Source: Oscillospiraceae bacterium
GTDB lineage: Bacteria > Bacillota > Clostridia > Oscillospirales > Ruminococcaceae
Direction of reading: 5' to 3'
Assembly: GCA_017887325.1 (NCBI GenBank)
Contig: JAGHIE010000005.1
Span: forward strand, 29,076 to 93,075
DNA: 64,000 nucleotides
The position numbers and the translations under genes were made by a program. Of the stretch, positions 1-64,000 are shown piece after piece. Numbering within the stretch: the first letter of the stretch is position 1; each line of letters begins with the position of its first letter. The notes beneath the pieces were generated by a model that saw nothing but the letters and a program-made list of their open reading frames with translations, had not been told where the DNA came from and made no database searches.

Positions 1-1255
1 CTCTCTTACCATTTAAGTAAGTGTATTTTATTTTTCCTGTTAATTTTCTGCCTTTGTAAATAGCATTTTTTGCTTTAGAATGTAGTTTATTTTCATCAAC
101 TATCCATTCTTCATCTAGGTCAGCAATAGCAATATCTGCTACACTTCCAACACTCAAATCTCCACCTTCTACACCAAGTATATTAGCTGGATTTACACTC
201 ATAACTCTTACTAAATCTGATATTGTCATTTTACCAGTTTTTACTAAGTATGTATTGCTTGCAGAAAATGAAGTTTCCATTCCTATAACACCATTTGGAG
301 CTTTATAAAAATCAGCCTTTTCTTCCACTGCATGAGGTGCGTGGTCTGTAACTATACAATCTAGTGTACCGTCTATAACACCTTCTAAAATAGCTTTTAC
401 ATCATCATCTTCTCTAAGTGGAGGGTTCATTCTATAATTTGCATCTTTACTCAACACTTCTTTTTCTGTCAAACTAAAATAGTGTGGGCAAGTTTCTGCT
501 GTAACTTTAACACCTCTTTTTTTAGCTTCTCTTATAAGCTGAGTTGAAAGTTTTGTTGAAACATGAGCTATATGCACTCTACAATTATTTGTTTCTGCTA
601 ATATTATTTCTCTAGCTGTGATATAATCTTCACTACTTCTATGCATACCTTTAACATTTAGCTGCTTTGATACTTCTCCGTCATTAATTATGCCACCGTC
701 TATTATGTCTAAATCTTCACAGTGAGAAGTAACTAGCAAACCTTTTTCTTTTGCTTCTAATAATGCTTTTGTCATCATCTTAGCATTTTTTACGGGTCTT
801 CCATCATCTGATAAAGCTATAACACCACTTGCTTTTAACTCATCAAAATCACACATTTCTTGACCTTGTAAACCTTTTGAAATACAGCCTGTTATATAAA
901 CTTTAGCATTTGCATTTTTTGCTTTTTCTTTTATATATTCTACTGTTTCTTTGCTATCAATAGCAGGGTTTGTATTAGGCATACACAATAAACCAGTAAC
1001 ACCACCAGCACAAGCTGAATTACAACCTGTTATTATATCTTCTTTATGAGTAAATCCTGGATCTCTTAAATGAACATGCATATCTATAAATCCTGGCATT
1101 ACGCAAAGTCCACTAGCGTCTAAAACTTCATCAGCTGTATTAGATATATTTTTTTCAACTTTAACTATTTTGTCATCTTCGATTAATATATCCAAAACAT
1201 CATTTATATTATTTTTAGGGTCTACTACATTTCCACCTTTAATTAATACTGTCAC
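1..1255 (-). CDS. pyrC: Dihydroorotase, 3' end runs off the window
   Basis: Not in the ORF track. Manual translation from GTG at 1255 (RBS GGAGG upstream) gives MTVLIKGGNVVDPKNN...VMPGFIDMHVHLRDPGFTHKEDI, the HxH metal motif of type I DHOase; directly downstream of pyrR. Confidence 0.95.
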   Translation of the reverse strand, partial: MTVLIKGGNVVDPKNNINDVLDILIEDDKIVKVEKNISNTADEVLDASGLCVMPGFIDMHVHLRDPGFTHKEDIITGCNSACAGGVTGLLCMPNTNPAIDSKETVEYIKEKAKNANAKVYITGCISKGLQGQEMCDFDELKASGVIALSDDGRPVKNAKMMTKALLEAKEKGLLVTSHCEDLDIIDGGIINDGEVSKQLNVKGMHRSSEDYITAREIILAETNNCRVHIAHVSTKLSTQLIREAKKRGVKVTAETCPHYFSLTEKEVLSKDANYRMNPPLREDDDVKAILEGVIDGTLDCIVTDHAPHAVEEKADFYKAPNGVIGMETSFSASNTYLVKTGKMTISDLVRVMSVNPANILGVEGGDLSVGSVADIAIADLDEEWIVDENKLHSKAKNAIYKGRKLTGKIKYTYLNGKR

Positions 1256-1268
1256 AGCTCTATCCTCC

Positions 1269-1793
1269 TTATTCTATAATTAAAACTTGATTTATTCCGT
1301 CTCTTTCTTTCACAAAAACTTTTACTTTTTCAGCTTTTGATGTTGGTAAGTTCTTACCTATAAAATCTGGTCTAATAGGCAACTCTCTGTGTCCTCTATC
1401 AACTAATACAGCAAGTTGAATTAATTTAGGTCTGCCTCTATCCATTATGGCGTCTATTGCACTTCTAACACTTCTGCCTGTAAAAATAACATCATCAACT
1501 ATAATTACTTTTTTTTCGTTTATATCGAAAGGAATTTGTGTCTTTGAACAATAATTATCTTCTTTTTTCACATCATCTCTAAAGTTAGTTATATCAAGCC
1601 AACCTACAGGAACATTTTTTCCTTCTACTTGAGATATTTTTTCTGCAATTTTATTTGCTATTTCTACACCTCTTGAAAAAAGGCCTATTATGCAAATATC
1701 ATCTATTCCTTTATTACGCTCTATTATCTCATAAGAAATTCTAGCAATTATTCTATCCATTGATTTTTCATCTAAAATAACTTTTTGATTCAA
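1269..1793 (-). CDS. pyrR: Pyrimidine operon attenuation protein / uracil phosphoribosyltransferase PyrR
   Basis: PRPP motif VIIVDDVIFTGRSVRSAIDA and C-terminal LVDRGHRELPIRPDFIGKN; TTG start with GGAGG. Confidence 0.97.
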   Translation of the reverse strand: MNQKVILDEKSMDRIIARISYEIIERNKGIDDICIIGLFSRGVEIANKIAEKISQVEGKNVPVGWLDITNFRDDVKKEDNYCSKTQIPFDINEKKVIIVDDVIFTGRSVRSAIDAIMDRGRPKLIQLAVLVDRGHRELPIRPDFIGKNLPTSKAEKVKVFVKERDGINQVLIIE

Positions 1794-1832
1794 CTTGCAA
1801 CCTCCTCAAACTATATAAGTGGTTTTAAATGC

Positions 1833-1871
1833 AAAAAAGCTGACATCCCACCTTTAAGTAGTCTGTCAGCT
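1833..1871 (-). terminator. Attenuator terminator of the pyr leader
   Basis: Minus strand AGCTGACA...TGTCAGCT stem followed by a T run, upstream of the pyrR start. Confidence 0.8.
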
Positions 1872-1949
1872 CTCAAGATACTATAAAAAAACGCACAAAA
1901 TCCCCTTTGTACAATTTATATACATTAGTTATACACTTTTTAGCCGTTT

Positions 1950-1980
1950 CCTTATTAGCCTCACAGGACTAACTTAAAGG
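1950..1980 (-). promoter_or_regulatory. PyrR RNA binding loop
   Basis: Minus strand CCTTTAAGTTAGTCCTGTGAGGCTAATAAGG fits the PyrR site pattern (CUUUAA..AGUCC.G.GAGGCU..AAGG) in the pyrR leader. Confidence 0.9.
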
Positions 1981-1994
1981 TAATCTTTTTATAT

Positions 1995-2023
1995 ATTATA
2001 TCGAAATTTATCTTATTTGTAAA
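1995..2023 (-). promoter_or_regulatory. Sigma-A promoter of the pyr operon
   Basis: TTTACA-17 nt-TATAAT on the minus strand just upstream of the PyrR binding loop. Confidence 0.75.
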
Positions 2024-2170
2024 GCATATTTTTAAAATACATATTATTTTTTTAACTTTTTATATATAATATTAACTTTATTTGAAATATGTATATTTTT
2101 ATTGATATATGTTTACTTTTTTTGTTTATATGTTATATTATTAATATACTAAAACAAAAGGAGAGATTTT

Positions 2171-2491
2171 ATGGTTATAGACAGATTAAATGATGTAATG
2201 AATTATTTCTACTTTGCATTTATTCCAATTTATGCTTTATTTGCTTTAGTTGTTATTTTTTCTTTTATGGGATTTGTAAAAAAAGAAATTTTAAAATATT
2301 CCTTAGTGGTAAGTGGTGCTTCATGTCTTTCAATAATATCAATGGGATATTTTCTAGGAGTTTTAGGTGATAACCAAGCTGATTTAGGAATATGGACATC
2401 TCAATTATTAATATTATTAAGTATTTGTTGTGTATTATTTATTGTTCAAGCAATAAAGCTAATATCAATTCATATAAAATCTAAAAAATAA
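2171..2491 (+). CDS. Small hypothetical membrane protein, about 3 TM segments
   Basis: 106 aa hydrophobic ORF with RBS (AAGGAGAG) and a downstream terminator. Confidence 0.75.
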   Translation: MVIDRLNDVMNYFYFAFIPIYALFALVVIFSFMGFVKKEILKYSLVVSGASCLSIISMGYFLGVLGDNQADLGIWTSQLLILLSICCVLFIVQAIKLISIHIKSKK

Positions 2492-2520
2492 AAGTGTTGA
2501 GAAGTTTTTCTCAACACTTT
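2491..2520. terminator. Bidirectional intrinsic terminator
   Basis: AAAGTGTTGAGAA/TTCTCAACACTTT inverted repeat between convergent genes. Confidence 0.8.
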
Positions 2521-2526
2521 TTATTA

Positions 2527-4182
2527 TTATTCTTCAAAAACAGCTCCGTCAGATGCAGACATAACCATTTTTGAGTATCTTTTTAGATAACCTGATAATT
2601 CTTGTTTTGGAGCTTTAAAGTTATTTTTTCTTTCTTGTAACACTTCATCTGAAACTTTTAGCTCTAATTTTCTATTAGGAATATCAATACTAATAATATC
2701 TCCTTCTTCTACAAGTCCTATAACGCCACCTGCTAATGCTTCTGGAGATACATGTCCTATTGATGCCCCTCTTGTAGCACCTGAAAAACGTCCATCAGTG
2801 ATTAATGCAACTTTTTTATCAAGTCCCATACCAGCAAGTGTTGCAGTTGGAGCTAACATTTCTCTCATACCAGGTCCACCTTTTGGTCCTTCAAATCTAA
2901 TTACTACAACATCGCCTTCTTTAATCTCACCATTTAAAATAGCTTTTGAAGCATCTTCTTCACAGTCAAATACTCTTGCAGGGCCACTATGTACCATCAT
3001 TTCTTTATCAACAGCACCTTGTTTTACAACTGCTCCGTCTTTTGCTAAATTACCGAATAAAACAGCGATACCACCGTCTTTTCTTATTGGATTATCAATA
3101 GTGTGAATTATATCACCGTCTGGAATTCTAGCATCTTTCATACGCTCTTTTTGTAATCCTGTTACTGTTTGTAAATCATTTTTTATGTATCCACCTCTGT
3201 CTAGTTCTTTTAATACAGCTTGAATACCACCAAAGTTATTCAAATCTTCTATAAATACTTGACTAGCTGGATTTAACTTACAAATTTGTGGTGTTTTTTT
3301 ACTAACTACATCAACATCAGCAATGCTAATATCCACTTTTGCAGTTTTAGCAAGTGCTAATAAATGTAATACTGTGTTTGATGAACAACCTAATGCCATA
3401 TCACAAGCTAAAGCATTTTTGAAAGCATCTGCTGTAAAAATATCACTAGGTCTAATATCATTTTCTAACAACCACATTACTTGCTCTCCTGTTTCTTTTG
3501 CAAGTCTTAGTCTTTCTGAAGATACAGCTGAGCATGTAGCATTTTTTGGTAAAGACATACCAATAGCTTCTGTCAAACAGTTCATTGAGTTTGCTGTATA
3601 CATACCAGAGCAAGACCCACAAGTAGGACAAGCATTATTTTCAAAATCTTTTAAATTATCTTCTGTTAATTTTCCATTAGCATAAGCACCTACTGCTTCA
3701 AATACTTCTGATAAACCAACTTTTTTACCCATAACATTACCAGGACTCATAGGTCCACCACTAACAAATATACATGGTAAATTCATTTTTATAGCAGCCA
3801 TTAACATTCCTGGAACAATTTTATCACAGTTAGGAATAAATACAACTGCATCTACTGGATGGGCAGTAAGCATAACTTCTATACTATCGCAGATAAGTTC
3901 TCTTGAACACAAAGAATATTTCATACCTTTGTGATTCATTGCAATCCCATCACATACCCCTATTGTGTGGAACTCAAAAGGAACTCCTCCTGCATTTCTT
4001 ATTCCTGCTTTAACATTTTCAGAAATTTTGTCCAAATGCATATGACCTGGAACAAAATCACTTTTAGCACTTACAACAGCAACAAAAGGTCTTTTCATTT
4101 CGTTGTCTGTTATCCCCAAAGCTTTTAACAATGACCTATGTGGTGTTCTTTCTGGTCCTTGTTTAATTAAATCACTTCTCAT
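2527..4182 (-). CDS. ilvD: Dihydroxy-acid dehydratase
   Basis: Motifs [54 protein letters not shown]. Confidence 0.97.
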
Positions 4183-4299
4183 AATAAAAGTCCCCCTCTT
4201 TTATACTTTTTAGTAAAATTTTATCACAAAAGAAAAAATATATCAAATAAATTTTTATACAAAAAAATCCTAATGATTTTTTATCATTAGGATTTCAAT

Positions 4300-5115
4300 T
4301 TATTTTATAATTTTCTTAACAAATTCTATTGCATTATCGTATTTTTTCAATACTTTTTTATCAACATCTGAAATTGCATTAACATCTCTAACAACAAGAT
4401 ACATATCTTCGTATCCTACGATATTTTTAAATCTTTCATCATCTTTTAATAGATACTTATCACCTTGTACTGATGAATTAGTAGAATACTTTGTTAAATC
4501 TTCAAATATTACCCCTTGTTCTTTAAGCATATTGTATACATCATCATTTACTATATAAATTATATCTTCTACGCTTGAAATACTTGCTGTATATTTTGCC
4601 ATACCAGCTTGTATAACCATTGTGTCCATGTCTTCACCTATTCTAATATCTGACAATAAAAATTCTACTTTTCCGTCAGAATTAGCATCGATAGTAAGCT
4701 CTTTCATACTATTTTCAAATTCATCAATTTCAGTTTGAGGAGTAGTATAACCTTCAGATGAAATAATCATTACAGTTAAATCGTATTCTTTTTTAGTTAC
4801 TACATCATGTATTACCCATACACTTAAACCGACAACTGCAACAACAAGTAATACTGTTAACTTATAGTGATACCAGAAATTATCCCATTTACCTTTAAAA
4901 GTTGTAGGTTTCTCTACTTTTCTATCTAAATGGACTTTTTGAAAAATTTCTTCTTTTTCTTCAGCAGTAGCATTGCTCAAAGCTTGTCTTGCCCTTTTTA
5001 TCGCAACTTCTCTACGCCTTTTAGCCTTTGCTATTTCTTCTGCAGTCATAGGTCTTTTTTGAGTATTATTATTTTTTTCTTCATCAGTATTTTTATTTGT
5101 TGTATTCTCAGCCAT
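4300..5115 (-). CDS. Hypothetical protein with one TM helix and a probable extracytoplasmic domain
   Basis: 271 aa; charged N-terminus, then KWDNFWYHYK and a hydrophobic helix. Confidence 0.8.
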   Translation of the reverse strand: MAENTTNKNTDEEKNNNTQKRPMTAEEIAKAKRRREVAIKRARQALSNATAEEKEEIFQKVHLDRKVEKPTTFKGKWDNFWYHYKLTVLLVVAVVGLSVWVIHDVVTKKEYDLTVMIISSEGYTTPQTEIDEFENSMKELTIDANSDGKVEFLLSDIRIGEDMDTMVIQAGMAKYTASISSVEDIIYIVNDDVYNMLKEQGVIFEDLTKYSTNSSVQGDKYLLKDDERFKNIVGYEDMYLVVRDVNAISDVDKKVLKKYDNAIEFVKKIIK

Positions 5116-5137
5116 AACAAACTCCTTTACTTATCAC

Positions 5138-6754
5138 TTATTTTTGAAGAACTCTTTCAACACTCCAATAAAAATTATCTTCACCAACACAGTCAACTAT
5201 TCCACTACGCATCATTATTTCTTTTACATTATCTGCAACGCCACAAACATATACAGGAATATTATTTTCTTTAATATCTGTAACTAACTCTAAAAATGCT
5301 TGAGCACCTGAGATATCCATATAAGAAGTCCCTCTCATAGAAAAAATCACTACAGATTTATCTTTAAAATGATTTGCCATATCTATAATCATATCTGTAT
5401 TTGCAAATATGATACTTCCAGTTATATAAACAACTTCTGCATTATCATATACTGAAGATAAAGGACCACTTAGATTTTTCAATCTATCTGGGTGTACGCT
5501 ATCATATTGTATATCTAATTTTGATACTCTAACTACTAACAATATTAATGCTACCACAACACCTATTACAATTGCAACTGTTAAATCAAATACTATAGTT
5601 GCAATCATTGTGACTACAAATTTTAATATAGCACCTTTAAATTTTCCTGTAAATATATATTTTATTGTAGCCCAATCATTCATTCTCCATGCTGTTACAA
5701 GTAATACACCTGCAAGTGCACATAGTGGAATTTTAGCCATAATTGGACCTAAAACAAGCATTGAAATAAGTAAAACAATTGCATGAATCATTCCTGTAAG
5801 ACGAGTTTGTGCTCCTGATTTTACAGCAACACTTGTACGAGCAATAGCTGCTGTTGCTGGTATACCACCAAATAATGGTGATAAAATATTTCCAACACCT
5901 TGAGCTATAAGTTCTCTGTCACTATTAAGTCTAATACCAGTCATTCTTGCTGCACTTGCACCACATAATAAACTTTCAACCATTCCTAAAGCTGCAATAC
6001 TAATAGCTGGAGCTACTAGTCCTTGAATATTATAAAAATTTAGTCCTGAAAAAGAAAATCTATCTTCTAATATTAAAGATGATGGTATTTTTCCAACACT
6101 TACAACATCTAAAGATAACACCATAGCAATAATTGTTGCTAATATTATTCCAACAAGAGAAGAAGGTACTACAGCATTCCATTTTTTAGGATACACAATC
6201 ATTAATAAAATAACAAATAAGCCTAATAAAACAGATGTAACATTAACTGGAAATCCTACTGTAAAATAGCTTATTACTTTTTCGATAGCAGAATCTCCCT
6301 TAGATGTAACTCCAAAGAAGTTATCCAATTGACCTAATGCTATTATAACAGATATTCCTGAAGTAAATCCTGTTATTACTGGCATAGGAATATAAGCTGT
6401 AATATGTCCTATGTGGAATATACCTGCCAATACAAGTAGTATTCCAGCCATAACTGTCGCTACAAACACACCTGACATGCCATATTGTGCAACTATTGAC
6501 ATTAATATTGCTGCCATTGCACCTGTTGGTCCTGAAATTTGATAAAAAGCTCCTCCTAAAAGACTTATTACAAAACCAGCTATAATAGCTGTTAACAAGC
6601 CAGATGCAGCTGTCGCACCACTACCAACACCAAAAGCCAACGCTAGTGGTAATGCCACAGCCGCAACTGTTATACCTGCCATTAAGTCCTTTACAAATTT
6701 GTTCAAGTTATAACCTGCAAATTCTTTTTTCAAATCTTGCACATAACTTTTCAC
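5138..6754 (-). CDS. SulP/SLC26 family anion permease with STAS domain
   Basis: DLMAGITVAAVALPLALAF, QISGPTGAM, NILSPLFGGIPATAAIART and STAS motif YMDISGAQ. Confidence 0.93.
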   Translation of the reverse strand: MKSYVQDLKKEFAGYNLNKFVKDLMAGITVAAVALPLALAFGVGSGATAASGLLTAIIAGFVISLLGGAFYQISGPTGAMAAILMSIVAQYGMSGVFVATVMAGILLVLAGIFHIGHITAYIPMPVITGFTSGISVIIALGQLDNFFGVTSKGDSAIEKVISYFTVGFPVNVTSVLLGLFVILLMIVYPKKWNAVVPSSLVGIILATIIAMVLSLDVVSVGKIPSSLILEDRFSFSGLNFYNIQGLVAPAISIAALGMVESLLCGASAARMTGIRLNSDRELIAQGVGNILSPLFGGIPATAAIARTSVAVKSGAQTRLTGMIHAIVLLISMLVLGPIMAKIPLCALAGVLLVTAWRMNDWATIKYIFTGKFKGAILKFVVTMIATIVFDLTVAIVIGVVVALILLVVRVSKLDIQYDSVHPDRLKNLSGPLSSVYDNAEVVYITGSIIFANTDMIIDMANHFKDKSVVIFSMRGTSYMDISGAQAFLELVTDIKENNIPVYVCGVADNVKEIMMRSGIVDCVGEDNFYWSVERVLQK

Positions 6755-6986
6755 TTTAAAATCTCCCTTCTTATTTTAACAAAATGTTATTTGAGGTAGT
6801 ATAAAATTATAATTATATTTTTTTAAATAATTTTAAATTTTATAAAGTAAACCCCAATTATACATATAAATGATACACTATATCTATAATTTAGTCAAAT
6901 ATTTTTAACTTTATGTTCAATAAAAAAGAGATAGTAATAAAACTATCTCTTTTTTATAATTATTTATTGTTTAAAATATATTAAGT

Positions 6987-7469
6987 TTATGCTAAAACTT
7001 TCCCTTCTGGAAATAAACTACGAAATACTTTTCTAACAATTGGACCAGCTATCAATAATTGTAATGGAACTGCCATTATAAAGTTTCGTGGAATATTAAT
7101 AATCCACCCCATAAAAATTCCACCCCAATTACCTGTATGAAAAGCTCCTTCAACAGCACCATATAAAGACATAATAATAACCATTGGAATAGCCATACAA
7201 CAAGAAATACAAATAATCTTTTTTATCATACTGTCTTGTGGCTTAACTAAAAATTTAAAAGCAACCCCTTTAGCTAATTTTGATACAATAAACCAATCAC
7301 AAATCATTGCAAATACATAAGCAATAGGAAAACCTATCCAAGAAGCTATTAAAACTTCTAAATTAAATGTGCCATATTGAAGAATAACATTGTATGTTCC
7401 CATCCAAAAAACCATAAAAAAGCACATCATTACAGTATAAATTAAACTTTCTCTTTTATTTTGTGGCAT
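6987..7469 (-). CDS. DUF2798-like membrane protein
   Basis: MPQNKRESLIYTVMMC N-terminus and NFIMAVPLQLLIAGPIVR C-terminus typical of the family (recognised by eye). Confidence 0.75.
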   Translation of the reverse strand: MPQNKRESLIYTVMMCFFMVFWMGTYNVILQYGTFNLEVLIASWIGFPIAYVFAMICDWFIVSKLAKGVAFKFLVKPQDSMIKKIICISCCMAIPMVIIMSLYGAVEGAFHTGNWGGIFMGWIINIPRNFIMAVPLQLLIAGPIVRKVFRSLFPEGKVLA

Positions 7470-7636
7470 AAATTTTCTCCTTCCAAAACTATAAAATATA
7501 TTATATTTAACCCTTACTTAATATATTTTATCAAAAAAAATTTTTTCGTGTAAGCATTTTTTTCTTCTGAAAAAAGAGAAAATATCTGTTAAAAAACTTC
7601 AAAAACTAGATATTTTTACCATTATAAAATATCATT

Positions 7637-8329
7637 TTAAGCATTTTGTCTTTCATACATTTTCTGCCAACTTATATAACCATAAATATCGTTTATCAAA
7701 AATGCAATAAAACATATCACAACAGATAAATACTCAATGTTATCAATTGTAACCATAGTCCACAACACAATTAATATAATATCATTAACAGCATAACCTA
7801 TTGCATAATATGAACTTCTTCTAAAAGTCAAATAAACTGCAAGAAAGCTAGTAGTAACTGAAAGTGTACTTGGTGCAATATTTGCAGTATTAAAAGCTTT
7901 TAAAATAAAATAGAATATAACAGTAACTATAACTGACAATAAAATCATAAATGCAGTTTCTTTTAGGCTTATAGTATTAACAGTTACTTCTGATTTATTT
8001 CCTTTATAAGGATTTTTAATCCATGATATCAGCGAAAATAAAGCCATTGGAGCTGTCATACCAAGATAAGTTATCATTTCTCCATAATAAGCACAAGTTA
8101 ATGATATTATTCCATATAAAACACTAAAAATTATCATTAAAATTTGGCCAAAAGGATTTCCCTTTGCACAAAATATCAATGATGTCCCTCCAATAACAGA
8201 AGCTAATAGCATAAGATAATTTTCTCTATCAAATATTAAAAATGAGCCTATAACAAATATCATTGTTAGTGACCATAAAGCAATTTCACCTTTTGAAAAA
8301 TAGTCCATATAATATTTTACTTTCTTCAT
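7637..8329 (-). CDS. pnuC: PnuC-family (nicotinamide riboside type) vitamin transporter
   Basis: Multi-TM protein with AKGNPFGQ, YYGEMITY, RRSSYYAIGYAVND and YGYISW motifs. The substrate cannot be fixed from sequence. Confidence 0.8.
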   Translation of the reverse strand: MKKVKYYMDYFSKGEIALWSLTMIFVIGSFLIFDRENYLMLLASVIGGTSLIFCAKGNPFGQILMIIFSVLYGIISLTCAYYGEMITYLGMTAPMALFSLISWIKNPYKGNKSEVTVNTISLKETAFMILLSVIVTVIFYFILKAFNTANIAPSTLSVTTSFLAVYLTFRRSSYYAIGYAVNDIILIVLWTMVTIDNIEYLSVVICFIAFLINDIYGYISWQKMYERQNA

Positions 8330-8441
8330 TTTAACCTCCCAAAAATATAAGCGTTTGAATGCACATCTTCAAAGACCTAACGATGTACAAGCAAACGCTT
8401 ACGCATTCTACTACCCGGTGGCAGTGTTATATATTCTTATA

Positions 8442-9944
8442 TTATTTGTCTAAAGGTTTCATTGTTGGGAATAATAAAACATCTCTGATAGCAGAGCTAT
8501 TTGTTAATAACATACACATTCTATCAATACCAAAACCGATACCACCTGTTGGAGGCATACCAATACCTAAAGCATTTAAGAAGTCTTCATCTGTTGTATT
8601 AGCTTCATCATCACCTTGAGCTAATAATTCTTCTTGAGCTTTAAATCTTTCTCTTTGGTCGATAGGGTCATTTAATTCTGAATAAGCATTAGCCATTTCC
8701 CAACCATTCATAAAGAACTCAAATCTTTCTGTATATTCTGGGTTTTCTGGTTTTCTCTTTGTTAATGGAGAAATTTCGATTGGGTGATCCATTACAAATG
8801 TTGGTTGAATTAAATGTTTTTCAGCATATTCTTCGAAGAATAAAGCAAGTATATCACCTTTTTTATGACGTTCTTCAAATTCAATGTGATGTTCTTTTGC
8901 CAATTCTCTAGCTTTTTCTAATGAATCAACTTCATTCCAGTCAATACCAGCGTATTTTTTAACAGCATCAACCATAGTAATTCTTTCAAAAGGTTTTCCT
9001 AAATCCATTTCGATTCCGTTATAAACAATTTTAGTTGTTCCTAAAACTTCATTTGCAACATAACGGTACATATTTTCTGTTAAATCCATCATGCCATTAT
9101 AGTCTGTATATGCTTGGTATAATTCCATTAATGTAAATTCTGGGTTATGTCTTGTATCAAGACCTTCATTACGGAATACACGACCTATTTCATATACTCT
9201 GTCCATACCACCAACGATTAATCGTTTTAGATATAATTCAAGAGAAATACGAAGTTTGAAATCTTCATCTAAAGCATTAAAATGTGTTTCAAAAGGACGA
9301 GCAGCAGCACCACCTGCATTAGCAACAAGTATAGGTGTTTCTACTTCCATAAAACCTTGTGTATCTAAATATCTTCTTATAGCTGTTAAGATTTTAGAAC
9401 GTTTAACAAATGTATCTTTAACTTCTGGATTTACTATTAAATCAACATATCTTTGACGATAACGAGTATCTGTATCTTTTAAACCATGCCATTTTTCAGG
9501 TAATGGAACTAAAGATTTTGATAATAATTTAGCGCTTTCAGCTTTTACAGAAATTTGTCCTTTTTGTGTTCTAAATACAACACCTTCTATACCAACAATA
9601 TCACCGATATCATATTTTTTAAACCAAGTATAGTCTTCGTCACCTATATGGTCTTTACGAACATAAGATTGGATTCTACCTGTTTTATCTTGAACATCAA
9701 TAAAACTAGCTTTACCCATATCACGTTTTGACATAATTCTACCAGCAATTCTAACCATTTTGCCTTCGTATTCATCAAATTTTTCATTTATATCTAAAGC
9801 AAAATCTGTAACATCATATACAGTTTCTTGATAAGGATCTCTGCCAGCTTCTTTTAATGCGTCTAATTTTTCTCTACGAACTTTTAATAATTGGCTTAAA
9901 TCCTCTGTTTCTTGCACTTGTGGATTTTGTTGATTTTCGCTCAT
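8442..9944 (-). CDS. lysS: Lysine--tRNA ligase (class II)
   Basis: [50 protein letters not shown]. Confidence 0.98.
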
Positions 9945-9968
9945 TTTCTATTTACTCTCCCTTTAAAA

Positions 9969-10448
9969 TTATTTACTTATTTCAATAATTTCATATTGAA
10001 TAATTCCACTTGGAACTTCAGCATCTACTATATCACCTTGTTTATGACCTAAAACAGCTTTACCTACAGGTGATTCGTCTGAAATTTTCTTTTTAAGTGG
10101 AGATGCTTCTGTTGAACCAACAATTTTAAAAGTATCTACTTTGTCATTTTTTAAATTTTTTAGTGTAACTGTACTACCAACTGATACGCTGTCAGTTGAG
10201 ATTTCATCTTCATTAACAACTTCAACATTTACTAAAATTGCTTCTAACTCGCTAATTCTAGCTTCTACCATAGCTTGTTCATTTTTAGCTTCATCATATT
10301 CACTGTTTTCAGATAAGTCACCAAATGATAAAGCTACTTTAATTTTTTCTGATACTTCTTTACGCTTAATAGTTTTTAAGTATTCTAATTCATTCTCTAA
10401 ATTAACTAAACCCTCTTTTGTTAATCTTAAAACTTTATTATATGCCAC
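9969..10448 (-). CDS. greA: Transcription elongation factor GreA
   Basis: GDLSENSEYDEAK and ISDESPVGKAVLG; usual position before lysS. Confidence 0.97.
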   Translation of the reverse strand: MAYNKVLRLTKEGLVNLENELEYLKTIKRKEVSEKIKVALSFGDLSENSEYDEAKNEQAMVEARISELEAILVNVEVVNEDEISTDSVSVGSTVTLKNLKNDKVDTFKIVGSTEASPLKKKISDESPVGKAVLGHKQGDIVDAEVPSGIIQYEIIEISK

Positions 10449-10566
10449 AACTATATCCTCCTAATTCTGAATGACGCAAAAATACTACATCAAAACAGCT
10501 TAATATTTTTATTATATTGTATGAATGTATCAATTGTCAATACTATTGAATATTATCCATATATTT

Positions 10567-11760
10567 TTATTTAATATCCTGCATTAAAGTATCAATAGCC
10601 TTTTGCAATTGTACATCTTCTTCAATAGATAAATCATTTTCTACTAATTTTTTACTAGCTTCATCTGACAACTTTACTTCTATATCTGGATTTATTCCCT
10701 TACCATGAAAGTTTTCACTATAAGGTCCTGAAAAATAACCTGTTGTAAATTTTACTCCACTATCATCATATAATTCATAATTAGTTTGAATTATTCCTTT
10801 ACCAAATGTTTTTTCCCCAACAGATTTTGCTTTTTCATAATCCTTTAAAGTTTGAACAAATAATTCTGATGCACTTGCTGTATTTCCATTTGTTAAAGTT
10901 ACCATTGGCAAATCAACACATTCATCATCAGAATATCCATATACTTCTTCTTTACCATTTTTATCTGTAACTTTTGCAGTAGGTCCTTTTGGTAATAGAT
11001 AATCTAACATATCTAAAACAGAAACCATTGTTCCTCCACCATTATTTCTTAAATCAAAAACTAGACCTTTTACTCCTTCATCAACTAATTTATCTACTTT
11101 TTCTTCAAATTGCTTACTTGTGCTCTCATTAAAGTCTGTAATTTTCACATATCCTATTCCATCTATGTTTTCAGTTATTACAGATGTTAATTCTACATTT
11201 TTTCTTTCTACATTAAATTCAATTTCTGAATTATCTCTCAAAACTGTTAATTTTACGACAGAACCTTCTTCACCTTTTACTAAATTAATAGCTTCTTCGT
11301 AAGTATGTTCTTTTAAATCATTACCATCTATATTAGTAATTATATCTCCAACTTGTAAACCTACTTCTTCAGCAGGTGATTTTTCATGTATTTGCACTAT
11401 CTTTATAAGACCATTATCACTATTTTCATATGGTATAGCTGATATTCCTATTCCATATGTATGTCCTTCCATATTCATTTTTTTATCTTCATATATATCA
11501 TTTTTATAATAATTAGCATATTTATCATCTAATGATGCTAACATACCAGTTATCATAAAATCTGATATCTTACTTTCATCATAATCAAACAAAAAGTTTT
11601 TCTCAATAAGGTCATATACTGTACTAGCTTTGCCTAGCATTTTCTGCTTATCATTACTAACAAATAAGAAACCACAAAAATATAATGTAGTAACAGAAGA
11701 TATTATAGCCACAAACAAACATAATACTACAATCTTTATAACTTTTTTCTTAGACTTCAA
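10567..11760 (-). CDS. S41 family C-terminal processing peptidase with PDZ domain
   Basis: DLRNNGGG, TASASE (catalytic Ser), GEKTFGKG; N-terminal TM anchor. Confidence 0.93.
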   Translation of the reverse strand: MKSKKKVIKIVVLCLFVAIISSVTTLYFCGFLFVSNDKQKMLGKASTVYDLIEKNFLFDYDESKISDFMITGMLASLDDKYANYYKNDIYEDKKMNMEGHTYGIGISAIPYENSDNGLIKIVQIHEKSPAEEVGLQVGDIITNIDGNDLKEHTYEEAINLVKGEEGSVVKLTVLRDNSEIEFNVERKNVELTSVITENIDGIGYVKITDFNESTSKQFEEKVDKLVDEGVKGLVFDLRNNGGGTMVSVLDMLDYLLPKGPTAKVTDKNGKEEVYGYSDDECVDLPMVTLTNGNTASASELFVQTLKDYEKAKSVGEKTFGKGIIQTNYELYDDSGVKFTTGYFSGPYSENFHGKGINPDIEVKLSDEASKKLVENDLSIEEDVQLQKAIDTLMQDIK

Positions 11761-11863
11761 TTATTTCACCTACTACTTTATCGAAATTTGTCAAATACTC
11801 AACATATTAAAATAGATAACCATTCTAAAATAATAGAATGGTTATCTTTGATTTTATATATTA

Positions 11864-13216
11864 TTAAGGTTCAGTTACAAAGTTTAAAGGATTTAATCTG
11901 CTTCCTTGAACACCATCTCTTACTTCAAAGTGTAAGTGGTTACCAAATGATTGTCCAGTATTACCTACACCACCAATAACTTGTCCTTGTGAAACAGTTT
12001 GTCCACTTGAAACATTTAGGTAATGACAGTGAGCATATAATGTGTAATAACCATTGTCATGTCTTATTAATACAACATTACCATATCTGTTAAATCCATT
12101 GCTAGCACTACCAAATCCTGCAAATATAACAGTACCTGCTCTTGATGCATAAATAGGAGTTCCTTCTGATGCAGCAATATCTATAGCAGTATGTCCACTA
12201 TGATAATATTGAGAAACCCAGTTATATCCACCAACAGGCCATAACCAGCCACTTGAGTTTGGAATTTCAGGACTTGTAGATCCACCACCTGATGAACCAC
12301 TATCTCCACCTGTAGAGCCACCACCACTTGATGATCCTCCACCAGTAGAACCTCCATCTGTAGGTGGTTGTGGTTTTGGTTTATTAGCTTCTTCTTCAGC
12401 TTTTCTTATTAATTCTTGAATTATAGCTTCGTCACCCATTAAATCTTCTGATTGACTTTGTAATTGACTTTGTTGAGCTTCTTTTGAAGCTATAATTTCT
12501 CTACTTTTTTGTTGTAAATCTTCAAGTTCTTTTTGTTTTTCAACTTGAACTGCTTTTACTTCTTCAACTTCGCCCTTTTTAGTTTCAATTTGAGCTTTTG
12601 CTTTTTCTATATCAGATTTTTGTGTTTCTAACTCTGATTTCATTTGTTCAAGTTCTTTCTTTTGAGATAGTAACTCTTCCATTAATTCTTTATCAGCTTT
12701 AGAAATATTTTTTAAAACCTGAGTTTGTGTCAACATATCAGAAAAACTACTAGAACCAAATATAGCATTTAAGAAAGAATTGCTTCCTGAAGAAATATAC
12801 ATAGCAGAAAGTCTTTCTTTAAATTTTTCATTTGATTTTTCATGTTCTTCTTCTTTTTGTTGTATTTCTACTAATTTAGCTTCAATTTCTTTGTTTTTAG
12901 CTTCAATTTCTTTGTTTTTTGCATCAATTTCTTGATTTAAAGATTCAATTTGTTTATCATATAAAGAAATTTGTTCAAAAACATTAGCCGCAGCATCTAT
13001 GTAAGAATTTAAAGTTTCTTCTTCTTTATCAATGTCATTTGACAAAGAACTAATTTGCGAATCAATGCTTTCTTTTTGTTCTCTTAAAGCAGCTAGTTCA
13101 GCTTCTAACTCACTTTGAGTTTTAGCTATAACTGACATCGGAAAGCTTGCAACAAATACACACAAAGTAGCAACTGCAACTAACTTTAAAGAATGTTTTT
13201 TGCCAAAACGAAACAT
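11864..13216 (-). CDS. EnvC-like coiled-coil protein with M23 peptidase domain (murein hydrolase activator)
   Basis: Signal peptide, long heptad coiled coil, Gly/Ser linker, HTAID and HLHFEV M23 motifs; follows ftsX. Confidence 0.9.
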   Translation of the reverse strand: MFRFGKKHSLKLVAVATLCVFVASFPMSVIAKTQSELEAELAALREQKESIDSQISSLSNDIDKEEETLNSYIDAAANVFEQISLYDKQIESLNQEIDAKNKEIEAKNKEIEAKLVEIQQKEEEHEKSNEKFKERLSAMYISSGSNSFLNAIFGSSSFSDMLTQTQVLKNISKADKELMEELLSQKKELEQMKSELETQKSDIEKAKAQIETKKGEVEEVKAVQVEKQKELEDLQQKSREIIASKEAQQSQLQSQSEDLMGDEAIIQELIRKAEEEANKPKPQPPTDGGSTGGGSSSGGGSTGGDSGSSGGGSTSPEIPNSSGWLWPVGGYNWVSQYYHSGHTAIDIAASEGTPIYASRAGTVIFAGFGSASNGFNRYGNVVLIRHDNGYYTLYAHCHYLNVSSGQTVSQGQVIGGVGNTGQSFGNHLHFEVRDGVQGSRLNPLNFVTEP

Positions 13217-13236
13217 CTTTATCTCCTACTTTCTTA

Positions 13237-14232
13237 CTAAACTTTAATATGATTCCTTATACTAACAACACTACCTAATACACCAATAACTATACTAGAT
13301 ATTGCAAAGAATCCACCAAGTTGTAAAGCAACATCTTCAAAAGGTATAATACTTCTGAATGCTTCTTGTAACCATTGTGAACTTACTTTATCAACAAAAG
13401 TGTTTAATACAGCTTCATAACCTACCCATATAACACCAAAAGCAATTAAGGCAGATAATAAACCTAAACATATACCTTCTATAATAAATGGTAAACGAAT
13501 AAAACTATTAGTAGCACCAACATATTTCATAATGTTTAATTCTTTTCTTCTTGTGAAAATAGATGCTCTTATAGTATTTGTAATGATAACAAGTGATACA
13601 ATTACTAAAGCGCCTATAATTGCCCAACCAACTACATTTATTATATTTCTAATACTTGTTAATGTTGAAGCAGCTTCACTAGCGGCTGTAACTATTTCGA
13701 TGCCCTCTATTTTTTCAACCTCTGAGATAGTCTTATCTAGTAAAGACAAATCATCTACTGTAACGGTAAAAGAGTCATTCAAAGGATTGTCCTCTCCTTT
13801 GTAATCATCAAGCAAACTAGCTTGTTCTGGACCTAGTTGCTTTTTCATTTCCTCAATACCTTCTTCTTTTGTTACTAACTCAACACTAGAAACATTATCA
13901 ATTTTTTTAATCTCTTGTTCAATTTTTTCTAAAACTCCAAGCCATTGATTTTCTTCTCCAGGTTTTGTTTCGTAACTAGGTACAATAGTTTCTTCGTTTT
14001 TATCTGTTAGCATTTGATTATAAGCTTTTTCAGTGTAAACAAAGGCTTTAAATTCATTTTGTTGTTCAACGAACTTAACCATATTATTAATGTTCTCAGT
14101 CAACAATACTGCAAAACCAACTATCAATAAACAAGCTGTTAATACCCCAACAGAAGCTAAAGTCATCATTCTGTTTGACCATAAACTTTTAACACCTTGT
14201 TTAGACAAATAACTAAAACTACTCGCTCTCAT
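13237..14232 (-). CDS. ftsX: Cell division permease FtsX
   Basis: ITNTIRASIFTRRKELNIMKYVGATNSFIRLPFIIEG; overlaps ftsE. Confidence 0.95.
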   Translation of the reverse strand: MRASSFSYLSKQGVKSLWSNRMMTLASVGVLTACLLIVGFAVLLTENINNMVKFVEQQNEFKAFVYTEKAYNQMLTDKNEETIVPSYETKPGEENQWLGVLEKIEQEIKKIDNVSSVELVTKEEGIEEMKKQLGPEQASLLDDYKGEDNPLNDSFTVTVDDLSLLDKTISEVEKIEGIEIVTAASEAASTLTSIRNIINVVGWAIIGALVIVSLVIITNTIRASIFTRRKELNIMKYVGATNSFIRLPFIIEGICLGLLSALIAFGVIWVGYEAVLNTFVDKVSSQWLQEAFRSIIPFEDVALQLGGFFAISSIVIGVLGSVVSIRNHIKV

Positions 14233-14905
14233 CGTTGCCTCCTAAATATCCATCGTATTCTATCTTACCTTTTTGGATACTTATTGTTCTTCCACCAAAG
14301 TATCTAACAATATCATGTTCGTGAGTAACCATAATAACGGTTGTCCCACAATCATTTATTTCTTTCAATAGACTTACTATTTCATAAGATAATTCAGGGT
14401 CAACATTTCCTGTTGGTTCGTCAGCAATTATCATAGGTGGGTCATTAACCAAAGCTCTTGCCAAAGCAACTCTTTGTTGCTCACCACCTGATAATTCATG
14501 AGGAAATCTTTTAGCTTTATCTGTTAATCCCATAAGTTCTAATATATAAGGTACTCTTGTTCTTATATATTTAGGAGATGCATTTGTAACACGCAAACTA
14601 AATGCAACATTGTCAAAAACATTCAAATTTGGAATTAATCTAAAATCTTGGAACACAACACCCAAACTTCTTCTAAATTCAGGTATTTTTCTTTTTTTAA
14701 TCTTATTTAAATTGTAACCATTAACTTTAACAATACCAGATGTGGCAACTCGTTCTCTTAAAAGTAATTTAATAATAGAACTTTTACCAGCACCAGATGA
14801 ACCTACTATAAAAACAAATTCACCTTGTTCAATTTTCAAGTTAAGATTATCAACTGCTGTTGTTTCGTTATCATATTTTAAAGAAACATCAACTAACTCA
14901 ATCAT
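14219..14905 (-). CDS. ftsE: Cell division ATP-binding protein FtsE
   Basis: GSSGAGKS, GVVFQDFRLI, LSGGEQQRV, IIADEPTGN; adjacent to ftsX. Confidence 0.95.
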   Translation of the reverse strand: MIELVDVSLKYDNETTAVDNLNLKIEQGEFVFIVGSSGAGKSSIIKLLLRERVATSGIVKVNGYNLNKIKKRKIPEFRRSLGVVFQDFRLIPNLNVFDNVAFSLRVTNASPKYIRTRVPYILELMGLTDKAKRFPHELSGGEQQRVALARALVNDPPMIIADEPTGNVDPELSYEIVSLLKEINDCGTTVIMVTHEHDIVRYFGGRTISIQKGKIEYDGYLGGNDESE

Positions 14906-14962
14906 ATAACTACTCCTTGTTTCCTTAAAAAAGATAATCTAACTAAAGATTATTTTTTAAGT

Positions 14963-16048
14963 TTATAATTTAACAGGATTAGATGTTAAATATTTTTTAA
15001 CCATTAAAGCAATTTTAAATACGATTGCATGGTCAAATTCTCTTAAATCAAGACCTGTTAATTTTTTAATTTTTTCTAATCTGTACACTAAAGTATTTCT
15101 ATGCACAAACAATTTTCTAGAAGTTTCAGATACATTCAAGTTATTTTCAAAGAAACGACGAATTGTGAATAGTGTTTCATGATCTAATGAATCGATAGAG
15201 CCTTGTTTGAATATTTCTTTTAAGAAAGTTTCACATAATGTTGTTGGTAATTGATAAATAAGTCTAGCAATACCTAAGTTGTCATAAGAAACAATATTTT
15301 CTTCATTATCAAATACTTTTCCAACTTCTAAAGCAACTTGTGCTTCTTTAAATGATTTAGCTAAATCTTTTATACCAACTACTGGTGTACCAATACCAAC
15401 AATAGCTCTTGTATAGAATTCACTGCTCAAAGTATCAACGATTGAACGAGCTAGTTTTTCTAAATCTTTTGATTCAATTCCTGATCTAATTTCTTTAACT
15501 AAAACAATATCACTTTCACTAATATTGAATACGAAGTCTTTTTGTTTATCTGGGAATAAATTTTGAATAACATCATAAGCAGAAACATCATTAACACTTA
15601 ATATTCTTATTAATAAAGCAACTCTGCTTACATCAGTATTAAAATGTAATTCTCTTGCTTTGATGTAAATATCACCAGGTAAAATATTATCTAAAACAAC
15701 ATTTTTTACAAAATTGTTTCTGTCATATTTTTCATCGTAATATTGTTTTATTGTTGATAATGTAATAGATAGAATTTGAGCATATTTAGCTGCAACTTCA
15801 TCAACACCTTCAACAAATACTGCATAATCTGGTTTTATATGAGGACCAAAAGGTTTATATGTGTATCCATCTCTAACAAAAATTTCGTGAGAGTCTGATA
15901 AGTCAACAGCTATAAACTCATTTGTCATACCAATTTTTGTAAGTTCGCTACAAGATACAACAGTCGCTGTTTCATCAATAACACCTATAACTCTATTAAT
16001 AGTATCCTTCATTTGATGCATTACACCTTGAAATAATCTATTTGACAT
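14963..16048 (-). CDS. CdaR/PucR family transcriptional regulator
   Basis: C-terminal NLNVSETSRKLFVHRNTLVYRLEKI HTH; GGDEF-like middle region. Confidence 0.92.
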   Translation of the reverse strand: MSNRLFQGVMHQMKDTINRVIGVIDETATVVSCSELTKIGMTNEFIAVDLSDSHEIFVRDGYTYKPFGPHIKPDYAVFVEGVDEVAAKYAQILSITLSTIKQYYDEKYDRNNFVKNVVLDNILPGDIYIKARELHFNTDVSRVALLIRILSVNDVSAYDVIQNLFPDKQKDFVFNISESDIVLVKEIRSGIESKDLEKLARSIVDTLSSEFYTRAIVGIGTPVVGIKDLAKSFKEAQVALEVGKVFDNEENIVSYDNLGIARLIYQLPTTLCETFLKEIFKQGSIDSLDHETLFTIRRFFENNLNVSETSRKLFVHRNTLVYRLEKIKKLTGLDLREFDHAIVFKIALMVKKYLTSNPVKL

Positions 16049-16451
16049 AATAATATATCTCCTTTATTAAATAAAATATTATGTATATGTAAAGTGCTAA
16101 AATAAACCCTACATAATACACTTAGATATATTTATTGTAACTAAATTTAAACTATTTTGCAATATAATTTACCAAATATTGTAGTATATTACACTAAAAA
16201 ATATAACTATATACATAAAAATAAATATTTTAATCAAATTGTAATATTTATTTCTCAATATGTTACAAATTGTAACATATTATTACAGCTTATTTGTTAC
16301 ATAACTATTAACAAATTACTACTTTTGATAATTTATGTTTATTTTTTATATATTTTATACATTAACAAATTAATATTTTATTGCATACTTACAATTTTTT
16401 TAATGATTTTGAAATTTTTGTACAATTTGCACAAATGTAATCAAATACAAA

Positions 16452-16485
16452 AAATCCATATATCTCATAAGAGATATATGGATTT
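16452..16485 (-). terminator. Intrinsic terminator after msmX
   Basis: 15 bp perfect stem AAATCCATATATCTC/GAGATATATGGATTT with 4 nt loop. Confidence 0.8.
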
Positions 16486-16501
16486 AACTTGCAAATATAA
16501 A

Positions 16502-17611
16502 TTAGTTTGTCATAACTTTTTCAGTTTCTTTATCAAAGATATGAACATTGTTAACATCGATAGCAATTTTAATTGTATCGCCTGGTTTAGCTGTTGAACG
16601 AGGAGATACTCTAGCTGTTAAGTTAACGCCTTCTAATGTTAAGTATAAGTATGTTTCAGAACCCATCATTTCTGTTACATCAACTTCACAATCAACAACA
16701 CCTGTTGTTGCAGCTGAAATGAACATTTCTTCATCATGTAGAGATTCTGGACGAATACCCATGATAACTTCTTTACCTAAACCAGCTTTAACTGTTGTGT
16801 TTAATTTAGCTTCTGGTAATTCAATAAAGTTGCTACCAAATTCAACACCGATTTTACCGTTTCTATCTTTTAATACACCATCGATGAAGTTCATTTGTGG
16901 TGAACCGATAAATCCAGCAACGAATACGTTACATGGTTTTGAATATAAGTTAGCTGGTGTATCAACTTGTTGAATGAAACCGTCTTTCATAACAACGATT
17001 CTTGTACCCATTGTCATAGCTTCTGTTTGGTCATGAGTTACGTAGATAAATGTTGTACCTAAACGTAAGTGTAATTTAGATAACTCTGTTCTCATTTGTG
17101 CACGTAATTTAGCATCTAAGTTTGATAGAGGTTCGTCAAGTAAGAATACTTGTGGTTCACGAACGATAGCACGACCTAAAGCAACACGTTGTCTTTGACC
17201 ACCTGATAAAGCTTTTGGTTTTCTGTCTAATAAGTGAGCGATATCTAGGATTCTAGCTGCTTCTTCAACACGTTTTTTGATTTCTTCTTTTGGAGTTTTT
17301 CCTAATTTTAAACCGAAAGCCATGTTATCAAAAACTGTCATATGTGGATATAAAGCATAGTTTTGGAAAACCATTGCGATATCACGGTCTTTAGGAGCAA
17401 CATCATTTACTAATCTGTCGCCTATGTATAATTCACCTTCAGAAATTTCTTCCAAACCAGCGATCATACGAAGTGTTGTAGATTTACCACAACCTGATGG
17501 ACCTACTAAAATAATAAATTCTTTATCTTCTATATCTAAGTTAAAATCAGATACAGCTACTACGTTACCAGCATATTTTTTATAAATACTTTTCAATGAT
17601 AAACTTGCCAT
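16502..17611 (-). CDS. msmX: Stand-alone multiple-sugar ABC ATPase (MsmX/MalK family)
   Basis: GPSGCGKS, MVFQNYALYPHM, LSGGQRQRV, FVAGFIGSPQMN and C-terminal TOBE region; no permease genes adjacent. Confidence 0.9.
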   Translation of the reverse strand: MASLSLKSIYKKYAGNVVAVSDFNLDIEDKEFIILVGPSGCGKSTTLRMIAGLEEISEGELYIGDRLVNDVAPKDRDIAMVFQNYALYPHMTVFDNMAFGLKLGKTPKEEIKKRVEEAARILDIAHLLDRKPKALSGGQRQRVALGRAIVREPQVFLLDEPLSNLDAKLRAQMRTELSKLHLRLGTTFIYVTHDQTEAMTMGTRIVVMKDGFIQQVDTPANLYSKPCNVFVAGFIGSPQMNFIDGVLKDRNGKIGVEFGSNFIELPEAKLNTTVKAGLGKEVIMGIRPESLHDEEMFISAATTGVVDCEVDVTEMMGSETYLYLTLEGVNLTARVSPRSTAKPGDTIKIAIDVNNVHIFDKETEKVMTN

Positions 17612-17832
17612 ATATTTGGGCCTCCTAAATAAATTACTTTAAATGAATGTCGGCTGTATATTAAATATTGTTTTTTCAATCTCTAATTTGCCTTCATTTA
17701 CTTTACTAATACTATACCAAAAATAAGACTTAAATAACAGTACCTTATTCAACAAACTTTTAAAATACACTTTATATAAATTAAACAATTATTTTTATTT
17801 AAGCAATTTTTGATATCTTTTAAATATGGAAA

Positions 17833-18567
17833 TTATATTATTTTGCATAAATCTTTGTGCAATATTTCTATACACTCTCCTTCTTGCAAATCGTCATATA
17901 ACTCCAAATTTCCCATTTTTACTCTTTTTAACTCTAAAACTTTCCTACCTATTGCAATAGCCATTCTTTTTATTTGATGATACTTACCTTCACAAATTAT
18001 AATTTCTACTAATTGATTTTCGCCATCTTTTATCACTCTAATTTTTGCTGGCAAGCACTCATATCCGTCTTCTAACACAATACCCTTTTCAAACATTTGT
18101 ATCTGTTCTTGAGTAATTTTACCGTCTAATAAAGCGTGATATGTTTTTTCTATATGACTTTTTGGAGCAAGTATTTTATGTGCAAAATCTCCGTCATCAG
18201 TTAACAAAACAAAACCAGTTGTGTCTTTATCTAATCTACCTGCAGGAAAAAGATTTGGTCTGTATAAATTATCAGGCACTAAATCTAATACTGTTTTGTG
18301 CTTATTATCATTTGTTGCACTAACCACACCTTTAGGTTTATTTAGCATAAGATAAATATATTTTTTATAATTTATAACTTCACCATTTAATTTTATTGTA
18401 TCTTTATCTGTATCAATTTTTTGTTCAGGTTTTAATTTTGTATTATCATTAACAGATATTAATCCCAATTTTAATAATGATTTTATCTCTTTTCTAGTGG
18501 CAATATTTTGACTAGAAAAAAATTTATCTAATCTCATTTGTGGCATAATAATGCCCTCCATTTTCAA
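17833..18567 (-). CDS. RsuA-family pseudouridine synthase with S4 domain
   Basis: MRLDKF, LNKPKG, AGRLDKDTTG (catalytic Asp), EGKYHQIKRM. True start probably MPQMRLDK. Confidence 0.93.
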   Translation of the reverse strand: MKMEGIIMPQMRLDKFFSSQNIATRKEIKSLLKLGLISVNDNTKLKPEQKIDTDKDTIKLNGEVINYKKYIYLMLNKPKGVVSATNDNKHKTVLDLVPDNLYRPNLFPAGRLDKDTTGFVLLTDDGDFAHKILAPKSHIEKTYHALLDGKITQEQIQMFEKGIVLEDGYECLPAKIRVIKDGENQLVEIIICEGKYHQIKRMAIAIGRKVLELKRVKMGNLELYDDLQEGECIEILHKDLCKII

Positions 18568-18636
18568 ATTATTATCAATTATTCTACCACAAATTAATTA
18601 TTAAAACAATAAAGAAAGTGCTTTATAACACTTTCT

Positions 18637-19131
18637 TTATTGTTTTGGAAAGCTATCTATACCATACATAAATCCGTCTAACTCCACAGAACATATATCA
18701 GCTGCTATAATTTTATTTTTATATGTAATTACATCAGCTCTTATATTTTTTGGCATATCAGGATAATTTAAAACTACAAAAGTAAATCTATTAACTTTTT
18801 TTCCTTTATATTTTTCCAAATCAAAACCTTGTTCTTTTTGTATTTTATTGTAATTTTTATACACATCACTAAACTCGTTAGGTACTTGAACATCAACTAC
18901 TTCAACAGGGTTATCTTCTATCTCCCACCCAAATGATTTTATATAATTTTTTATATCTTCTTGTGTTTTAAATTCCAAATTTTCAGCATTACTTGAACTA
19001 CTTACTTTAATATTATTCTCTCCATTAGTTATGTATTTTAATCCTACAATTGACCCTATTAAGACAAACAAAACTATCATACACAACACTATAATTCTTT
19101 TCTTATTCATCCTCATAGACATAATAAACAT
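18637..19131 (-). CDS. DUF4830-like membrane-anchored protein
   Basis: TM anchor then FGWE, YNKIQKEQGFDL, IIAADIC pattern recognised by eye. Confidence 0.75.
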   Translation of the reverse strand: MFIMSMRMNKKRIIVLCMIVLFVLIGSIVGLKYITNGENNIKVSSSSNAENLEFKTQEDIKNYIKSFGWEIEDNPVEVVDVQVPNEFSDVYKNYNKIQKEQGFDLEKYKGKKVNRFTFVVLNYPDMPKNIRADVITYKNKIIAADICSVELDGFMYGIDSFPKQ

Positions 19132-19228
19132 TTAAGCACTCCCCCAATTTTTTAAAAAATAAGTTATTAAATATATATGCTAAACAAGAAAAAAAATACC
19201 TTTTACACAAATGTGTAAAAGGTATTTT

Positions 19229-19939
19229 TTATTCAAATATTTCACCATTATCCATATATATTTGTTTTCTTAATATCAATGTAGCTTTTATATCCACATT
19301 CATTTTTTCTACAAATAAATCTGTAAGTAAAGTAGGGTTTACATTTTTTTGCCCTGCTGTTGTCTTCATAGTATATTTTATACCATTTTCTACAAAATCT
19401 TTTGCTATTATTTCAACTTCAGGCTTTATATCCATAGGTTTAGTGCCTTTTTTAGTTTTCTTTATAACAATTATTTCATCTTGTGATACAAATTCATCAA
19501 ATAATTTAGCAACATTTTCTTTATCATCACATACTAAAGTTACTTCATAAAGAGCTTTTGCTATAGTTTGTGGTTTATTATTTTGTAGCATTATTTTGTT
19601 TACAACAATATCTTTTGGTAATGCTCTATTTAAATCTTCTTTCATCTTTTCAAAATCAACTTTTTCAGTCAATCTCAAATCCATTGCCTCACATTCACTC
19701 TCATATCCTAAAGCTAAAGGTAATGCAAATGTCATATACATATGAGGATTAAACCCTTGAGTATACCAAACAGGGATACCAGCTCTTTTTAATGAGCGTT
19801 GCATACATCTTGTAATATCTAAATGTGATATATATTTAGCTCTACCAGTTTTACTGTAAAACACTCTAACATTAGGCATTAAAGCAATTTTTCTGTTATT
19901 TTCTGCAGTATTATTTGGATTAAAATTTTGATTACTCAA
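19229..19939 (-). CDS. Radical-SAM-linked protein (TIGR03936/DUF2344-like)
   Basis: YSKTGRAKYISHLDI...GFNPH...ALPLALGYESE; overlaps the upstream radical SAM gene. Confidence 0.88.
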   Translation of the reverse strand: MSNQNFNPNNTAENNRKIALMPNVRVFYSKTGRAKYISHLDITRCMQRSLKRAGIPVWYTQGFNPHMYMTFALPLALGYESECEAMDLRLTEKVDFEKMKEDLNRALPKDIVVNKIMLQNNKPQTIAKALYEVTLVCDDKENVAKLFDEFVSQDEIIVIKKTKKGTKPMDIKPEVEIIAKDFVENGIKYTMKTTAGQKNVNPTLLTDLFVEKMNVDIKATLILRKQIYMDNGEIFE

Positions 19940-21782
19940 CGCATTTTCCTCCTTTTCTTTCTAATAATTTATTAGCTCCACAACCTGAACATTGTTCTCT
20001 ACAATTTGGTGTAGTTGTTGAGTTTAAGGCTTTTTCCCATTCTCGTCTTAAAAATGCTTCACTAACGCCATAATCTAAATGACTCCAAGGGAAAACTTCT
20101 CCTATTTCTCTGTGACGATTTGCATAAAACTCTACTGTTAAACCACATTCTTCAAGAGCTTCTAACCATTTGTCAAAATAAAAATGTTCGTCCCAGCTAT
20201 CAAAATAACAACCTTTTTTCCATGCTTTATACATAACTTGAGATAATCTTCTATCACCTCTAGCAAATACAGCTTCTAAAACAGAAGTTTTACTTGCATG
20301 ATATTTGAAAGATATTTTTTTAGATGTTATATAGTCTTTCATATGATATTGTTTTTTGATAATTGTTTCCAAATCATCTTGTCCAAACCATTGGAATGGT
20401 GTAAAAGGTTTAGGCACAAATGTTGATACAGATACTGTAACATTAACACTCTTGCCTTTAACTCTATTTTCAAGATGGTTATATAAACCAACTATCTCTT
20501 GAGCTAAATCTATAATACCTTCACAGTCTTCCATAGTTTCTGTAGGTAGTCCTAGCATAAAGTATAATTTTACACTTGTATATCCACCCTCAAAAGCAAT
20601 TTTACAAGATGAGAATATATCTTCTTTTGTTATATTTTTATTTATAACATCTCTCATTCTTTGAGTTCCTGCTTCTGGTGCAAAAGTTAGACCTGTTTTT
20701 CTAACTTTTTTAACTTTTTCTAAAAGGTCTTCTGAGAAATTATCTATTCTCAAAGAAGGTAAAGATAAATTAACTTTATTTTCAACTGAATAATCTATTA
20801 ATTCATCTAATAAATCAGCTATACCAGAATAATCTGATGTACTCAAAGAAGATAATGATATTTCTTCATATCCAGTAGTTTCACACAATGATTTTCCTTG
20901 TGAGCACAATACATCAGGATTTTTTTCTCTTAAAGGTCTGTAAATAAAGCCAGCTTGACAGAATCTACAACCACGAATACAACCTCTCATAACTTCTACA
21001 ATAGCTCTATCATGAACTGTATCTATATATGGCACAACAAAATCTTTTGGATAATATGTTTTGCTCATATCTTGAATAATCGCTTTTTTAACTGTTTGAG
21101 GTGCAGATTTTAAAGCTTTTATTTCTTTTACTGTGCCGTCTTCATTGTATGAAACATCGTATAATGATGGTACATAAACACCTTGTATATGACTAGCCTC
21201 TTCTAAAAGTTTTTCTTTACTCCAATTTTCTTGTTTTGCTTTTCTATAAAGTTCTACAAACTCTATTAAATTTTCTTCACCTTCACCCAACATAAATACA
21301 TCTACAAAGTCAACTAAAGGTTCTGGGTTACAAGTACAAGGTCCACCTGCTATAACTAAATTTTTCAAACCTTCCCTATTTTTAGCAAACACATCAATTC
21401 CTGATAAATCAAGCATATTTAATATATTTGTGTATGATAATTCATATTGTAAAGTAAATCCAATAATATCAAAATCACATAATTCGTCAAAACTTTCCAA
21501 ACCGTATAATTTTATATTATTTTCTCTCATTTTTTGTTCCATGTCCATCCATGGAGCAAAAACTCTTTCACACCAACAATAATCTTTTGAGTTTAATAAT
21601 CCATATAATATTTTCATTCCCAAGTGAGACATACCAACTTCATATGTATCAGGGAAACAAAAAGCAAAACGAACATCTACTTCATTAGCATTTTTATAAA
21701 TACTATTAACTTCACCACCAACATATCTGCCAGGTTTTTGAACTTCTAATAAAAATTCATCTAATTGTTTTTTTATATTCAA
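19932..21782 (-). CDS. B12-binding-domain radical SAM protein (TIGR03960-like)
   Basis: VQKPGRYVGGE, FPDTYEVGMSHLG and CIRGCRFC (CxxxCxxC). Start moved to TTG at 21782 (GGAAGGA RBS); the track gives 21830. Confidence 0.9.
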   Translation of the reverse strand: MNIKKQLDEFLLEVQKPGRYVGGEVNSIYKNANEVDVRFAFCFPDTYEVGMSHLGMKILYGLLNSKDYCWCERVFAPWMDMEQKMRENNIKLYGLESFDELCDFDIIGFTLQYELSYTNILNMLDLSGIDVFAKNREGLKNLVIAGGPCTCNPEPLVDFVDVFMLGEGEENLIEFVELYRKAKQENWSKEKLLEEASHIQGVYVPSLYDVSYNEDGTVKEIKALKSAPQTVKKAIIQDMSKTYYPKDFVVPYIDTVHDRAIVEVMRGCIRGCRFCQAGFIYRPLREKNPDVLCSQGKSLCETTGYEEISLSSLSTSDYSGIADLLDELIDYSVENKVNLSLPSLRIDNFSEDLLEKVKKVRKTGLTFAPEAGTQRMRDVINKNITKEDIFSSCKIAFEGGYTSVKLYFMLGLPTETMEDCEGIIDLAQEIVGLYNHLENRVKGKSVNVTVSVSTFVPKPFTPFQWFGQDDLETIIKKQYHMKDYITSKKISFKYHASKTSVLEAVFARGDRRLSQVMYKAWKKGCYFDSWDEHFYFDKWLEALEECGLTVEFYANRHREIGEVFPWSHLDYGVSEAFLRREWEKALNSTTTPNCREQCSGCGANKLLERKGGKCVE

Positions 21783-21870
21783 AATAAATCTATCCTTCCA
21801 TATATCATTACTAATAAATAGAGAATGCAAAATTAAATAATTCTTCTAATCTGCATTCTCCTTTTCTATT

Positions 21871-24336
21871 CTATAACTTATAAAATTTTTGCATTATGTA
21901 ACATAACATACCAAATCCAATTTGATAGCCACATAAAACAATATTATTTAATTGATTTACACCATTTAAGAAAGTAAATGCAACAAATAATAAAATCGCA
22001 AGACCCATAACCACATAGTTTATCGCCAAAGATATCTGTGTGATTTTAGGCAATTTTTTAGCAAATAACAAAGAGTAAATATATCCTCTTAAAGTACCAT
22101 CATTACAAACTGTAGCACTAATAGGTTTTGTAGTTTCAGAAATTTCTGCTAATTCTTTATGTAACCTTGAAGGTATTACTCTAAAAGCTTTTTCTGGTAA
22201 ACCAAAAACTTTTGATAAAGTAGTTCTTGTAAGAATTGGGTCTACTGTTCTTATTATACAAACTATATCATTGTTATTTAAACTTGAAACCAATTGTTTT
22301 ATTTCTTGGTTACACTCTAAACCTATCATAAATACAGCACTTAATTCTCCACCTGTTGATAAATAAATTAAACTTCTATCTCTAGCGATAAATTTATTTT
22401 CAAAATCTTCAGTAGGAACATCAATATTATGATTTTTCATAAGTTCTCTTGAACCTATCAATATTCTTCTATTACCTATCCATGCAGATATACCCATACC
22501 GTCTTCATATAATAAGCTATCACATTTTTCTAAATAATCTTCTCTGTTATTTATTATGTTTAAAAATACATTTCCTAAAATACTATTAGACTCTTTTAAA
22601 ACAGTTGTAGCGTCTAAAATAACTTTATCTATAGGTGCATCTGAAAATGTTTTTATACCATACAAAGTAACATCTTGTCCATCAAATATTTGTGTAGCAT
22701 CTAAAGTTATTGAATTTACTCCTGTATAATCTTCTGCAGACTCAACACTTAAGACAGCTCCACCATTTGGAACTAACTTTTTAGCTGTATCATACAATGG
22801 TAATGATATCATCAAAAATGGTAATACACCTGTACCAACTAATAATATACCGTTAAAAACACCAAGTCCAACAAATATATCTTGTTTTAAAACTAATGAC
22901 ACGACTAGTGTAATTAATGCCAAACCTGCAACTATAGGTAAAACTCTAATTGCTCCTCTATCACTTTCATCAGAACCGAAAGACTCGTCCATAAAATATG
23001 ATAAAAATGTTGTTTTCTTGTTATAAACAAGAGTTGGATAATCTTCTAAAGCAGCTTTTGTAAAATCTTCTGCCATCTTTTGATTTTCCATTATGCTTAC
23101 AGCATATCTCTTATCTTTATTAGCAAGTATTGAGAAGTTTAATAATCTTCTTTTAGCATCTAAATATCTTCCTAACATAGAACCAAATGCACAGATACTA
23201 GCTAACGGTACACATAAGTTTACTGCATTGTTTTGTATTGCTTTTGGCTCGAATAATATACCAATATTAACTCCTAACATTGCTATAAAAGCAATACTAA
23301 ATATCGTATTTCTTGTTATTGATTTTTGGAATATAGAGTAAATTCCTTCTAAAATTGTATCGTAAGAAAAAGCAATAGCACCTACTAATAACACTAGATT
23401 AGCAATACAGAAATTCAAAGGATGTTGTGTTTTGTCTATAAAGCTTATAAGTGATGTTTTGTTACCCATTGTAAACAATGTCATTATAATAGCCAAAACA
23501 GAAATAACACCCAATGATATCAATCTTTTTGCTAGTGAGCCTTGCATAGATTTTAAGTAATTAAAGATATTACCTGTTTGTTTATCATCTGTATATTCTT
23601 CTGGAACTTCATCATCTAAACTTTCTTTGCCAAATCCTAATTTTTCATAGTCAATATCATTTATTTTAAATTTTTCTTGTTTATCTTTTTTATTACCACT
23701 ATCATCTTTTGCTTTTTTTAATTCTTCATCAATAATTTGTTTTGACTTTTCATGTACTTCAATTGGTTGAGTAGTTGTATATTGAGGATTTAAAACAAAC
23801 TCTTTTACTAGTTTTTCACGATTTTTTCTTAATGATATGTATTTAATGTGTGCTGTTGACAGCATTAAATCTCTCAATCTTTGTTCTTCTAGTTCTTCTT
23901 GTTTTTTTAATTCTTCAGTGGTCATTGATTTTATTTCTTTAATCAATTTTTCTTTTTCATTTTTATTGCTTTCATCAATAGTGTCTGTACTTTCTTTTTC
24001 TTCTGGTTTATTATTTTTTTCTAAACTAGCATTTACTTTTTCTTTCACATCATCTTTATTGTAATATTCTATCTTCTTGCTATCGTTTAGAATAGAACTT
24101 GTTTGTTTATCTTCATCACTTTCTTCATTTTTAGATTCATCGTCTATTTTAGGAAAATGTTTTTGTTCTGTTAAGGTTGCATTTACTTCATCAAGCAATG
24201 TAGCCGTATCATATTTTTTCATTTCAACTGAATATTTTTTAATTTCTTCATCTGTAATATCACTTATTCCATTAGCTTTTAATTCATCTTTTAAATCAGA
24301 TAAAATATCATCTAATGAAAATTCTTTTTCTGACAT
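21871..24336 (-). CDS. Large membrane protein with degenerate P1B-ATPase-like domains
   Basis: Charged N-terminus, TM pairs and residual P/N-domain motifs (see findings). Start at ATG 24336 behind AGGAGG. Confidence 0.7.
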   Translation of the reverse strand: MSEKEFSLDDILSDLKDELKANGISDITDEEIKKYSVEMKKYDTATLLDEVNATLTEQKHFPKIDDESKNEESDEDKQTSSILNDSKKIEYYNKDDVKEKVNASLEKNNKPEEKESTDTIDESNKNEKEKLIKEIKSMTTEELKKQEELEEQRLRDLMLSTAHIKYISLRKNREKLVKEFVLNPQYTTTQPIEVHEKSKQIIDEELKKAKDDSGNKKDKQEKFKINDIDYEKLGFGKESLDDEVPEEYTDDKQTGNIFNYLKSMQGSLAKRLISLGVISVLAIIMTLFTMGNKTSLISFIDKTQHPLNFCIANLVLLVGAIAFSYDTILEGIYSIFQKSITRNTIFSIAFIAMLGVNIGILFEPKAIQNNAVNLCVPLASICAFGSMLGRYLDAKRRLLNFSILANKDKRYAVSIMENQKMAEDFTKAALEDYPTLVYNKKTTFLSYFMDESFGSDESDRGAIRVLPIVAGLALITLVVSLVLKQDIFVGLGVFNGILLVGTGVLPFLMISLPLYDTAKKLVPNGGAVLSVESAEDYTGVNSITLDATQIFDGQDVTLYGIKTFSDAPIDKVILDATTVLKESNSILGNVFLNIINNREDYLEKCDSLLYEDGMGISAWIGNRRILIGSRELMKNHNIDVPTEDFENKFIARDRSLIYLSTGGELSAVFMIGLECNQEIKQLVSSLNNNDIVCIIRTVDPILTRTTLSKVFGLPEKAFRVIPSRLHKELAEISETTKPISATVCNDGTLRGYIYSLLFAKKLPKITQISLAINYVVMGLAILLFVAFTFLNGVNQLNNIVLCGYQIGFGMLCYIMQKFYKL

Positions 24337-24360
24337 AGCTTGCACCTCCTTAAAATAAAT

Positions 24361-25140
24361 CTATTTAGCTTTTAGTCCAAGTCTTTGTCTTGATACTTCA
24401 TACATCAAAACACCAGCTGCAACAGATGCATTTAAAGAATTTATTTGACCATTCATAGGTAAACTTACAATAAAGTCTGATTCTTCTCTTAATAATCTAC
24501 TAACACCCTTGCCTTCAGAACCAATAACAAGTGCAACTCCTCCAGAGTAGTCAACTTCGCACCAGTTTTGACCGTCCATATCAGCAGAATATATCCAAAC
24601 TCCATTTTCTTTTAATGTTTTAACTGTTTGTTTTAAATTAGAAACTCTACAAACCGGCATTACACTTGCAGCACCAGCACTTGTTTTATAAACAACTTGT
24701 GTCAAAGTAGCACTTCTTCTTTTTGGAATAATAACTCCATGAACACCACTAGCTTCAGCTGTTCTAATAATAGCACCTAAATTATGAGGGTCTTCTATTT
24801 CGTCACAAATAATTATAAATGGATTTTCTTGTTTTTCTTTTGCAATATTTAAAATATCTTCTAGTCCAACATACTCTGCAACACTACAAACAGCAACTAC
24901 ACCTTGATGATTAACTCCATTGCTCATTGAATCCAATTTTTGAGGCATTGCATTTTTTATTACGATTTTCTTTTCTTTAGCCAAAGCGATAATTTTATTC
25001 ATACTACCACCAACAGCTGATTGCAGTATATATATAACATCAATTTGCCTATCTGTTTTTAAAGCTTCCATAACAGCATTTCTTCCAACTATTATATCGC
25101 TTCTATCATCATTTTTTCTTATAGATTCTTTATTTCTCAT
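24361..25140 (-). CDS. rlmB: 23S rRNA Gm2251 2'-O-methyltransferase (SPOUT)
   Basis: NHQGVVA, DPHNLGAIIRTA, IGSEGKG, SLNASVA. Confidence 0.93.
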   Translation of the reverse strand: MRNKESIRKNDDRSDIIVGRNAVMEALKTDRQIDVIYILQSAVGGSMNKIIALAKEKKIVIKNAMPQKLDSMSNGVNHQGVVAVCSVAEYVGLEDILNIAKEKQENPFIIICDEIEDPHNLGAIIRTAEASGVHGVIIPKRRSATLTQVVYKTSAGAASVMPVCRVSNLKQTVKTLKENGVWIYSADMDGQNWCEVDYSGGVALVIGSEGKGVSRLLREESDFIVSLPMNGQINSLNASVAAGVLMYEVSRQRLGLKAK

Positions 25141-25427
25141 TATAAAAATCCTTCTTTAACAAACACACTTTTAAATTTTAATCGAAATTTATTGCATAAT
25201 AACTCATTTTATTAAATAATCGCTTAATTATAACATATTTTGCCCATACTTTGCAATAAAAAGCAATTAATTTAGGCATTTTTTTACTATTTCATAATAA
25301 AAATTTTCTTATTGATTAATTTTAATTATACCACATACAATATATAGTAGTTTACCATAATAACTATATTAATTTTGTAGATATTTGTTGTTTTCAAGTA
25401 TACTATTTGTAACAAAAATAAAATAAA

Positions 25428-25549
25428 TTTTCAACAATTTATTTTTCGACATTTTAACAATAGAAAAATACTGTGTTTTCCACACTTTCAACACAGTTTT
25501 CAACATATATAACACATAATTTTTAACAGTTTCAACATAGTTTTCAACA
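25428..25549 (+). repeat. Cluster of co-oriented DnaA-box-like 9-mers
   Basis: TTTTCAACA at 25428, 25497 and 25541; TTTTCCACA at 25476; CTTTCAACA at 25485; TTTTTAACA at 25520; GTTTCAACA at 25529. Confidence 0.65.
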
Positions 25550-25653
25550 TATTACTTATAAAAAGTTTATTACTCTTTGTATATTTATTGGATTTTTGGT
25601 TAATATTTCAAATAGATAAGTAATTACATTATATTGATTTTTAGAGGTGTCTT

Positions 25654-25917
25654 ATGATTAGAGCAATTAATAAAAGAATTTTAGAAGTTGGACAAAATAA
25701 CGATTCATGTTTTGAAAAAGCTTTATTGTTTTTAAAACCAAATTATTTAAATGATGATTATTCAATAATAAGATCTGCAGAAAATTATATAAAATCTTAC
25801 AATAACAAAATGAAAAGAAAAAAATATAAAAAACAACTATTATTTTCTATATCAAGATTTATTATTGGATATTTACTTGGATTACTTACACTTTTTATTA
25901 TTACATTTATATTCTAA
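25654..25917 (+). CDS. Small hypothetical protein with C-terminal TM helix
   Basis: 87 aa, RBS GAGGTG, downstream terminator; MIRAINKRILEV...FEKALLFL resembles a conserved clostridial hypothetical. Confidence 0.75.
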   Translation: MIRAINKRILEVGQNNDSCFEKALLFLKPNYLNDDYSIIRSAENYIKSYNNKMKRKKYKKQLLFSISRFIIGYLLGLLTLFIITFIF

Positions 25918-25938
25918 ATTTTATAAATTATACCAAAC

Positions 25939-25979
25939 AAAAAAGCTAATCTTAAATTAAATTTAAGATTAGCTTTTTT
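25939..25979. terminator. Bidirectional terminator
   Basis: AAAAAAGCTAATCTTAAAT/ATTTAAGATTAGCTTTTTT inverted repeat between convergent genes. Confidence 0.8.
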
Positions 25980-25981
25980 AC

Positions 25982-26680
25982 TTACTCGCAATTTTTAGAT
26001 GTTAAAAAATATATAGCTCTTTCTATGGAGTCCTTTGAATTTCCCCAATCTGCATTTTCACCACTATTTCTATAATCAAACATCTTACAATAATGCGAAA
26101 CATCGGCACTTACTTCGTCTAAATAATTTCTACATAATTTTATTGTGTCATTTATAAAACTATCATAACTTTTTTTATCCATATTCTCACAAGCATATTT
26201 GCTTATTTTTTTAAAGTGTGGATAACATATATAAGGCTGTTCTTTATACAAATTTTTAAATTCATCACTTTTTGAATACATTTTTATTATTGTATCAAAC
26301 ATTCTTTCTATAGCCCATTCTATTTTATTACATACAAAACAAGTATTATCAGCATCTTCATTTGTTTCTTTTTTCTTGAATAATCCTTGTGATTTTTTTG
26401 GCTTTACTACTTTATTTTCTTCTATTTCTTTTAAATGACTTTCTAACATCAACGCTAAAGACAATCTGTTTTTTCTTTTCAACATTTTATCAAAATGTTC
26501 TTTACAAAAACCTTGTTCATTTGTTTGTATTCTTACATCTGGCTCCATCATAGCAGCACCCATAATATATTCTAAAGTGCGTTCTTCTAAAGTTGCAACC
26601 ATATTACATATTGGACAACCACAATTATCCTCAAATATTTCATTCACAGGAATTGTATAGATACTATCTCTCATCTTCAT
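25982..26680 (-). CDS. DUF6062-like Cys-rich protein
   Basis: IYTIPVNE, CGCPIC, GFCKEH, CFVC, CYPH motifs; FDYRN and SIERAI near the C-terminus. Confidence 0.75.
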   Translation of the reverse strand: MKMRDSIYTIPVNEIFEDNCGCPICNMVATLEERTLEYIMGAAMMEPDVRIQTNEQGFCKEHFDKMLKRKNRLSLALMLESHLKEIEENKVVKPKKSQGLFKKKETNEDADNTCFVCNKIEWAIERMFDTIIKMYSKSDEFKNLYKEQPYICYPHFKKISKYACENMDKKSYDSFINDTIKLCRNYLDEVSADVSHYCKMFDYRNSGENADWGNSKDSIERAIYFLTSKNCE

Positions 26681-26798
26681 CTCTCCTATTTTAACAATTT
26701 ATTGTTTATTTCTAAAATCATTTATGATATACTGTTTTTTGACATTATAACACAAATTTAGTGTAATTTATATATTATAAAAGGAATAAGGTGTATTT

Positions 26799-27635
26799 AT
26801 GATAGAAATTATAAACAAAAATCCTTTACAAATAAAAACTAATAATTTTTCCCTTGCATACTCTTTAGACTGTGGTCAAGCATTTAGATGGCAAATGCTC
26901 GAAGACGGTTCTTTTTCTGGTTGTGCTTTTAATAAATATTTGCATGTATCACAAGAAGGCGATATAGTTACTTTTCATAATTCAAATGAAGAAGACTTTA
27001 ATTCAATATGGAATAACTATTTTGACTTTGATACCGATTATGAAAGTATCAGAGAAGGATATAAATTTATGCAAATTTTTATAGATAGCATAGAATATGC
27101 TGGTGGAATACATATTTTAAAACAAGACCCTTGGGAATGTTTATGCTCTTTTATTATATCACAAAATAACAATATTCCTAGAATAAAAGGTATTATTTCA
27201 CGATTATGTGAAAATTTTGGTGAAGAAATATATGAAGGAGTTTATTCTTTTCCAACAGCACAAGATATTGCTAAACTAACAGTTGATGATTTAGCACCAT
27301 TGAGAGCAGGATTTAGAGCAAAATATATAATAGATGCTGCAACAAAAGTAGCAAATGGTGAAGTTGATTTTGAAAAAATTTATAATAGTGATTTACAAAC
27401 AGGTGAGCAAGAACTTATTAAAATTTTAGGAGTTGGAAAAAAAGTTGCACAATGTGTATTACTTTTTGGTTTCCATAAGTTAGACGCTTTTCCTATTGAT
27501 GTTTGGATTAAAAGAGTTTTAGCTGAATATTTCCCAGATGGTTTTCCAACTCAAAACAGCGAATACGCAGGAGTAGTTCAACAATATCTATTTCACTATG
27601 TAAGATATTTGGATAAAGAAAAAGATAAAAAATAA
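26799..27635 (+). CDS. 8-oxoguanine DNA glycosylase (HhH-GPD, OGG N-terminal domain)
   Basis: SLDCGQAFRW, ISQNNNIPRI, HhH GVGKKVAQC with catalytic Lys, FPIDVW. Confidence 0.9.
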   Translation: MIEIINKNPLQIKTNNFSLAYSLDCGQAFRWQMLEDGSFSGCAFNKYLHVSQEGDIVTFHNSNEEDFNSIWNNYFDFDTDYESIREGYKFMQIFIDSIEYAGGIHILKQDPWECLCSFIISQNNNIPRIKGIISRLCENFGEEIYEGVYSFPTAQDIAKLTVDDLAPLRAGFRAKYIIDAATKVANGEVDFEKIYNSDLQTGEQELIKILGVGKKVAQCVLLFGFHKLDAFPIDVWIKRVLAEYFPDGFPTQNSEYAGVVQQYLFHYVRYLDKEKDKK

Positions 27636-27765
27636 ATTTTTATAAAATAGTCAAATTAAATTTAATTTGACTATTTTATTTTTACTTTATTAACTATTTA
27701 CTTTTATTTACATACATAGTAGAATATAACTAATTGTGTAAATTATTTTTAAGGAGAGTAATATT

Positions 27766-29352
27766 TTGGCTAAATATCAAAATGAAATTAATAAACGCCG
27801 TACTTTTGCTATCATCTCTCACCCTGATGCTGGTAAAACTACATTAACAGAAAAATTCCTTTTATACGGTGGAGCTATACAATTAGCTGGTTCTGTAAAA
27901 GGTAAAAAAACAGCTAAACATGCTGTTTCTGACTGGATGGAAATCGAAAAACAAAGAGGTATTTCTGTAACTTCTTCTGTAATGCAATTTAATTATGACG
28001 GCTATTGTATCAACATTCTTGATACACCTGGACACCAAGATTTCTCAGAGGATACTTATAGAACTTTAATGGCTGCTGACTCTGCAGTAATGGTTATCGA
28101 CGCTTCTAAAGGGGTTGAAAACCAAACTAGAAAATTATTTAAAGTTTGTACAATGCGTGGTATTCCAATCTTTACTTTTATAAATAAAATGGATAGAGAA
28201 GCTAGAAATCCATTTGACTTATTAGAACAAATCGAAGAAGAACTAGGAATTGACACATTTCCAGTAAATTGGCCTATTGGTTCTGGTAAAGAATTTAAAG
28301 GTGTATTCAATAGACAAAATAGAGAAGTTATTGCTTTTACTGCAAATAACGGTCAAAGAGAAGTTGAAGCTACTGAAATTGACTTAAATGCTGGTAATCT
28401 TAAAGATGTATTAGGTGATGAATTATACCAAAATTTAATGGACGATGTAGAATTATTAGACGGTGCTGGTGCTGAATTTGACCAAGAAACAGTTAACAAA
28501 GGTAAATTGACACCTGTATTCTTTGGTTCTGCTTTAACTAATTTTGGTGTAGAACCTTTCTTAGAAGATTTCTTAAAAATGACTACTTCTCCACTAGCTA
28601 GAAGTACAAAAGATGATGTAGTTGACCCATTTGATGATAATTTCTCTGCATTTGTATTTAAAATACAAGCTAATATGAACAAAGCTCACAGAGATAGAAT
28701 TGCATTTATGAGAATTTGCTCTGGTAAATTTGAAAAAGGCATGGACGTTTTACATGTTCAAGGCAATAAGAAAATGAAACTATCACAACCACAACAAATG
28801 ATGGCTCAAGAAAGAGAAATTGTTGACGAAGCATATGCTGGAGATATTATCGGTGTATTCGACCCAGGTATCTTCTCTATCGGTGATACTGTTTGCTCAC
28901 CTAATATGAAAATTGAGTTTGAAGGTATCCCAACATTTGCTCCAGAACATTTTGCAAGAATAGCTCAAAAAGACACACTAAAAAGAAAACAATTTGTAAA
29001 AGGTACTTCTCAAATTGCTCAAGAAGGTGCTATCCAAATCTTCCAAGAATTAGGTGGAGGTATGGAAGAAGTTATCGTTGGTGTTGTTGGTGTGTTACAA
29101 TTTGAAGTTTTAGAGTATAGACTAAAAAATGAATACAACGTTGAAATTCGTAGAGAAGGTCTTCCATATCAATTTATTAGATGGATTGAAAATAAAGACA
29201 TTGACCCTAAAAAATTAAACTTAACATCTGATACAAAGCGTATTCAAGACTTAAAAGGAAATCACTTATTACTATTTACAAACTCTTGGGGTATACAATG
29301 GGCTTTAGACCACAACGAAGGATTAATTTTATCTGAATTCAGTAAAAACTAG
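27766..29352 (+). CDS. prfC: Peptide chain release factor 3
   Basis: RRTFAIISHPDAGKTT, DTPGHQDFSEDTYRTL, NKMD. Confidence 0.98.
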   Translation: MAKYQNEINKRRTFAIISHPDAGKTTLTEKFLLYGGAIQLAGSVKGKKTAKHAVSDWMEIEKQRGISVTSSVMQFNYDGYCINILDTPGHQDFSEDTYRTLMAADSAVMVIDASKGVENQTRKLFKVCTMRGIPIFTFINKMDREARNPFDLLEQIEEELGIDTFPVNWPIGSGKEFKGVFNRQNREVIAFTANNGQREVEATEIDLNAGNLKDVLGDELYQNLMDDVELLDGAGAEFDQETVNKGKLTPVFFGSALTNFGVEPFLEDFLKMTTSPLARSTKDDVVDPFDDNFSAFVFKIQANMNKAHRDRIAFMRICSGKFEKGMDVLHVQGNKKMKLSQPQQMMAQEREIVDEAYAGDIIGVFDPGIFSIGDTVCSPNMKIEFEGIPTFAPEHFARIAQKDTLKRKQFVKGTSQIAQEGAIQIFQELGGGMEEVIVGVVGVLQFEVLEYRLKNEYNVEIRREGLPYQFIRWIENKDIDPKKLNLTSDTKRIQDLKGNHLLLFTNSWGIQWALDHNEGLILSEFSKN

Positions 29353-29391
29353 AAAAAAAGCAATAACCGTTTTAAACGGTTATTGCTTTTT
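29353..29391. terminator. Bidirectional terminator
   Basis: AAAAGCAATAACCGTTT/AAACGGTTATTGCTTTT between convergent prfC and rarA. Confidence 0.8.
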
Positions 29392-30658
29392 ATTCTTTAG
29401 TAATCTTTTCTCTATAAGCTTTTGCATTTTGTTCAAATTTATTATCACCAAATTCATAGTAAACAGTACCTACCAAATCGTCTGGCAAATAATCAACTTT
29501 TACATAATGATTTTTGTAGTCATGTGGATACTTGTACCCTTGTCCTTTATGCTCACTATCTGCACCATCATAATGCATATTTTGTAAATGTCTAGGGAAC
29601 CCATTTCCCTTACCCTGTCTTATATCTTGAATTGCTCTATTAATCGCCATATAAGAACTATTTGATTTTGGTGAAGTAGCAAGTAATACAACAGCTTGTG
29701 CTAAAGGTATTCTAGCTTCTGGCAACCCTAATTGCATAGCACTATCAACACATGACTTAACAATAGATATTGCTTGTGGATATGCCATTCCTATATCTTC
29801 ACTAGCTATTACTAAAAGTCTTCTGCAAGGAGAAATCAAATCTCCATTTTCTAAAAGTCTTGCTAAATAATGAAGCCCTGCATTTTCATCTGAACCTCTA
29901 ATAGATTTTTGCAATGCTGAAAGCAAATCATAATGCTCATCACCATCTTTATCATATTTCATACTGCTTTTTTGAGTCAATTGTTTTGCAATTTCCATTG
30001 ATACTAATCTTTCAGTATCAGAAATCTTTTTACTACCCAAACAGCATAGTTCAACTGTATTTATAGACTTTCTAACATCACCACCACAATGGCTTGAAAT
30101 ATAATCCAACACACCATCTTCTATATTAATTTTTACAGACATATCTTCTTGCATAATATTAAATGCTCTTACCAACGCTTTTTTTATTTCTTCCTTCTCA
30201 ACAGGCTTAAATTCAAAAACTGTACTTCGACTTAATATTGCATTATATATGTAAAAATATGGGTTTTCAGTAGTAGACGCTATTAAAGTTATATTGCCGT
30301 TTTCTATATGTTCTAATAATGACTGTTGTTGTTTTTTATTTAGATATTGTATCTCATCTAAATATAACAAAATACCATTACAACCAATTATAGTATCAAC
30401 TTGCTCAATTATCTCTCTTATCTGTGCAGTAGAAACTGATGTCCCATTCACTTTATATAATTTTTTATTGGTTTTGCTCGCAATCAATCTTGCTAAAGTA
30501 GTTTTTCCCACTCCTGAAGGTCCATAAAAAATCATATTTGGAATAGACCCACTATCAATAATATTTTTTAAAACTTTGCCGTCATCTAACAAATGGCGTT
30601 GTCCTACTACATCAGATAAATCTTTAGGTCTTATTTTATCAGCTAAAGGTGATGACAT
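29390..30658 (-). CDS. rarA: Replication-associated recombination protein A (MgsA/RarA AAA+)
   Basis: PLADKIRP, GPSGVGKT, DEIQ, STTENPYF, ALQKSIRGSD, IASEDIGMA. Confidence 0.95.
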   Translation of the reverse strand: MSSPLADKIRPKDLSDVVGQRHLLDDGKVLKNIIDSGSIPNMIFYGPSGVGKTTLARLIASKTNKKLYKVNGTSVSTAQIREIIEQVDTIIGCNGILLYLDEIQYLNKKQQQSLLEHIENGNITLIASTTENPYFYIYNAILSRSTVFEFKPVEKEEIKKALVRAFNIMQEDMSVKINIEDGVLDYISSHCGGDVRKSINTVELCCLGSKKISDTERLVSMEIAKQLTQKSSMKYDKDGDEHYDLLSALQKSIRGSDENAGLHYLARLLENGDLISPCRRLLVIASEDIGMAYPQAISIVKSCVDSAMQLGLPEARIPLAQAVVLLATSPKSNSSYMAINRAIQDIRQGKGNGFPRHLQNMHYDGADSEHKGQGYKYPHDYKNHYVKVDYLPDDLVGTVYYEFGDNKFEQNAKAYREKITKE

Positions 30659-30668
30659 ATTTTTCTCC

Positions 30669-31451
30669 TTAAACTATATTACAAAAATTTTCCTCGCTTA
30701 CTCTTTCAAAGAAGTGTTCACAAGCTAAACGCAGTGATTTATTCCACAAATACCATTCATGTGCACCACTCCATTCTTTGTAAGTAAATGGAATTGATGT
30801 TTTTTCTAATGCTTCTTTTAACTCTGTACTCATATGATAAATAAAATCTTCTGTACCACATGTTACGAAAATTTCAGGTTTAATATCAGATTTATCACAT
30901 TTATCTATCAATGGATAAATATCATTTTCTTCTAATAATTCAAGATTTTGTCCCAATATCGCTTTTATTTCTTTATAGAAGAAATCAGTTTCATCATAAT
31001 TTAAAAATCTTTTCATGTTACAAGCTGCTGAAAAAGCTCCACAACCTTTGTATCTTTCTGGATATTTTAAAGCACATTTTAAAGCGCCATATCCACCCAT
31101 TGATAATCCCATTACAAAATTATCTTCTCTTTTATCAGATACATTAAATAATTTTTGACATATTTTAGGTAATTCTTCTGTTATGTAAGTAAAATAATTT
31201 AAACCATTTTTCATGTCTGTATAAAAACTTCTTTGAACTTCTGGCATAACGAACACAACATTATATTCATTTGCAAATAATGCTACTTGTGTGTTTTGAA
31301 ACCAAGCTGTACAGTTATCTGATAAACCATGTAACAAATAAACAACTTTATATTTTTCTTTTTGTTCTGTAATATTATCTGGGATAACAACATTTAATCC
31401 TGTTTGCATTTGTAAAGATTTTGAACTAATCATTCCATTAAAGTAAGCCAT
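30669..31451 (-). CDS. Alpha/beta hydrolase, tributyrin/EstA-type esterase
   Basis: YLLHGLSD, GLSMGGYGA nucleophile elbow, CGTED, GAHEW. Confidence 0.9.
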   Translation of the reverse strand: MAYFNGMISSKSLQMQTGLNVVIPDNITEQKEKYKVVYLLHGLSDNCTAWFQNTQVALFANEYNVVFVMPEVQRSFYTDMKNGLNYFTYITEELPKICQKLFNVSDKREDNFVMGLSMGGYGALKCALKYPERYKGCGAFSAACNMKRFLNYDETDFFYKEIKAILGQNLELLEENDIYPLIDKCDKSDIKPEIFVTCGTEDFIYHMSTELKEALEKTSIPFTYKEWSGAHEWYLWNKSLRLACEHFFERVSEENFCNIV

Positions 31452-31494
31452 ATTTTTTTCCTCTTTTCATTTTAATTTCTTTTTATATTTATAC

Positions 31495-32190
31495 TTAAAC
31501 TATTTCTGCAGGTGACACAAATGGTGTAATTAAACAACAAATTTCACCATCTTCATCATATCCCCAATAGCTTGGATAAACACCATTTCCAATACCACTA
31601 TTCATCATAACTATATTTCCTTTAGAATTAGGTATTTTAAAGTTTAACCAATCTCCTTCTGGTCTTTGCCATTTAGGATTATTTTTCCCATTTTCTTCAA
31701 ATGCTCTTGCAAAATATGTTTCGTAAATATTTGGATTTCTATATTTTTTCTTTAAATCACTACAAAACTGTGCATAATCTGCTTGAGCTGATGCATCGCA
31801 AAAACTTGCAAGACCTGTTTCAACCGGATATCCATAAATTTCATTTTCATTTAATTTATTATAATCTTCGTTGTTTTTCAATGCTAATTGAAATTTTACA
31901 GGTTCTGCTTTTGAAAAACAAAGTTTACTTGCCATATATACAGGTCCATTTTTCTTGTCTTCAAAAACTGCAACTATTACAGGAAAACTTCCTTTTCTAA
32001 CTTTTTTTGTAAATTTGTCTGTACCACCATAAGGTAAACTATATAGTGGGTCAGATACTATAATTTCACCACTAGTAACATTTAAATTCCCCAATTTTAA
32101 TATTTTAAAATTATTATCAGAAAAATATTCGTTTAAATCCATACTAGGCTCTAACTTTTTTATATACATTTTAAATCTCTCCATAATCAA
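31495..32190 (-). CDS. DUF4241-like protein
   Basis: SGEIIVSDP, VETGLASFCD, SGIGNGVYPSYWG. Confidence 0.78.
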   Translation of the reverse strand: MIMERFKMYIKKLEPSMDLNEYFSDNNFKILKLGNLNVTSGEIIVSDPLYSLPYGGTDKFTKKVRKGSFPVIVAVFEDKKNGPVYMASKLCFSKAEPVKFQLALKNNEDYNKLNENEIYGYPVETGLASFCDASAQADYAQFCSDLKKKYRNPNIYETYFARAFEENGKNNPKWQRPEGDWLNFKIPNSKGNIVMMNSGIGNGVYPSYWGYDEDGEICCLITPFVSPAEIV

Positions 32191-32284
32191 ATTATTGATT
32201 ATAGAATAGCATATTTTTTTATTTTATTAAATAGATTTTTATTAAAAAAATAAAAAGTGAGAGCATATGCTCTCACTTTTTTAA

Positions 32285-33664
32285 TTAAAATTCCATTTTT
32301 TCAGAAATATAAGAAACTAAATCATCAATGCTAATTCTTTCTTGCTCCATTGTATCTCTATCTCTGATAGTTACACAATTATCTTCTAAAGAATCAAAGT
32401 CATATGTGATACAGAAAGGAGTACCGATTTCGTCTTGTCTACGGTAACGTTTACCAATAGAACCAGCTTCATCATAATCAACATTAAAGTGTTTAGCTAA
32501 TTTATCATATACTTCTAAAGCTTGTTCACTTAATTTTTTAGATAAAGGTAAAATACAAGCTTTGAAAGGAGCTAAAGCTGGGTGTAAGTGCATTACAACT
32601 CTAGTATCTTTTTCGTCTAATTGTTCTTCGTCATATGCTTCACAAAGGAATGCTAATGCAACCCTATCAGCACCTAAAGATGGTTCGATAACATATGGAA
32701 CATATCTTTCATTTGTTTCTGGGTCAAAGTAATCTAAACTTTTACCACTATGTTCAATGTGACGATTTAAGTCGAAGTCTGTACGGTCAGCAATACCCCA
32801 TAATTCACCCCAACCAAATGGGAATAAATATTCAATATCTGTTGTAGCATTTGAATAGTGTGATAATTCTTCTTGGTCATGGTCACGAAGTTTCATATTT
32901 TCTTCTTTAATACCTAAACTTAATAACCAGTTTTTGCATGTATCTTTCCAATAGTTAAACCATTCTAAATCTGTACCTGGTTTGCAGAAAAATTCAAGTT
33001 CCATTTGTTCAAACTCACGAGTACGGAAAGTAAAGTTTCCTGGAGTAATTTCATTTCTAAAAGATTTACCAACTTGACAAACACCAAAAGGAAGTTTTTT
33101 TCTTGTTGTTCTTTGTACATTAGCAAAGTTTACGAAGATACCTTGTGCTGTTTCTGGACGTAAATATATTTCATTTTTAGCGTCTTCTGTAACACCTTGG
33201 AATGTTTTAAACATTAAATTAAATTTTCTGATATCTGTGAAATTTGATTTACCACAATTTGGACAAGTAATATTTTTTTCTTTGATGAATTCCATCATTT
33301 GAGCATCTGTCCAACCAGCTGGGTTTTCACCTGTTTGGTCTTCGATTAATTGGTCTGCTCTGTGACGAGTTTTACATTCTTTACAGTCCATTAATGGGTC
33401 AGAAAATCCACCAACATGTCCGGAAGCTACCCAAACTTGTGGATTCATTAATAATGCAGCATCTAAACCAACATTATAACGAGATTCTTGAACGAATTTT
33501 TTCCACCAAGCTTTTTTAACATTGTTTTTAAATTCAACACCTAAAGGACCATAATCCCAAGTGTTTGATAAACCACCATATATTTCACTACCAGCATAAA
33601 CAAAACCTCTACATTTACATAGAGCAACTATTTTTTCCATAGTTTTTTCACTATTTTTTAACAT
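32285..33664 (-). CDS. glyQS: Glycine--tRNA ligase, homodimeric type
   Basis: [44 protein letters not shown]. Start moved to ATG 33664 (GGAGG RBS). Confidence 0.97.
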
Positions 33665-33834
33665 TGAAAAACCTCCAAAAAAATTTTTATATAAACGATA
33701 TTTATATATCATAATATACTTCATTATATTCTATTATTTTAAATCAGATATATGATAAAGTCAATATATTTTACAAATAGACTAGCTGTATGATATAATT
33801 ACATTAACTTATAAATTAAGTGAGGTAATAAAAT

Positions 33835-34782
33835 ATGAACTGGACACAAGTTAAAGTATATACAACTACACCTGCTATAGAAATAGTTTCAGGTTATTTA
33901 ATTTCACATGGATTGAGAGGACTTATGATAGAAGACTCTAATGATTTTTGCGACTTTTTAGAAGACACTACTATTCATTGGGATTACATAGATGAAGATT
34001 TAATGAAAATGAAAGAATGTCAAACAGCTATAGTTTTCTATATTCCTGATAATATACAAGGAATAGAAATGTTAAAAGCTATAAAAAATGGTATTAACTC
34101 TCTAAGAGAGCAAACTCCTGATATAGACTTTGGTTCTTTAGAATTTGAAAGCGACTCCATTAAAGAAGAAGACTGGGAAACTGCTTGGAAAAAATACTAT
34201 CACCCTGTAAAAATTGGTAAACATATAGTTGTATGTCCTTGTTGGGAAGAATGTGAACTAGACAAAGATGATGTAATTGTTAAACTAGATCCTGGTATGG
34301 CTTTTGGTACAGGTACCCATGAAACAACTAGATTGTGTATGCAATTTTTAGAACAATATATTTCTTCAGACACAACAATGCTTGATGTTGGTACTGGTAG
34401 TGGTATTTTAGCAATAACAGCATTATTATTAGGGACTAAATCTGCACTTGGTGTTGATATTGATGAGCTTTCTGTAAAAATCGCTAAGGAAAATGCTGCT
34501 TTAAATGGTGTCGAAGATAAAATAGATTTAGTATGGGGAGATTTAACAGAAAAAGTTAGTGGAACATTTGACGTTATTTGTGCTAATATCGTAGCTGATG
34601 TAATCATTAGACTATGTGATACTGTAACTCAATTTATGCACAAAGATACAGTGCTTATAGTATCCGGTATTATAGAAGACAGATGCAACGATGTTTTCAC
34701 TGCTCTTGATAATGCTGGATTAAAAATAGTTGATAAAAATCAAGAAAATGACTGGGTGTCAGTTGTTGTTAAATTAAAATAA
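33835..34782 (+). CDS. prmA: Ribosomal protein L11 methyltransferase
   Basis: DPGMAFGTGTHETT, LDVGTGSGIL, ANIVAD. Confidence 0.96.
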   Translation: MNWTQVKVYTTTPAIEIVSGYLISHGLRGLMIEDSNDFCDFLEDTTIHWDYIDEDLMKMKECQTAIVFYIPDNIQGIEMLKAIKNGINSLREQTPDIDFGSLEFESDSIKEEDWETAWKKYYHPVKIGKHIVVCPCWEECELDKDDVIVKLDPGMAFGTGTHETTRLCMQFLEQYISSDTTMLDVGTGSGILAITALLLGTKSALGVDIDELSVKIAKENAALNGVEDKIDLVWGDLTEKVSGTFDVICANIVADVIIRLCDTVTQFMHKDTVLIVSGIIEDRCNDVFTALDNAGLKIVDKNQENDWVSVVVKLK

Positions 34783-34795
34783 TTGAGGTTTTATT

Positions 34796-35446
34796 ATGAA
34801 ATATAATGCAGTACTTTTTGATTTAGACGGAACTTTGACTGATTCTTTTGAAGGTATAACAAGATCAGTTGAGTATGCACTTAACCGTATGAATATTGAA
34901 GTAAAATCTAGAGAAGATTTAAGAAAATTTATAGGTCCAACTCTTAGATATTCATTTGCCGAATTTTATGGTATGAGTGGTGAAGAATTAGACAAAGCTG
35001 TAAATTTTTATCGTTCTAGATATAAAGACTTAGGTTGGAAAGAAAACGCTCTATATCCTGATACTGAAGACATGTTAAAAAGATTATATGAAAAAGGATA
35101 TAAAATATTTATTGCTTCATCAAAACCTAAAATTTTCGTTCAAAGAATTTTAGAGCACTTTAAAATAGATAAATACTTTGTTGATATTTGTGGTTCTGAT
35201 TTAGTTGGTGGTTTACAAGAGAAAGACGAAATAATGGAGTATGTTATTAAAAACAATAATCTTGATCCAAATAAAACTATTATGGTGGGAGATAGATTGT
35301 TTGATGCTCAAGGTGCAATAAATAATAAAACTCATTTTATTGGAGCTTTATATGGGTTTGGTTCTTATGAAGAATTAAGTAAATATCCTAACATACTACT
35401 AGCTGAAACTACAACTCAAATCGCAGATTTTTTGTGTAATGAATAA
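34796..35446 (+). CDS. HAD-superfamily hydrolase (Gph-like)
   Basis: FDLDGTLTDS, ASSK, MVGDRLFD. Confidence 0.92.
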   Translation: MKYNAVLFDLDGTLTDSFEGITRSVEYALNRMNIEVKSREDLRKFIGPTLRYSFAEFYGMSGEELDKAVNFYRSRYKDLGWKENALYPDTEDMLKRLYEKGYKIFIASSKPKIFVQRILEHFKIDKYFVDICGSDLVGGLQEKDEIMEYVIKNNNLDPNKTIMVGDRLFDAQGAINNKTHFIGALYGFGSYEELSKYPNILLAETTTQIADFLCNE

Positions 35447-36128
35447 TAATGATGTTGGTACTTTAAACGAAAAAGATATTCATGCTTTTCTAAAAAATCA
35501 TTATCAACCCAACAGTGATTATCAAGAAATAAAAATAGGGAATTTTATTGCAGATATATTTTATAACAATACTGTAATTGAAATTCAAACTTCTAATTTT
35601 TCTAATTTAAGAAAAAAACTAGAGTATTACTTACCACTTTATAAAGTAATTATCGTCTACCCTATTTCTCAAATAAAATATATTTCTTGGATAAATATAG
35701 ATAACGGTGAATCCTCTACTCCTAGAAAATCACCTAAAAATTCAAATATATTTGATAGTGCTTGGGAATTAAATAAAATTTCTGAATTTCTAACCCATGA
35801 AAATTTAGAAATCCACCTTGTATTTTTAGAAAGCATTGAATATAAATTGTTAAATGGTTTTGGAAAGTCTAAAAAAATGAAGGCAAAAAAATATGAAAGT
35901 AAGCCTATAAAAATATTATCCACGACTACTCTTAAAAGTATTGATGACTTTTATAAGTTTATTCCTAATAACATAAACCAAACATTTACAGTAAAAGATA
36001 TATCAAAAGCTATAAAGAGAAATGATAAAAGAACAAGACAAGTAGTATCTCTATTACAAAACTTACTATTAATTAGAAGATGTGGAAAAATCAAAAACGC
36101 ATATATTTACGAAATAAATAAACTCTAA
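35439..36128 (+). CDS. Hypothetical protein with PD-(D/E)XK nuclease-like motif
   Basis: IADI...IEIQTSNF; start overlaps the HAD stop codon. Confidence 0.6.
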   Translation: MNNNDVGTLNEKDIHAFLKNHYQPNSDYQEIKIGNFIADIFYNNTVIEIQTSNFSNLRKKLEYYLPLYKVIIVYPISQIKYISWINIDNGESSTPRKSPKNSNIFDSAWELNKISEFLTHENLEIHLVFLESIEYKLLNGFGKSKKMKAKKYESKPIKILSTTTLKSIDDFYKFIPNNINQTFTVKDISKAIKRNDKRTRQVVSLLQNLLLIRRCGKIKNAYIYEINKL

Positions 36129-36153
36129 GTATAATTATACTTAGAGTTTATTT

Positions 36154-37434
36154 TTATATTATATTAAAAGCTTTATCCATAGCATATAATGTTTTTTCTA
36201 TCATCTCATCTGTATGAGCATTAGACATAAATATCGCTTCAAATTGAGAAGGTGCTAAATATATTCCTTGTTTTAACATCTCATTAAAATATTTTGCAAA
36301 CATTTTAGTATCAGAAGTTTTTGCTGTTTCATAATCAATTACAGATTTTTCTGTAAATAATAAACATGATAAAGAACCAACTCCTGTTACTTGATATGGT
36401 AAACTGTGTTTGATCAAAATTTCTTTCATACCTTTTCTTAACATTTCACCTTTAGCGTTGATATTATCATATATATGTTTATTTTCTAGTAAAATTCTTA
36501 ACTGACAAATTCCAGCTGACATAGCTATCGGATTTCCACTCAAAGTCCCTGCTTGATATACGCTTCCAACAGGTGAAACACATTTCATTATTTCTTTTTT
36601 CCCACCATATGCTCCAACTGGCATACCTGCTCCAACTATTTTACCAAATGTTGTTAAATCCGGAGTAATTGAATATAAACCTTGTGCTCCATCTAATCCT
36701 AATCTAAATCCAGTTATAACTTCATCAAATATTAACAATGAATTATATTTATCACATAACTCTCTCAATTGTTTCAAGAAATTCTCTTTTGGAGTAACAA
36801 CACCCATATTGGCAGCCACTGGTTCTATTATAACTGCTGCAATATTATCTTTGTTATTTTCAAACAATTCTTTTACACTATCAATATTATTATATTTTGC
36901 TGTTAATGTGTCCATAGCACAACCTTTTGGTACACCTGCACTATCTGGAATACCATCTGTCATAAGTCCAGACCCTGCTTTAACAAGCATTGCATCACAA
37001 TGTCCATGATAACAACCTTCAAATTTTATAATTTTATCTTTTTTAGTGTATCCCCTTGCAACTCTGATAGCACTCATAACAGCTTCTGTGCCAGAATTTA
37101 CCATTCTAACCATTTCAATAGAAGGAACTATATCACAAATTAATTTAGCCATTTCAACTTCTATCTGTGTAGCAGCTCCAAAACTCAAACCATTTTCAAC
37201 AGCTTCTTTAACAGCATTTTTTATTTCTATATTATTATGTCCTAAAATCATAGGACCCCATGAACCTATATAATCTATATATTCATTTTCATCTACATCA
37301 ACTATTTTTGCACCATTAGCACTTTTTATAAATCTTGGTGTACCACCAACAGAAGCAAATGCTCTAACAGGGCTATTTACCCCACCTGGCATTACTTCAA
37401 CAGCTTCTTTAAATATTCTTTCAGATTTACTCAT
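36154..37434 (-). CDS. hemL: Glutamate-1-semialdehyde 2,1-aminomutase
   Basis: MPGGVNSPVRAF, NSGTEA, GCYHGH, FDEVITGFR, TFGKIVGAGMP. Confidence 0.97.
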   Translation of the reverse strand: MSKSERIFKEAVEVMPGGVNSPVRAFASVGGTPRFIKSANGAKIVDVDENEYIDYIGSWGPMILGHNNIEIKNAVKEAVENGLSFGAATQIEVEMAKLICDIVPSIEMVRMVNSGTEAVMSAIRVARGYTKKDKIIKFEGCYHGHCDAMLVKAGSGLMTDGIPDSAGVPKGCAMDTLTAKYNNIDSVKELFENNKDNIAAVIIEPVAANMGVVTPKENFLKQLRELCDKYNSLLIFDEVITGFRLGLDGAQGLYSITPDLTTFGKIVGAGMPVGAYGGKKEIMKCVSPVGSVYQAGTLSGNPIAMSAGICQLRILLENKHIYDNINAKGEMLRKGMKEILIKHSLPYQVTGVGSLSCLLFTEKSVIDYETAKTSDTKMFAKYFNEMLKQGIYLAPSQFEAIFMSNAHTDEMIEKTLYAMDKAFNII

Positions 37435-37441
37435 AATTTAC

Positions 37442-38425
37442 CTACCCTATTCTACCTTCATCAATATATTTAGCCAAATCTTTTGCATAATATGTTATTA
37501 AAATATCTGCTCCAGCTCTAAAAATACTTGTAGCTGTTTCACACACTATATCAGCTTCATTTATAAATCCCATTTTGGAAGCTGCTTTTATCATAGAATA
37601 TTCTCCACTTACACTATATGCAGATACTGGTACATTCACCAAATCAGAAACATCTTTAATTATATCTAAATATGATAAAGCTGGTTTTACCATAATAATA
37701 TCTGCACCTTCATCTATATCTGTCAATGCTTCTTTAATAGCTTCTTTTTTATTATGGTAATCCATTTGATATGTTTTTCTATCACCAAAAGATGGTGCTG
37801 AACCAGCAGCTTCTCTAAATGGACCATAAAAAGCAGATGAATACTTAACAGCGTATGACATTATTGGAGTATTTACAAATCCATTTTTGTCTAAATCTTG
37901 TCTGATTTTTAATATTCTACCATCCATCATATCAGATGGTGCTACCATATCGGCACCTGCTTGAACATGAGATAATGCTGTTTTTGATAATAATTCTAAA
38001 GTTTTATCATTGTCAACATAGTTGTTATTTAGACAACCACAATGTCCATGAGAAGTATACTCACACATACAAACATCTGTAATAAAATACATATCAGGAA
38101 ATTCAGCTTTAGCTATTTTTAAAGCTGTTTGTACTATACCATTTTCATCAAAAGCAGAAGAACCTATTTCGTCTTTATAATTAGGTATTCCAAATAATAA
38201 AACATTATTTACTCCCGATTTTTGCAATTCGTCTAAAGCAAATAATAATTTATCAGGTGAATATCTATATTGCCCTTCCATAGACTCTATTTCTTCTTTT
38301 ATATTTTTGCCTTCTTTTACAAATATTGGATAAATTAAAGAATTTTTAGAAACTCTTGTTTCTCTTACCATATTTCTAAGATTAATATTATTTCTCAATC
38401 TCCTTGAGCGTTTAAGTAATTCCAT
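37442..38425 (-). CDS. hemB: Porphobilinogen synthase, Zn-type
   Basis: DVCMCEYTSHGHCG, APSDMMDGR, KYSSAFYGPFR, MVKP. Confidence 0.97.
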   Translation of the reverse strand: MELLKRSRRLRNNINLRNMVRETRVSKNSLIYPIFVKEGKNIKEEIESMEGQYRYSPDKLLFALDELQKSGVNNVLLFGIPNYKDEIGSSAFDENGIVQTALKIAKAEFPDMYFITDVCMCEYTSHGHCGCLNNNYVDNDKTLELLSKTALSHVQAGADMVAPSDMMDGRILKIRQDLDKNGFVNTPIMSYAVKYSSAFYGPFREAAGSAPSFGDRKTYQMDYHNKKEAIKEALTDIDEGADIIMVKPALSYLDIIKDVSDLVNVPVSAYSVSGEYSMIKAASKMGFINEADIVCETATSIFRAGADILITYYAKDLAKYIDEGRIG

Positions 38426-38530
38426 ATCTACACTACCTATCTATAAATTTATAAACCTTTTATATATTAATACATTTATTATACTATTGCAAACAAAAAA
38501 GCAACAATATAAATTGTTGCTTTTTTATTA

Positions 38531-40255
38531 TTATTTTCTAAATTGATATTTATACAATTCTGAGTAAATTCCACCTTTATCAAGTAAATCTTGATGTGTA
38601 CCTCTTTCTTTTATACCTTCATCATCTAATACGATGATTTCATCAGCATTCTTTATAGTTGATAATCTGTGAGCTACAACAATACAAGTTCTGCCTTTAG
38701 ATAATTCTTCTAAAGATTGTTGAATTAACATTTCTGTTGCATTATCTAAAGCAGATGTGGCCTCATCTAATATTAATATAGCAGGATTTTTCAAGAATAC
38801 TCTAGCAATAGAAACTCTTTGTTTTTGCCCACCAGATAACTTAACGCCTCTTTCACCAATATATGTGTCATATCCATTTTCCATTTGCATTATTGCTTCA
38901 TGGATATTTGCTTTTTTAGCAGCTTCAATAATTTCTTCATCTGTTGCATCTAAATTACCATAAGCTATATTTTCTTTAATTGTTCCTGTAAATAAAAATA
39001 CATCTTGTGCAACCATACCGATATTTTTTCTCAAAGATTCTCTAGAAACATCTCTTATATCTACACCATCTATTAAAATACTACCTGAATTAATCTCATA
39101 AAATCTAGGTATTAAATGGCACAAAGTAGTCTTTCCACCACCTGATGGACCAACAATAGCAACTGTTTTTCCACTTTTTATATCTAAATCTAAATTATTT
39201 ATAATCAAATCATTATCTTCATTACTGTCTGTATATGAAAAACATACATTTTTAAATTCTATATTTCCTTTAACATTTTCTAAATTAACAGCATTTTCTT
39301 TTTCTTGTTCTTCAGAAACATTCATAATTTCTTGGAATCTTTCAAATCCTGTCATACCATTTTGTAATTGCTCATAAAACTGTACCAATCTTTTTATTGG
39401 ATTTAAAAACATAGTTATAAATAAAACATATTTTGCAAATTCACCAACTGTAATTATTTGATAATAACAGAACAATCCACCTGCTACTAAAACAATCAAA
39501 TATAGTAAATCTGTAAAAAGACCCATTCCGGAGAAAAAATATCCCATAACTTTATATGCTCTACTTCTAGCTTTTTTAAAGTTATTATTATGATATTCAA
39601 ATTTATTTTCTTCGTGGCTAGAAGAAGTGTAAGATCTTGATACTTTTATCCCCGCAATAGAGTTTTCTAAACTAGCATTAACTTCAGCAATTTCTTCTCT
39701 TGTTTCAGTAAAAGCTTTACTCATACTTTTTCTCATTTTAACAGAAAAAATAATTATAAAAGGTAAAGTAATAAATATAATTAATGTTAGTGGTATATTT
39801 ATTGTACAAAGTATGATAAATGCACCTAATAAAGAAATTACAGAAATAAATAAATCCTCTGGACCATGATGTGCTAACTCTGAAATATCCATCAAGTCAT
39901 TTATAATCCTAGACATTATTGTACCTGTTTTGTTCTCATCAAAATATGAAAAAGGTAATTTTTGTAGTTTTCTAAATACATCTTTTCTCATATCAGCCTG
40001 CATTCTAACACCAACTACATGCCCATAATATTGTATAAACCAGTTTAATCCAGCCTTAATAACATATATAATAAATAATGCTAATCCCCAAGTTAATAAC
40101 AATTTTAACTTTTTATTAGGAATATAATCATCTATCATATTACCTGCTATTATTGGATAAAATAAATCACAAACTGCAACCAAAAATGCACATATCATAT
40201 CCCATATAAATAATTTTTTATGTGGTTTATAATATGATATAAACTTTTTAATCAT
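38531..40255 (-). CDS. ABC exporter, fused permease and ATPase
   Basis: TM domain, GPSGGGKT, LSGGQKQR, LDEATSALD, VAHRLST. Confidence 0.93.
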   Translation of the reverse strand: MIKKFISYYKPHKKLFIWDMICAFLVAVCDLFYPIIAGNMIDDYIPNKKLKLLLTWGLALFIIYVIKAGLNWFIQYYGHVVGVRMQADMRKDVFRKLQKLPFSYFDENKTGTIMSRIINDLMDISELAHHGPEDLFISVISLLGAFIILCTINIPLTLIIFITLPFIIIFSVKMRKSMSKAFTETREEIAEVNASLENSIAGIKVSRSYTSSSHEENKFEYHNNNFKKARSRAYKVMGYFFSGMGLFTDLLYLIVLVAGGLFCYYQIITVGEFAKYVLFITMFLNPIKRLVQFYEQLQNGMTGFERFQEIMNVSEEQEKENAVNLENVKGNIEFKNVCFSYTDSNEDNDLIINNLDLDIKSGKTVAIVGPSGGGKTTLCHLIPRFYEINSGSILIDGVDIRDVSRESLRKNIGMVAQDVFLFTGTIKENIAYGNLDATDEEIIEAAKKANIHEAIMQMENGYDTYIGERGVKLSGGQKQRVSIARVFLKNPAILILDEATSALDNATEMLIQQSLEELSKGRTCIVVAHRLSTIKNADEIIVLDDEGIKERGTHQDLLDKGGIYSELYKYQFRK

Positions 40256-40407
40256 ATAATCTCCCCCTCTTTATTAACAATTTTTTTATATAAAATTATT
40301 ATAATATCTAACTTTTTTAGTGTCAATAAATCTAATATTTTCACAATTGCAGTTTACAAAAATATTGTGTATCATATATTATATAATTATTTAAAAGGGG
40401 GTTTTAT

Positions 40408-41760
40408 ATGGGATTATCAAAAACAAAAGATATGACGGTGGGCTCTCCTATGAAGCTTATTTTAGGATTTGCTGTTCCACTAATGTTTGGTAATATTTTC
40501 CAGCAATTTTATTCTATGGTTGACACTATTATAGTAGGTAGATACCTTGGAAAAGATGCTTTAGCTGGTGTAGGGTCAACAGGAGCTTTGAACTTTTTGA
40601 TATTGGGATTTTGTCTAGGAATTTGCAGTGGTTTTTCTATTCCAATAGCTCAAAGATTTGGTTCTAAAAATATTCCTGAACTTAAAAAATTTGTTGGTAA
40701 TATTATTTGGTTAGCAACAGCATTTGCTGTTGTATTCACTCTGGTGACGGCTTTGTTGTGTAGACAAATGCTAGTTTTAACTAATACACCTGATAATATA
40801 ATCAACTATTCTTATAATTATTTTTTTGTTATATTATGTGGTATTCCTGCTACAATTTTATACAATATTTTATCTGCAATGCTTAGGGCTTTAGGAGATA
40901 GTAAAACTCCCGTTATGTTTTTAGTTATGGCTTCTATCATAAACATAGTGCTTGACATTGTGTTAGTCGTTTATATTCCTTTGGGAGTTGCAGGAGCTGG
41001 TATTGCTACAGTTGTATCTCAAGGAATATCTGGAATTGCTTGTCTTATTTTTATTATGAAAAAATTTCCTATCTTACATATTAGCAAACATGACCTTAAA
41101 CCTAATTTAGGGTATATGATAGAACTTTGTGAGAACGGAGTTCCTATGGGATTACAATATTCTATCACAGCTATTGGTAGTGTAATACTTCAAACTTCTG
41201 TAAATTCTTTAGGTTCTATTGCTGTTGCATCTGTAACTGCAGCAAGTAAGTTATCAATGTTCTTCACTTGTGCATTTGATGCATTAGGTGTTGCAATGTC
41301 AACATATGGTGGCCAAAATGTTGGAGCTAAAAAATATAATCGTTTAACTTCTGGGTTGTATTCTGGTATGATTTTAGGCAGTATTTATTCTATTATAGCC
41401 CTAATAATCATTTTATTCTCAGGTAAAACTTTATTGACACTATTTGTAAGTGCTTCAGAAACACAAATAATCAATGACGCTTATAAATTCTTATTTACCA
41501 ATGTAATCTTCTTTGTATTATTAACTGGTGTAAATGTTATTAGATTATTGATACAAGGAATGGGTTATGGTAAAGTAGCAATCTTCTCAGGAATTTTTGA
41601 AATGATAGCAAGAAGTTTTATAGGATTTTTCATTGTTCCAAGATTTGGATTTTATTCTGCTTGTTACGGAAATCCTTTAGCATGGTTACTAGCTGATCTT
41701 TTCTTAGTACCTGCATTTTTCCTAGTATTAAAACATATAAAAACATGGGGACATCAATAA
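40408..41760 (+). CDS. MATE family efflux transporter
   Basis: GNIFQQFYSMVDTIIVG, GDSKTP, NIVLD, QNVGAK. Confidence 0.93.
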   Translation: MGLSKTKDMTVGSPMKLILGFAVPLMFGNIFQQFYSMVDTIIVGRYLGKDALAGVGSTGALNFLILGFCLGICSGFSIPIAQRFGSKNIPELKKFVGNIIWLATAFAVVFTLVTALLCRQMLVLTNTPDNIINYSYNYFFVILCGIPATILYNILSAMLRALGDSKTPVMFLVMASIINIVLDIVLVVYIPLGVAGAGIATVVSQGISGIACLIFIMKKFPILHISKHDLKPNLGYMIELCENGVPMGLQYSITAIGSVILQTSVNSLGSIAVASVTAASKLSMFFTCAFDALGVAMSTYGGQNVGAKKYNRLTSGLYSGMILGSIYSIIALIIILFSGKTLLTLFVSASETQIINDAYKFLFTNVIFFVLLTGVNVIRLLIQGMGYGKVAIFSGIFEMIARSFIGFFIVPRFGFYSACYGNPLAWLLADLFLVPAFFLVLKHIKTWGHQ

Positions 41761-41792
41761 ATAAAGTAGGTTTTTACCTACTTTATTTTTTT
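41760..41792. terminator. Terminator after MATE, possibly bidirectional
   Basis: AATAAAGTAGG/CCTACTTTATT stem, with a T run on plus and TTTATTTATT on minus. Confidence 0.8.
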
Positions 41793-42274
41793 ATACAATG
41801 AATTAGAGCACATCATACAAATTACCTTAAGTACAATGTGCTCTAATACGCCTCTTCAATATTCAATTTTCATTTGTCCTTTACTATATATTTTTTATTC
41901 ACTCAATCGTTTGCCCTCAAAGTTTACATTCTAACTATCATCACTCATCGTCTATCTTTAATTAATCTGTATAAGTACAGTACCTATGGATAGCACAACT
42001 TATTAACTAACGATATTTATGAATTTAAGAATTCTTGTAACTTATCTATTGACTTTATATGCTGTAAAACGGTTACAACTTTAATATCAACTATTCGTAC
42101 ATTACTCTTCTATTACTAAAAACAAACACTAACTTTTTTACTATACTATAAAGCATGACGTCTACACTTTCCAGATAACTAACTTTCTTTATAAAGTTGA
42201 TATCCAATTACTTACATAAAATCTACTTTATGAAATCTTATATAAGCTGTTGTTAAAATATCATCAATCGAAGC

Positions 42275-43310
42275 CATCTAAAATATGATTTAAATATAAC
42301 TTCTAATATCAAGTAAATTTAATACAATCTTTATCTTCTTGCTACTTTATGAGCCGAACGATAGTTTTTTCTTGTCTAATCCTCTTTATGAGATTAAAAA
42401 CAAATTATTGTAAAACTCTCTTTATGAAGTTTGATACAATACATTATAATAAATCACTTACCCAGAACAATTAAGAAGTTCCAACAGATTTTTCTTTATA
42501 AAAATCTATCTGTAAAAATTCTTCTTTATAAGAATTCTCACTTTTCTCAATTCCCATTCGATAAAGAACTTATATCTAACAATTTAACCATTCTACTTTA
42601 TTAGACTAATTAATTCAATATCTGTGACTTAAATTTACTACACTTTAAACAACACATTAGTAAAAATTTCTATAACTACTGTTTTTACTCTAATATTAGT
42701 AATAATGTAAAAATATTTTCTAAATTACTAAACATGATTGGACTTACAATCTATATAACTATAAATACGCCATCTAAAACTTTACTTGAGATACTGTAAA
42801 AATATACCTAATTAAAGTCATCTAAAATATGATCCAAGTACATCTCATATATCAAGCGAATTTACTACAATCTTTATCTTCTTGCTACTTTATGAGCTGA
42901 ACGATAGTTTTTTCTTGTCTAATCCTCTTTATGAGATTAAAAACAAATTATTGCAAAACTCTCTTTATGAAGTTTAATACAATACATTATAATAAATCAC
43001 TTACTCGAGATAATTTAAGAACATTCAACAAATCCTTCTTTATAAGTCTTTATTGGTAAAAATCTTTCTTTATAAAGAAATTTACTTTTCTTAAAAACTA
43101 CTGATATTGAAATATATATGGCATTTTAATCATTTTACTTTATTAAAACAATTAATTCGATATTCGTAACTTAAACCAACTATACTTAATACCATTTTGA
43201 ATCTCTCATTCACTTTTTATATCTCACAATAGGTACTTTATGACCAAATTGTTGTATCTGTTTTATGGACTTACAATTTATGAAATATAAAACTGCCATA
43301 CGCTAAATCT
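42275..43310. repeat. Two-copy tandem duplication, period 543-544 bp
   Basis: Core 42323-42461 vs 42866-43004 is 139 bp with 3 mismatches; flanks are more diverged but alignable (CATCTAAAATATGAT at 42275/42819; TGGACTTACAAT near both right ends). Confidence 0.95.
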
Positions 43311-43763
43311 TCTGGTGGACTCACTCCCCACAGATTACTCTTTAATCCTTCTTAGTACATTTACTGTCATTTTCATCACAACCTAATTTATATATGATAG
43401 TTGTTTGAAAAATTTCTAAGTTTTAGTACATCGGTATCTCCCTCTTTACGATTAAAGTTATGTTTAATTTTAACTTAACTATCTCATTGGACTAACCTCT
43501 TTACTATATTTTCTATACCATGTCCTTATTAATAGTATTTGATAGATTCTATATAAAAGGTTTAATAACCTAACAACTGATTATATTTTAACAATAGTTA
43601 AAGTAAATATAATGTACTTATTCCAATGTCTATCAAACTTAAATAACTAGAACAATCGCCTCACCGATTACATCTTTAATTCCTCCTAAACTATATTCCC
43701 AAATCCATTAAATAAAATTTGTTTATTTACTTTAACTTTATTGAGAACTTTTATCTTGTCTAT

Positions 43764-43792
43764 ATAATAACACCCAAATTATATTTTGTCAA
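43764..43792 (-). promoter_or_regulatory. Strong extended sigma-A promoter facing into the ORF-free region
   Basis: TTGACA (43787-43792), 17 nt spacer ending TGT, TATTAT (43764-43769), long A-tract upstream. Confidence 0.8.
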
Positions 43793-43851
43793 TAGTTTTT
43801 TTCAACTTTTTTTATTTTTTTTATTTATTTTTTATAAAGAATTAAATTCAA

Positions 43852-43880
43852 TTGACATATCTATAAAAAAACATTAAAAT
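43852..43880 (+). promoter_or_regulatory. Sigma-A promoter of the DUF1292 gene
   Basis: TTGACA-17 nt-TAAAAT, back-to-back with the leftward promoter. Confidence 0.75.
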
Positions 43881-43915
43881 CATATTGTAAATTATTGTAT
43901 AGGAGGATTACTAAT

Positions 43916-44248
43916 ATGAGTGAAAATCAAGAAAACTTAGAATATACACCTGATATCTACACATTAGTAGATGAAGAAGGAAACGAACAAGCTTTTGAAT
44001 TATTAGATGTAATGGAATTAGATGATAACACATACTTTGCTTTAATTCCTTATTTTGAAAATCCAGAAGATGCATTGAACTCAGATGCTGACTTAGTAGT
44101 ATTAAAATCTGAAATGGTTGACGGCGAAGAAATGATGGCTACAATCAATGATGATGAAGAATATGATAGAGTTGGAAATATATTCTTAGAAAAATTAGCT
44201 AATATGTATGAAGATGAAATGGAAGAACTTGGATTAGAAGTTGAATAA
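43916..44248 (+). CDS. DUF1292-like acidic protein
   Basis: IYTLVDEEGNEQAFELLD...YFAL; start at ATG 43916 behind AGGAGG. Confidence 0.85.
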   Translation: MSENQENLEYTPDIYTLVDEEGNEQAFELLDVMELDDNTYFALIPYFENPEDALNSDADLVVLKSEMVDGEEMMATINDDEEYDRVGNIFLEKLANMYEDEMEELGLEVE

Positions 44249-44310
44249 TATTTCTAAAAATTTATACTTGTATTTTTAAAAAATAGTGGTATAATATCTT
44301 TTGTAAATTA

Positions 44311-44516
44311 AATAGTTACTGCCTTGTTATAAGTCTTTGACTTTAGTTAGTACAGATTATAATAATCCAACACTTATTTAATTGGGAACCTATCTCTAAT
44401 TGTATAATTGCAGACCTCCCACTTTTGTGGACGAAGGGAGCATGTCGACAATAGGCGGTTACCCACCCTGCTATAAAGCGGGTTTTTCTTAACTGTACGA
44501 CTGCAAGGCGGTTATT
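44311..44516 (+). ncRNA. ssrS: 6S RNA
   Basis: Closing stem ACTGCCTTG/CAAGGCGGT, GTC..TTTGAC/ACGAC arm, GGGAGCATGTCGA and ACCCACC..GCGGGTT motifs as in Firmicute 6S. Own promoter TTGTAT-16-TATAAT with TG (44268-44295); about 200 nt. Ends approximate. Confidence 0.82.
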
Positions 44517-44531
44517 TTTATTTAAAAAATT

Positions 44532-44562
44532 AAAGACGACAGAAATTTCTGTCGTCTTTTTT
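44532..44562. terminator. Bidirectional terminator
   Basis: 28 bp perfect palindrome AAAGACGACAGAAATTTCTGTCGTCTTT. Confidence 0.8.
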
Positions 44563-45391
44563 ATTTTTGTGTTTTTTCTATTATTTTTTCTATTGTGTCA
44601 TTTATATAATCAGACTTAAATCTTTCTATATTACCTTCATCACATAATTTTGCAAGTGTTGGATCTATTGGCAATTTTGCAAGTATATCTAAATTAAATT
44701 CTTTTGCAACTTCTTCTATATGACTTTCTCCAAAAATTTTAAATGTACTATCACAATCTGGACACTTTACATAACTATAATTTTCTATAAGACCTAAAAC
44801 TGGAATATTCATTTTGTTAGCCATATTAACAGCTTTAGAAACAATCATTGAAACCAAATCTTGTGGAGATGTTATTACAATAATACCATCTAATGGCATT
44901 GATTGAAACACAGTAAGTGGAACATCTCCTGTTCCTGGTGGCATATCAACAAACATGTAATCCACATCTTGCCATATAACATCTGTCCAAAATTGAGTTA
45001 CTGCATTTGCAATTACAGGGCCTCTCCATACTACTGGAGTTTTTTCATCATCTAATAACAAATTTATAGACATAACATCTATCCCTGTTGATGTTTTAAC
45101 AGGTAACATTCCCGCTGTTGTTGCCAAAGCCCTTTGTCCACTCAATCCAAAAACTTTTGGTATTGATGGTCCTGTTATATCTGCATCTAATATTCCTACA
45201 TTATACCCATTTCTTCTCATAGACACACTTAATAATGATGTAACTAAAGATTTACCAACACCACCTTTACCACTTACTATACCTATTATTTTTTTTACAC
45301 TGCTCATATCATGTGGTTTTTTTATAAAACTCTCTGGTCTTTTATCTGAACATTTTGAACTACAATTACTGCAATCATGTGAACAACCCAT
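44561..45391 (-). CDS. Mrp/NBP35 (ApbC) Fe-S cluster carrier ATPase
   Basis: MGCSHDCSNC N-terminus, SGKGGVGKS, DADITGPS, WRGP, DMPPGTGD, CPDC. Start moved to ATG 45391. Confidence 0.92.
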   Translation of the reverse strand: MGCSHDCSNCSSKCSDKRPESFIKKPHDMSSVKKIIGIVSGKGGVGKSLVTSLLSVSMRRNGYNVGILDADITGPSIPKVFGLSGQRALATTAGMLPVKTSTGIDVMSINLLLDDEKTPVVWRGPVIANAVTQFWTDVIWQDVDYMFVDMPPGTGDVPLTVFQSMPLDGIIVITSPQDLVSMIVSKAVNMANKMNIPVLGLIENYSYVKCPDCDSTFKIFGESHIEEVAKEFNLDILAKLPIDPTLAKLCDEGNIERFKSDYINDTIEKIIEKTQK

Positions 45392-45401
45392 AAATAACCT
45401 C

Positions 45402-45743
45402 CTACTTTTCTTCTTCAAATCTACAATTAGAGCATAAAGCTCCTTTATTACAAGGATTATCTGCAACTGTATATGCTCCGCCTTTAATTTCAATTGACTT
45501 GCCATTGACTAACGCATCTGCAATTGTTTTATGTGCTGAATATAAAATTCGTTGAAAAGTCGCTCTTGAAACTTCCATTTTTTCTGAAGCATTATCTTGA
45601 TCTAACATTTCTAAATCAGCTAATCTTATAGCTTCTATTTCATCAAGTGTTAAAACAACTGTTCCCATACAGTCATTTTCAGGGTGAAATATATAAGATT
45701 TAGGCAAACAGCATATTTTTCTATTTTTAGTTGCTCTTGGCAC
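45402..45743 (-). CDS. DUF134 family putative DNA-binding protein
   Basis: MPRATKNRKIC, LTLDEIEAIRLAD, MEVSRATFQRI, IKGG. Start moved to GTG 45743 (GGAGG). Confidence 0.88.
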   Translation of the reverse strand: MPRATKNRKICCLPKSYIFHPENDCMGTVVLTLDEIEAIRLADLEMLDQDNASEKMEVSRATFQRILYSAHKTIADALVNGKSIEIKGGAYTVADNPCNKGALCSNCRFEEEK

Positions 45744-45769
45744 ACATTCCACCTCCAAACAAAACAATA

Positions 45770-45821
45770 ATGAGCGTATGCTCATATTGATAATTATATA
45801 TATTAAAATATTTTTTGTCAA
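45770..45821 (-). promoter_or_regulatory. Consensus promoter plus palindromic operator
   Basis: TTGACA-17-TATAAT (45793-45821), then ATGAGC-GTAT-GCTCAT (45770-45785) at the expected start site. Confidence 0.75.
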
Positions 45822-46046
45822 ATTATATTTGTACTATAAAAAGACATATTTTTTTATTTAGGTTATTGTATAATAAATTATATCGACAATCTTTTGTGCA
45901 ATTTCAACATATTGTAAAGAATATGTAAAGATAAATTGTTGTAAAACATTATTATTTATAATATGTACAAAGTGTAGTTACATATTGTTAATAATTTTAT
46001 AATAGTATATAAATAATAAATAAAATAATAAGGAGAAAGATTTTAA

Positions 46047-47987
46047 ATGAATCATAAAGTTAGTGAAAATAATAATGCAAATGATTTACCTCTATATCTA
46101 TTTCATAAAGGTGAAAATTTCAAAACATATGATTTTCTAGGCGTTCATAAAGAAAATGATGGATATGTCTTTAGAGTCTGGGCTCCAAATGCTAAAAGCA
46201 TTAAAGTAATTGGTGATTTTAGTGATTGGGATCCTGATAACTCCCCTGACATGACAAAAATTTCTGATGGTGTTTGGGAATGTTTCATAAATAAAAATTT
46301 AGAAAATAATTGCTACAAATACTATATAGAAAAACAAAATGGTGATTTTTGCTATAAAAGTGACCCTTATGGTTACTATATGCAAAAGAGACCTGATAAT
46401 GCAAGTATCGTATATAATATTGATAATTTTAAATGGACAGATAAAAGACATCAAGCTAGCAAAAGAAGAAAGAATATATTAAATTCTGCTATAAACATAT
46501 ATGAAGTTCATCTATCATCTTGGGCTCAAAAAGAAGATGGCGAATTTTATACATATTCTGAACTAGCAGAAAAAATTATCCCATACATAAAAGAAATGGG
46601 ATATACTCATATTGAATTAATGCCTATATCTGAGTATCCTTATGACCCTTCTTGGGGATATCAAGTTACAGGATATTACGCTCCAACTTCAAGGTATGGC
46701 ACACCTACAGATTTTATGAACTTTGTAAACGAGTTTCATAATGCTGGTATTGGAGTAATTCTCGATTGGGTTGGTGCTCACTTCCCTAAAGACGAAAATG
46801 GTCTTGCAGAATTTGATGGTAGTTGTTGTTATGAATATTCTGATAATTTAAAAAACGAACACCCAGAATGGAATACAAAAATATTTGATTATGGTAGAAA
46901 TGAAGTTATCTGTTTCTTAATTTCAAATGTAATGTTTTGGGCTGAAAAATACCATATAGATGGATTTAGAATTGATGCTGTTGCATCTATGCTATATCTA
47001 GATTATGGAAGACGAGGTGGAGAATGGCGTCCAAATAAATATGGTTCTAATGAAAACTTAGAAGCTATTAGCCTATTACAAAAATTAAACTCCACATTAC
47101 TTACAGAACATAAAGGAACAATAACAATCGCAGAAGAATCTACTGCTTTTCCACTAGTTACAAAACCTCCTTATGATAACGGACTAGGTTTTACATTTAA
47201 GTGGAATATGGGTTGGATGAATGACTCTTTAAGTTATTTATCAACAGATCCATTATTTAGAAAACATAATCACAATAAACTCACATTTGGTCTTACATAC
47301 GCATTTAGTGAAAACTATATTTTACCATTATCACATGACGAAGTTGTACATGGTAAAAAATCATTAATAGAAAAAATTCCTGGTGAATACGATCAAAAAT
47401 TTGATAACTTAAGAGCCTTTTATGGCTATATGATGGGTCACCCTGGAAAAAAATTAAACTTTATGGGTAATGAATTTGCACAATTTATAGAATGGGATTA
47501 TTCAAAAAGTTTAGATTGGTTTTTATTAGACTACAAAAAGCACAAACAAATGCATAACTTTGTAAAAGATTTAAACCATTTATATCTAGAACAATCTTCT
47601 CTATGGCAAAATGACTATAACTGGGAAGGTTTCAAATGGATATGTCATGATGATTACACACAAAATATAGTGTCTTTTAGAAGAATAAATCTTAAAGGAA
47701 AAGAACTTGTTTTTATATGCAACTTCTCTCCTGTTACAAGAAAAAATTACAGAATAGGTGTTCCTAACTGGGGTGTATACACACCTATACTAAATAGTGA
47801 TGATAAAAAATATGGTGGTAATGGTACAAGAGTTTCTAAAGTAAAATCTGAGGAAATTCCAAGCCATGGTTGTGACTACTCTATTTCAGTGACTGTTCCA
47901 CAAATGTCAACACTAATTTTATCTGTGACAAAACAAAAAGCACCTGCAAAAAAACAAGTTAAAGAACTGAAAAAAGATGATAAATAA
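46047..47987 (+). CDS. glgB: 1,4-alpha-glucan branching enzyme
   Basis: FRVWAPNA, IYEVH, SWGYQ, GFRIDAVASMLYLDY, AEES, LSHDEVVHGK. Confidence 0.97.
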   Translation: MNHKVSENNNANDLPLYLFHKGENFKTYDFLGVHKENDGYVFRVWAPNAKSIKVIGDFSDWDPDNSPDMTKISDGVWECFINKNLENNCYKYYIEKQNGDFCYKSDPYGYYMQKRPDNASIVYNIDNFKWTDKRHQASKRRKNILNSAINIYEVHLSSWAQKEDGEFYTYSELAEKIIPYIKEMGYTHIELMPISEYPYDPSWGYQVTGYYAPTSRYGTPTDFMNFVNEFHNAGIGVILDWVGAHFPKDENGLAEFDGSCCYEYSDNLKNEHPEWNTKIFDYGRNEVICFLISNVMFWAEKYHIDGFRIDAVASMLYLDYGRRGGEWRPNKYGSNENLEAISLLQKLNSTLLTEHKGTITIAEESTAFPLVTKPPYDNGLGFTFKWNMGWMNDSLSYLSTDPLFRKHNHNKLTFGLTYAFSENYILPLSHDEVVHGKKSLIEKIPGEYDQKFDNLRAFYGYMMGHPGKKLNFMGNEFAQFIEWDYSKSLDWFLLDYKKHKQMHNFVKDLNHLYLEQSSLWQNDYNWEGFKWICHDDYTQNIVSFRRINLKGKELVFICNFSPVTRKNYRIGVPNWGVYTPILNSDDKKYGGNGTRVSKVKSEEIPSHGCDYSISVTVPQMSTLILSVTKQKAPAKKQVKELKKDDK

Positions 47988-48050
47988 TTGATAATAATAT
48001 TATGAAATATTGCATATATATTATATAAATATTTTTAGGAGGTCATTAAA

Positions 48051-49229
48051 ATGCTAGAAAGATCAAAAGAATGTATCGCTATGCTTTTAGCTGGTGGGCA
48101 AGGAAGTAGATTAAAAGTACTTACATCAGATATCGCCAAACCAGCTGTAAGTTTTGGTGGTAAGTATAAAATCATTGACTTTACACTATCTAACTGTATT
48201 AACTCTGGTATAGATACTGTTGGTATTTTAACACAATACGAACCATTAGTATTAAACAGTTATATTGGTAATGGTCAACCTTGGGGACTAAATAGAAACT
48301 ATGGTGGGGTTAAAATACTTCCTCCATACTCTAGAAGCCAAAAGTCAGAATGGTACAAAGGTACTGCAAATGCAATATATCAAAATATTCATTATATTGA
48401 TATGTACAATCCTGAATATGTTTTAGTTTTATCAGGTGACCACATCTATAAAATGGACTATTCAAAAATGCTTGAATATCATAAAGAAAAACAAGCAGAT
48501 TGTACAATAGCTGTTATAGATGTTCCTATGGAAGAAACATATAGATTTGGTATTATTAATGCTAATGAAGACGGCTCAATATATGAATTTGAAGAAAAAC
48601 CTAAACATGCTAAAAGTACAAAGGCATCTATGGGAATTTATATATTTAAGTGGAGTGTGTTAAGAGAATACTTAATTCAAGACGAAGAAGATCCAAACTC
48701 TTCTAATGACTTTGGTAAAAATATTCTTCCTAACCTATTAAATGATGGTAAGAAACTATTTGCTTATAGTTTCTCTGGATATTGGAAAGATGTTGGTACA
48801 TTGGAAAGTCTATGGGAAGCAAATATGGATTTAATCAATCCAAATGTTGACTTTGACTTAAAAGATACTGATTTTAAAATTTATGCTAGAAACTATGCAA
48901 AACCACCTTCATTTATTTCTAAAAATTCTAGTATAAAAAATTCTATAATTTCAGAAGGTTGTAATATACAAGGTACTATTGAAAATTCAATAATATTTAC
49001 TGGTTGTACAATAGAAGAAAATGTACATATTAAAAACAGTGTTATTATGCCAAACAGCGTAATAAAATCTGGAAGTGATGTAAACTATTCTATAGTTGGT
49101 GAGAACTGTGTCATTAATGAAAATTGTACAGTAGGTAAAGATCAATTATTCAGCATACAAATTAGTGTTGTAGGAACAAATAAAGTTTTACCTGAAAATA
49201 CAACTATATTACCAAAGGAAATATTCTAA
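48051..49229 (+). CDS. glgC: ADP-glucose pyrophosphorylase catalytic subunit
   Basis: [44 protein letters not shown]. Confidence 0.97.
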
Positions 49230-49258
49230 TTTATTAAAATTAAGAAAAGAGGAAATTT

Positions 49259-50374
49259 ATGAAAATGATAGGAGTTATATTTTCTAATATATTTGACCAT
49301 GCATTAGGAGATTTAACAAAACACAGAACACTTGCATCTTTACCTTTTGGTTCTAGATACAGATTAATAGATTTCGTATTATCAAATATGTCAAACTCTA
49401 GTATTGACCACATAGGGGTTATTACTAAATATAATTACCAATCACTAATGGACCACTTAGGTTCTTGTGAAGAATGGGACTTAAATAGAAAAAATGGACG
49501 AGTTGTTATTATTCCTCCATTTTCTAACGGACCTAGTGAAATTTATCAAGGAAAATTACAAGCATTATCTGGTGCTTTAACTTTCTTAAAAAGAGCAAAA
49601 GGTCATTATGTATTATTATCTTCAAGCAATATTATTTGCAATATAGATTATGATGAAGTTTTCAAATCACATGTTAAGTCAGGTGAAAAAGTAACAATAG
49701 TTTGTCACAAACAAACACCTAAAAATAGTGATGAAAGAAAAGATTTAGTTTTATCTTATAAAGATAATAAAGTAACAGATATTATGATAAATCATGCTTA
49801 TACAGATGAAAACCTTATTGGTATGGGTATGTATATTGTAGAAAAAGATTTCTTAATAGATGTTATAGACGATTGTGTTTCTCATGGCTTATATGATCTA
49901 GAAAAAGATTTTCTACAAAAATATTTCTTACAAAAAGGATTAGGCATAAATATTTATGAATTTAAAAATTCTGTATTAACTATAGAAGATGTTCCTTCAT
50001 ACTTTAGATGTAACGAATTACTATTAGATGAAAATATTAGAAAAGATATTTTCAATCCACAAAATCCTATATATACTAAAGTTAGAGATGAAATTCCTAC
50101 ATATTATAGTTCTAACTGTACTGTTGATAACTGTCTAGTTGCTGATGGTTGTAGAATTTTAGGAACAGTTGAAAATTCAATATTATTCAGAGATATTACT
50201 ATTGAAGAAGGAGCTTATGTAAAAGATTCTATCATTATGCAAGGCTCTGTTATCAAAAAAGGTGCTAATGTACAATCATGCATCATAGATAAAGATACAG
50301 TAATTACTGAAAATAGAACATTAGTAGGAAATGAATCATGTCCTGTTATTGTTCAAAAAGGACAAACAGTTTAA
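49259..50374 (+). CDS. glgD: ADP-glucose pyrophosphorylase subunit GlgD
   Basis: RTLASLPFGSRYRLIDF, IYTKVRDE; lacks the GlgC glycine loop. Confidence 0.95.
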   Translation: MKMIGVIFSNIFDHALGDLTKHRTLASLPFGSRYRLIDFVLSNMSNSSIDHIGVITKYNYQSLMDHLGSCEEWDLNRKNGRVVIIPPFSNGPSEIYQGKLQALSGALTFLKRAKGHYVLLSSSNIICNIDYDEVFKSHVKSGEKVTIVCHKQTPKNSDERKDLVLSYKDNKVTDIMINHAYTDENLIGMGMYIVEKDFLIDVIDDCVSHGLYDLEKDFLQKYFLQKGLGINIYEFKNSVLTIEDVPSYFRCNELLLDENIRKDIFNPQNPIYTKVRDEIPTYYSSNCTVDNCLVADGCRILGTVENSILFRDITIEEGAYVKDSIIMQGSVIKKGANVQSCIIDKDTVITENRTLVGNESCPVIVQKGQTV

Positions 50375-50385
50375 GGAGTTTTAGT

Positions 50386-51810
50386 ATGAATATCATTTAT
50401 GCCTCAAGTGAAGGCTACCCTTTTGTAAAAACTGGTGGTTTAGGTGATGTTATATATTCATTACCAAAAGAACTATCAAAAGATAAAGATTTGAATATAT
50501 CAATTTTTCTTCCATATTATAATACTATAAAATATAGTGACAAATATGATATCGAATATGTTACAAATTTTTATGTAAACTTAGGTTGGAGAAATCAATA
50601 TTGTGGTATATTTAAAACAACTCTTAACAATATAACTTATTATTTTATAGATAATAATTATTATTTTGATAGAGCTAAACCTTATGGCGATTATGATGAT
50701 GGTGAAAAATTTGCTTTCTTTAGCAAAGCAATTTTAGAAAGTATCTTCAAATTAAATTTATATCCAGATATAATCCATTGTCATGACTGGCAAACTGCCC
50801 TAGTTCCTATATTCTTAAAAGCATTTTATTCTCATTTAGACAATTTCAAAAATGCAAAAACTGTATTTACAATACACAACATAGAATATCAAGGAAAAGT
50901 TGGAAATAATTTCTTCCATGAAGTTTTAGGATTAGGAAACGAATTTTTTGACACTATTCACTATGATGATTGCCTAAACTTTATGAAGAGTGCTATTGTT
51001 TTATCTGATAAAGTTACAACTGTATCAAGAACTTACGCTCACGAAATAAAACATGCTTATTTTGCTCATGGTTTACAATATGTAATTAACGATTATGCTT
51101 ACAAAATAAGTGGTATAGTAAATGGAATTGATACACAACTTTATAATAGTGAAACTGATAAAACAATAAAATATAATTTTGATTTAAAATCTCTTGATAA
51201 AAAAGCTGATAACAAAACTTATCTACAAAAACAATTAGGTTTACCTGTTAACAAAGATATTCCTATGATTGGTATTATCAGTAGATTAGTTTCTCATAAA
51301 GGTCTTGACCTTGTTGAATATATAGCAGATGAATTACTTCAACAATCCGTACAATTAGTTATATTAGGTACTGGAGATTATCATTTTGAAGAATTTTTCA
51401 GAAATTTACAATATAGATATCCTGATAAAGTTAGTAGCAATATTTTATTTGATGCTAAATTGGCAAATCAAATATATGCTAGTTCAGATTTCTTCTTAAT
51501 GCCATCAAAAACAGAGCCTTGTGGATTATCTCAACTTATTGCAATGAGATATGGAACTGTTCCTATTGTCAGAGAAACTGGTGGATTATTTGATACAGTT
51601 ACTCCTTTTGACAAAACTACTTTAAACGACGGTAGAGGTTTTACATTCAAAACATACAATGCTCATGATATGCTTCATAGCATTAACCTTGCATTAGATT
51701 TATATCAAGATAAACCTGTTTTAAAACATCTAATCAAAAATGATTTAGATTATAACTCAAGTTGGACAGAGTCTGCAAAAGAATCTTTGAAACTATATAA
51801 ATCTATATAA
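50386..51810 (+). CDS. glgA: Glycogen synthase
   Basis: KTGGLGDV, HCHDWQTA, GIVNGID, MPSKTEPCGLSQL. Start moved to ATG 50386. Confidence 0.97.
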   Translation: MNIIYASSEGYPFVKTGGLGDVIYSLPKELSKDKDLNISIFLPYYNTIKYSDKYDIEYVTNFYVNLGWRNQYCGIFKTTLNNITYYFIDNNYYFDRAKPYGDYDDGEKFAFFSKAILESIFKLNLYPDIIHCHDWQTALVPIFLKAFYSHLDNFKNAKTVFTIHNIEYQGKVGNNFFHEVLGLGNEFFDTIHYDDCLNFMKSAIVLSDKVTTVSRTYAHEIKHAYFAHGLQYVINDYAYKISGIVNGIDTQLYNSETDKTIKYNFDLKSLDKKADNKTYLQKQLGLPVNKDIPMIGIISRLVSHKGLDLVEYIADELLQQSVQLVILGTGDYHFEEFFRNLQYRYPDKVSSNILFDAKLANQIYASSDFFLMPSKTEPCGLSQLIAMRYGTVPIVRETGGLFDTVTPFDKTTLNDGRGFTFKTYNAHDMLHSINLALDLYQDKPVLKHLIKNDLDYNSSWTESAKESLKLYKSI

Positions 51811-51813
51811 ATA

Positions 51814-51854
51814 AATTAAGTTGTGCTTAATTAAATATCAAGCACAACTTAATT
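51814..51854 (+). terminator. Hairpin between glgA and glgP (terminator or stabilising stem)
   Basis: AATTAAGTTGTGCTT/AAGCACAACTTAATT inverted repeat. Confidence 0.7.
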
Positions 51855-51953
51855 TTGATGTTTTATAAAATTCACAGCAAATAATAAATTTTCATAATAT
51901 ATGTTGAGTTATTGTACATTAATTACATTTATATTGAAAGGACTGATATTACA

Positions 51954-54374
51954 ATGAATATTTCAAAAACTCAAATAAAAAATATGCTTAATGATAAATG
52001 TTTATACACATTTGGTTGTACATTAAACAAAGCAAGTGAACAACAAATATACAAAACAACTTGTCTTGTTGTCAAAGACATAATAACTAATAAATCTAAT
52101 GAATATGATGAACTTGTAAAAGAAAAAGAAGGCAAACAAGTTTACTACATGTCCATGGAATTTTTAGTAGGTACTTCCCTAAAAAATAATTTATACAACC
52201 TAAATCTTGAAAATGATTTTAAACAAGTGCTATCTGATATAGGTGTAAATATTGAAGATTTATATAAAATAGAACCTGATGCTGGACTTGGCAATGGTGG
52301 TCTTGGTAGACTAGCTTCTTGCTATATGGATTCATTAACAACTTTATCTATGAAAGCAACTGGCTATTCACTAAGATATGAATTCGGTATATTTAAACAA
52401 AAAATTATTGACGGTTGGCAAATGGAATTTCCTGACAACTGGTTAGATTTAGGAGATGTTTGGTTAAAATCTAGAGAAGATACATCTTTTGAAATAAAAT
52501 TTGGTGGCGAAGTTGTACACGGAGAAGAAAACGGAAGATATAAACCTAGACATATCAACTATGACACTGTTATAGCTGTTCCTTATGATATGTATATTAC
52601 AGGTTATGATACTAATGCTGTAAACAAACTTGTTTTATGGAGTGCTAAATCTCCTAAAAATATTGATATGAACTTATTCTCTCGTGGTGACTATGTAAAA
52701 GCTTTAGAAGAAAATACAATGGCTGAAGCAATAACAAAAGTATTATATCCAGCAGATGACCATATTGAAGGTAAAAGATTAAGATTAAAACAACAATATG
52801 TTTTAGTTAGTGCTTCAATCCAAAATATATTAAAAGACCATATGGAACAATATAATGATATTCAATTATTACCAGAAAAAGTAGCTATTCATATAAATGA
52901 TACTCACCCTGCACTATGTGTTCCAGAACTTATGAGAATTTTATTAGATGATTATAACCTAGACTGGGATAATGCATTTGATATTTGTAATAGAACTCTA
53001 TTCTACACAAACCATACTGTAATGAGTGAAGCTTTAGAAAAATGGCCTGAATTCTTGTTCAAACAAGAACTACCTAGAGTTTATACTATTGTATGTGAAA
53101 TTAATAGAAGATTTGTTAACCAAATAAGAGAAATTTATCCTAACGATTTTGCAAAAATTGATTATATGTCAATAATTTCAAATAATGAAGTAAAAATGGC
53201 TAACTTATGTTTAGCTTGTGTTAACAAAGTTAACGGTGTTTCTAAACTTCATAGTAATATATTAAAAGATAGTATCTTTAATGATTTTTATAATATTACT
53301 CCTGACAAATTTACAAATGTAACTAATGGTATTGCATATAGAAGATGGTTATGCCAATCAAACCCTAACTTAACAAACTTCTTAAAAGAATTGATTGGTG
53401 ATGGATTTACTCATAATTCATTAGAATTAGAAAAACTATTAAAATACAAAGACGATAAAAATGTTTTAGATAAATTAAAAGAAATTAAATTTAAAAACAA
53501 ACAAGTATTAGCAGAACTTATTTCTAAAGAAAATGGTGTTAATGTAGACTGCAACTCTATCTTTGATGTACAAATTAAGAGACTTCACGAATATAAACGC
53601 CAATTATTGAATGTATTAAATATTCTTAATATGTATATTGAAATAAAAGAAAATCCTAATTTAAATATTCCACCAAGAACTTTTATATTCTCTGCAAAAG
53701 CTTCTTCTGGATATTTTATGGCTAAACAAATAATAAGACTTATTAATTATGTTTCAAACTTAATTAATAACGACCCTGTTGTAAGAGATAAAATTAAAGT
53801 AATCTTTATTGAAGACTATAAAGTTTCTTTAGCTCAAATAATAATTCCTTCTGCTGATATATCTGAACAAATTTCAGTTGCAGGAAAAGAAGCTTCTGGT
53901 ACAGGTAATATGAAACTTATGTTAAATGGTGCTGTTACTGTTGGTACATTAGATGGTGCTAATGTAGAAATTTTTGAACAAGTTGGTGAAGATAATATAT
54001 TCTTATTTGGATTAAAAGCTCATGAAGTTGAAGAATTATGGAGAAAAGGATATAATCCATTAGACTTCTACAACAATAATGAAAGATTAAAACAAATAAT
54101 AAATATATTAACATCTGGTATTTTAGGATATAAATTCTTTGATATTGCCGATTCACTACTTACTAATAGATATGGCGTTGCTGATGCTTATATGACTCTA
54201 GCAGACTTTAATTCATATGTTGACATTCAAAAACAAGTTTCTACAGTTTACCAAGATAAATATAAATTTAACAATATGAGCTTAGTTAATATTGCAAAAG
54301 CTGGTGTATTCTCTTCTGATATTTCAATTTCTAACTATGCTAAAGATATATGGCATATAAAAGGAATTAAATAA
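51954..54374 (+). CDS. glgP: Glycogen phosphorylase
   Basis: DAGLGNGGLGRLASC, INDTHP, KRLHEYKRQ, KEASGTGNMK. Start moved to ATG 51954. Confidence 0.97.
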   Translation: MNISKTQIKNMLNDKCLYTFGCTLNKASEQQIYKTTCLVVKDIITNKSNEYDELVKEKEGKQVYYMSMEFLVGTSLKNNLYNLNLENDFKQVLSDIGVNIEDLYKIEPDAGLGNGGLGRLASCYMDSLTTLSMKATGYSLRYEFGIFKQKIIDGWQMEFPDNWLDLGDVWLKSREDTSFEIKFGGEVVHGEENGRYKPRHINYDTVIAVPYDMYITGYDTNAVNKLVLWSAKSPKNIDMNLFSRGDYVKALEENTMAEAITKVLYPADDHIEGKRLRLKQQYVLVSASIQNILKDHMEQYNDIQLLPEKVAIHINDTHPALCVPELMRILLDDYNLDWDNAFDICNRTLFYTNHTVMSEALEKWPEFLFKQELPRVYTIVCEINRRFVNQIREIYPNDFAKIDYMSIISNNEVKMANLCLACVNKVNGVSKLHSNILKDSIFNDFYNITPDKFTNVTNGIAYRRWLCQSNPNLTNFLKELIGDGFTHNSLELEKLLKYKDDKNVLDKLKEIKFKNKQVLAELISKENGVNVDCNSIFDVQIKRLHEYKRQLLNVLNILNMYIEIKENPNLNIPPRTFIFSAKASSGYFMAKQIIRLINYVSNLINNDPVVRDKIKVIFIEDYKVSLAQIIIPSADISEQISVAGKEASGTGNMKLMLNGAVTVGTLDGANVEIFEQVGEDNIFLFGLKAHEVEELWRKGYNPLDFYNNNERLKQIINILTSGILGYKFFDIADSLLTNRYGVADAYMTLADFNSYVDIQKQVSTVYQDKYKFNNMSLVNIAKAGVFSSDISISNYAKDIWHIKGIK

Positions 54375-54385
54375 GGTGGTTAACA

Positions 54386-56200
54386 TTGAAAGTTTATCAC
54401 AATAATTTATTACCAAAATATAAAACTCCTTTTGGTTGTATAAAACAAGATGAAACTTGTACTATTAAATTAGAATGTTATGATATAGATATATCTTATG
54501 TTGATTTAATAATAGAACATGAAGATGGAAGCTTATATAAAATTATTCCAATGAAAAAAATAAATACCAACATATATAAATCAACTTTCAAAGAATCTAA
54601 CTGTGGATTATACTACTATTATTTTAAAATTAATAATAACATCAATATTTACAAAGATAATTATTTCGATGCAACAGCTGTTCCTAACAACAAATGGCAA
54701 TTGACCTGCTATGAAAAAGACTATGATACTCCAAGAGATTTTAAAGGTAAAGTATATTATCAAATCTTTCCAGATAGATTTGCACAATATGATAACTGTG
54801 ATACTTCCGACAAATTGCAACCTTTTTGGATACACAATGACAAATACGAAAAACCTGTTTTTCAACCAAACCAAAATGGAATTATTGAAAACAATGATTT
54901 CTTTGGTGGAAATATTGAAGGTATCATACACAAGCTTGATTATCTAAAAGAACTAGGTGTATCTATAATATATATTAATCCAATATTTATGGCATACTCA
55001 AATCATAGATATGATACTGCTGACTATTTAAGAATAGATCCCCTATTAGGTACAGAAGAAGATTTTAAAAAACTATGTAAAGATGCTCATTCTATTGGCA
55101 TAAAAATTATATTAGATGGAGTTTTTTCACATACAGGTTGTAATAGCGTTTATTTTGATAAATATGGTGTTTTCAAAAACGGTGCTTATAATAATCAAAA
55201 TTCACCTTATTTTGATTGGTATCAATTTCAAGAAAATTCAACAACTGAATATATTTCATGGTGGGGTATCGATACCCTACCATGTACTAATGAAACCAAT
55301 CCTAGTTATATGAACTTTATCATAAATACAGTTGTTCCACATTGGATAAATATGGGTGCTGATGGATTTAGACTAGATGTGGCAGATGAATTACCTGATG
55401 AGTTTATAAAAGCTCTAAATACAAAAATCAAAGAAATTAAGCCTAATGGAATAATTATAGGTGAGGTATGGGAAGATGCCTCTAACAAAATTAGTTACTC
55501 TATTAGAAGAAAATATTTTACAAATTCTGAGTTAGATAGTGTTATGAACTATCCTTTTAGAGATGCAATTATAAAATTAGTAAGAGAAGAAATATCTCTA
55601 AAAGATTTTGAATTTGCAATAATGACAATTATAGAGCATTACCCTAAACCTGTTTTAGATTGCTTAATGAATAATTTAAGCACTCATGATACAATGAGAA
55701 TTTTAACTAGTGTTAGTGATATTAATTTTAATATTACTAAAGAAGAAAAATCTAACTATAGTATTCCTAGCGAAAAACTTGATTTATCATTTGCTAGACT
55801 AAAATTAGCAGTATTTTTGCAGTTTGTTTTATGTGGTTGTCCTTGTATATACTATGGTGATGAAATCGGAATGCAAGGCTTTGAAGACCCATTTAATAGA
55901 GAATTCTTTAAATGGAATAACATCAATTATCAATTATTGAACTTTTATAAAAATATGGCTAATATCAAAAACTCATATGAAGCATTACAAATAGGTGATT
56001 TCAAAATACTGGAAAACAATCAAAATGTTCTTATCTTTTCAAGAGAATATGAAGATGAAGAATTTATTGGAATTATATCTTTATCTGATAATTTTGATTA
56101 CTATTATAATTTTGAAATTGTCTGTTGTCACAATTGTGATGTTTATCCAAAACAACTTAATTTTAAAAAATATGGTTTTGCATTATTAAAAAATAAGTGA
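54386..56200 (+). CDS. GH13 neopullulanase/cyclomaltodextrinase-like hydrolase
   Basis: YQIFPDRF, HRYDT, DGVFSHTG, GFRLDVAD, GEVW, STHD, YYGDE. Confidence 0.92.
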   Translation: MKVYHNNLLPKYKTPFGCIKQDETCTIKLECYDIDISYVDLIIEHEDGSLYKIIPMKKINTNIYKSTFKESNCGLYYYYFKINNNINIYKDNYFDATAVPNNKWQLTCYEKDYDTPRDFKGKVYYQIFPDRFAQYDNCDTSDKLQPFWIHNDKYEKPVFQPNQNGIIENNDFFGGNIEGIIHKLDYLKELGVSIIYINPIFMAYSNHRYDTADYLRIDPLLGTEEDFKKLCKDAHSIGIKIILDGVFSHTGCNSVYFDKYGVFKNGAYNNQNSPYFDWYQFQENSTTEYISWWGIDTLPCTNETNPSYMNFIINTVVPHWINMGADGFRLDVADELPDEFIKALNTKIKEIKPNGIIIGEVWEDASNKISYSIRRKYFTNSELDSVMNYPFRDAIIKLVREEISLKDFEFAIMTIIEHYPKPVLDCLMNNLSTHDTMRILTSVSDINFNITKEEKSNYSIPSEKLDLSFARLKLAVFLQFVLCGCPCIYYGDEIGMQGFEDPFNREFFKWNNINYQLLNFYKNMANIKNSYEALQIGDFKILENNQNVLIFSREYEDEEFIGIISLSDNFDYYYNFEIVCCHNCDVYPKQLNFKKYGFALLKNK

Positions 56201-56225
56201 TAGATTTAATATCTATCACTTATTT
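56191..56225. terminator. Bidirectional terminator
   Basis: AAATAAGTGATAGAT/ATCTATCACTTATTT overlapping both convergent stops. Confidence 0.78.
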
Positions 56226-57007
56226 TCTATCATAAGATTATTTTTTTCTTGTATTTGGTTTATATCTTGAAATTCTGTCATATTTGTCCAATATCTTTTT
56301 GGCATATGACTTTGCCTACATTTATGATTTTCTCTTTCTTTTATAGCAATACTATCATAATAATTTTTCCACAATCTTCTATACTCTAATTCTTCCATAG
56401 TAGGAGTATCCATATTAAATTCATCTATATTTACTATTATACTTTTATGTGGTTTATATAATAAACCTAAAGAATGTGTCTTATCATAAATCATAAAACA
56501 TTCATTTGGAAATCTATCAATAAAATGATTTTTTATTAAAGGTAATACATTATTTTTAGGTTCTATTTGTGCAATCATAAAATTATCTTTTATAGAAAAC
56601 CTGATAAAACCTTTAAATAGATGTGCTTCATTATTCAAATTTTTTACCGAATCAAATAGTTGACTGACTACATTATCAGATAAATCATTAAAAGCAAATT
56701 GCCCTTGTTTGTGAATTTTTCTAACCATAATTAATATTAAAAATTCTTTTCTAGGATGACAAGTTAAAAATGCTTTTTTGATAAGATTTATAGCCTTTTT
56801 CCCTCCTTTATCAACTATATACTTATATACTCTATTTGCTTTTTCTTGCGAATTTTCTATATATCTTTTAGATAAAAGTAATATTTGTTCTCTGTCATCA
56901 GAAACAATGTCTAAAGGTATTTCTTTTTTATCAAAGCTTTCAAATACACAGCATAATAAACCTTCAAAACTACCATCATATTCATATATAACAGCATTTT
57001 TTGTCAT
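56216..57007 (-). CDS. Putative DNA metabolism protein (TIGR03915/DUF4130-like)
   Basis: YDGSFEGLLCCVF, EAHLFKGFIRF, HFIDRFPNE, LWKNYYDSI, MPKRYWTNMTE. Confidence 0.88.
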   Translation of the reverse strand: MTKNAVIYEYDGSFEGLLCCVFESFDKKEIPLDIVSDDREQILLLSKRYIENSQEKANRVYKYIVDKGGKKAINLIKKAFLTCHPRKEFLILIMVRKIHKQGQFAFNDLSDNVVSQLFDSVKNLNNEAHLFKGFIRFSIKDNFMIAQIEPKNNVLPLIKNHFIDRFPNECFMIYDKTHSLGLLYKPHKSIIVNIDEFNMDTPTMEELEYRRLWKNYYDSIAIKERENHKCRQSHMPKRYWTNMTEFQDINQIQEKNNLMIENK

Positions 57008-57020
57008 ATTACTCCCCCTA

Positions 57021-58343
57021 TTAAAATTCTCCTGTAATGCTCTTAACTATATCTTGTCCTATAACTTTTTCTTGTGGAAATAGTGTTAATTGTTCAAAAG
57101 AGTTATTTAAAAAATTATTGTCTAACAAACTAATTCCTTTTTCTGAAATTAAATTTCTAATTATATTATCATTGTTTATATTTAAATTTATATTTAATTT
57201 ACCACTACAAGTTATAAAATATTGTGCTCGTTTTAAAACAACACCTATTTTTTTAAGTGCAGTAAAATCTAAAGACCTAGATTTTCTAGCTATAACTATT
57301 CTTTTAGCACTTTTAACACCTATTCCAGGAACTCTGAGCAACATTTCAAAAGAAGCCTTATTAACATCAACTGGAAATAAATCCATATTATTTATTGCCC
57401 AATTGCACTTAGGGTCAATCAATGGATTAAATGATTGATTTTTCTCATCTAATAACTCGTTTGCATTAAATCCATAAAATCTTAAAAGCCAGTCTGCTTG
57501 ATATAATCTATGCTCTCTTAATAATGGTGGTTTATAATCAATTTTTGATGGTAACAAAGGATTATCAACAACTGGTATATAAGCTGAATAAAAAACTCTT
57601 TTTAGAGAATATTTTTTATATAGTCCCTCTGTAAGTCTTAAAATTTGATAGTCGGTTTCGCCTGTTGCTCCTACTATCATCTGAGTACTTTGTCCTGCTG
57701 GTGCAAATTTAGGTGCTTTTTTATATTTTACAATATCATATTTATTTTCTGTTATTTTATTATCTATTATTTTCATATTATCCAATATTGCTTTTTTACT
57801 TTTATCTGGTGCTAGTAAATTTAAACTTTTCTCTGTTGGCATTTCAATATTAACACTCATTCTATCTACTAACATTCCTAGTCTTTGCAATAACGCTTCA
57901 TCTGCTCCTGGAATTGCTTTTGCATGTATATATCCAAAGAAATGATATTCTTCTCTTAATATTCTTACAACTTCTATTATTTTTTCACATGTATAGTCAG
58001 GATTTTTAATTATTCCAGAGCTTAAAAATAAACCTTCTATATAATTTCTTTTATAGAAATTCATAGTTAAATCAGCTAATTCTCTAGGAGTAAACGCCAC
58101 TCTTTTTACATCATTACTTCTTCTATTAATACAATACTTACAATCGTAAATACAATAATTTGTCATTAATACTTTTAATAAACTTATACATCTTCCATCT
58201 GCAGAAAAGCTGTGACAAATACCCATTTTACTTGCACTACCAATTCCCATATTATTAGAAGTTTTATTTACTCCACTAGATGTACAAGCAACATCATATT
58301 TAGCAGAATCGCTTAATATTTCTAATTTTTCCATAAGATTCAC
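57021..58343 (-). CDS. Putative DNA modification/repair radical SAM protein with HhH (TIGR03916-like)
   Basis: AKYDVACTSSG, CIYDCKYC, GQSTQMIVG, REHRLYQADWL, LLRVPGIG. Start moved to GTG 58343. Confidence 0.92.
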   Translation of the reverse strand: MNLMEKLEILSDSAKYDVACTSSGVNKTSNNMGIGSASKMGICHSFSADGRCISLLKVLMTNYCIYDCKYCINRRSNDVKRVAFTPRELADLTMNFYKRNYIEGLFLSSGIIKNPDYTCEKIIEVVRILREEYHFFGYIHAKAIPGADEALLQRLGMLVDRMSVNIEMPTEKSLNLLAPDKSKKAILDNMKIIDNKITENKYDIVKYKKAPKFAPAGQSTQMIVGATGETDYQILRLTEGLYKKYSLKRVFYSAYIPVVDNPLLPSKIDYKPPLLREHRLYQADWLLRFYGFNANELLDEKNQSFNPLIDPKCNWAINNMDLFPVDVNKASFEMLLRVPGIGVKSAKRIVIARKSRSLDFTALKKIGVVLKRAQYFITCSGKLNINLNINNDNIIRNLISEKGISLLDNNFLNNSFEQLTLFPQEKVIGQDIVKSITGEF

Positions 58344-58365
58344 AAAAACACCTTCTTTTACATTT

Positions 58366-58395
58366 ATTATACAAAAGAACATATGTTCTTGTCAA
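58366..58395 (-). promoter_or_regulatory. Sigma-A promoter with LexA (SOS) box in the spacer
   Basis: TTGACA-18-TATAAT containing GAACATATGTTC at 58377-58388. Confidence 0.85.
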
Positions 58396-58469
58396 GTAAG
58401 TATTATTTGTCAAATGTATCTATTTTATGATATAATAAATAAATATAATTTAAAAAGGAGTTGTCAAAT

Positions 58470-59054
58470 TTGGATTATAAACAACAATTTTTAGATTTGT
58501 ATCAAAAATATATTTCTCATAGAGAAGGTGCAGATAAATTATTAGAATATTTATTATCAAAACATAGTGATTTTTTCACAGCACCTGCTAGTACAAGATT
58601 TCATGGGTCTTATGAAGGTGGTCTTGTAGAACACAGTATAAATGTATATAACTGTTTAAAAGATTATTTATCAAGACCAAGCTTAAAAGATTATGGAATT
58701 GAATATAGCGATGAAAGTATCGCAATAGTTGCACTATTACACGATATATGCAAAATAAATTGTTATAAAAAAAGTTTTAGAAATGTAAAAAATGATAATG
58801 GTGTATGGGAAAAAGTTCCTACTTATGAATTTGATGATAAGCTTCCATATGGTCATGGTGAAAAATCAGTATATATAATAACTGGTTTTATGAGATTAAC
58901 TAGAGAAGAATCTTTTGCTATTCGCTATCATATGGGATTTTCTGGAACAGAAGATGTAAGAAATGTAAGTGCTTCTTTTGAAATGTATCCACTTTCATTT
59001 GCATTATCCGTTGCAGATATGGAAGCAACATATTATATAGAAAGTAAAAAATAA
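58470..59054 (+). CDS. HD-domain phosphohydrolase
   Basis: FFTAPASTRFH, GGLVEHS, LLHDICK, HGEKSV, IRYHMG. Start moved to TTG 58470 for RBS spacing. Confidence 0.88.
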   Translation: MDYKQQFLDLYQKYISHREGADKLLEYLLSKHSDFFTAPASTRFHGSYEGGLVEHSINVYNCLKDYLSRPSLKDYGIEYSDESIAIVALLHDICKINCYKKSFRNVKNDNGVWEKVPTYEFDDKLPYGHGEKSVYIITGFMRLTREESFAIRYHMGFSGTEDVRNVSASFEMYPLSFALSVADMEATYYIESKK

Positions 59055-59070
59055 TTATAAGGAGAGAAAA

Positions 59071-59841
59071 ATGAAAAATAAAAAGTCTACAAATTTATCT
59101 AGATTGCATACGATAGACCTTTTTAGAGGATTTGCAGTTTTAAGTATGATTGCATATCATTTTGTATTTGACTTAAAATATATTTTTAATGTAAATATCC
59201 CTTGGTTTGAATCTTATGGTGCTTATCTTTGGCAACAAAGTATTTGCATTGTTTTTATATTTGTATCTGGTATTTCTTTTACATTTAGTAAAAACAATAT
59301 AAAACGAGGATTTATTATATTAATTTTAGGAATTCTTTTTTCATTAGGTACTTATTTAATTATTCCTGAACAGTTTATAGTTTTTGGCATATTACATTTT
59401 CTTGGGATCTCTTGTATTATAACAGCAATATTATTCCCATTACTCAAAAAAATTCCTGCTCACATAGGATTTTTAATATTTATACTTCTATTTTTAATAT
59501 TTAAAGGTATAAATGATGGTTATGTTGGATTTGCTGATATCAGTCTATACAAGTTACCACAATCAATATATGATGTGCCTTTCTTGTCTATAGTAGGATT
59601 CCCTAATGATTCATTCTTTTCTGCCGATTATTATCCAATATTTCCTTGGTTATTCCTATATTGGAGTGGTATTTTTGCTTGGTTTTGCATTAGTCCTAGA
59701 GTAAAACAAGCTCCTGTCTGTAGAATAAAAATTCCTTTTATCAACTTTTTTGGAAGACACGCTTTAATCGTTTATATACTACATCAACCAATATGTTATG
59801 GACTAATTTATTTATTTTTTAAACTTATAATAGGTCGTTAA
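59071..59841 (+). CDS. DUF1624 / HGSNAT-like membrane acyltransferase
   Basis: RLHTIDLFRG, FGILH, DYYPIFPW, FGRHALIVYILHQP. Confidence 0.85.
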   Translation: MKNKKSTNLSRLHTIDLFRGFAVLSMIAYHFVFDLKYIFNVNIPWFESYGAYLWQQSICIVFIFVSGISFTFSKNNIKRGFIILILGILFSLGTYLIIPEQFIVFGILHFLGISCIITAILFPLLKKIPAHIGFLIFILLFLIFKGINDGYVGFADISLYKLPQSIYDVPFLSIVGFPNDSFFSADYYPIFPWLFLYWSGIFAWFCISPRVKQAPVCRIKIPFINFFGRHALIVYILHQPICYGLIYLFFKLIIGR

Positions 59842-59848
59842 AAAATTA

Positions 59849-59899
59849 TTGACAAACTGAAAACGCTATTGTATTATTAACTTAATACAATAGCGTTTT
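59849..59899 (+). promoter_or_regulatory. Promoter overlapped by a 17 bp inverted repeat
   Basis: TTGACA-17-TATTAT; AAAACGCTATTGTATTA-6-TAATACAATAGCGTTTT at 59860-59899. Confidence 0.7.
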
Positions 59900-59917
59900 T
59901 GCTTGAGGAGGATTTTT

Positions 59918-60619
59918 ATGATTTTAAAATTAGAAAATATTAATAAATCATTTGGGGAAAAACAAATTTTTAACAACGCTAATTTTACTTTTGAAAAAGG
60001 GAAAATTTATGGGTTATTAGGACGAAATGGAGCTGGTAAAACAACTTTGTTCAACTGCATTTCTGGGGATTTAAAATTAGATAGTGGTAATATATACCTA
60101 AACGAAAATATTGAAGATACACCAATATCAACAGACAATATCGGAATGGTTTACTCAACTCCAATATTACCGGACTTTTTGACAGGCTATGAATTTATAA
60201 AATTCTACATCGATATAAATAAAGATAAAGTAGATAATCTAAAAACTATTGATGAATATTTTGAAATAGTAAAACTTGAAAAAGAAGATAGACATAAATT
60301 AATAAAAAGTTATTCTCATGGTATGAAGAATAAACTACAAATGCTATGTTTTATCATCTCAAAGCCACCTGTAATTTTACTAGACGAACCACTAACCTCA
60401 TTTGATGTCGTTGTGGCTTTAGAGATGAAAAAATTATTAAAAGAATTAAAACATGACCACATCATAATATTTTCTACTCATATACTACAACTTGCAACAG
60501 ACCTATGCGACGAAGTTGTAATCTTACATCAACATATTTTAAGCGAAACAAATCAAGAACTTCTACACTCTCCAGAATTCGAAGCTAAACTTATTGATAT
60601 ACTTAAAGATGAAGAATAA
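59918..60619 (+). CDS. ABC transporter ATP-binding protein
   Basis: GRNGAGKT, YSHGMKNK variant signature, LLDEP, STH. Start moved to ATG 59918. Confidence 0.9.
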   Translation: MILKLENINKSFGEKQIFNNANFTFEKGKIYGLLGRNGAGKTTLFNCISGDLKLDSGNIYLNENIEDTPISTDNIGMVYSTPILPDFLTGYEFIKFYIDINKDKVDNLKTIDEYFEIVKLEKEDRHKLIKSYSHGMKNKLQMLCFIISKPPVILLDEPLTSFDVVVALEMKKLLKELKHDHIIIFSTHILQLATDLCDEVVILHQHILSETNQELLHSPEFEAKLIDILKDEE

Positions 60620-60625
60620 TGGAGG

Positions 60626-62281
60626 TTGAGTGTTATGTTTAACAATATAAAAACGATATCCTATGTATCAGGAACTACTAAAACGAACACCTTTTTCTAT
60701 TTTTTAAAGAAATTACCTATATTTAAAAAATTAGTTTCAGATGAAATATACAGTTTTTTAGATATAAAAGCTTTTGTAAGTATCGTTATGGTTGTATGTT
60801 CTACACTATTTAACATATTTATTAAATTTGCCTATGTGTTTATTTTTGGTATTGGTATTGCTCTGACAGCCAAAAATTATAAAAGTATAGACAGCACTTT
60901 ATTTATCTTTTCACTTACTGTATTCAGTATATTGGGTGGTCTTTTAAAAGGGAGTGCAATCTGTGACCCAAGTGATGAAAAATACACTTGTATAAAACTT
61001 CTTAAAATGCCTGCAAAAGATTACTGTATATCAAAATTTATTCTTTCTTTATTTAACAATACAATTTCATTTATACCTGCTGTTATTGTATTGGGATTAA
61101 TCGTAAAATTGTCTATATTACAATCTTTGCTTTTATCAGTTAATATAGTATGTGCACATGTAATTTCTGAAGTTATACATATGTATCTAAACAAAAAATT
61201 CAATACTATTTTAGGTTCTAATGTTCCTTATAGCTTTTTCTATATAATATTTATTCCTGCAGTATTTTTAAGTATATTATTACTTGATAGATACTATACT
61301 CATCTTAATATAATACCTACTATATCAGATATATCTACTAGTATTCCATTTACACTAATAATGATATGTTTATCTGACCTTTGTTTTATTTATATTAAAA
61401 AATATAATAATTACTATGACTTAATCAAAAAATCATTACAACAAGATGAGATAAAAAAAGTTTCAATTAGACAAAATATGCAAGGTAGTAACAATACCTT
61501 TAAAGATGTTAAATTAAAAGATGATAAAGATTTAGTTATTAAAGGTAAAAATTTTGATAAATATACAGGTTATCAATACTTAAATGAAATCTTCTTTGCT
61601 AGACATAAAAGATTATTGATTAAACCAGTTTACAATGCAATCGGTGTTATTTTCGGGGTAACTTTAGTTACGCTAATATCATATTTCTTAGTACCTACAA
61701 CAACTCCATACATACATGATATTATGGCTGAATTCTTAAACCTATTCTCCTTGTTTCCATTTTTAATATATTTTGTAACTTTATTTAGTAGCGAAAGAGC
61801 TTGTAGGGCTATGTTTTTTAACTGTGATATAAGCTTATTAAGTTATTCTTATTATCGTAAACCTAAAGTTGTATTAGAAACATTCAAAATAAGATTAATA
61901 AAAATATTTAAAACCAATTTATTGCTATGTTTAAGCATATGTTTATGTTATTTAATATTAATGATTGCAACTAAAAATGTAATTAATATATATGATACTG
62001 GATTATTTTTTATAAGCATAATATCACTTGGTGCATTTTTCTCAATATATCATTTATTTGCTTATTATATATTCCAACCTTTTTCAACAGAATTGAATGT
62101 TAAAAATCCATTTTACAGTATACTTAATGTTGTTATTTACTTAATATGCTATGTTTCAATGCAATTAAGATTACCACTTTTAGGGTTTGCTATTGCTGTA
62201 ATATCTATATCAATTATATTCTGTATCGTAGCATTAATATTAGTTTATAAACTAGCTCCAAAAACATTTAGAATAAAATAA
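60626..62281 (+). CDS. Large multi-TM membrane protein, probable ABC permease
   Basis: Two bundles of about 6 TM segments; directly follows the ATPase. Exact start uncertain. Confidence 0.8.
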   Translation: MSVMFNNIKTISYVSGTTKTNTFFYFLKKLPIFKKLVSDEIYSFLDIKAFVSIVMVVCSTLFNIFIKFAYVFIFGIGIALTAKNYKSIDSTLFIFSLTVFSILGGLLKGSAICDPSDEKYTCIKLLKMPAKDYCISKFILSLFNNTISFIPAVIVLGLIVKLSILQSLLLSVNIVCAHVISEVIHMYLNKKFNTILGSNVPYSFFYIIFIPAVFLSILLLDRYYTHLNIIPTISDISTSIPFTLIMICLSDLCFIYIKKYNNYYDLIKKSLQQDEIKKVSIRQNMQGSNNTFKDVKLKDDKDLVIKGKNFDKYTGYQYLNEIFFARHKRLLIKPVYNAIGVIFGVTLVTLISYFLVPTTTPYIHDIMAEFLNLFSLFPFLIYFVTLFSSERACRAMFFNCDISLLSYSYYRKPKVVLETFKIRLIKIFKTNLLLCLSICLCYLILMIATKNVINIYDTGLFFISIISLGAFFSIYHLFAYYIFQPFSTELNVKNPFYSILNVVIYLICYVSMQLRLPLLGFAIAVISISIIFCIVALILVYKLAPKTFRIK

Positions 62282-62284
62282 ACA

Positions 62285-62317
62285 AAAAAGACAACTTGAT
62301 TTTCAAGTTGTCTTTTT
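62285..62317. terminator. Bidirectional terminator
   Basis: AAAAAGACAACTTGA/TCAAGTTGTCTTTTT between convergent genes. Confidence 0.8.
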
Positions 62318-62336
62318 ATTTTAAATATGTTTTATA

Positions 62337-64000
62337 TTAACCTTTTTTTCTAGCTTTAGCACGAAGTGTATTATCCAAAATAGCTTTTCTAATACGGATA
62401 CTTTCTGGTGTAACTTCTACTAATTCATCATCACTAATAAATTCTAAAGCTTGTTCCAAACTCATAGTTTTTGGTGGAACTAATCTTAACGCATCATCAG
62501 AACCTGAAGCACGAGTATTTGTAAGTTGTTTTCTCTTACAAACATTTACAACTAAGTCTTCTGCTTTTGGAGATTGACCAATAACCATACCTTCATAAAC
62601 AGGAACACCAGCACCAATAAATAGTGTACCTCTTTCTTGAGCGTTATATAATCCATAAGTAATTGATTCACCTGTTTCATAAGAAATTAATGAACCTGTA
62701 TTTCTCTTAGCAATTTCACCTTTATATGGTTGATAACATTCAAAAACAGAACTCATGATACCTTCACCTTTAGTATCTGTTAAGAATTCGTTTTTATAAC
62801 CGAATAAACCACGAGATGGTACTAAAAATTCAATTCTCATACGGTTACCTTGTGGTTGCATATGTTGTAATTCACCTTTACGGTTACCCATTTTTTCCAT
62901 TACAGAACCCATATATTCTTCTGGAACATCAACAACAAGTCTTTCAATAGGTTCACATTTTTTGCCATCTATTTCTTGGAATAAAACTCTAGGTGTACTT
63001 ACTTGTAACTCATAACCTTCACGACGCATATTTTCAATTAAGATAGATAAGTGCATTTCGCCACGACCTGCTACTAAGAAGCTGTCTGTATTATCTGCTT
63101 CTGTAACTCTTAAAGAAACGTCTTTTAATAATTCTTTTTCTAGTCTTTCTCTGATTTGTCTTGTAGTTACAAATTTACCTTCTTTACCAGCGAAAGGAGA
63201 GTTATTAACTGAGAATGTCATTTCAATTGTTGGTTTTGAAATAGCAGAGAACTCAATAGGTTCAACTGTATTTGGGTCACATAATGTATCACCAATAGTT
63301 AAATCAGCGATACCAGAAATACAAACAATATCACCAACTGTAGCTGTTTCGCAAGGTGTTCTCTTTAAGTTTTCAATTTGGTATAAATTTACAACTCTAC
63401 CTTTGTATTGTCTATCTGGATTATGATAGTCACATACTACAACTTCTTGGTTTTGTTTTAATGTACCTCTTTCAACCCTACCAATAGCAATTCTACCAAC
63501 ATATTCATTGTAGTCTATTGAAGAAACTAACATTTGGAATGGTTCTTCTGGTTCACCTTGTGGTGCCGGAATATGTTCTAAAATAGCATCAAATAAAGGA
63601 ACTAAATCAGTACCTGTTTGAGTATAATCAAGTGTAGCTGTACCTTCTCTACCAGAACAGAATACAACAGGGCTATCTAATTGTTCATCTGTTGCATTTA
63701 AATCCATTAATAGTTCTAATACTTCATCTTCAATTTCATCTAAGCGAGCATCTGGTCTGTCCATTTTGTTTACAACAACAATTATTTTATGTCCTAATTC
63801 TAATGCTTTTTGTAAAACGAATCTAGTTTGAGGCATAGTACCTTCAAAGCTATCTACTAGTAATAAAACCCCATCAACCATTTTCAATACACGCTCAACT
63901 TCACCAGCAAAGTCAGCATGTCCTGGAGTGTCAATAATATTTATTTTTACACCTTTATAGTTTGCAGATGTATTTTTAGCAAGTATAGTGATACCTCTTT
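62337..64000 (-). CDS. typA: Translational GTPase TypA/BipA, 5' end outside the window
   Basis: Reading continues past the track start to the window edge: [51 protein letters not shown]. Confidence 0.97.

What the first reader, a model, noticed from the sequence alone, without database searches (positions are those of the whole stretch)
41760..43792. Candidate new long non-coding RNA: about 2 kb, own strong promoter, array of AUAAAG-loop hairpins
Seen in sequence: no ORF of about 60 aa or more in any frame over 2.1 kb. A TTGACA-17-TGnTATTAT promoter with an upstream A-tract points into the region, and the next gene (MATE) is convergent, so there is no cis target. I count 18 co-oriented CTTTAT cores between 42187 and 43236, about a dozen in hairpins. 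Most read on the minus strand as stem-(C/U)AUAAAG-(A/U bulge)-stem: AACUU/AAGUU (42187), AGAUUU/AGAUUU (42226), GCU/AGC (42345, 42888), AAUCU/GGAUU (42384, 42927), AAACUU/GAGUUU (42420, 42963), GAUUUU/AAAAUC (42494), AAUUCU/AGAAUU (42524), GGU/ACC (43236). Stem sequences differ while the loop is fixed. Several stems need G-U pairs that would be A-C mismatches on the plus strand, which agrees with the promoter direction. Inference: the design parallels CsrB/RsmZ-type RNAs, where many identical loops titrate an RNA-binding protein, but the motif is not GGA and the size is much larger. I do not recognise it as OLE, ROOL, GOLLD or a type III antitoxin, so both the RNA and its partner may be undescribed.
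Basis: partly seen in the sequence, partly recalled or inferred. Interest (0 to 1): 0.92.

Follow-up and report, generated by a model that had tools for sequence, protein, structure and literature searches.

The report
Abundant modular non-coding RNA, undescribed family
The 2-kb gene-free stretch encodes a real, highly expressed, structured non-coding RNA that belongs to a widespread, apparently undescribed RNA family of gut and rumen Clostridia built from repeated ribosome-binding-site look-alikes, which makes it a strong candidate for a new kind of bacterial regulatory RNA.

Summary
Window 41761-43855 is the only long ORF-free gap. AUAAAG occurs 20 times on the minus strand (3.2 expected), 11 times in hairpin loops. 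RNA-run contigs from several studies cover about 41852-43693 and not the flanking genes. The strand is minus, shown by a conserved promoter, a covarying terminator and many G-U pairs.

The RNA belongs to a family found next to the DUF1292 (yrzB) gene and 6S RNA in many Oscillospiraceae-like genomes and gut or rumen metagenomes (0.3-2 kb). It has no Rfam match and I found no paper describing it.

The family hallmark is not AUAAAG. It is an array of very strong Shine-Dalgarno-like modules (GAAAGGAGUGAGUCC), mostly followed by AUG, one codon and a stop. The window keeps about five modules in its first 450 nt. After them come two copies of a 390-nt domain, each with a 28-bp closing helix and six AUAAAG-loop hairpins. 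This domain occurs only in the window species and one sister species.

Best reading, inferred: a multivalent decoy. The core engages ribosomes and the AUAAAG loops bind an unknown partner. The function is untested.

The parts
43764..43812 (-). Promoter of the RNA. Upstream A-tract 43796-43802, -35 TTGACA 43792-43787, TG 43772-43771, -10 TATTAT 43769-43764. Predicted start about 43757 (+/-3).
   Evidence: Consensus scan. The hexamers and A-tract are conserved while the spacer varies in 10 relatives. The same consensus is a generic strong promoter in related phage contigs.
41800..43757 (-). The transcript, about 1.95 kb, non-coding. The 5' and 3' ends are predicted, not mapped.
   Evidence: Contigs from RNA runs X1, X4, X9, X11, X5 and X2 cover about 41852-43693, with zero depth on the MATE and DUF1292 genes. 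All three stop codons occur in all frames. No ORF of 60 aa or more.
43668..43687 (-). Module 1: AGGAGG-N7-AUG-UAA (start-stop). It sits where relatives have a ~21-codon small ORF.
   Evidence: Sequence. SD:anti-SD duplex -10.2 kcal/mol. Conserved in L192. Relatives' ORFs.
43647..43665 (-). Module 2: SD-like GGUGAGG, followed by UUG UUC UAG.
   Evidence: Duplex -10.8 kcal/mol. Coordinates.
43479..43504 (-). Module 3: GUAAAGAGGUUAGUCCAAUG-AGA-UAG (canonical family module, two-codon ORF).
   Evidence: Module HMM hit. Aligned with 145 family modules.
43423..43449 (-). Module 4: GUAAAGAGGGAGAUACCGAUG-UAC-UAA (two-codon ORF).
   Evidence: Module HMM hit. Duplex -9.4 kcal/mol.
43302..43329 (-). Module 5 ('block c'): GGGGAGUGAGUCCACCAGAAGAUUUAGC. 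An AUG-less module and the most widely conserved block of the family.
   Evidence: BLAST block in relatives. Context in 8 relatives. Used as the pattern that retrieved metagenome relatives.
42800..43187 (-). Structured domain, copy A. A ~28-bp closing helix (43187-43157 with 42832-42800) encloses six hairpins with (C/U/A)AUAAAG(A/U) loops.
   Evidence: RNAalifold and pair counts on alignment A1. The single-sequence MFE gives the same architecture, z = -4.29. Coordinates.
42256..42645 (-). Structured domain, copy B. A paralogue of copy A produced by the ~543-nt duplication.
   Evidence: Direct repeats D1-D3. Alignment A1. The sister species L192 has only one copy.
42176..42255 (-). Two further AUAAAG-loop hairpins downstream of copy B: a 15-bp stem at 42255-42205, and AACUUU-AUAAAG-AAAGUU around 42192.
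   Evidence: Stem search. Helices 12-14 of A1. Retained in L192 with G-U/A-U changes.
41852..41885 (-). Conserved 3' block AGUAAAGGAcAAAUGAAAAUUGAAUAUUGAAGAG.
   Evidence: AAUUGAAUA..GAA is invariant in 8-9 relatives. RNA contigs of X1 and X4 end at 41852.
41803..41846 (-). Terminator-type hairpin UUAGAGCACAU...AUGUGCUCUAA. Its U-tract is weak here. The bidirectional MATE terminator at 41759-41788 follows.
   Evidence: Across 8 relatives 96 of 96 cells are paired, 5 pairs change on both sides and 7 cells are G-U. Relatives have a U-run after it.

Best explanation
SHOWN
- The region encodes a discrete, abundant, minus-strand non-coding RNA of about 1.95 kb. It runs from a consensus sigma-A-type promoter (start near 43757) to a conserved terminator hairpin (41846-41803).
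- It belongs to a widespread RNA family (0.3-2 kb) of low-GC Clostridia (Oscillospiraceae/Ruminococcaceae-like genomes; gut, rumen and wastewater samples). In most members found, the gene is divergent from the DUF1292/yrzB gene, which is followed by 6S RNA.
- No Rfam family matches it.
- Family RNAs are purine-rich and built from up to 13 co-oriented modules, (U)GAAAGGAGUGAGUCC. These are predicted to pair with the 16S 3' tail more strongly than real ribosome-binding sites do.
- Most modules are followed by (A/G)AUG, one sense codon and a stop. Others lack the AUG. The first module usually opens a ~21-codon ORF.
- The window RNA has about five modules in its first 450 nt. It then has two tandem copies of a 390-nt domain, each with a long closing helix and six hairpins with invariant AUAAAG loops. 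More such hairpins, the family 3' block and the terminator follow.

INFERRED (mechanism)
- The RNA works as a multivalent decoy or scaffold rather than as a message.
- The family core mimics translation-initiation regions. It repeatedly captures 30S/70S ribosomes, which initiate and terminate at once. This would buffer or sequester initiation capacity, and could also protect the RNA from decay.
- In this lineage, the added AUAAAG-loop hairpin array presents about 15-20 identical loops to a second, unidentified partner (a protein, or an RNA carrying CUUUAU).
For: Transcript
- RNA-run contigs from four or more studies cover 41852-43693 at word depth 10-47 (378 in X5), with zero depth on neighbouring genes. 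A DNA-like run (X19) is flat across the same genes.
- A relative, L131, assembles in rumen metatranscriptomes as 1338-1339-nt contigs that match the predicted start and terminator. Its depth is 3-12 times that of the adjacent 6S RNA contig.

Strand and ends
- The promoter is conserved in 10 relatives while the spacer varies.
- Terminator hairpin: 96 of 96 cells paired, 5 compensatory pairs.
- 18% of structure cells are G-U.
- Fold z-score -4.29 on minus, -0.33 on plus.

Non-coding
- The gap is ORF-free in relatives from 24% to 56% GC.
- All three stop codons occur in all frames.

Family and modules
- 145 HMM hits in 30 RNAs, up to 13 per RNA.
- In the window the hits are confined to this region.
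- 39 of 72 SD-CCNAUG modules have exactly two codons. Another 4 are AUG-stop and 4 have three codons. In the control frames 3-6% have two codons. The two-codon modules use 22 different codon/stop combinations.
- Predicted module:anti-SD duplex energy has a median of -12.6 kcal/mol. Real window RBSs give -9.6 and random 20-mers -3.9. The consensus module gives -18.8.

AUAAAG domain
- 95.3% of cells paired. 19 pairs change on both sides, against 7.7 +/- 2.2 in shuffles (0 of 500 reach 19) and at most 5 in slid controls.
- Loop columns are 83% invariant, stems 66%, linkers 51%.
- Motif enrichment is shown.

Not described
- Rfam 15: no hit at gathering or E-value thresholds, in the window and in 24 relatives.
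- Seven literature searches found nothing.
Against: - No direct evidence of ribosome or protein binding. The mechanism is inferred from sequence design alone.
- The run data are unstranded contigs, and contig depth is only a rough proxy for expression.
- Predicted accessibility of modules in full-length folds is about average.
- In the window, strong SD sites are limited to the first 450 nt. The AUAAAG hairpins pair only weakly with a generic anti-SD (-6.1 kcal/mol). So the ribosome-decoy idea does not explain three quarters of this particular RNA.
- The anti-SD sequence used was generic. This organism's 16S tail is unknown.
- The domain covariation rests on three sequences, two of them paralogous copies, and the structure was derived from the same alignment.
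- The first ORF shows some amino-acid-level conservation in most relatives, so a coding role cannot be excluded for the family. That ORF is lost here.
- The module HMM was seeded by eye.
Confidence: 0.45

Rival explanations
1. Protein sponge in the CsrB/RsmZ manner. The many identical AUAAAG loops, and in other lineages the GGAGUGAGUCC modules, titrate a dedicated RNA-binding protein. Ribosomes are irrelevant. One candidate by analogy is Hfq, whose distal face in Gram-positives binds (A-N)n repeats; AUAAAG reads A-U, A-A, A-G.
For: - Loops are the best-conserved columns while stems covary.
- 20 copies against 3.2 expected.
- High abundance.
- Modular expansion by duplication is typical of sponge RNAs.
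- The Hfq fit comes from my own knowledge of published Hfq-RNA structures. It was not tested here.
Against: - No partner was identified.
- The AUAAAG array is confined to two species, whereas the RNA is far more widespread.
- A protein site does not explain why AUG plus an in-frame stop two codons later is kept with varying codons.
- About half of the modules lack GGA, so CsrA itself is unlikely.
- This rival partly overlaps with the best explanation, which already assigns the loops to an unknown partner.
Confidence: 0.25
2. A translated RNA. It would be either a dual-function RNA whose product is the ~21-residue peptide of the first module, or a multi-minigene message whose fMet-X products or peptidyl-tRNA turnover are the point.
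For: - Modules have proper RBS geometry and strength.
- ORF lengths are bimodal, at 2 codons or 16-25 codons.
- First-ORF peptides share M-x-x-x-[DE]-[EQ]-[QP]-[FY], with conservative and synonymous-type changes.
- A two-codon minigene is a known regulatory element in axe-txe (PMC8708949, found).
Against: - In the window and its sister species the first ORF is reduced to AUG-UAA, yet the RNA is retained and abundant.
- Peptide sequences diverge strongly between subgroups.
- Many modules have no AUG at all.
- The 1.5 kb of structured hairpin domains here has no coding reading.
Confidence: 0.15
3. Base-pairing sponge or regulator. The G-rich SD-like modules would soak up C/U-rich small RNAs, as RosA does for RoxS in Bacillus. 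Alternatively the AUAAAG loops would kiss CUUUAU sequences in target RNAs.
For: - G is far more frequent than C, and the composition is purine-rich.
- The repeated motifs are exposed in loops.
- There is a precedent for an SD-like sponge RNA in Firmicutes (PMC8216469, listed).
Against: - No candidate partner RNA was found. Only 64 kb of the genome was available.
- It does not explain the conserved AUG-codon-stop.
- Six-nt A/U-rich loop pairing would be weak.
Confidence: 0.1
4. Not an RNA gene: a decayed protein gene, a long UTR of a neighbouring gene, or a DNA-level element (iterons or an origin).
For: The GC skew resembles that of minus-strand genes. CTTTAT repeats could in principle be DNA-binding sites.
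Against: - The gap is ORF-free in relatives spanning 24-56% GC.
- It has its own promoter and terminator.
- Downstream genes differ between relatives: MATE, ABC transporter, beta-lactamase-like, coaX-like, tRNA-Ala.
- There are discrete RNA contigs with silent flanks.
- Covariation includes G-U pairs that are meaningless in duplex DNA.
- Stop codons of all three types occur in all frames.
Confidence: 0.02

Closest known systems
CsrB/RsmY/RsmZ-type protein-sponge RNAs
   Same: Abundant non-coding RNA with many copies of one short motif displayed in hairpin loops. Copy number varies by modular duplication. The motifs resemble ribosome-binding sites.
   Different: No sequence or covariance-model match. 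The loop motif is AUAAAG or GGAGUGAGUCC, not a GGA loop. It is 3-6 times longer. Modules carry AUG plus an immediate stop. The host is Clostridia, where no CsrB-type RNA is known (own knowledge). The partner is unknown.
6S RNA (SsrS)
   Same: An abundant, stable RNA that acts by mimicking a substrate of a core machine; 6S mimics open promoter DNA for RNA polymerase. Here the design mimics translation-initiation regions. The two genes are neighbours in many genomes.
   Different: Unrelated sequence and structure. Ribosome mimicry is only inferred. The RNA is much longer and repetitive.
Two-codon minigenes (phage lambda bar; the axe-txe minigene, PMC8708949) and 'start-stop' sites seen by retapamulin ribosome profiling (bioRxiv 10.1101/520783)
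   Same: A Shine-Dalgarno sequence, AUG, zero or one sense codon, then a stop.
   Different: The known cases are single elements inside an mRNA or phage region. Here up to about ten per RNA are arrayed on a dedicated, highly expressed transcript and conserved across a family. The lambda bar comparison is from my own knowledge.
STAB-SD and ribosome-mediated 5' stabilisers of Bacillus mRNAs (cryIIIA, aprE, ermC leaders; own knowledge)
   Same: Strong SD-like sequences that bind ribosomes without productive translation and protect the RNA.
   Different: Those are single 5' elements serving a downstream coding region. Here no coding region follows, and in short family members the modules make up most of the RNA.
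Large ornate bacterial ncRNAs (OLE, ROOL, GOLLD)
   Same: Long non-coding RNA in Firmicutes from gut or rumen, with its own promoter, unknown biochemical function and a tRNA gene nearby in relatives.
   Different: No Rfam match to any of them. Not found in phage contigs. The composition is purine-rich and repetitive, with a variable module number, rather than one fixed ornate fold.
RosA-type sRNA sponge of Bacillus subtilis (PMC8216469)
   Same: A Firmicute non-coding RNA whose G-rich, SD-like stretches act as a decoy.
   Different: RosA is about 225 nt with a few sites and a known partner (RoxS/FsrA). No partner RNA is known here, and the size, copy number and AUG-stop feature all differ.

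Membership tests
CsrB/RsmZ family (CsrA-titrating RNAs) | Match to the Rfam CsrB/CsrC/RsmX/Y/Z covariance models | tested here: not met
   No gathering-level hit in the window. In E-value mode on 41600-44000 there were only four chance-level hits, none of this clan.
CsrB/RsmZ family (CsrA-titrating RNAs) | Multiple GGA motifs in hairpin loops | tested here: not met
   The loops read (C/U/A)AUAAAG(A/U). Family modules have GGA in only about half of cases.
CsrB/RsmZ family (CsrA-titrating RNAs) | A CsrA partner encoded in the genome and bound by the RNA | not testable with these tools
   Only 64 kb of the genome is available, and there is no binding assay.
OLE / ROOL / GOLLD / other curated large ncRNAs | Match to the family covariance model | tested here: not met
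   Rfam 15, 4227 models: zero hits in the window. Nothing covers the RNA in 24 related loci.
Type III toxin-antitoxin antitoxin RNA (ToxI-like) | Tandem near-identical ~36-nt repeats directly upstream of a toxin ORF on the same strand | tested here: not met
   The repeat search finds one ~543-nt two-copy duplication and no short tandem array. No ORF of 60 aa or more follows on the minus strand.
Protein-coding gene or pseudogene (including recoded genes) | An open frame, or a frame interrupted by only one type of stop codon | tested here: not met
   34-41 TAA, 13-22 TAG and 9-13 TGA in each minus-strand frame. The gap is ORF-free in relatives of 24-56% GC.
The new family proposed here (RBS-module array RNA next to DUF1292) | Consensus promoter divergent from the DUF1292/yrzB gene, with 6S RNA downstream of that gene | tested here: met
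   Window promoter 43792-43764 and DUF1292 at 43916-44248. A sub-threshold full-length 6S match at 44335-44518. The same layout is seen in L003, L011, L012, L131, L081 and L088.
The new family proposed here (RBS-module array RNA next to DUF1292) | Several co-oriented (A)AAGGAG/AGAGGU-N-(U/A)CC modules, most followed by AUG, 0-2 codons and a stop | tested here: met
   Window modules at 43687-43302 include AUG-UAA, AUG-AGA-UAG and AUG-UAC-UAA. There are fewer of them than in most relatives (4 HMM hits against up to 13).
The new family proposed here (RBS-module array RNA next to DUF1292) | Block c (GGAGUGAGWCCRCC...UUAG), the 3' block AAAAUUGAAUAnnGAA, and the covarying terminator hairpin | tested here: met
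   Window 43329-43302, 41885-41852 and 41846-41803.
The new family proposed here (RBS-module array RNA next to DUF1292) | Discrete abundant transcript spanning promoter to terminator | tested here: met
   Window: (contigs reach within about 65 nt of the predicted start and to the base of the terminator). L131: (1338-nt contigs).

The most novel reading that the evidence does not exclude
This would be a translation-side counterpart of 6S RNA: an abundant RNA class that mimics translation-initiation regions. Arrays of super-strong Shine-Dalgarno/AUG/stop modules would hold or cycle a sizeable share of the cell's ribosomes, or initiator tRNA and release/recycling factors. That would set global translation capacity in gut and rumen Clostridia. 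Lineage-specific add-on domains, such as the AUAAAG-loop array here, would recruit further undescribed partners.
Probability: 0.3. Interest if true: 0.95.

Novelty: categorically new. Interest (0 to 1): 0.86.

Why it matters
If confirmed, this adds a new class of large bacterial non-coding RNA. It is widespread in Oscillospiraceae-type Clostridia of human, bird and ruminant guts. By assembly depth it is more abundant than 6S RNA in rumen metatranscriptomes.

Its design, arrays of near-perfect ribosome-binding sites followed by immediately terminated reading frames, has no described counterpart. It points to direct RNA-level control of the ribosome pool, and that can be tested.

At least one carrier is an isolate genome (GCA_900095865.1, locus L204). 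I did not confirm that the strain is available.

The AUAAAG-loop domain shows how such RNAs gain new multivalent modules by duplication, and it offers a defined bait for finding an unknown partner.

Practically, the family can dominate non-rRNA reads in gut metatranscriptomes and is currently unannotated.

Tried and rejected
- Rfam at gathering and E-value thresholds on the window and 24 related loci: nothing relevant.
- Stop-codon reassignment as the reason for the ORF-free gap: rejected, because all three stops occur in all frames.
- The promoter plus start sequence as a family marker: rejected. The same pattern occurs in 58 phage contigs in front of ordinary short leaders and ORFs, so it is a generic strong promoter.
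- Phage association: the three viral hits to block c lie in coding sequence and are chance.
- BLAST of the window RNA against the 119 metagenome loci: no close relative. Close relatives came instead from exact-protein look-ups of DUF1292.
- Predicted accessibility of modules in full-length partition-function folds: no clear signal.
- Consensus folding of five group-B relatives: variable linker hairpins covary, but no clear common presentation of the modules emerged.
- AUAAAG loops as anti-SD binders: weak at -6.1 kcal/mol, so not supported.
- AUAAAG as a family-wide motif: rejected.
- tRNA co-transcription: the tRNA-Ala(GGC) downstream in five relatives has its own promoter and is absent here.
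- One read-laying run failed on a sequence filter.
- No raw-read, stranded run was available, so strand rests on promoter, terminator and G-U evidence.
- Seven literature searches found no description. The library holds open-access papers only.


Full report
**Observation**

Window 41761-43855 is the only stretch over 600 nt in the 64-kb window without an 80-aa stop-to-stop frame. The longest ORF inside is 57 aa.

CTTTAT occurs 21 times in 41761-43792, against 1.39/kb window-wide. On the minus-strand transcript AUAAAG occurs 20 times, against 3.19 +/- 1.75 in 2000 dinucleotide-preserving shuffles (maximum 11). Eleven copies sit between stems of at least 4 bp, against 0.69 +/- 0.82.

About six copies are there because a ~543-nt segment is duplicated (42306-42650 matches 42849-43192, 72-93% identity). 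The promoter TTGACA-17-TGtTATTAT is at 43792-43764 on the minus strand. Rfam 15 has no match at either threshold.

**It is transcribed, as a discrete and abundant RNA**

Contigs from RNA runs of several independent studies (metatranscriptomes from birds, wastewater and an unnamed host organism) cover about 41852-43693. Word depths are 10-47, and 378 in X5. The MATE, DUF1292 and other neighbouring genes have depth 0. A DNA-like run covers DUF1292 and its surroundings evenly.

A depth spike at 43807-43838 is a low-complexity T-run artefact.

These are unstranded assemblies, so they show presence and extent, not direction.

**Strand and ends**

Ten related loci share the motif AAAAAAACTATTGACA-N17-TAT(T/A)(A/T)T-ATAGACAAG. 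The spacer varies freely, which is the signature of a functional promoter firing leftwards. The same consensus is a generic strong promoter in related phage contigs. It therefore indicates strength, not family identity.

At the other end there is a conserved block, AGUAAAGGA..AAAAUUGAAUAnnGAAGAG. It is followed by a hairpin UAGAGCACAU...AUGUGCUCUA. In eight relatives all 96 pair cells are standard pairs, five pairs change on both sides, and seven cells are G-U.

In the internal domain 80 of 446 pair cells are G-U, so only 77% would pair on the plus strand. The minus strand folds far better than its shuffles (z = -4.29); the plus strand does not (z = -0.33). GC skew is strongly G-rich on the minus strand.

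The RNA therefore runs from about 43757 to about 41800 on the minus strand, roughly 1.95 kb. The ends are predicted, not mapped.

**It is not a gene remnant or a leader**

All three stop codons are frequent in every frame. The equivalent gap is ORF-free in relatives from 24% to 56% GC. The gene beyond the terminator differs between relatives:
- MATE in the window.
- An ABC transporter directly in the sister species L192.
- A beta-lactamase-like gene, a coaX-like gene, or a tRNA-Ala(GGC) with its own promoter elsewhere.

**A family**

A scan with the neighbouring DUF1292 protein returned 14 loci from species-representative genomes, mostly Oscillospiraceae/Ruminococcaceae MAGs. Most have a 0.8-1.4-kb ORF-free gap in the same place. 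Three sequence blocks are shared with the window.

The most conserved block was used as a pattern and recovered 119 metagenome stretches. Those below 54% GC fall into several groups of true relatives from human gut, rumen and other sources. High-GC hits and one rRNA contig are chance.

Exact-protein look-ups added the following:
- Other samples of the window species, 99.6-100% identical.
- A sister species, L192: 78% nucleotide identity, a single copy of the duplicated unit, no MATE gene.
- L200.
- An isolate genome, L204 (GCA_900095865.1).

Family RNAs range from about 300 nt to about 2 kb and are purine-rich with G far exceeding C. 6S RNA lies just beyond DUF1292 in six relatives. The window has a full-length but sub-threshold 6S match at the same place (44335-44518, 24.2 bits, E = 0.005).

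One relative, L131, assembles in rumen metatranscriptomes as 1338-1339-nt contigs that match the predicted start and terminator. Its depth is 3-12 times that of the adjacent 6S contig, and the flanks are silent.

**What the family conserves**

The conserved element is not AUAAAG. It is a module, (U)GAAAGGAGUGAGU-CC. A profile seeded from twelve examples finds 145 instances in 30 RNAs, up to 13 per RNA, all co-oriented. In the window the hits are confined to this region.

After CC comes one of three continuations:
- (A/G)AUG.
- (A/G)CC(A/G)(A/G)A...UUAG.
- AAAGUACUA.

Among 72 AUG-type modules (near-duplicate RNAs removed):
- 39 have exactly AUG, one sense codon and a stop.
- 4 are AUG-stop and 4 have three codons.
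- In the two control frames only 3-6% have length two.
- The two-codon modules use 22 different codon/stop combinations.

That pattern indicates selection on immediate termination in the AUG frame rather than on a fixed sequence.

The remaining class is the first module of each RNA. It opens a 16-25-codon ORF (mode 21) with a loosely conserved acidic start, M-x-x-x-[DE]-[EQ]-[QP]-[FY].

Predicted pairing of modules with a generic Firmicute 16S 3' tail is stronger than for the window's own gene RBSs: median -12.6 against -9.6 kcal/mol, with random 20-mers at -3.9. The consensus module pairs with almost the whole 16-nt tail at -18.8 kcal/mol.

**The window RNA in detail**

The first ~450 nt hold these elements:

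| Element | Sequence | Window coordinates |
|---|---|---|
| Module 1 | AGGAGG-N7-AUG-UAA | 43687-43668 |
| Module 2 | SD-like GGUGAGG | 43665-43647 |
| Module 3 | GUAAAGAGGUUAGUCCAAUG-AGA-UAG | 43504-43479 |
| Module 4 | GUAAAGAGGGAGAUACCGAUG-UAC-UAA | 43449-43423 |
| Possible 11-codon ORF | | 43384-43335 |
| Module 5 (block c, AUG-less) | | 43329-43302 |

The ~21-codon ORF of relatives is reduced to AUG-UAA both here and in L192.

Two copies of a 390-nt domain follow, at 43187-42800 and 42645-42256. The two copies were aligned with the single L192 copy. The consensus structure has a ~28-bp closing helix, two further long helices and six hairpins with (C/U/A)AUAAAG(A/U) loops.
- 95.3% of cells pair.
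- 19 pairs change on both sides, against 7.7 +/- 2.2 in shuffles (0 of 500) and at most 5 in slid controls.
- The single-sequence MFE fold reproduces this architecture.
- Loop columns are 83% invariant, stems 66% and linkers 51%.

Caveat: there are only three sequences, two of them paralogues, and the structure came from the same alignment.

More AUAAAG hairpins follow (42255-42176), then the family 3' block and terminator.

AUAAAG density is 10.1/kb here and 5.4/kb in L192. It is 0-3.3/kb in the 31 other family RNAs, including ones of equal AT content. The hairpin array is therefore a lineage-specific addition.

In this lineage the canonical modules begin (A/G)UAAAGAGG, and one hairpin reads CAUAAAGAGGAUUAGAC. 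The loop motif may therefore derive from the 5' part of the module. That is an inference. Its predicted anti-SD pairing is weak (-6.1 kcal/mol).

**Mechanism (inferred)**

The design is a strong promoter, high abundance, no message, and many near-perfect ribosome-binding sites that start and at once stop translation. It fits a multivalent decoy for the translation-initiation machinery, by analogy with 6S RNA for RNA polymerase and CsrB for CsrA. Ribosome loading would also stabilise the RNA, as STAB-SD elements do in Bacillus (own knowledge).

The AUAAAG loop array is best read as a second multivalent platform for an unknown partner. Hfq-type (A-N)n recognition or loop-loop pairing are possibilities that I could not test.

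Rivals:
- A pure protein sponge.
- A dual-function or minigene message.
- An sRNA sponge.

A pseudogene or DNA element is effectively excluded.

**Novelty**

No Rfam family matches the RNA. Seven full-text searches found no description. These included the module sequences themselves, DUF1292/YrzB, minigenes, start-stops, SD sponges and large ncRNA classes.

The library is open-access only, so an earlier description cannot be ruled out.

Noticed in passing
window 44335-44518 (+): A full-length but sub-threshold match to 6S RNA (24.2 bits against a gathering score of 46.4, E = 0.005). It lies just downstream of DUF1292, where relatives have gathering-level 6S genes, so it is probably this AT-rich organism's 6S RNA. 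None of the four RNA runs laid across it has a contig there.
   Followed up: partly
window 42306-42650 and 42849-43192: The ~543-nt direct duplication (72-93% identity across its three segments) doubles the structured domain. The sister species L192 has a single copy, so the duplication is probably recent.
   Followed up: yes
window 40408-41760 (+), compared with L192 609-2333: The MATE efflux gene between the ABC transporter and the RNA's 3' end is absent in the sister species L192. There the RNA terminator faces the ABC transporter gene directly. This is a gene gain or loss at the RNA's 3' flank.
   Followed up: partly
window 41759-41788: A 13-bp hairpin serves as the MATE terminator on the plus strand. 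It is also transcribed-strand compatible on the minus strand, just after the RNA's own weak-U terminator, so it may act as a bidirectional back-up terminator.
   Followed up: no
L015-L072 (viral contigs): The motif AAAAACTATTGACA-N17-TATWWT-WTARWCA occurs in 58 phage contigs, up to four times in one. Each copy sits in front of a short leader and a small ORF. It is an unusually extended shared promoter consensus (UP element through the +1 region) for these Clostridia and their phages.
   Followed up: partly
L001, L002, L005, L007, L009, L200 (downstream of the RNA terminator): A tRNA-Ala(GGC) gene with its own TTGACA-N17-TGAGAAAAT promoter follows the RNA on the same strand in six relatives. 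It is absent from the whole 64-kb window.
   Followed up: partly
L092 and about 50 similar human-gut contigs (group A): A short (~300 nt) version of the family: a promoter, 3-4 modules (AAAGGAGUGAGACCACCGAAAAC and AGAGAGGUAC..CCACCA types) and a terminator. It lies next to an unidentified minus-strand gene rather than DUF1292 and is very common in human gut assemblies.
   Followed up: partly
window 43335-43384 (-), compared with L192: A possible 11-codon ORF (MTVNVLRRIKE) behind an SD-like AGGUUGUGAU. The sister species has a 10-codon ORF (MYRDIKRMKE) at the same place. The conservation is weak, and whether it is coding is unclear.
   Followed up: no
window 43916-44248 (+): The DUF1292/YrzB protein beside the RNA is extremely acidic (long D/E runs). 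Its constant pairing with this RNA gene and 6S RNA across many genomes is unexplained.
   Followed up: no
L074 positions ~1057-1754 of the RNA gap: In this relative the 3' half is a tandem array of seven ~117-nt units. Each unit has one GGAGUGAGUCC module, a GGCGGC...GCCG hairpin and a second AGGUGUGAUC-N-AUG site. It shows a different route of modular expansion.
   Followed up: partly
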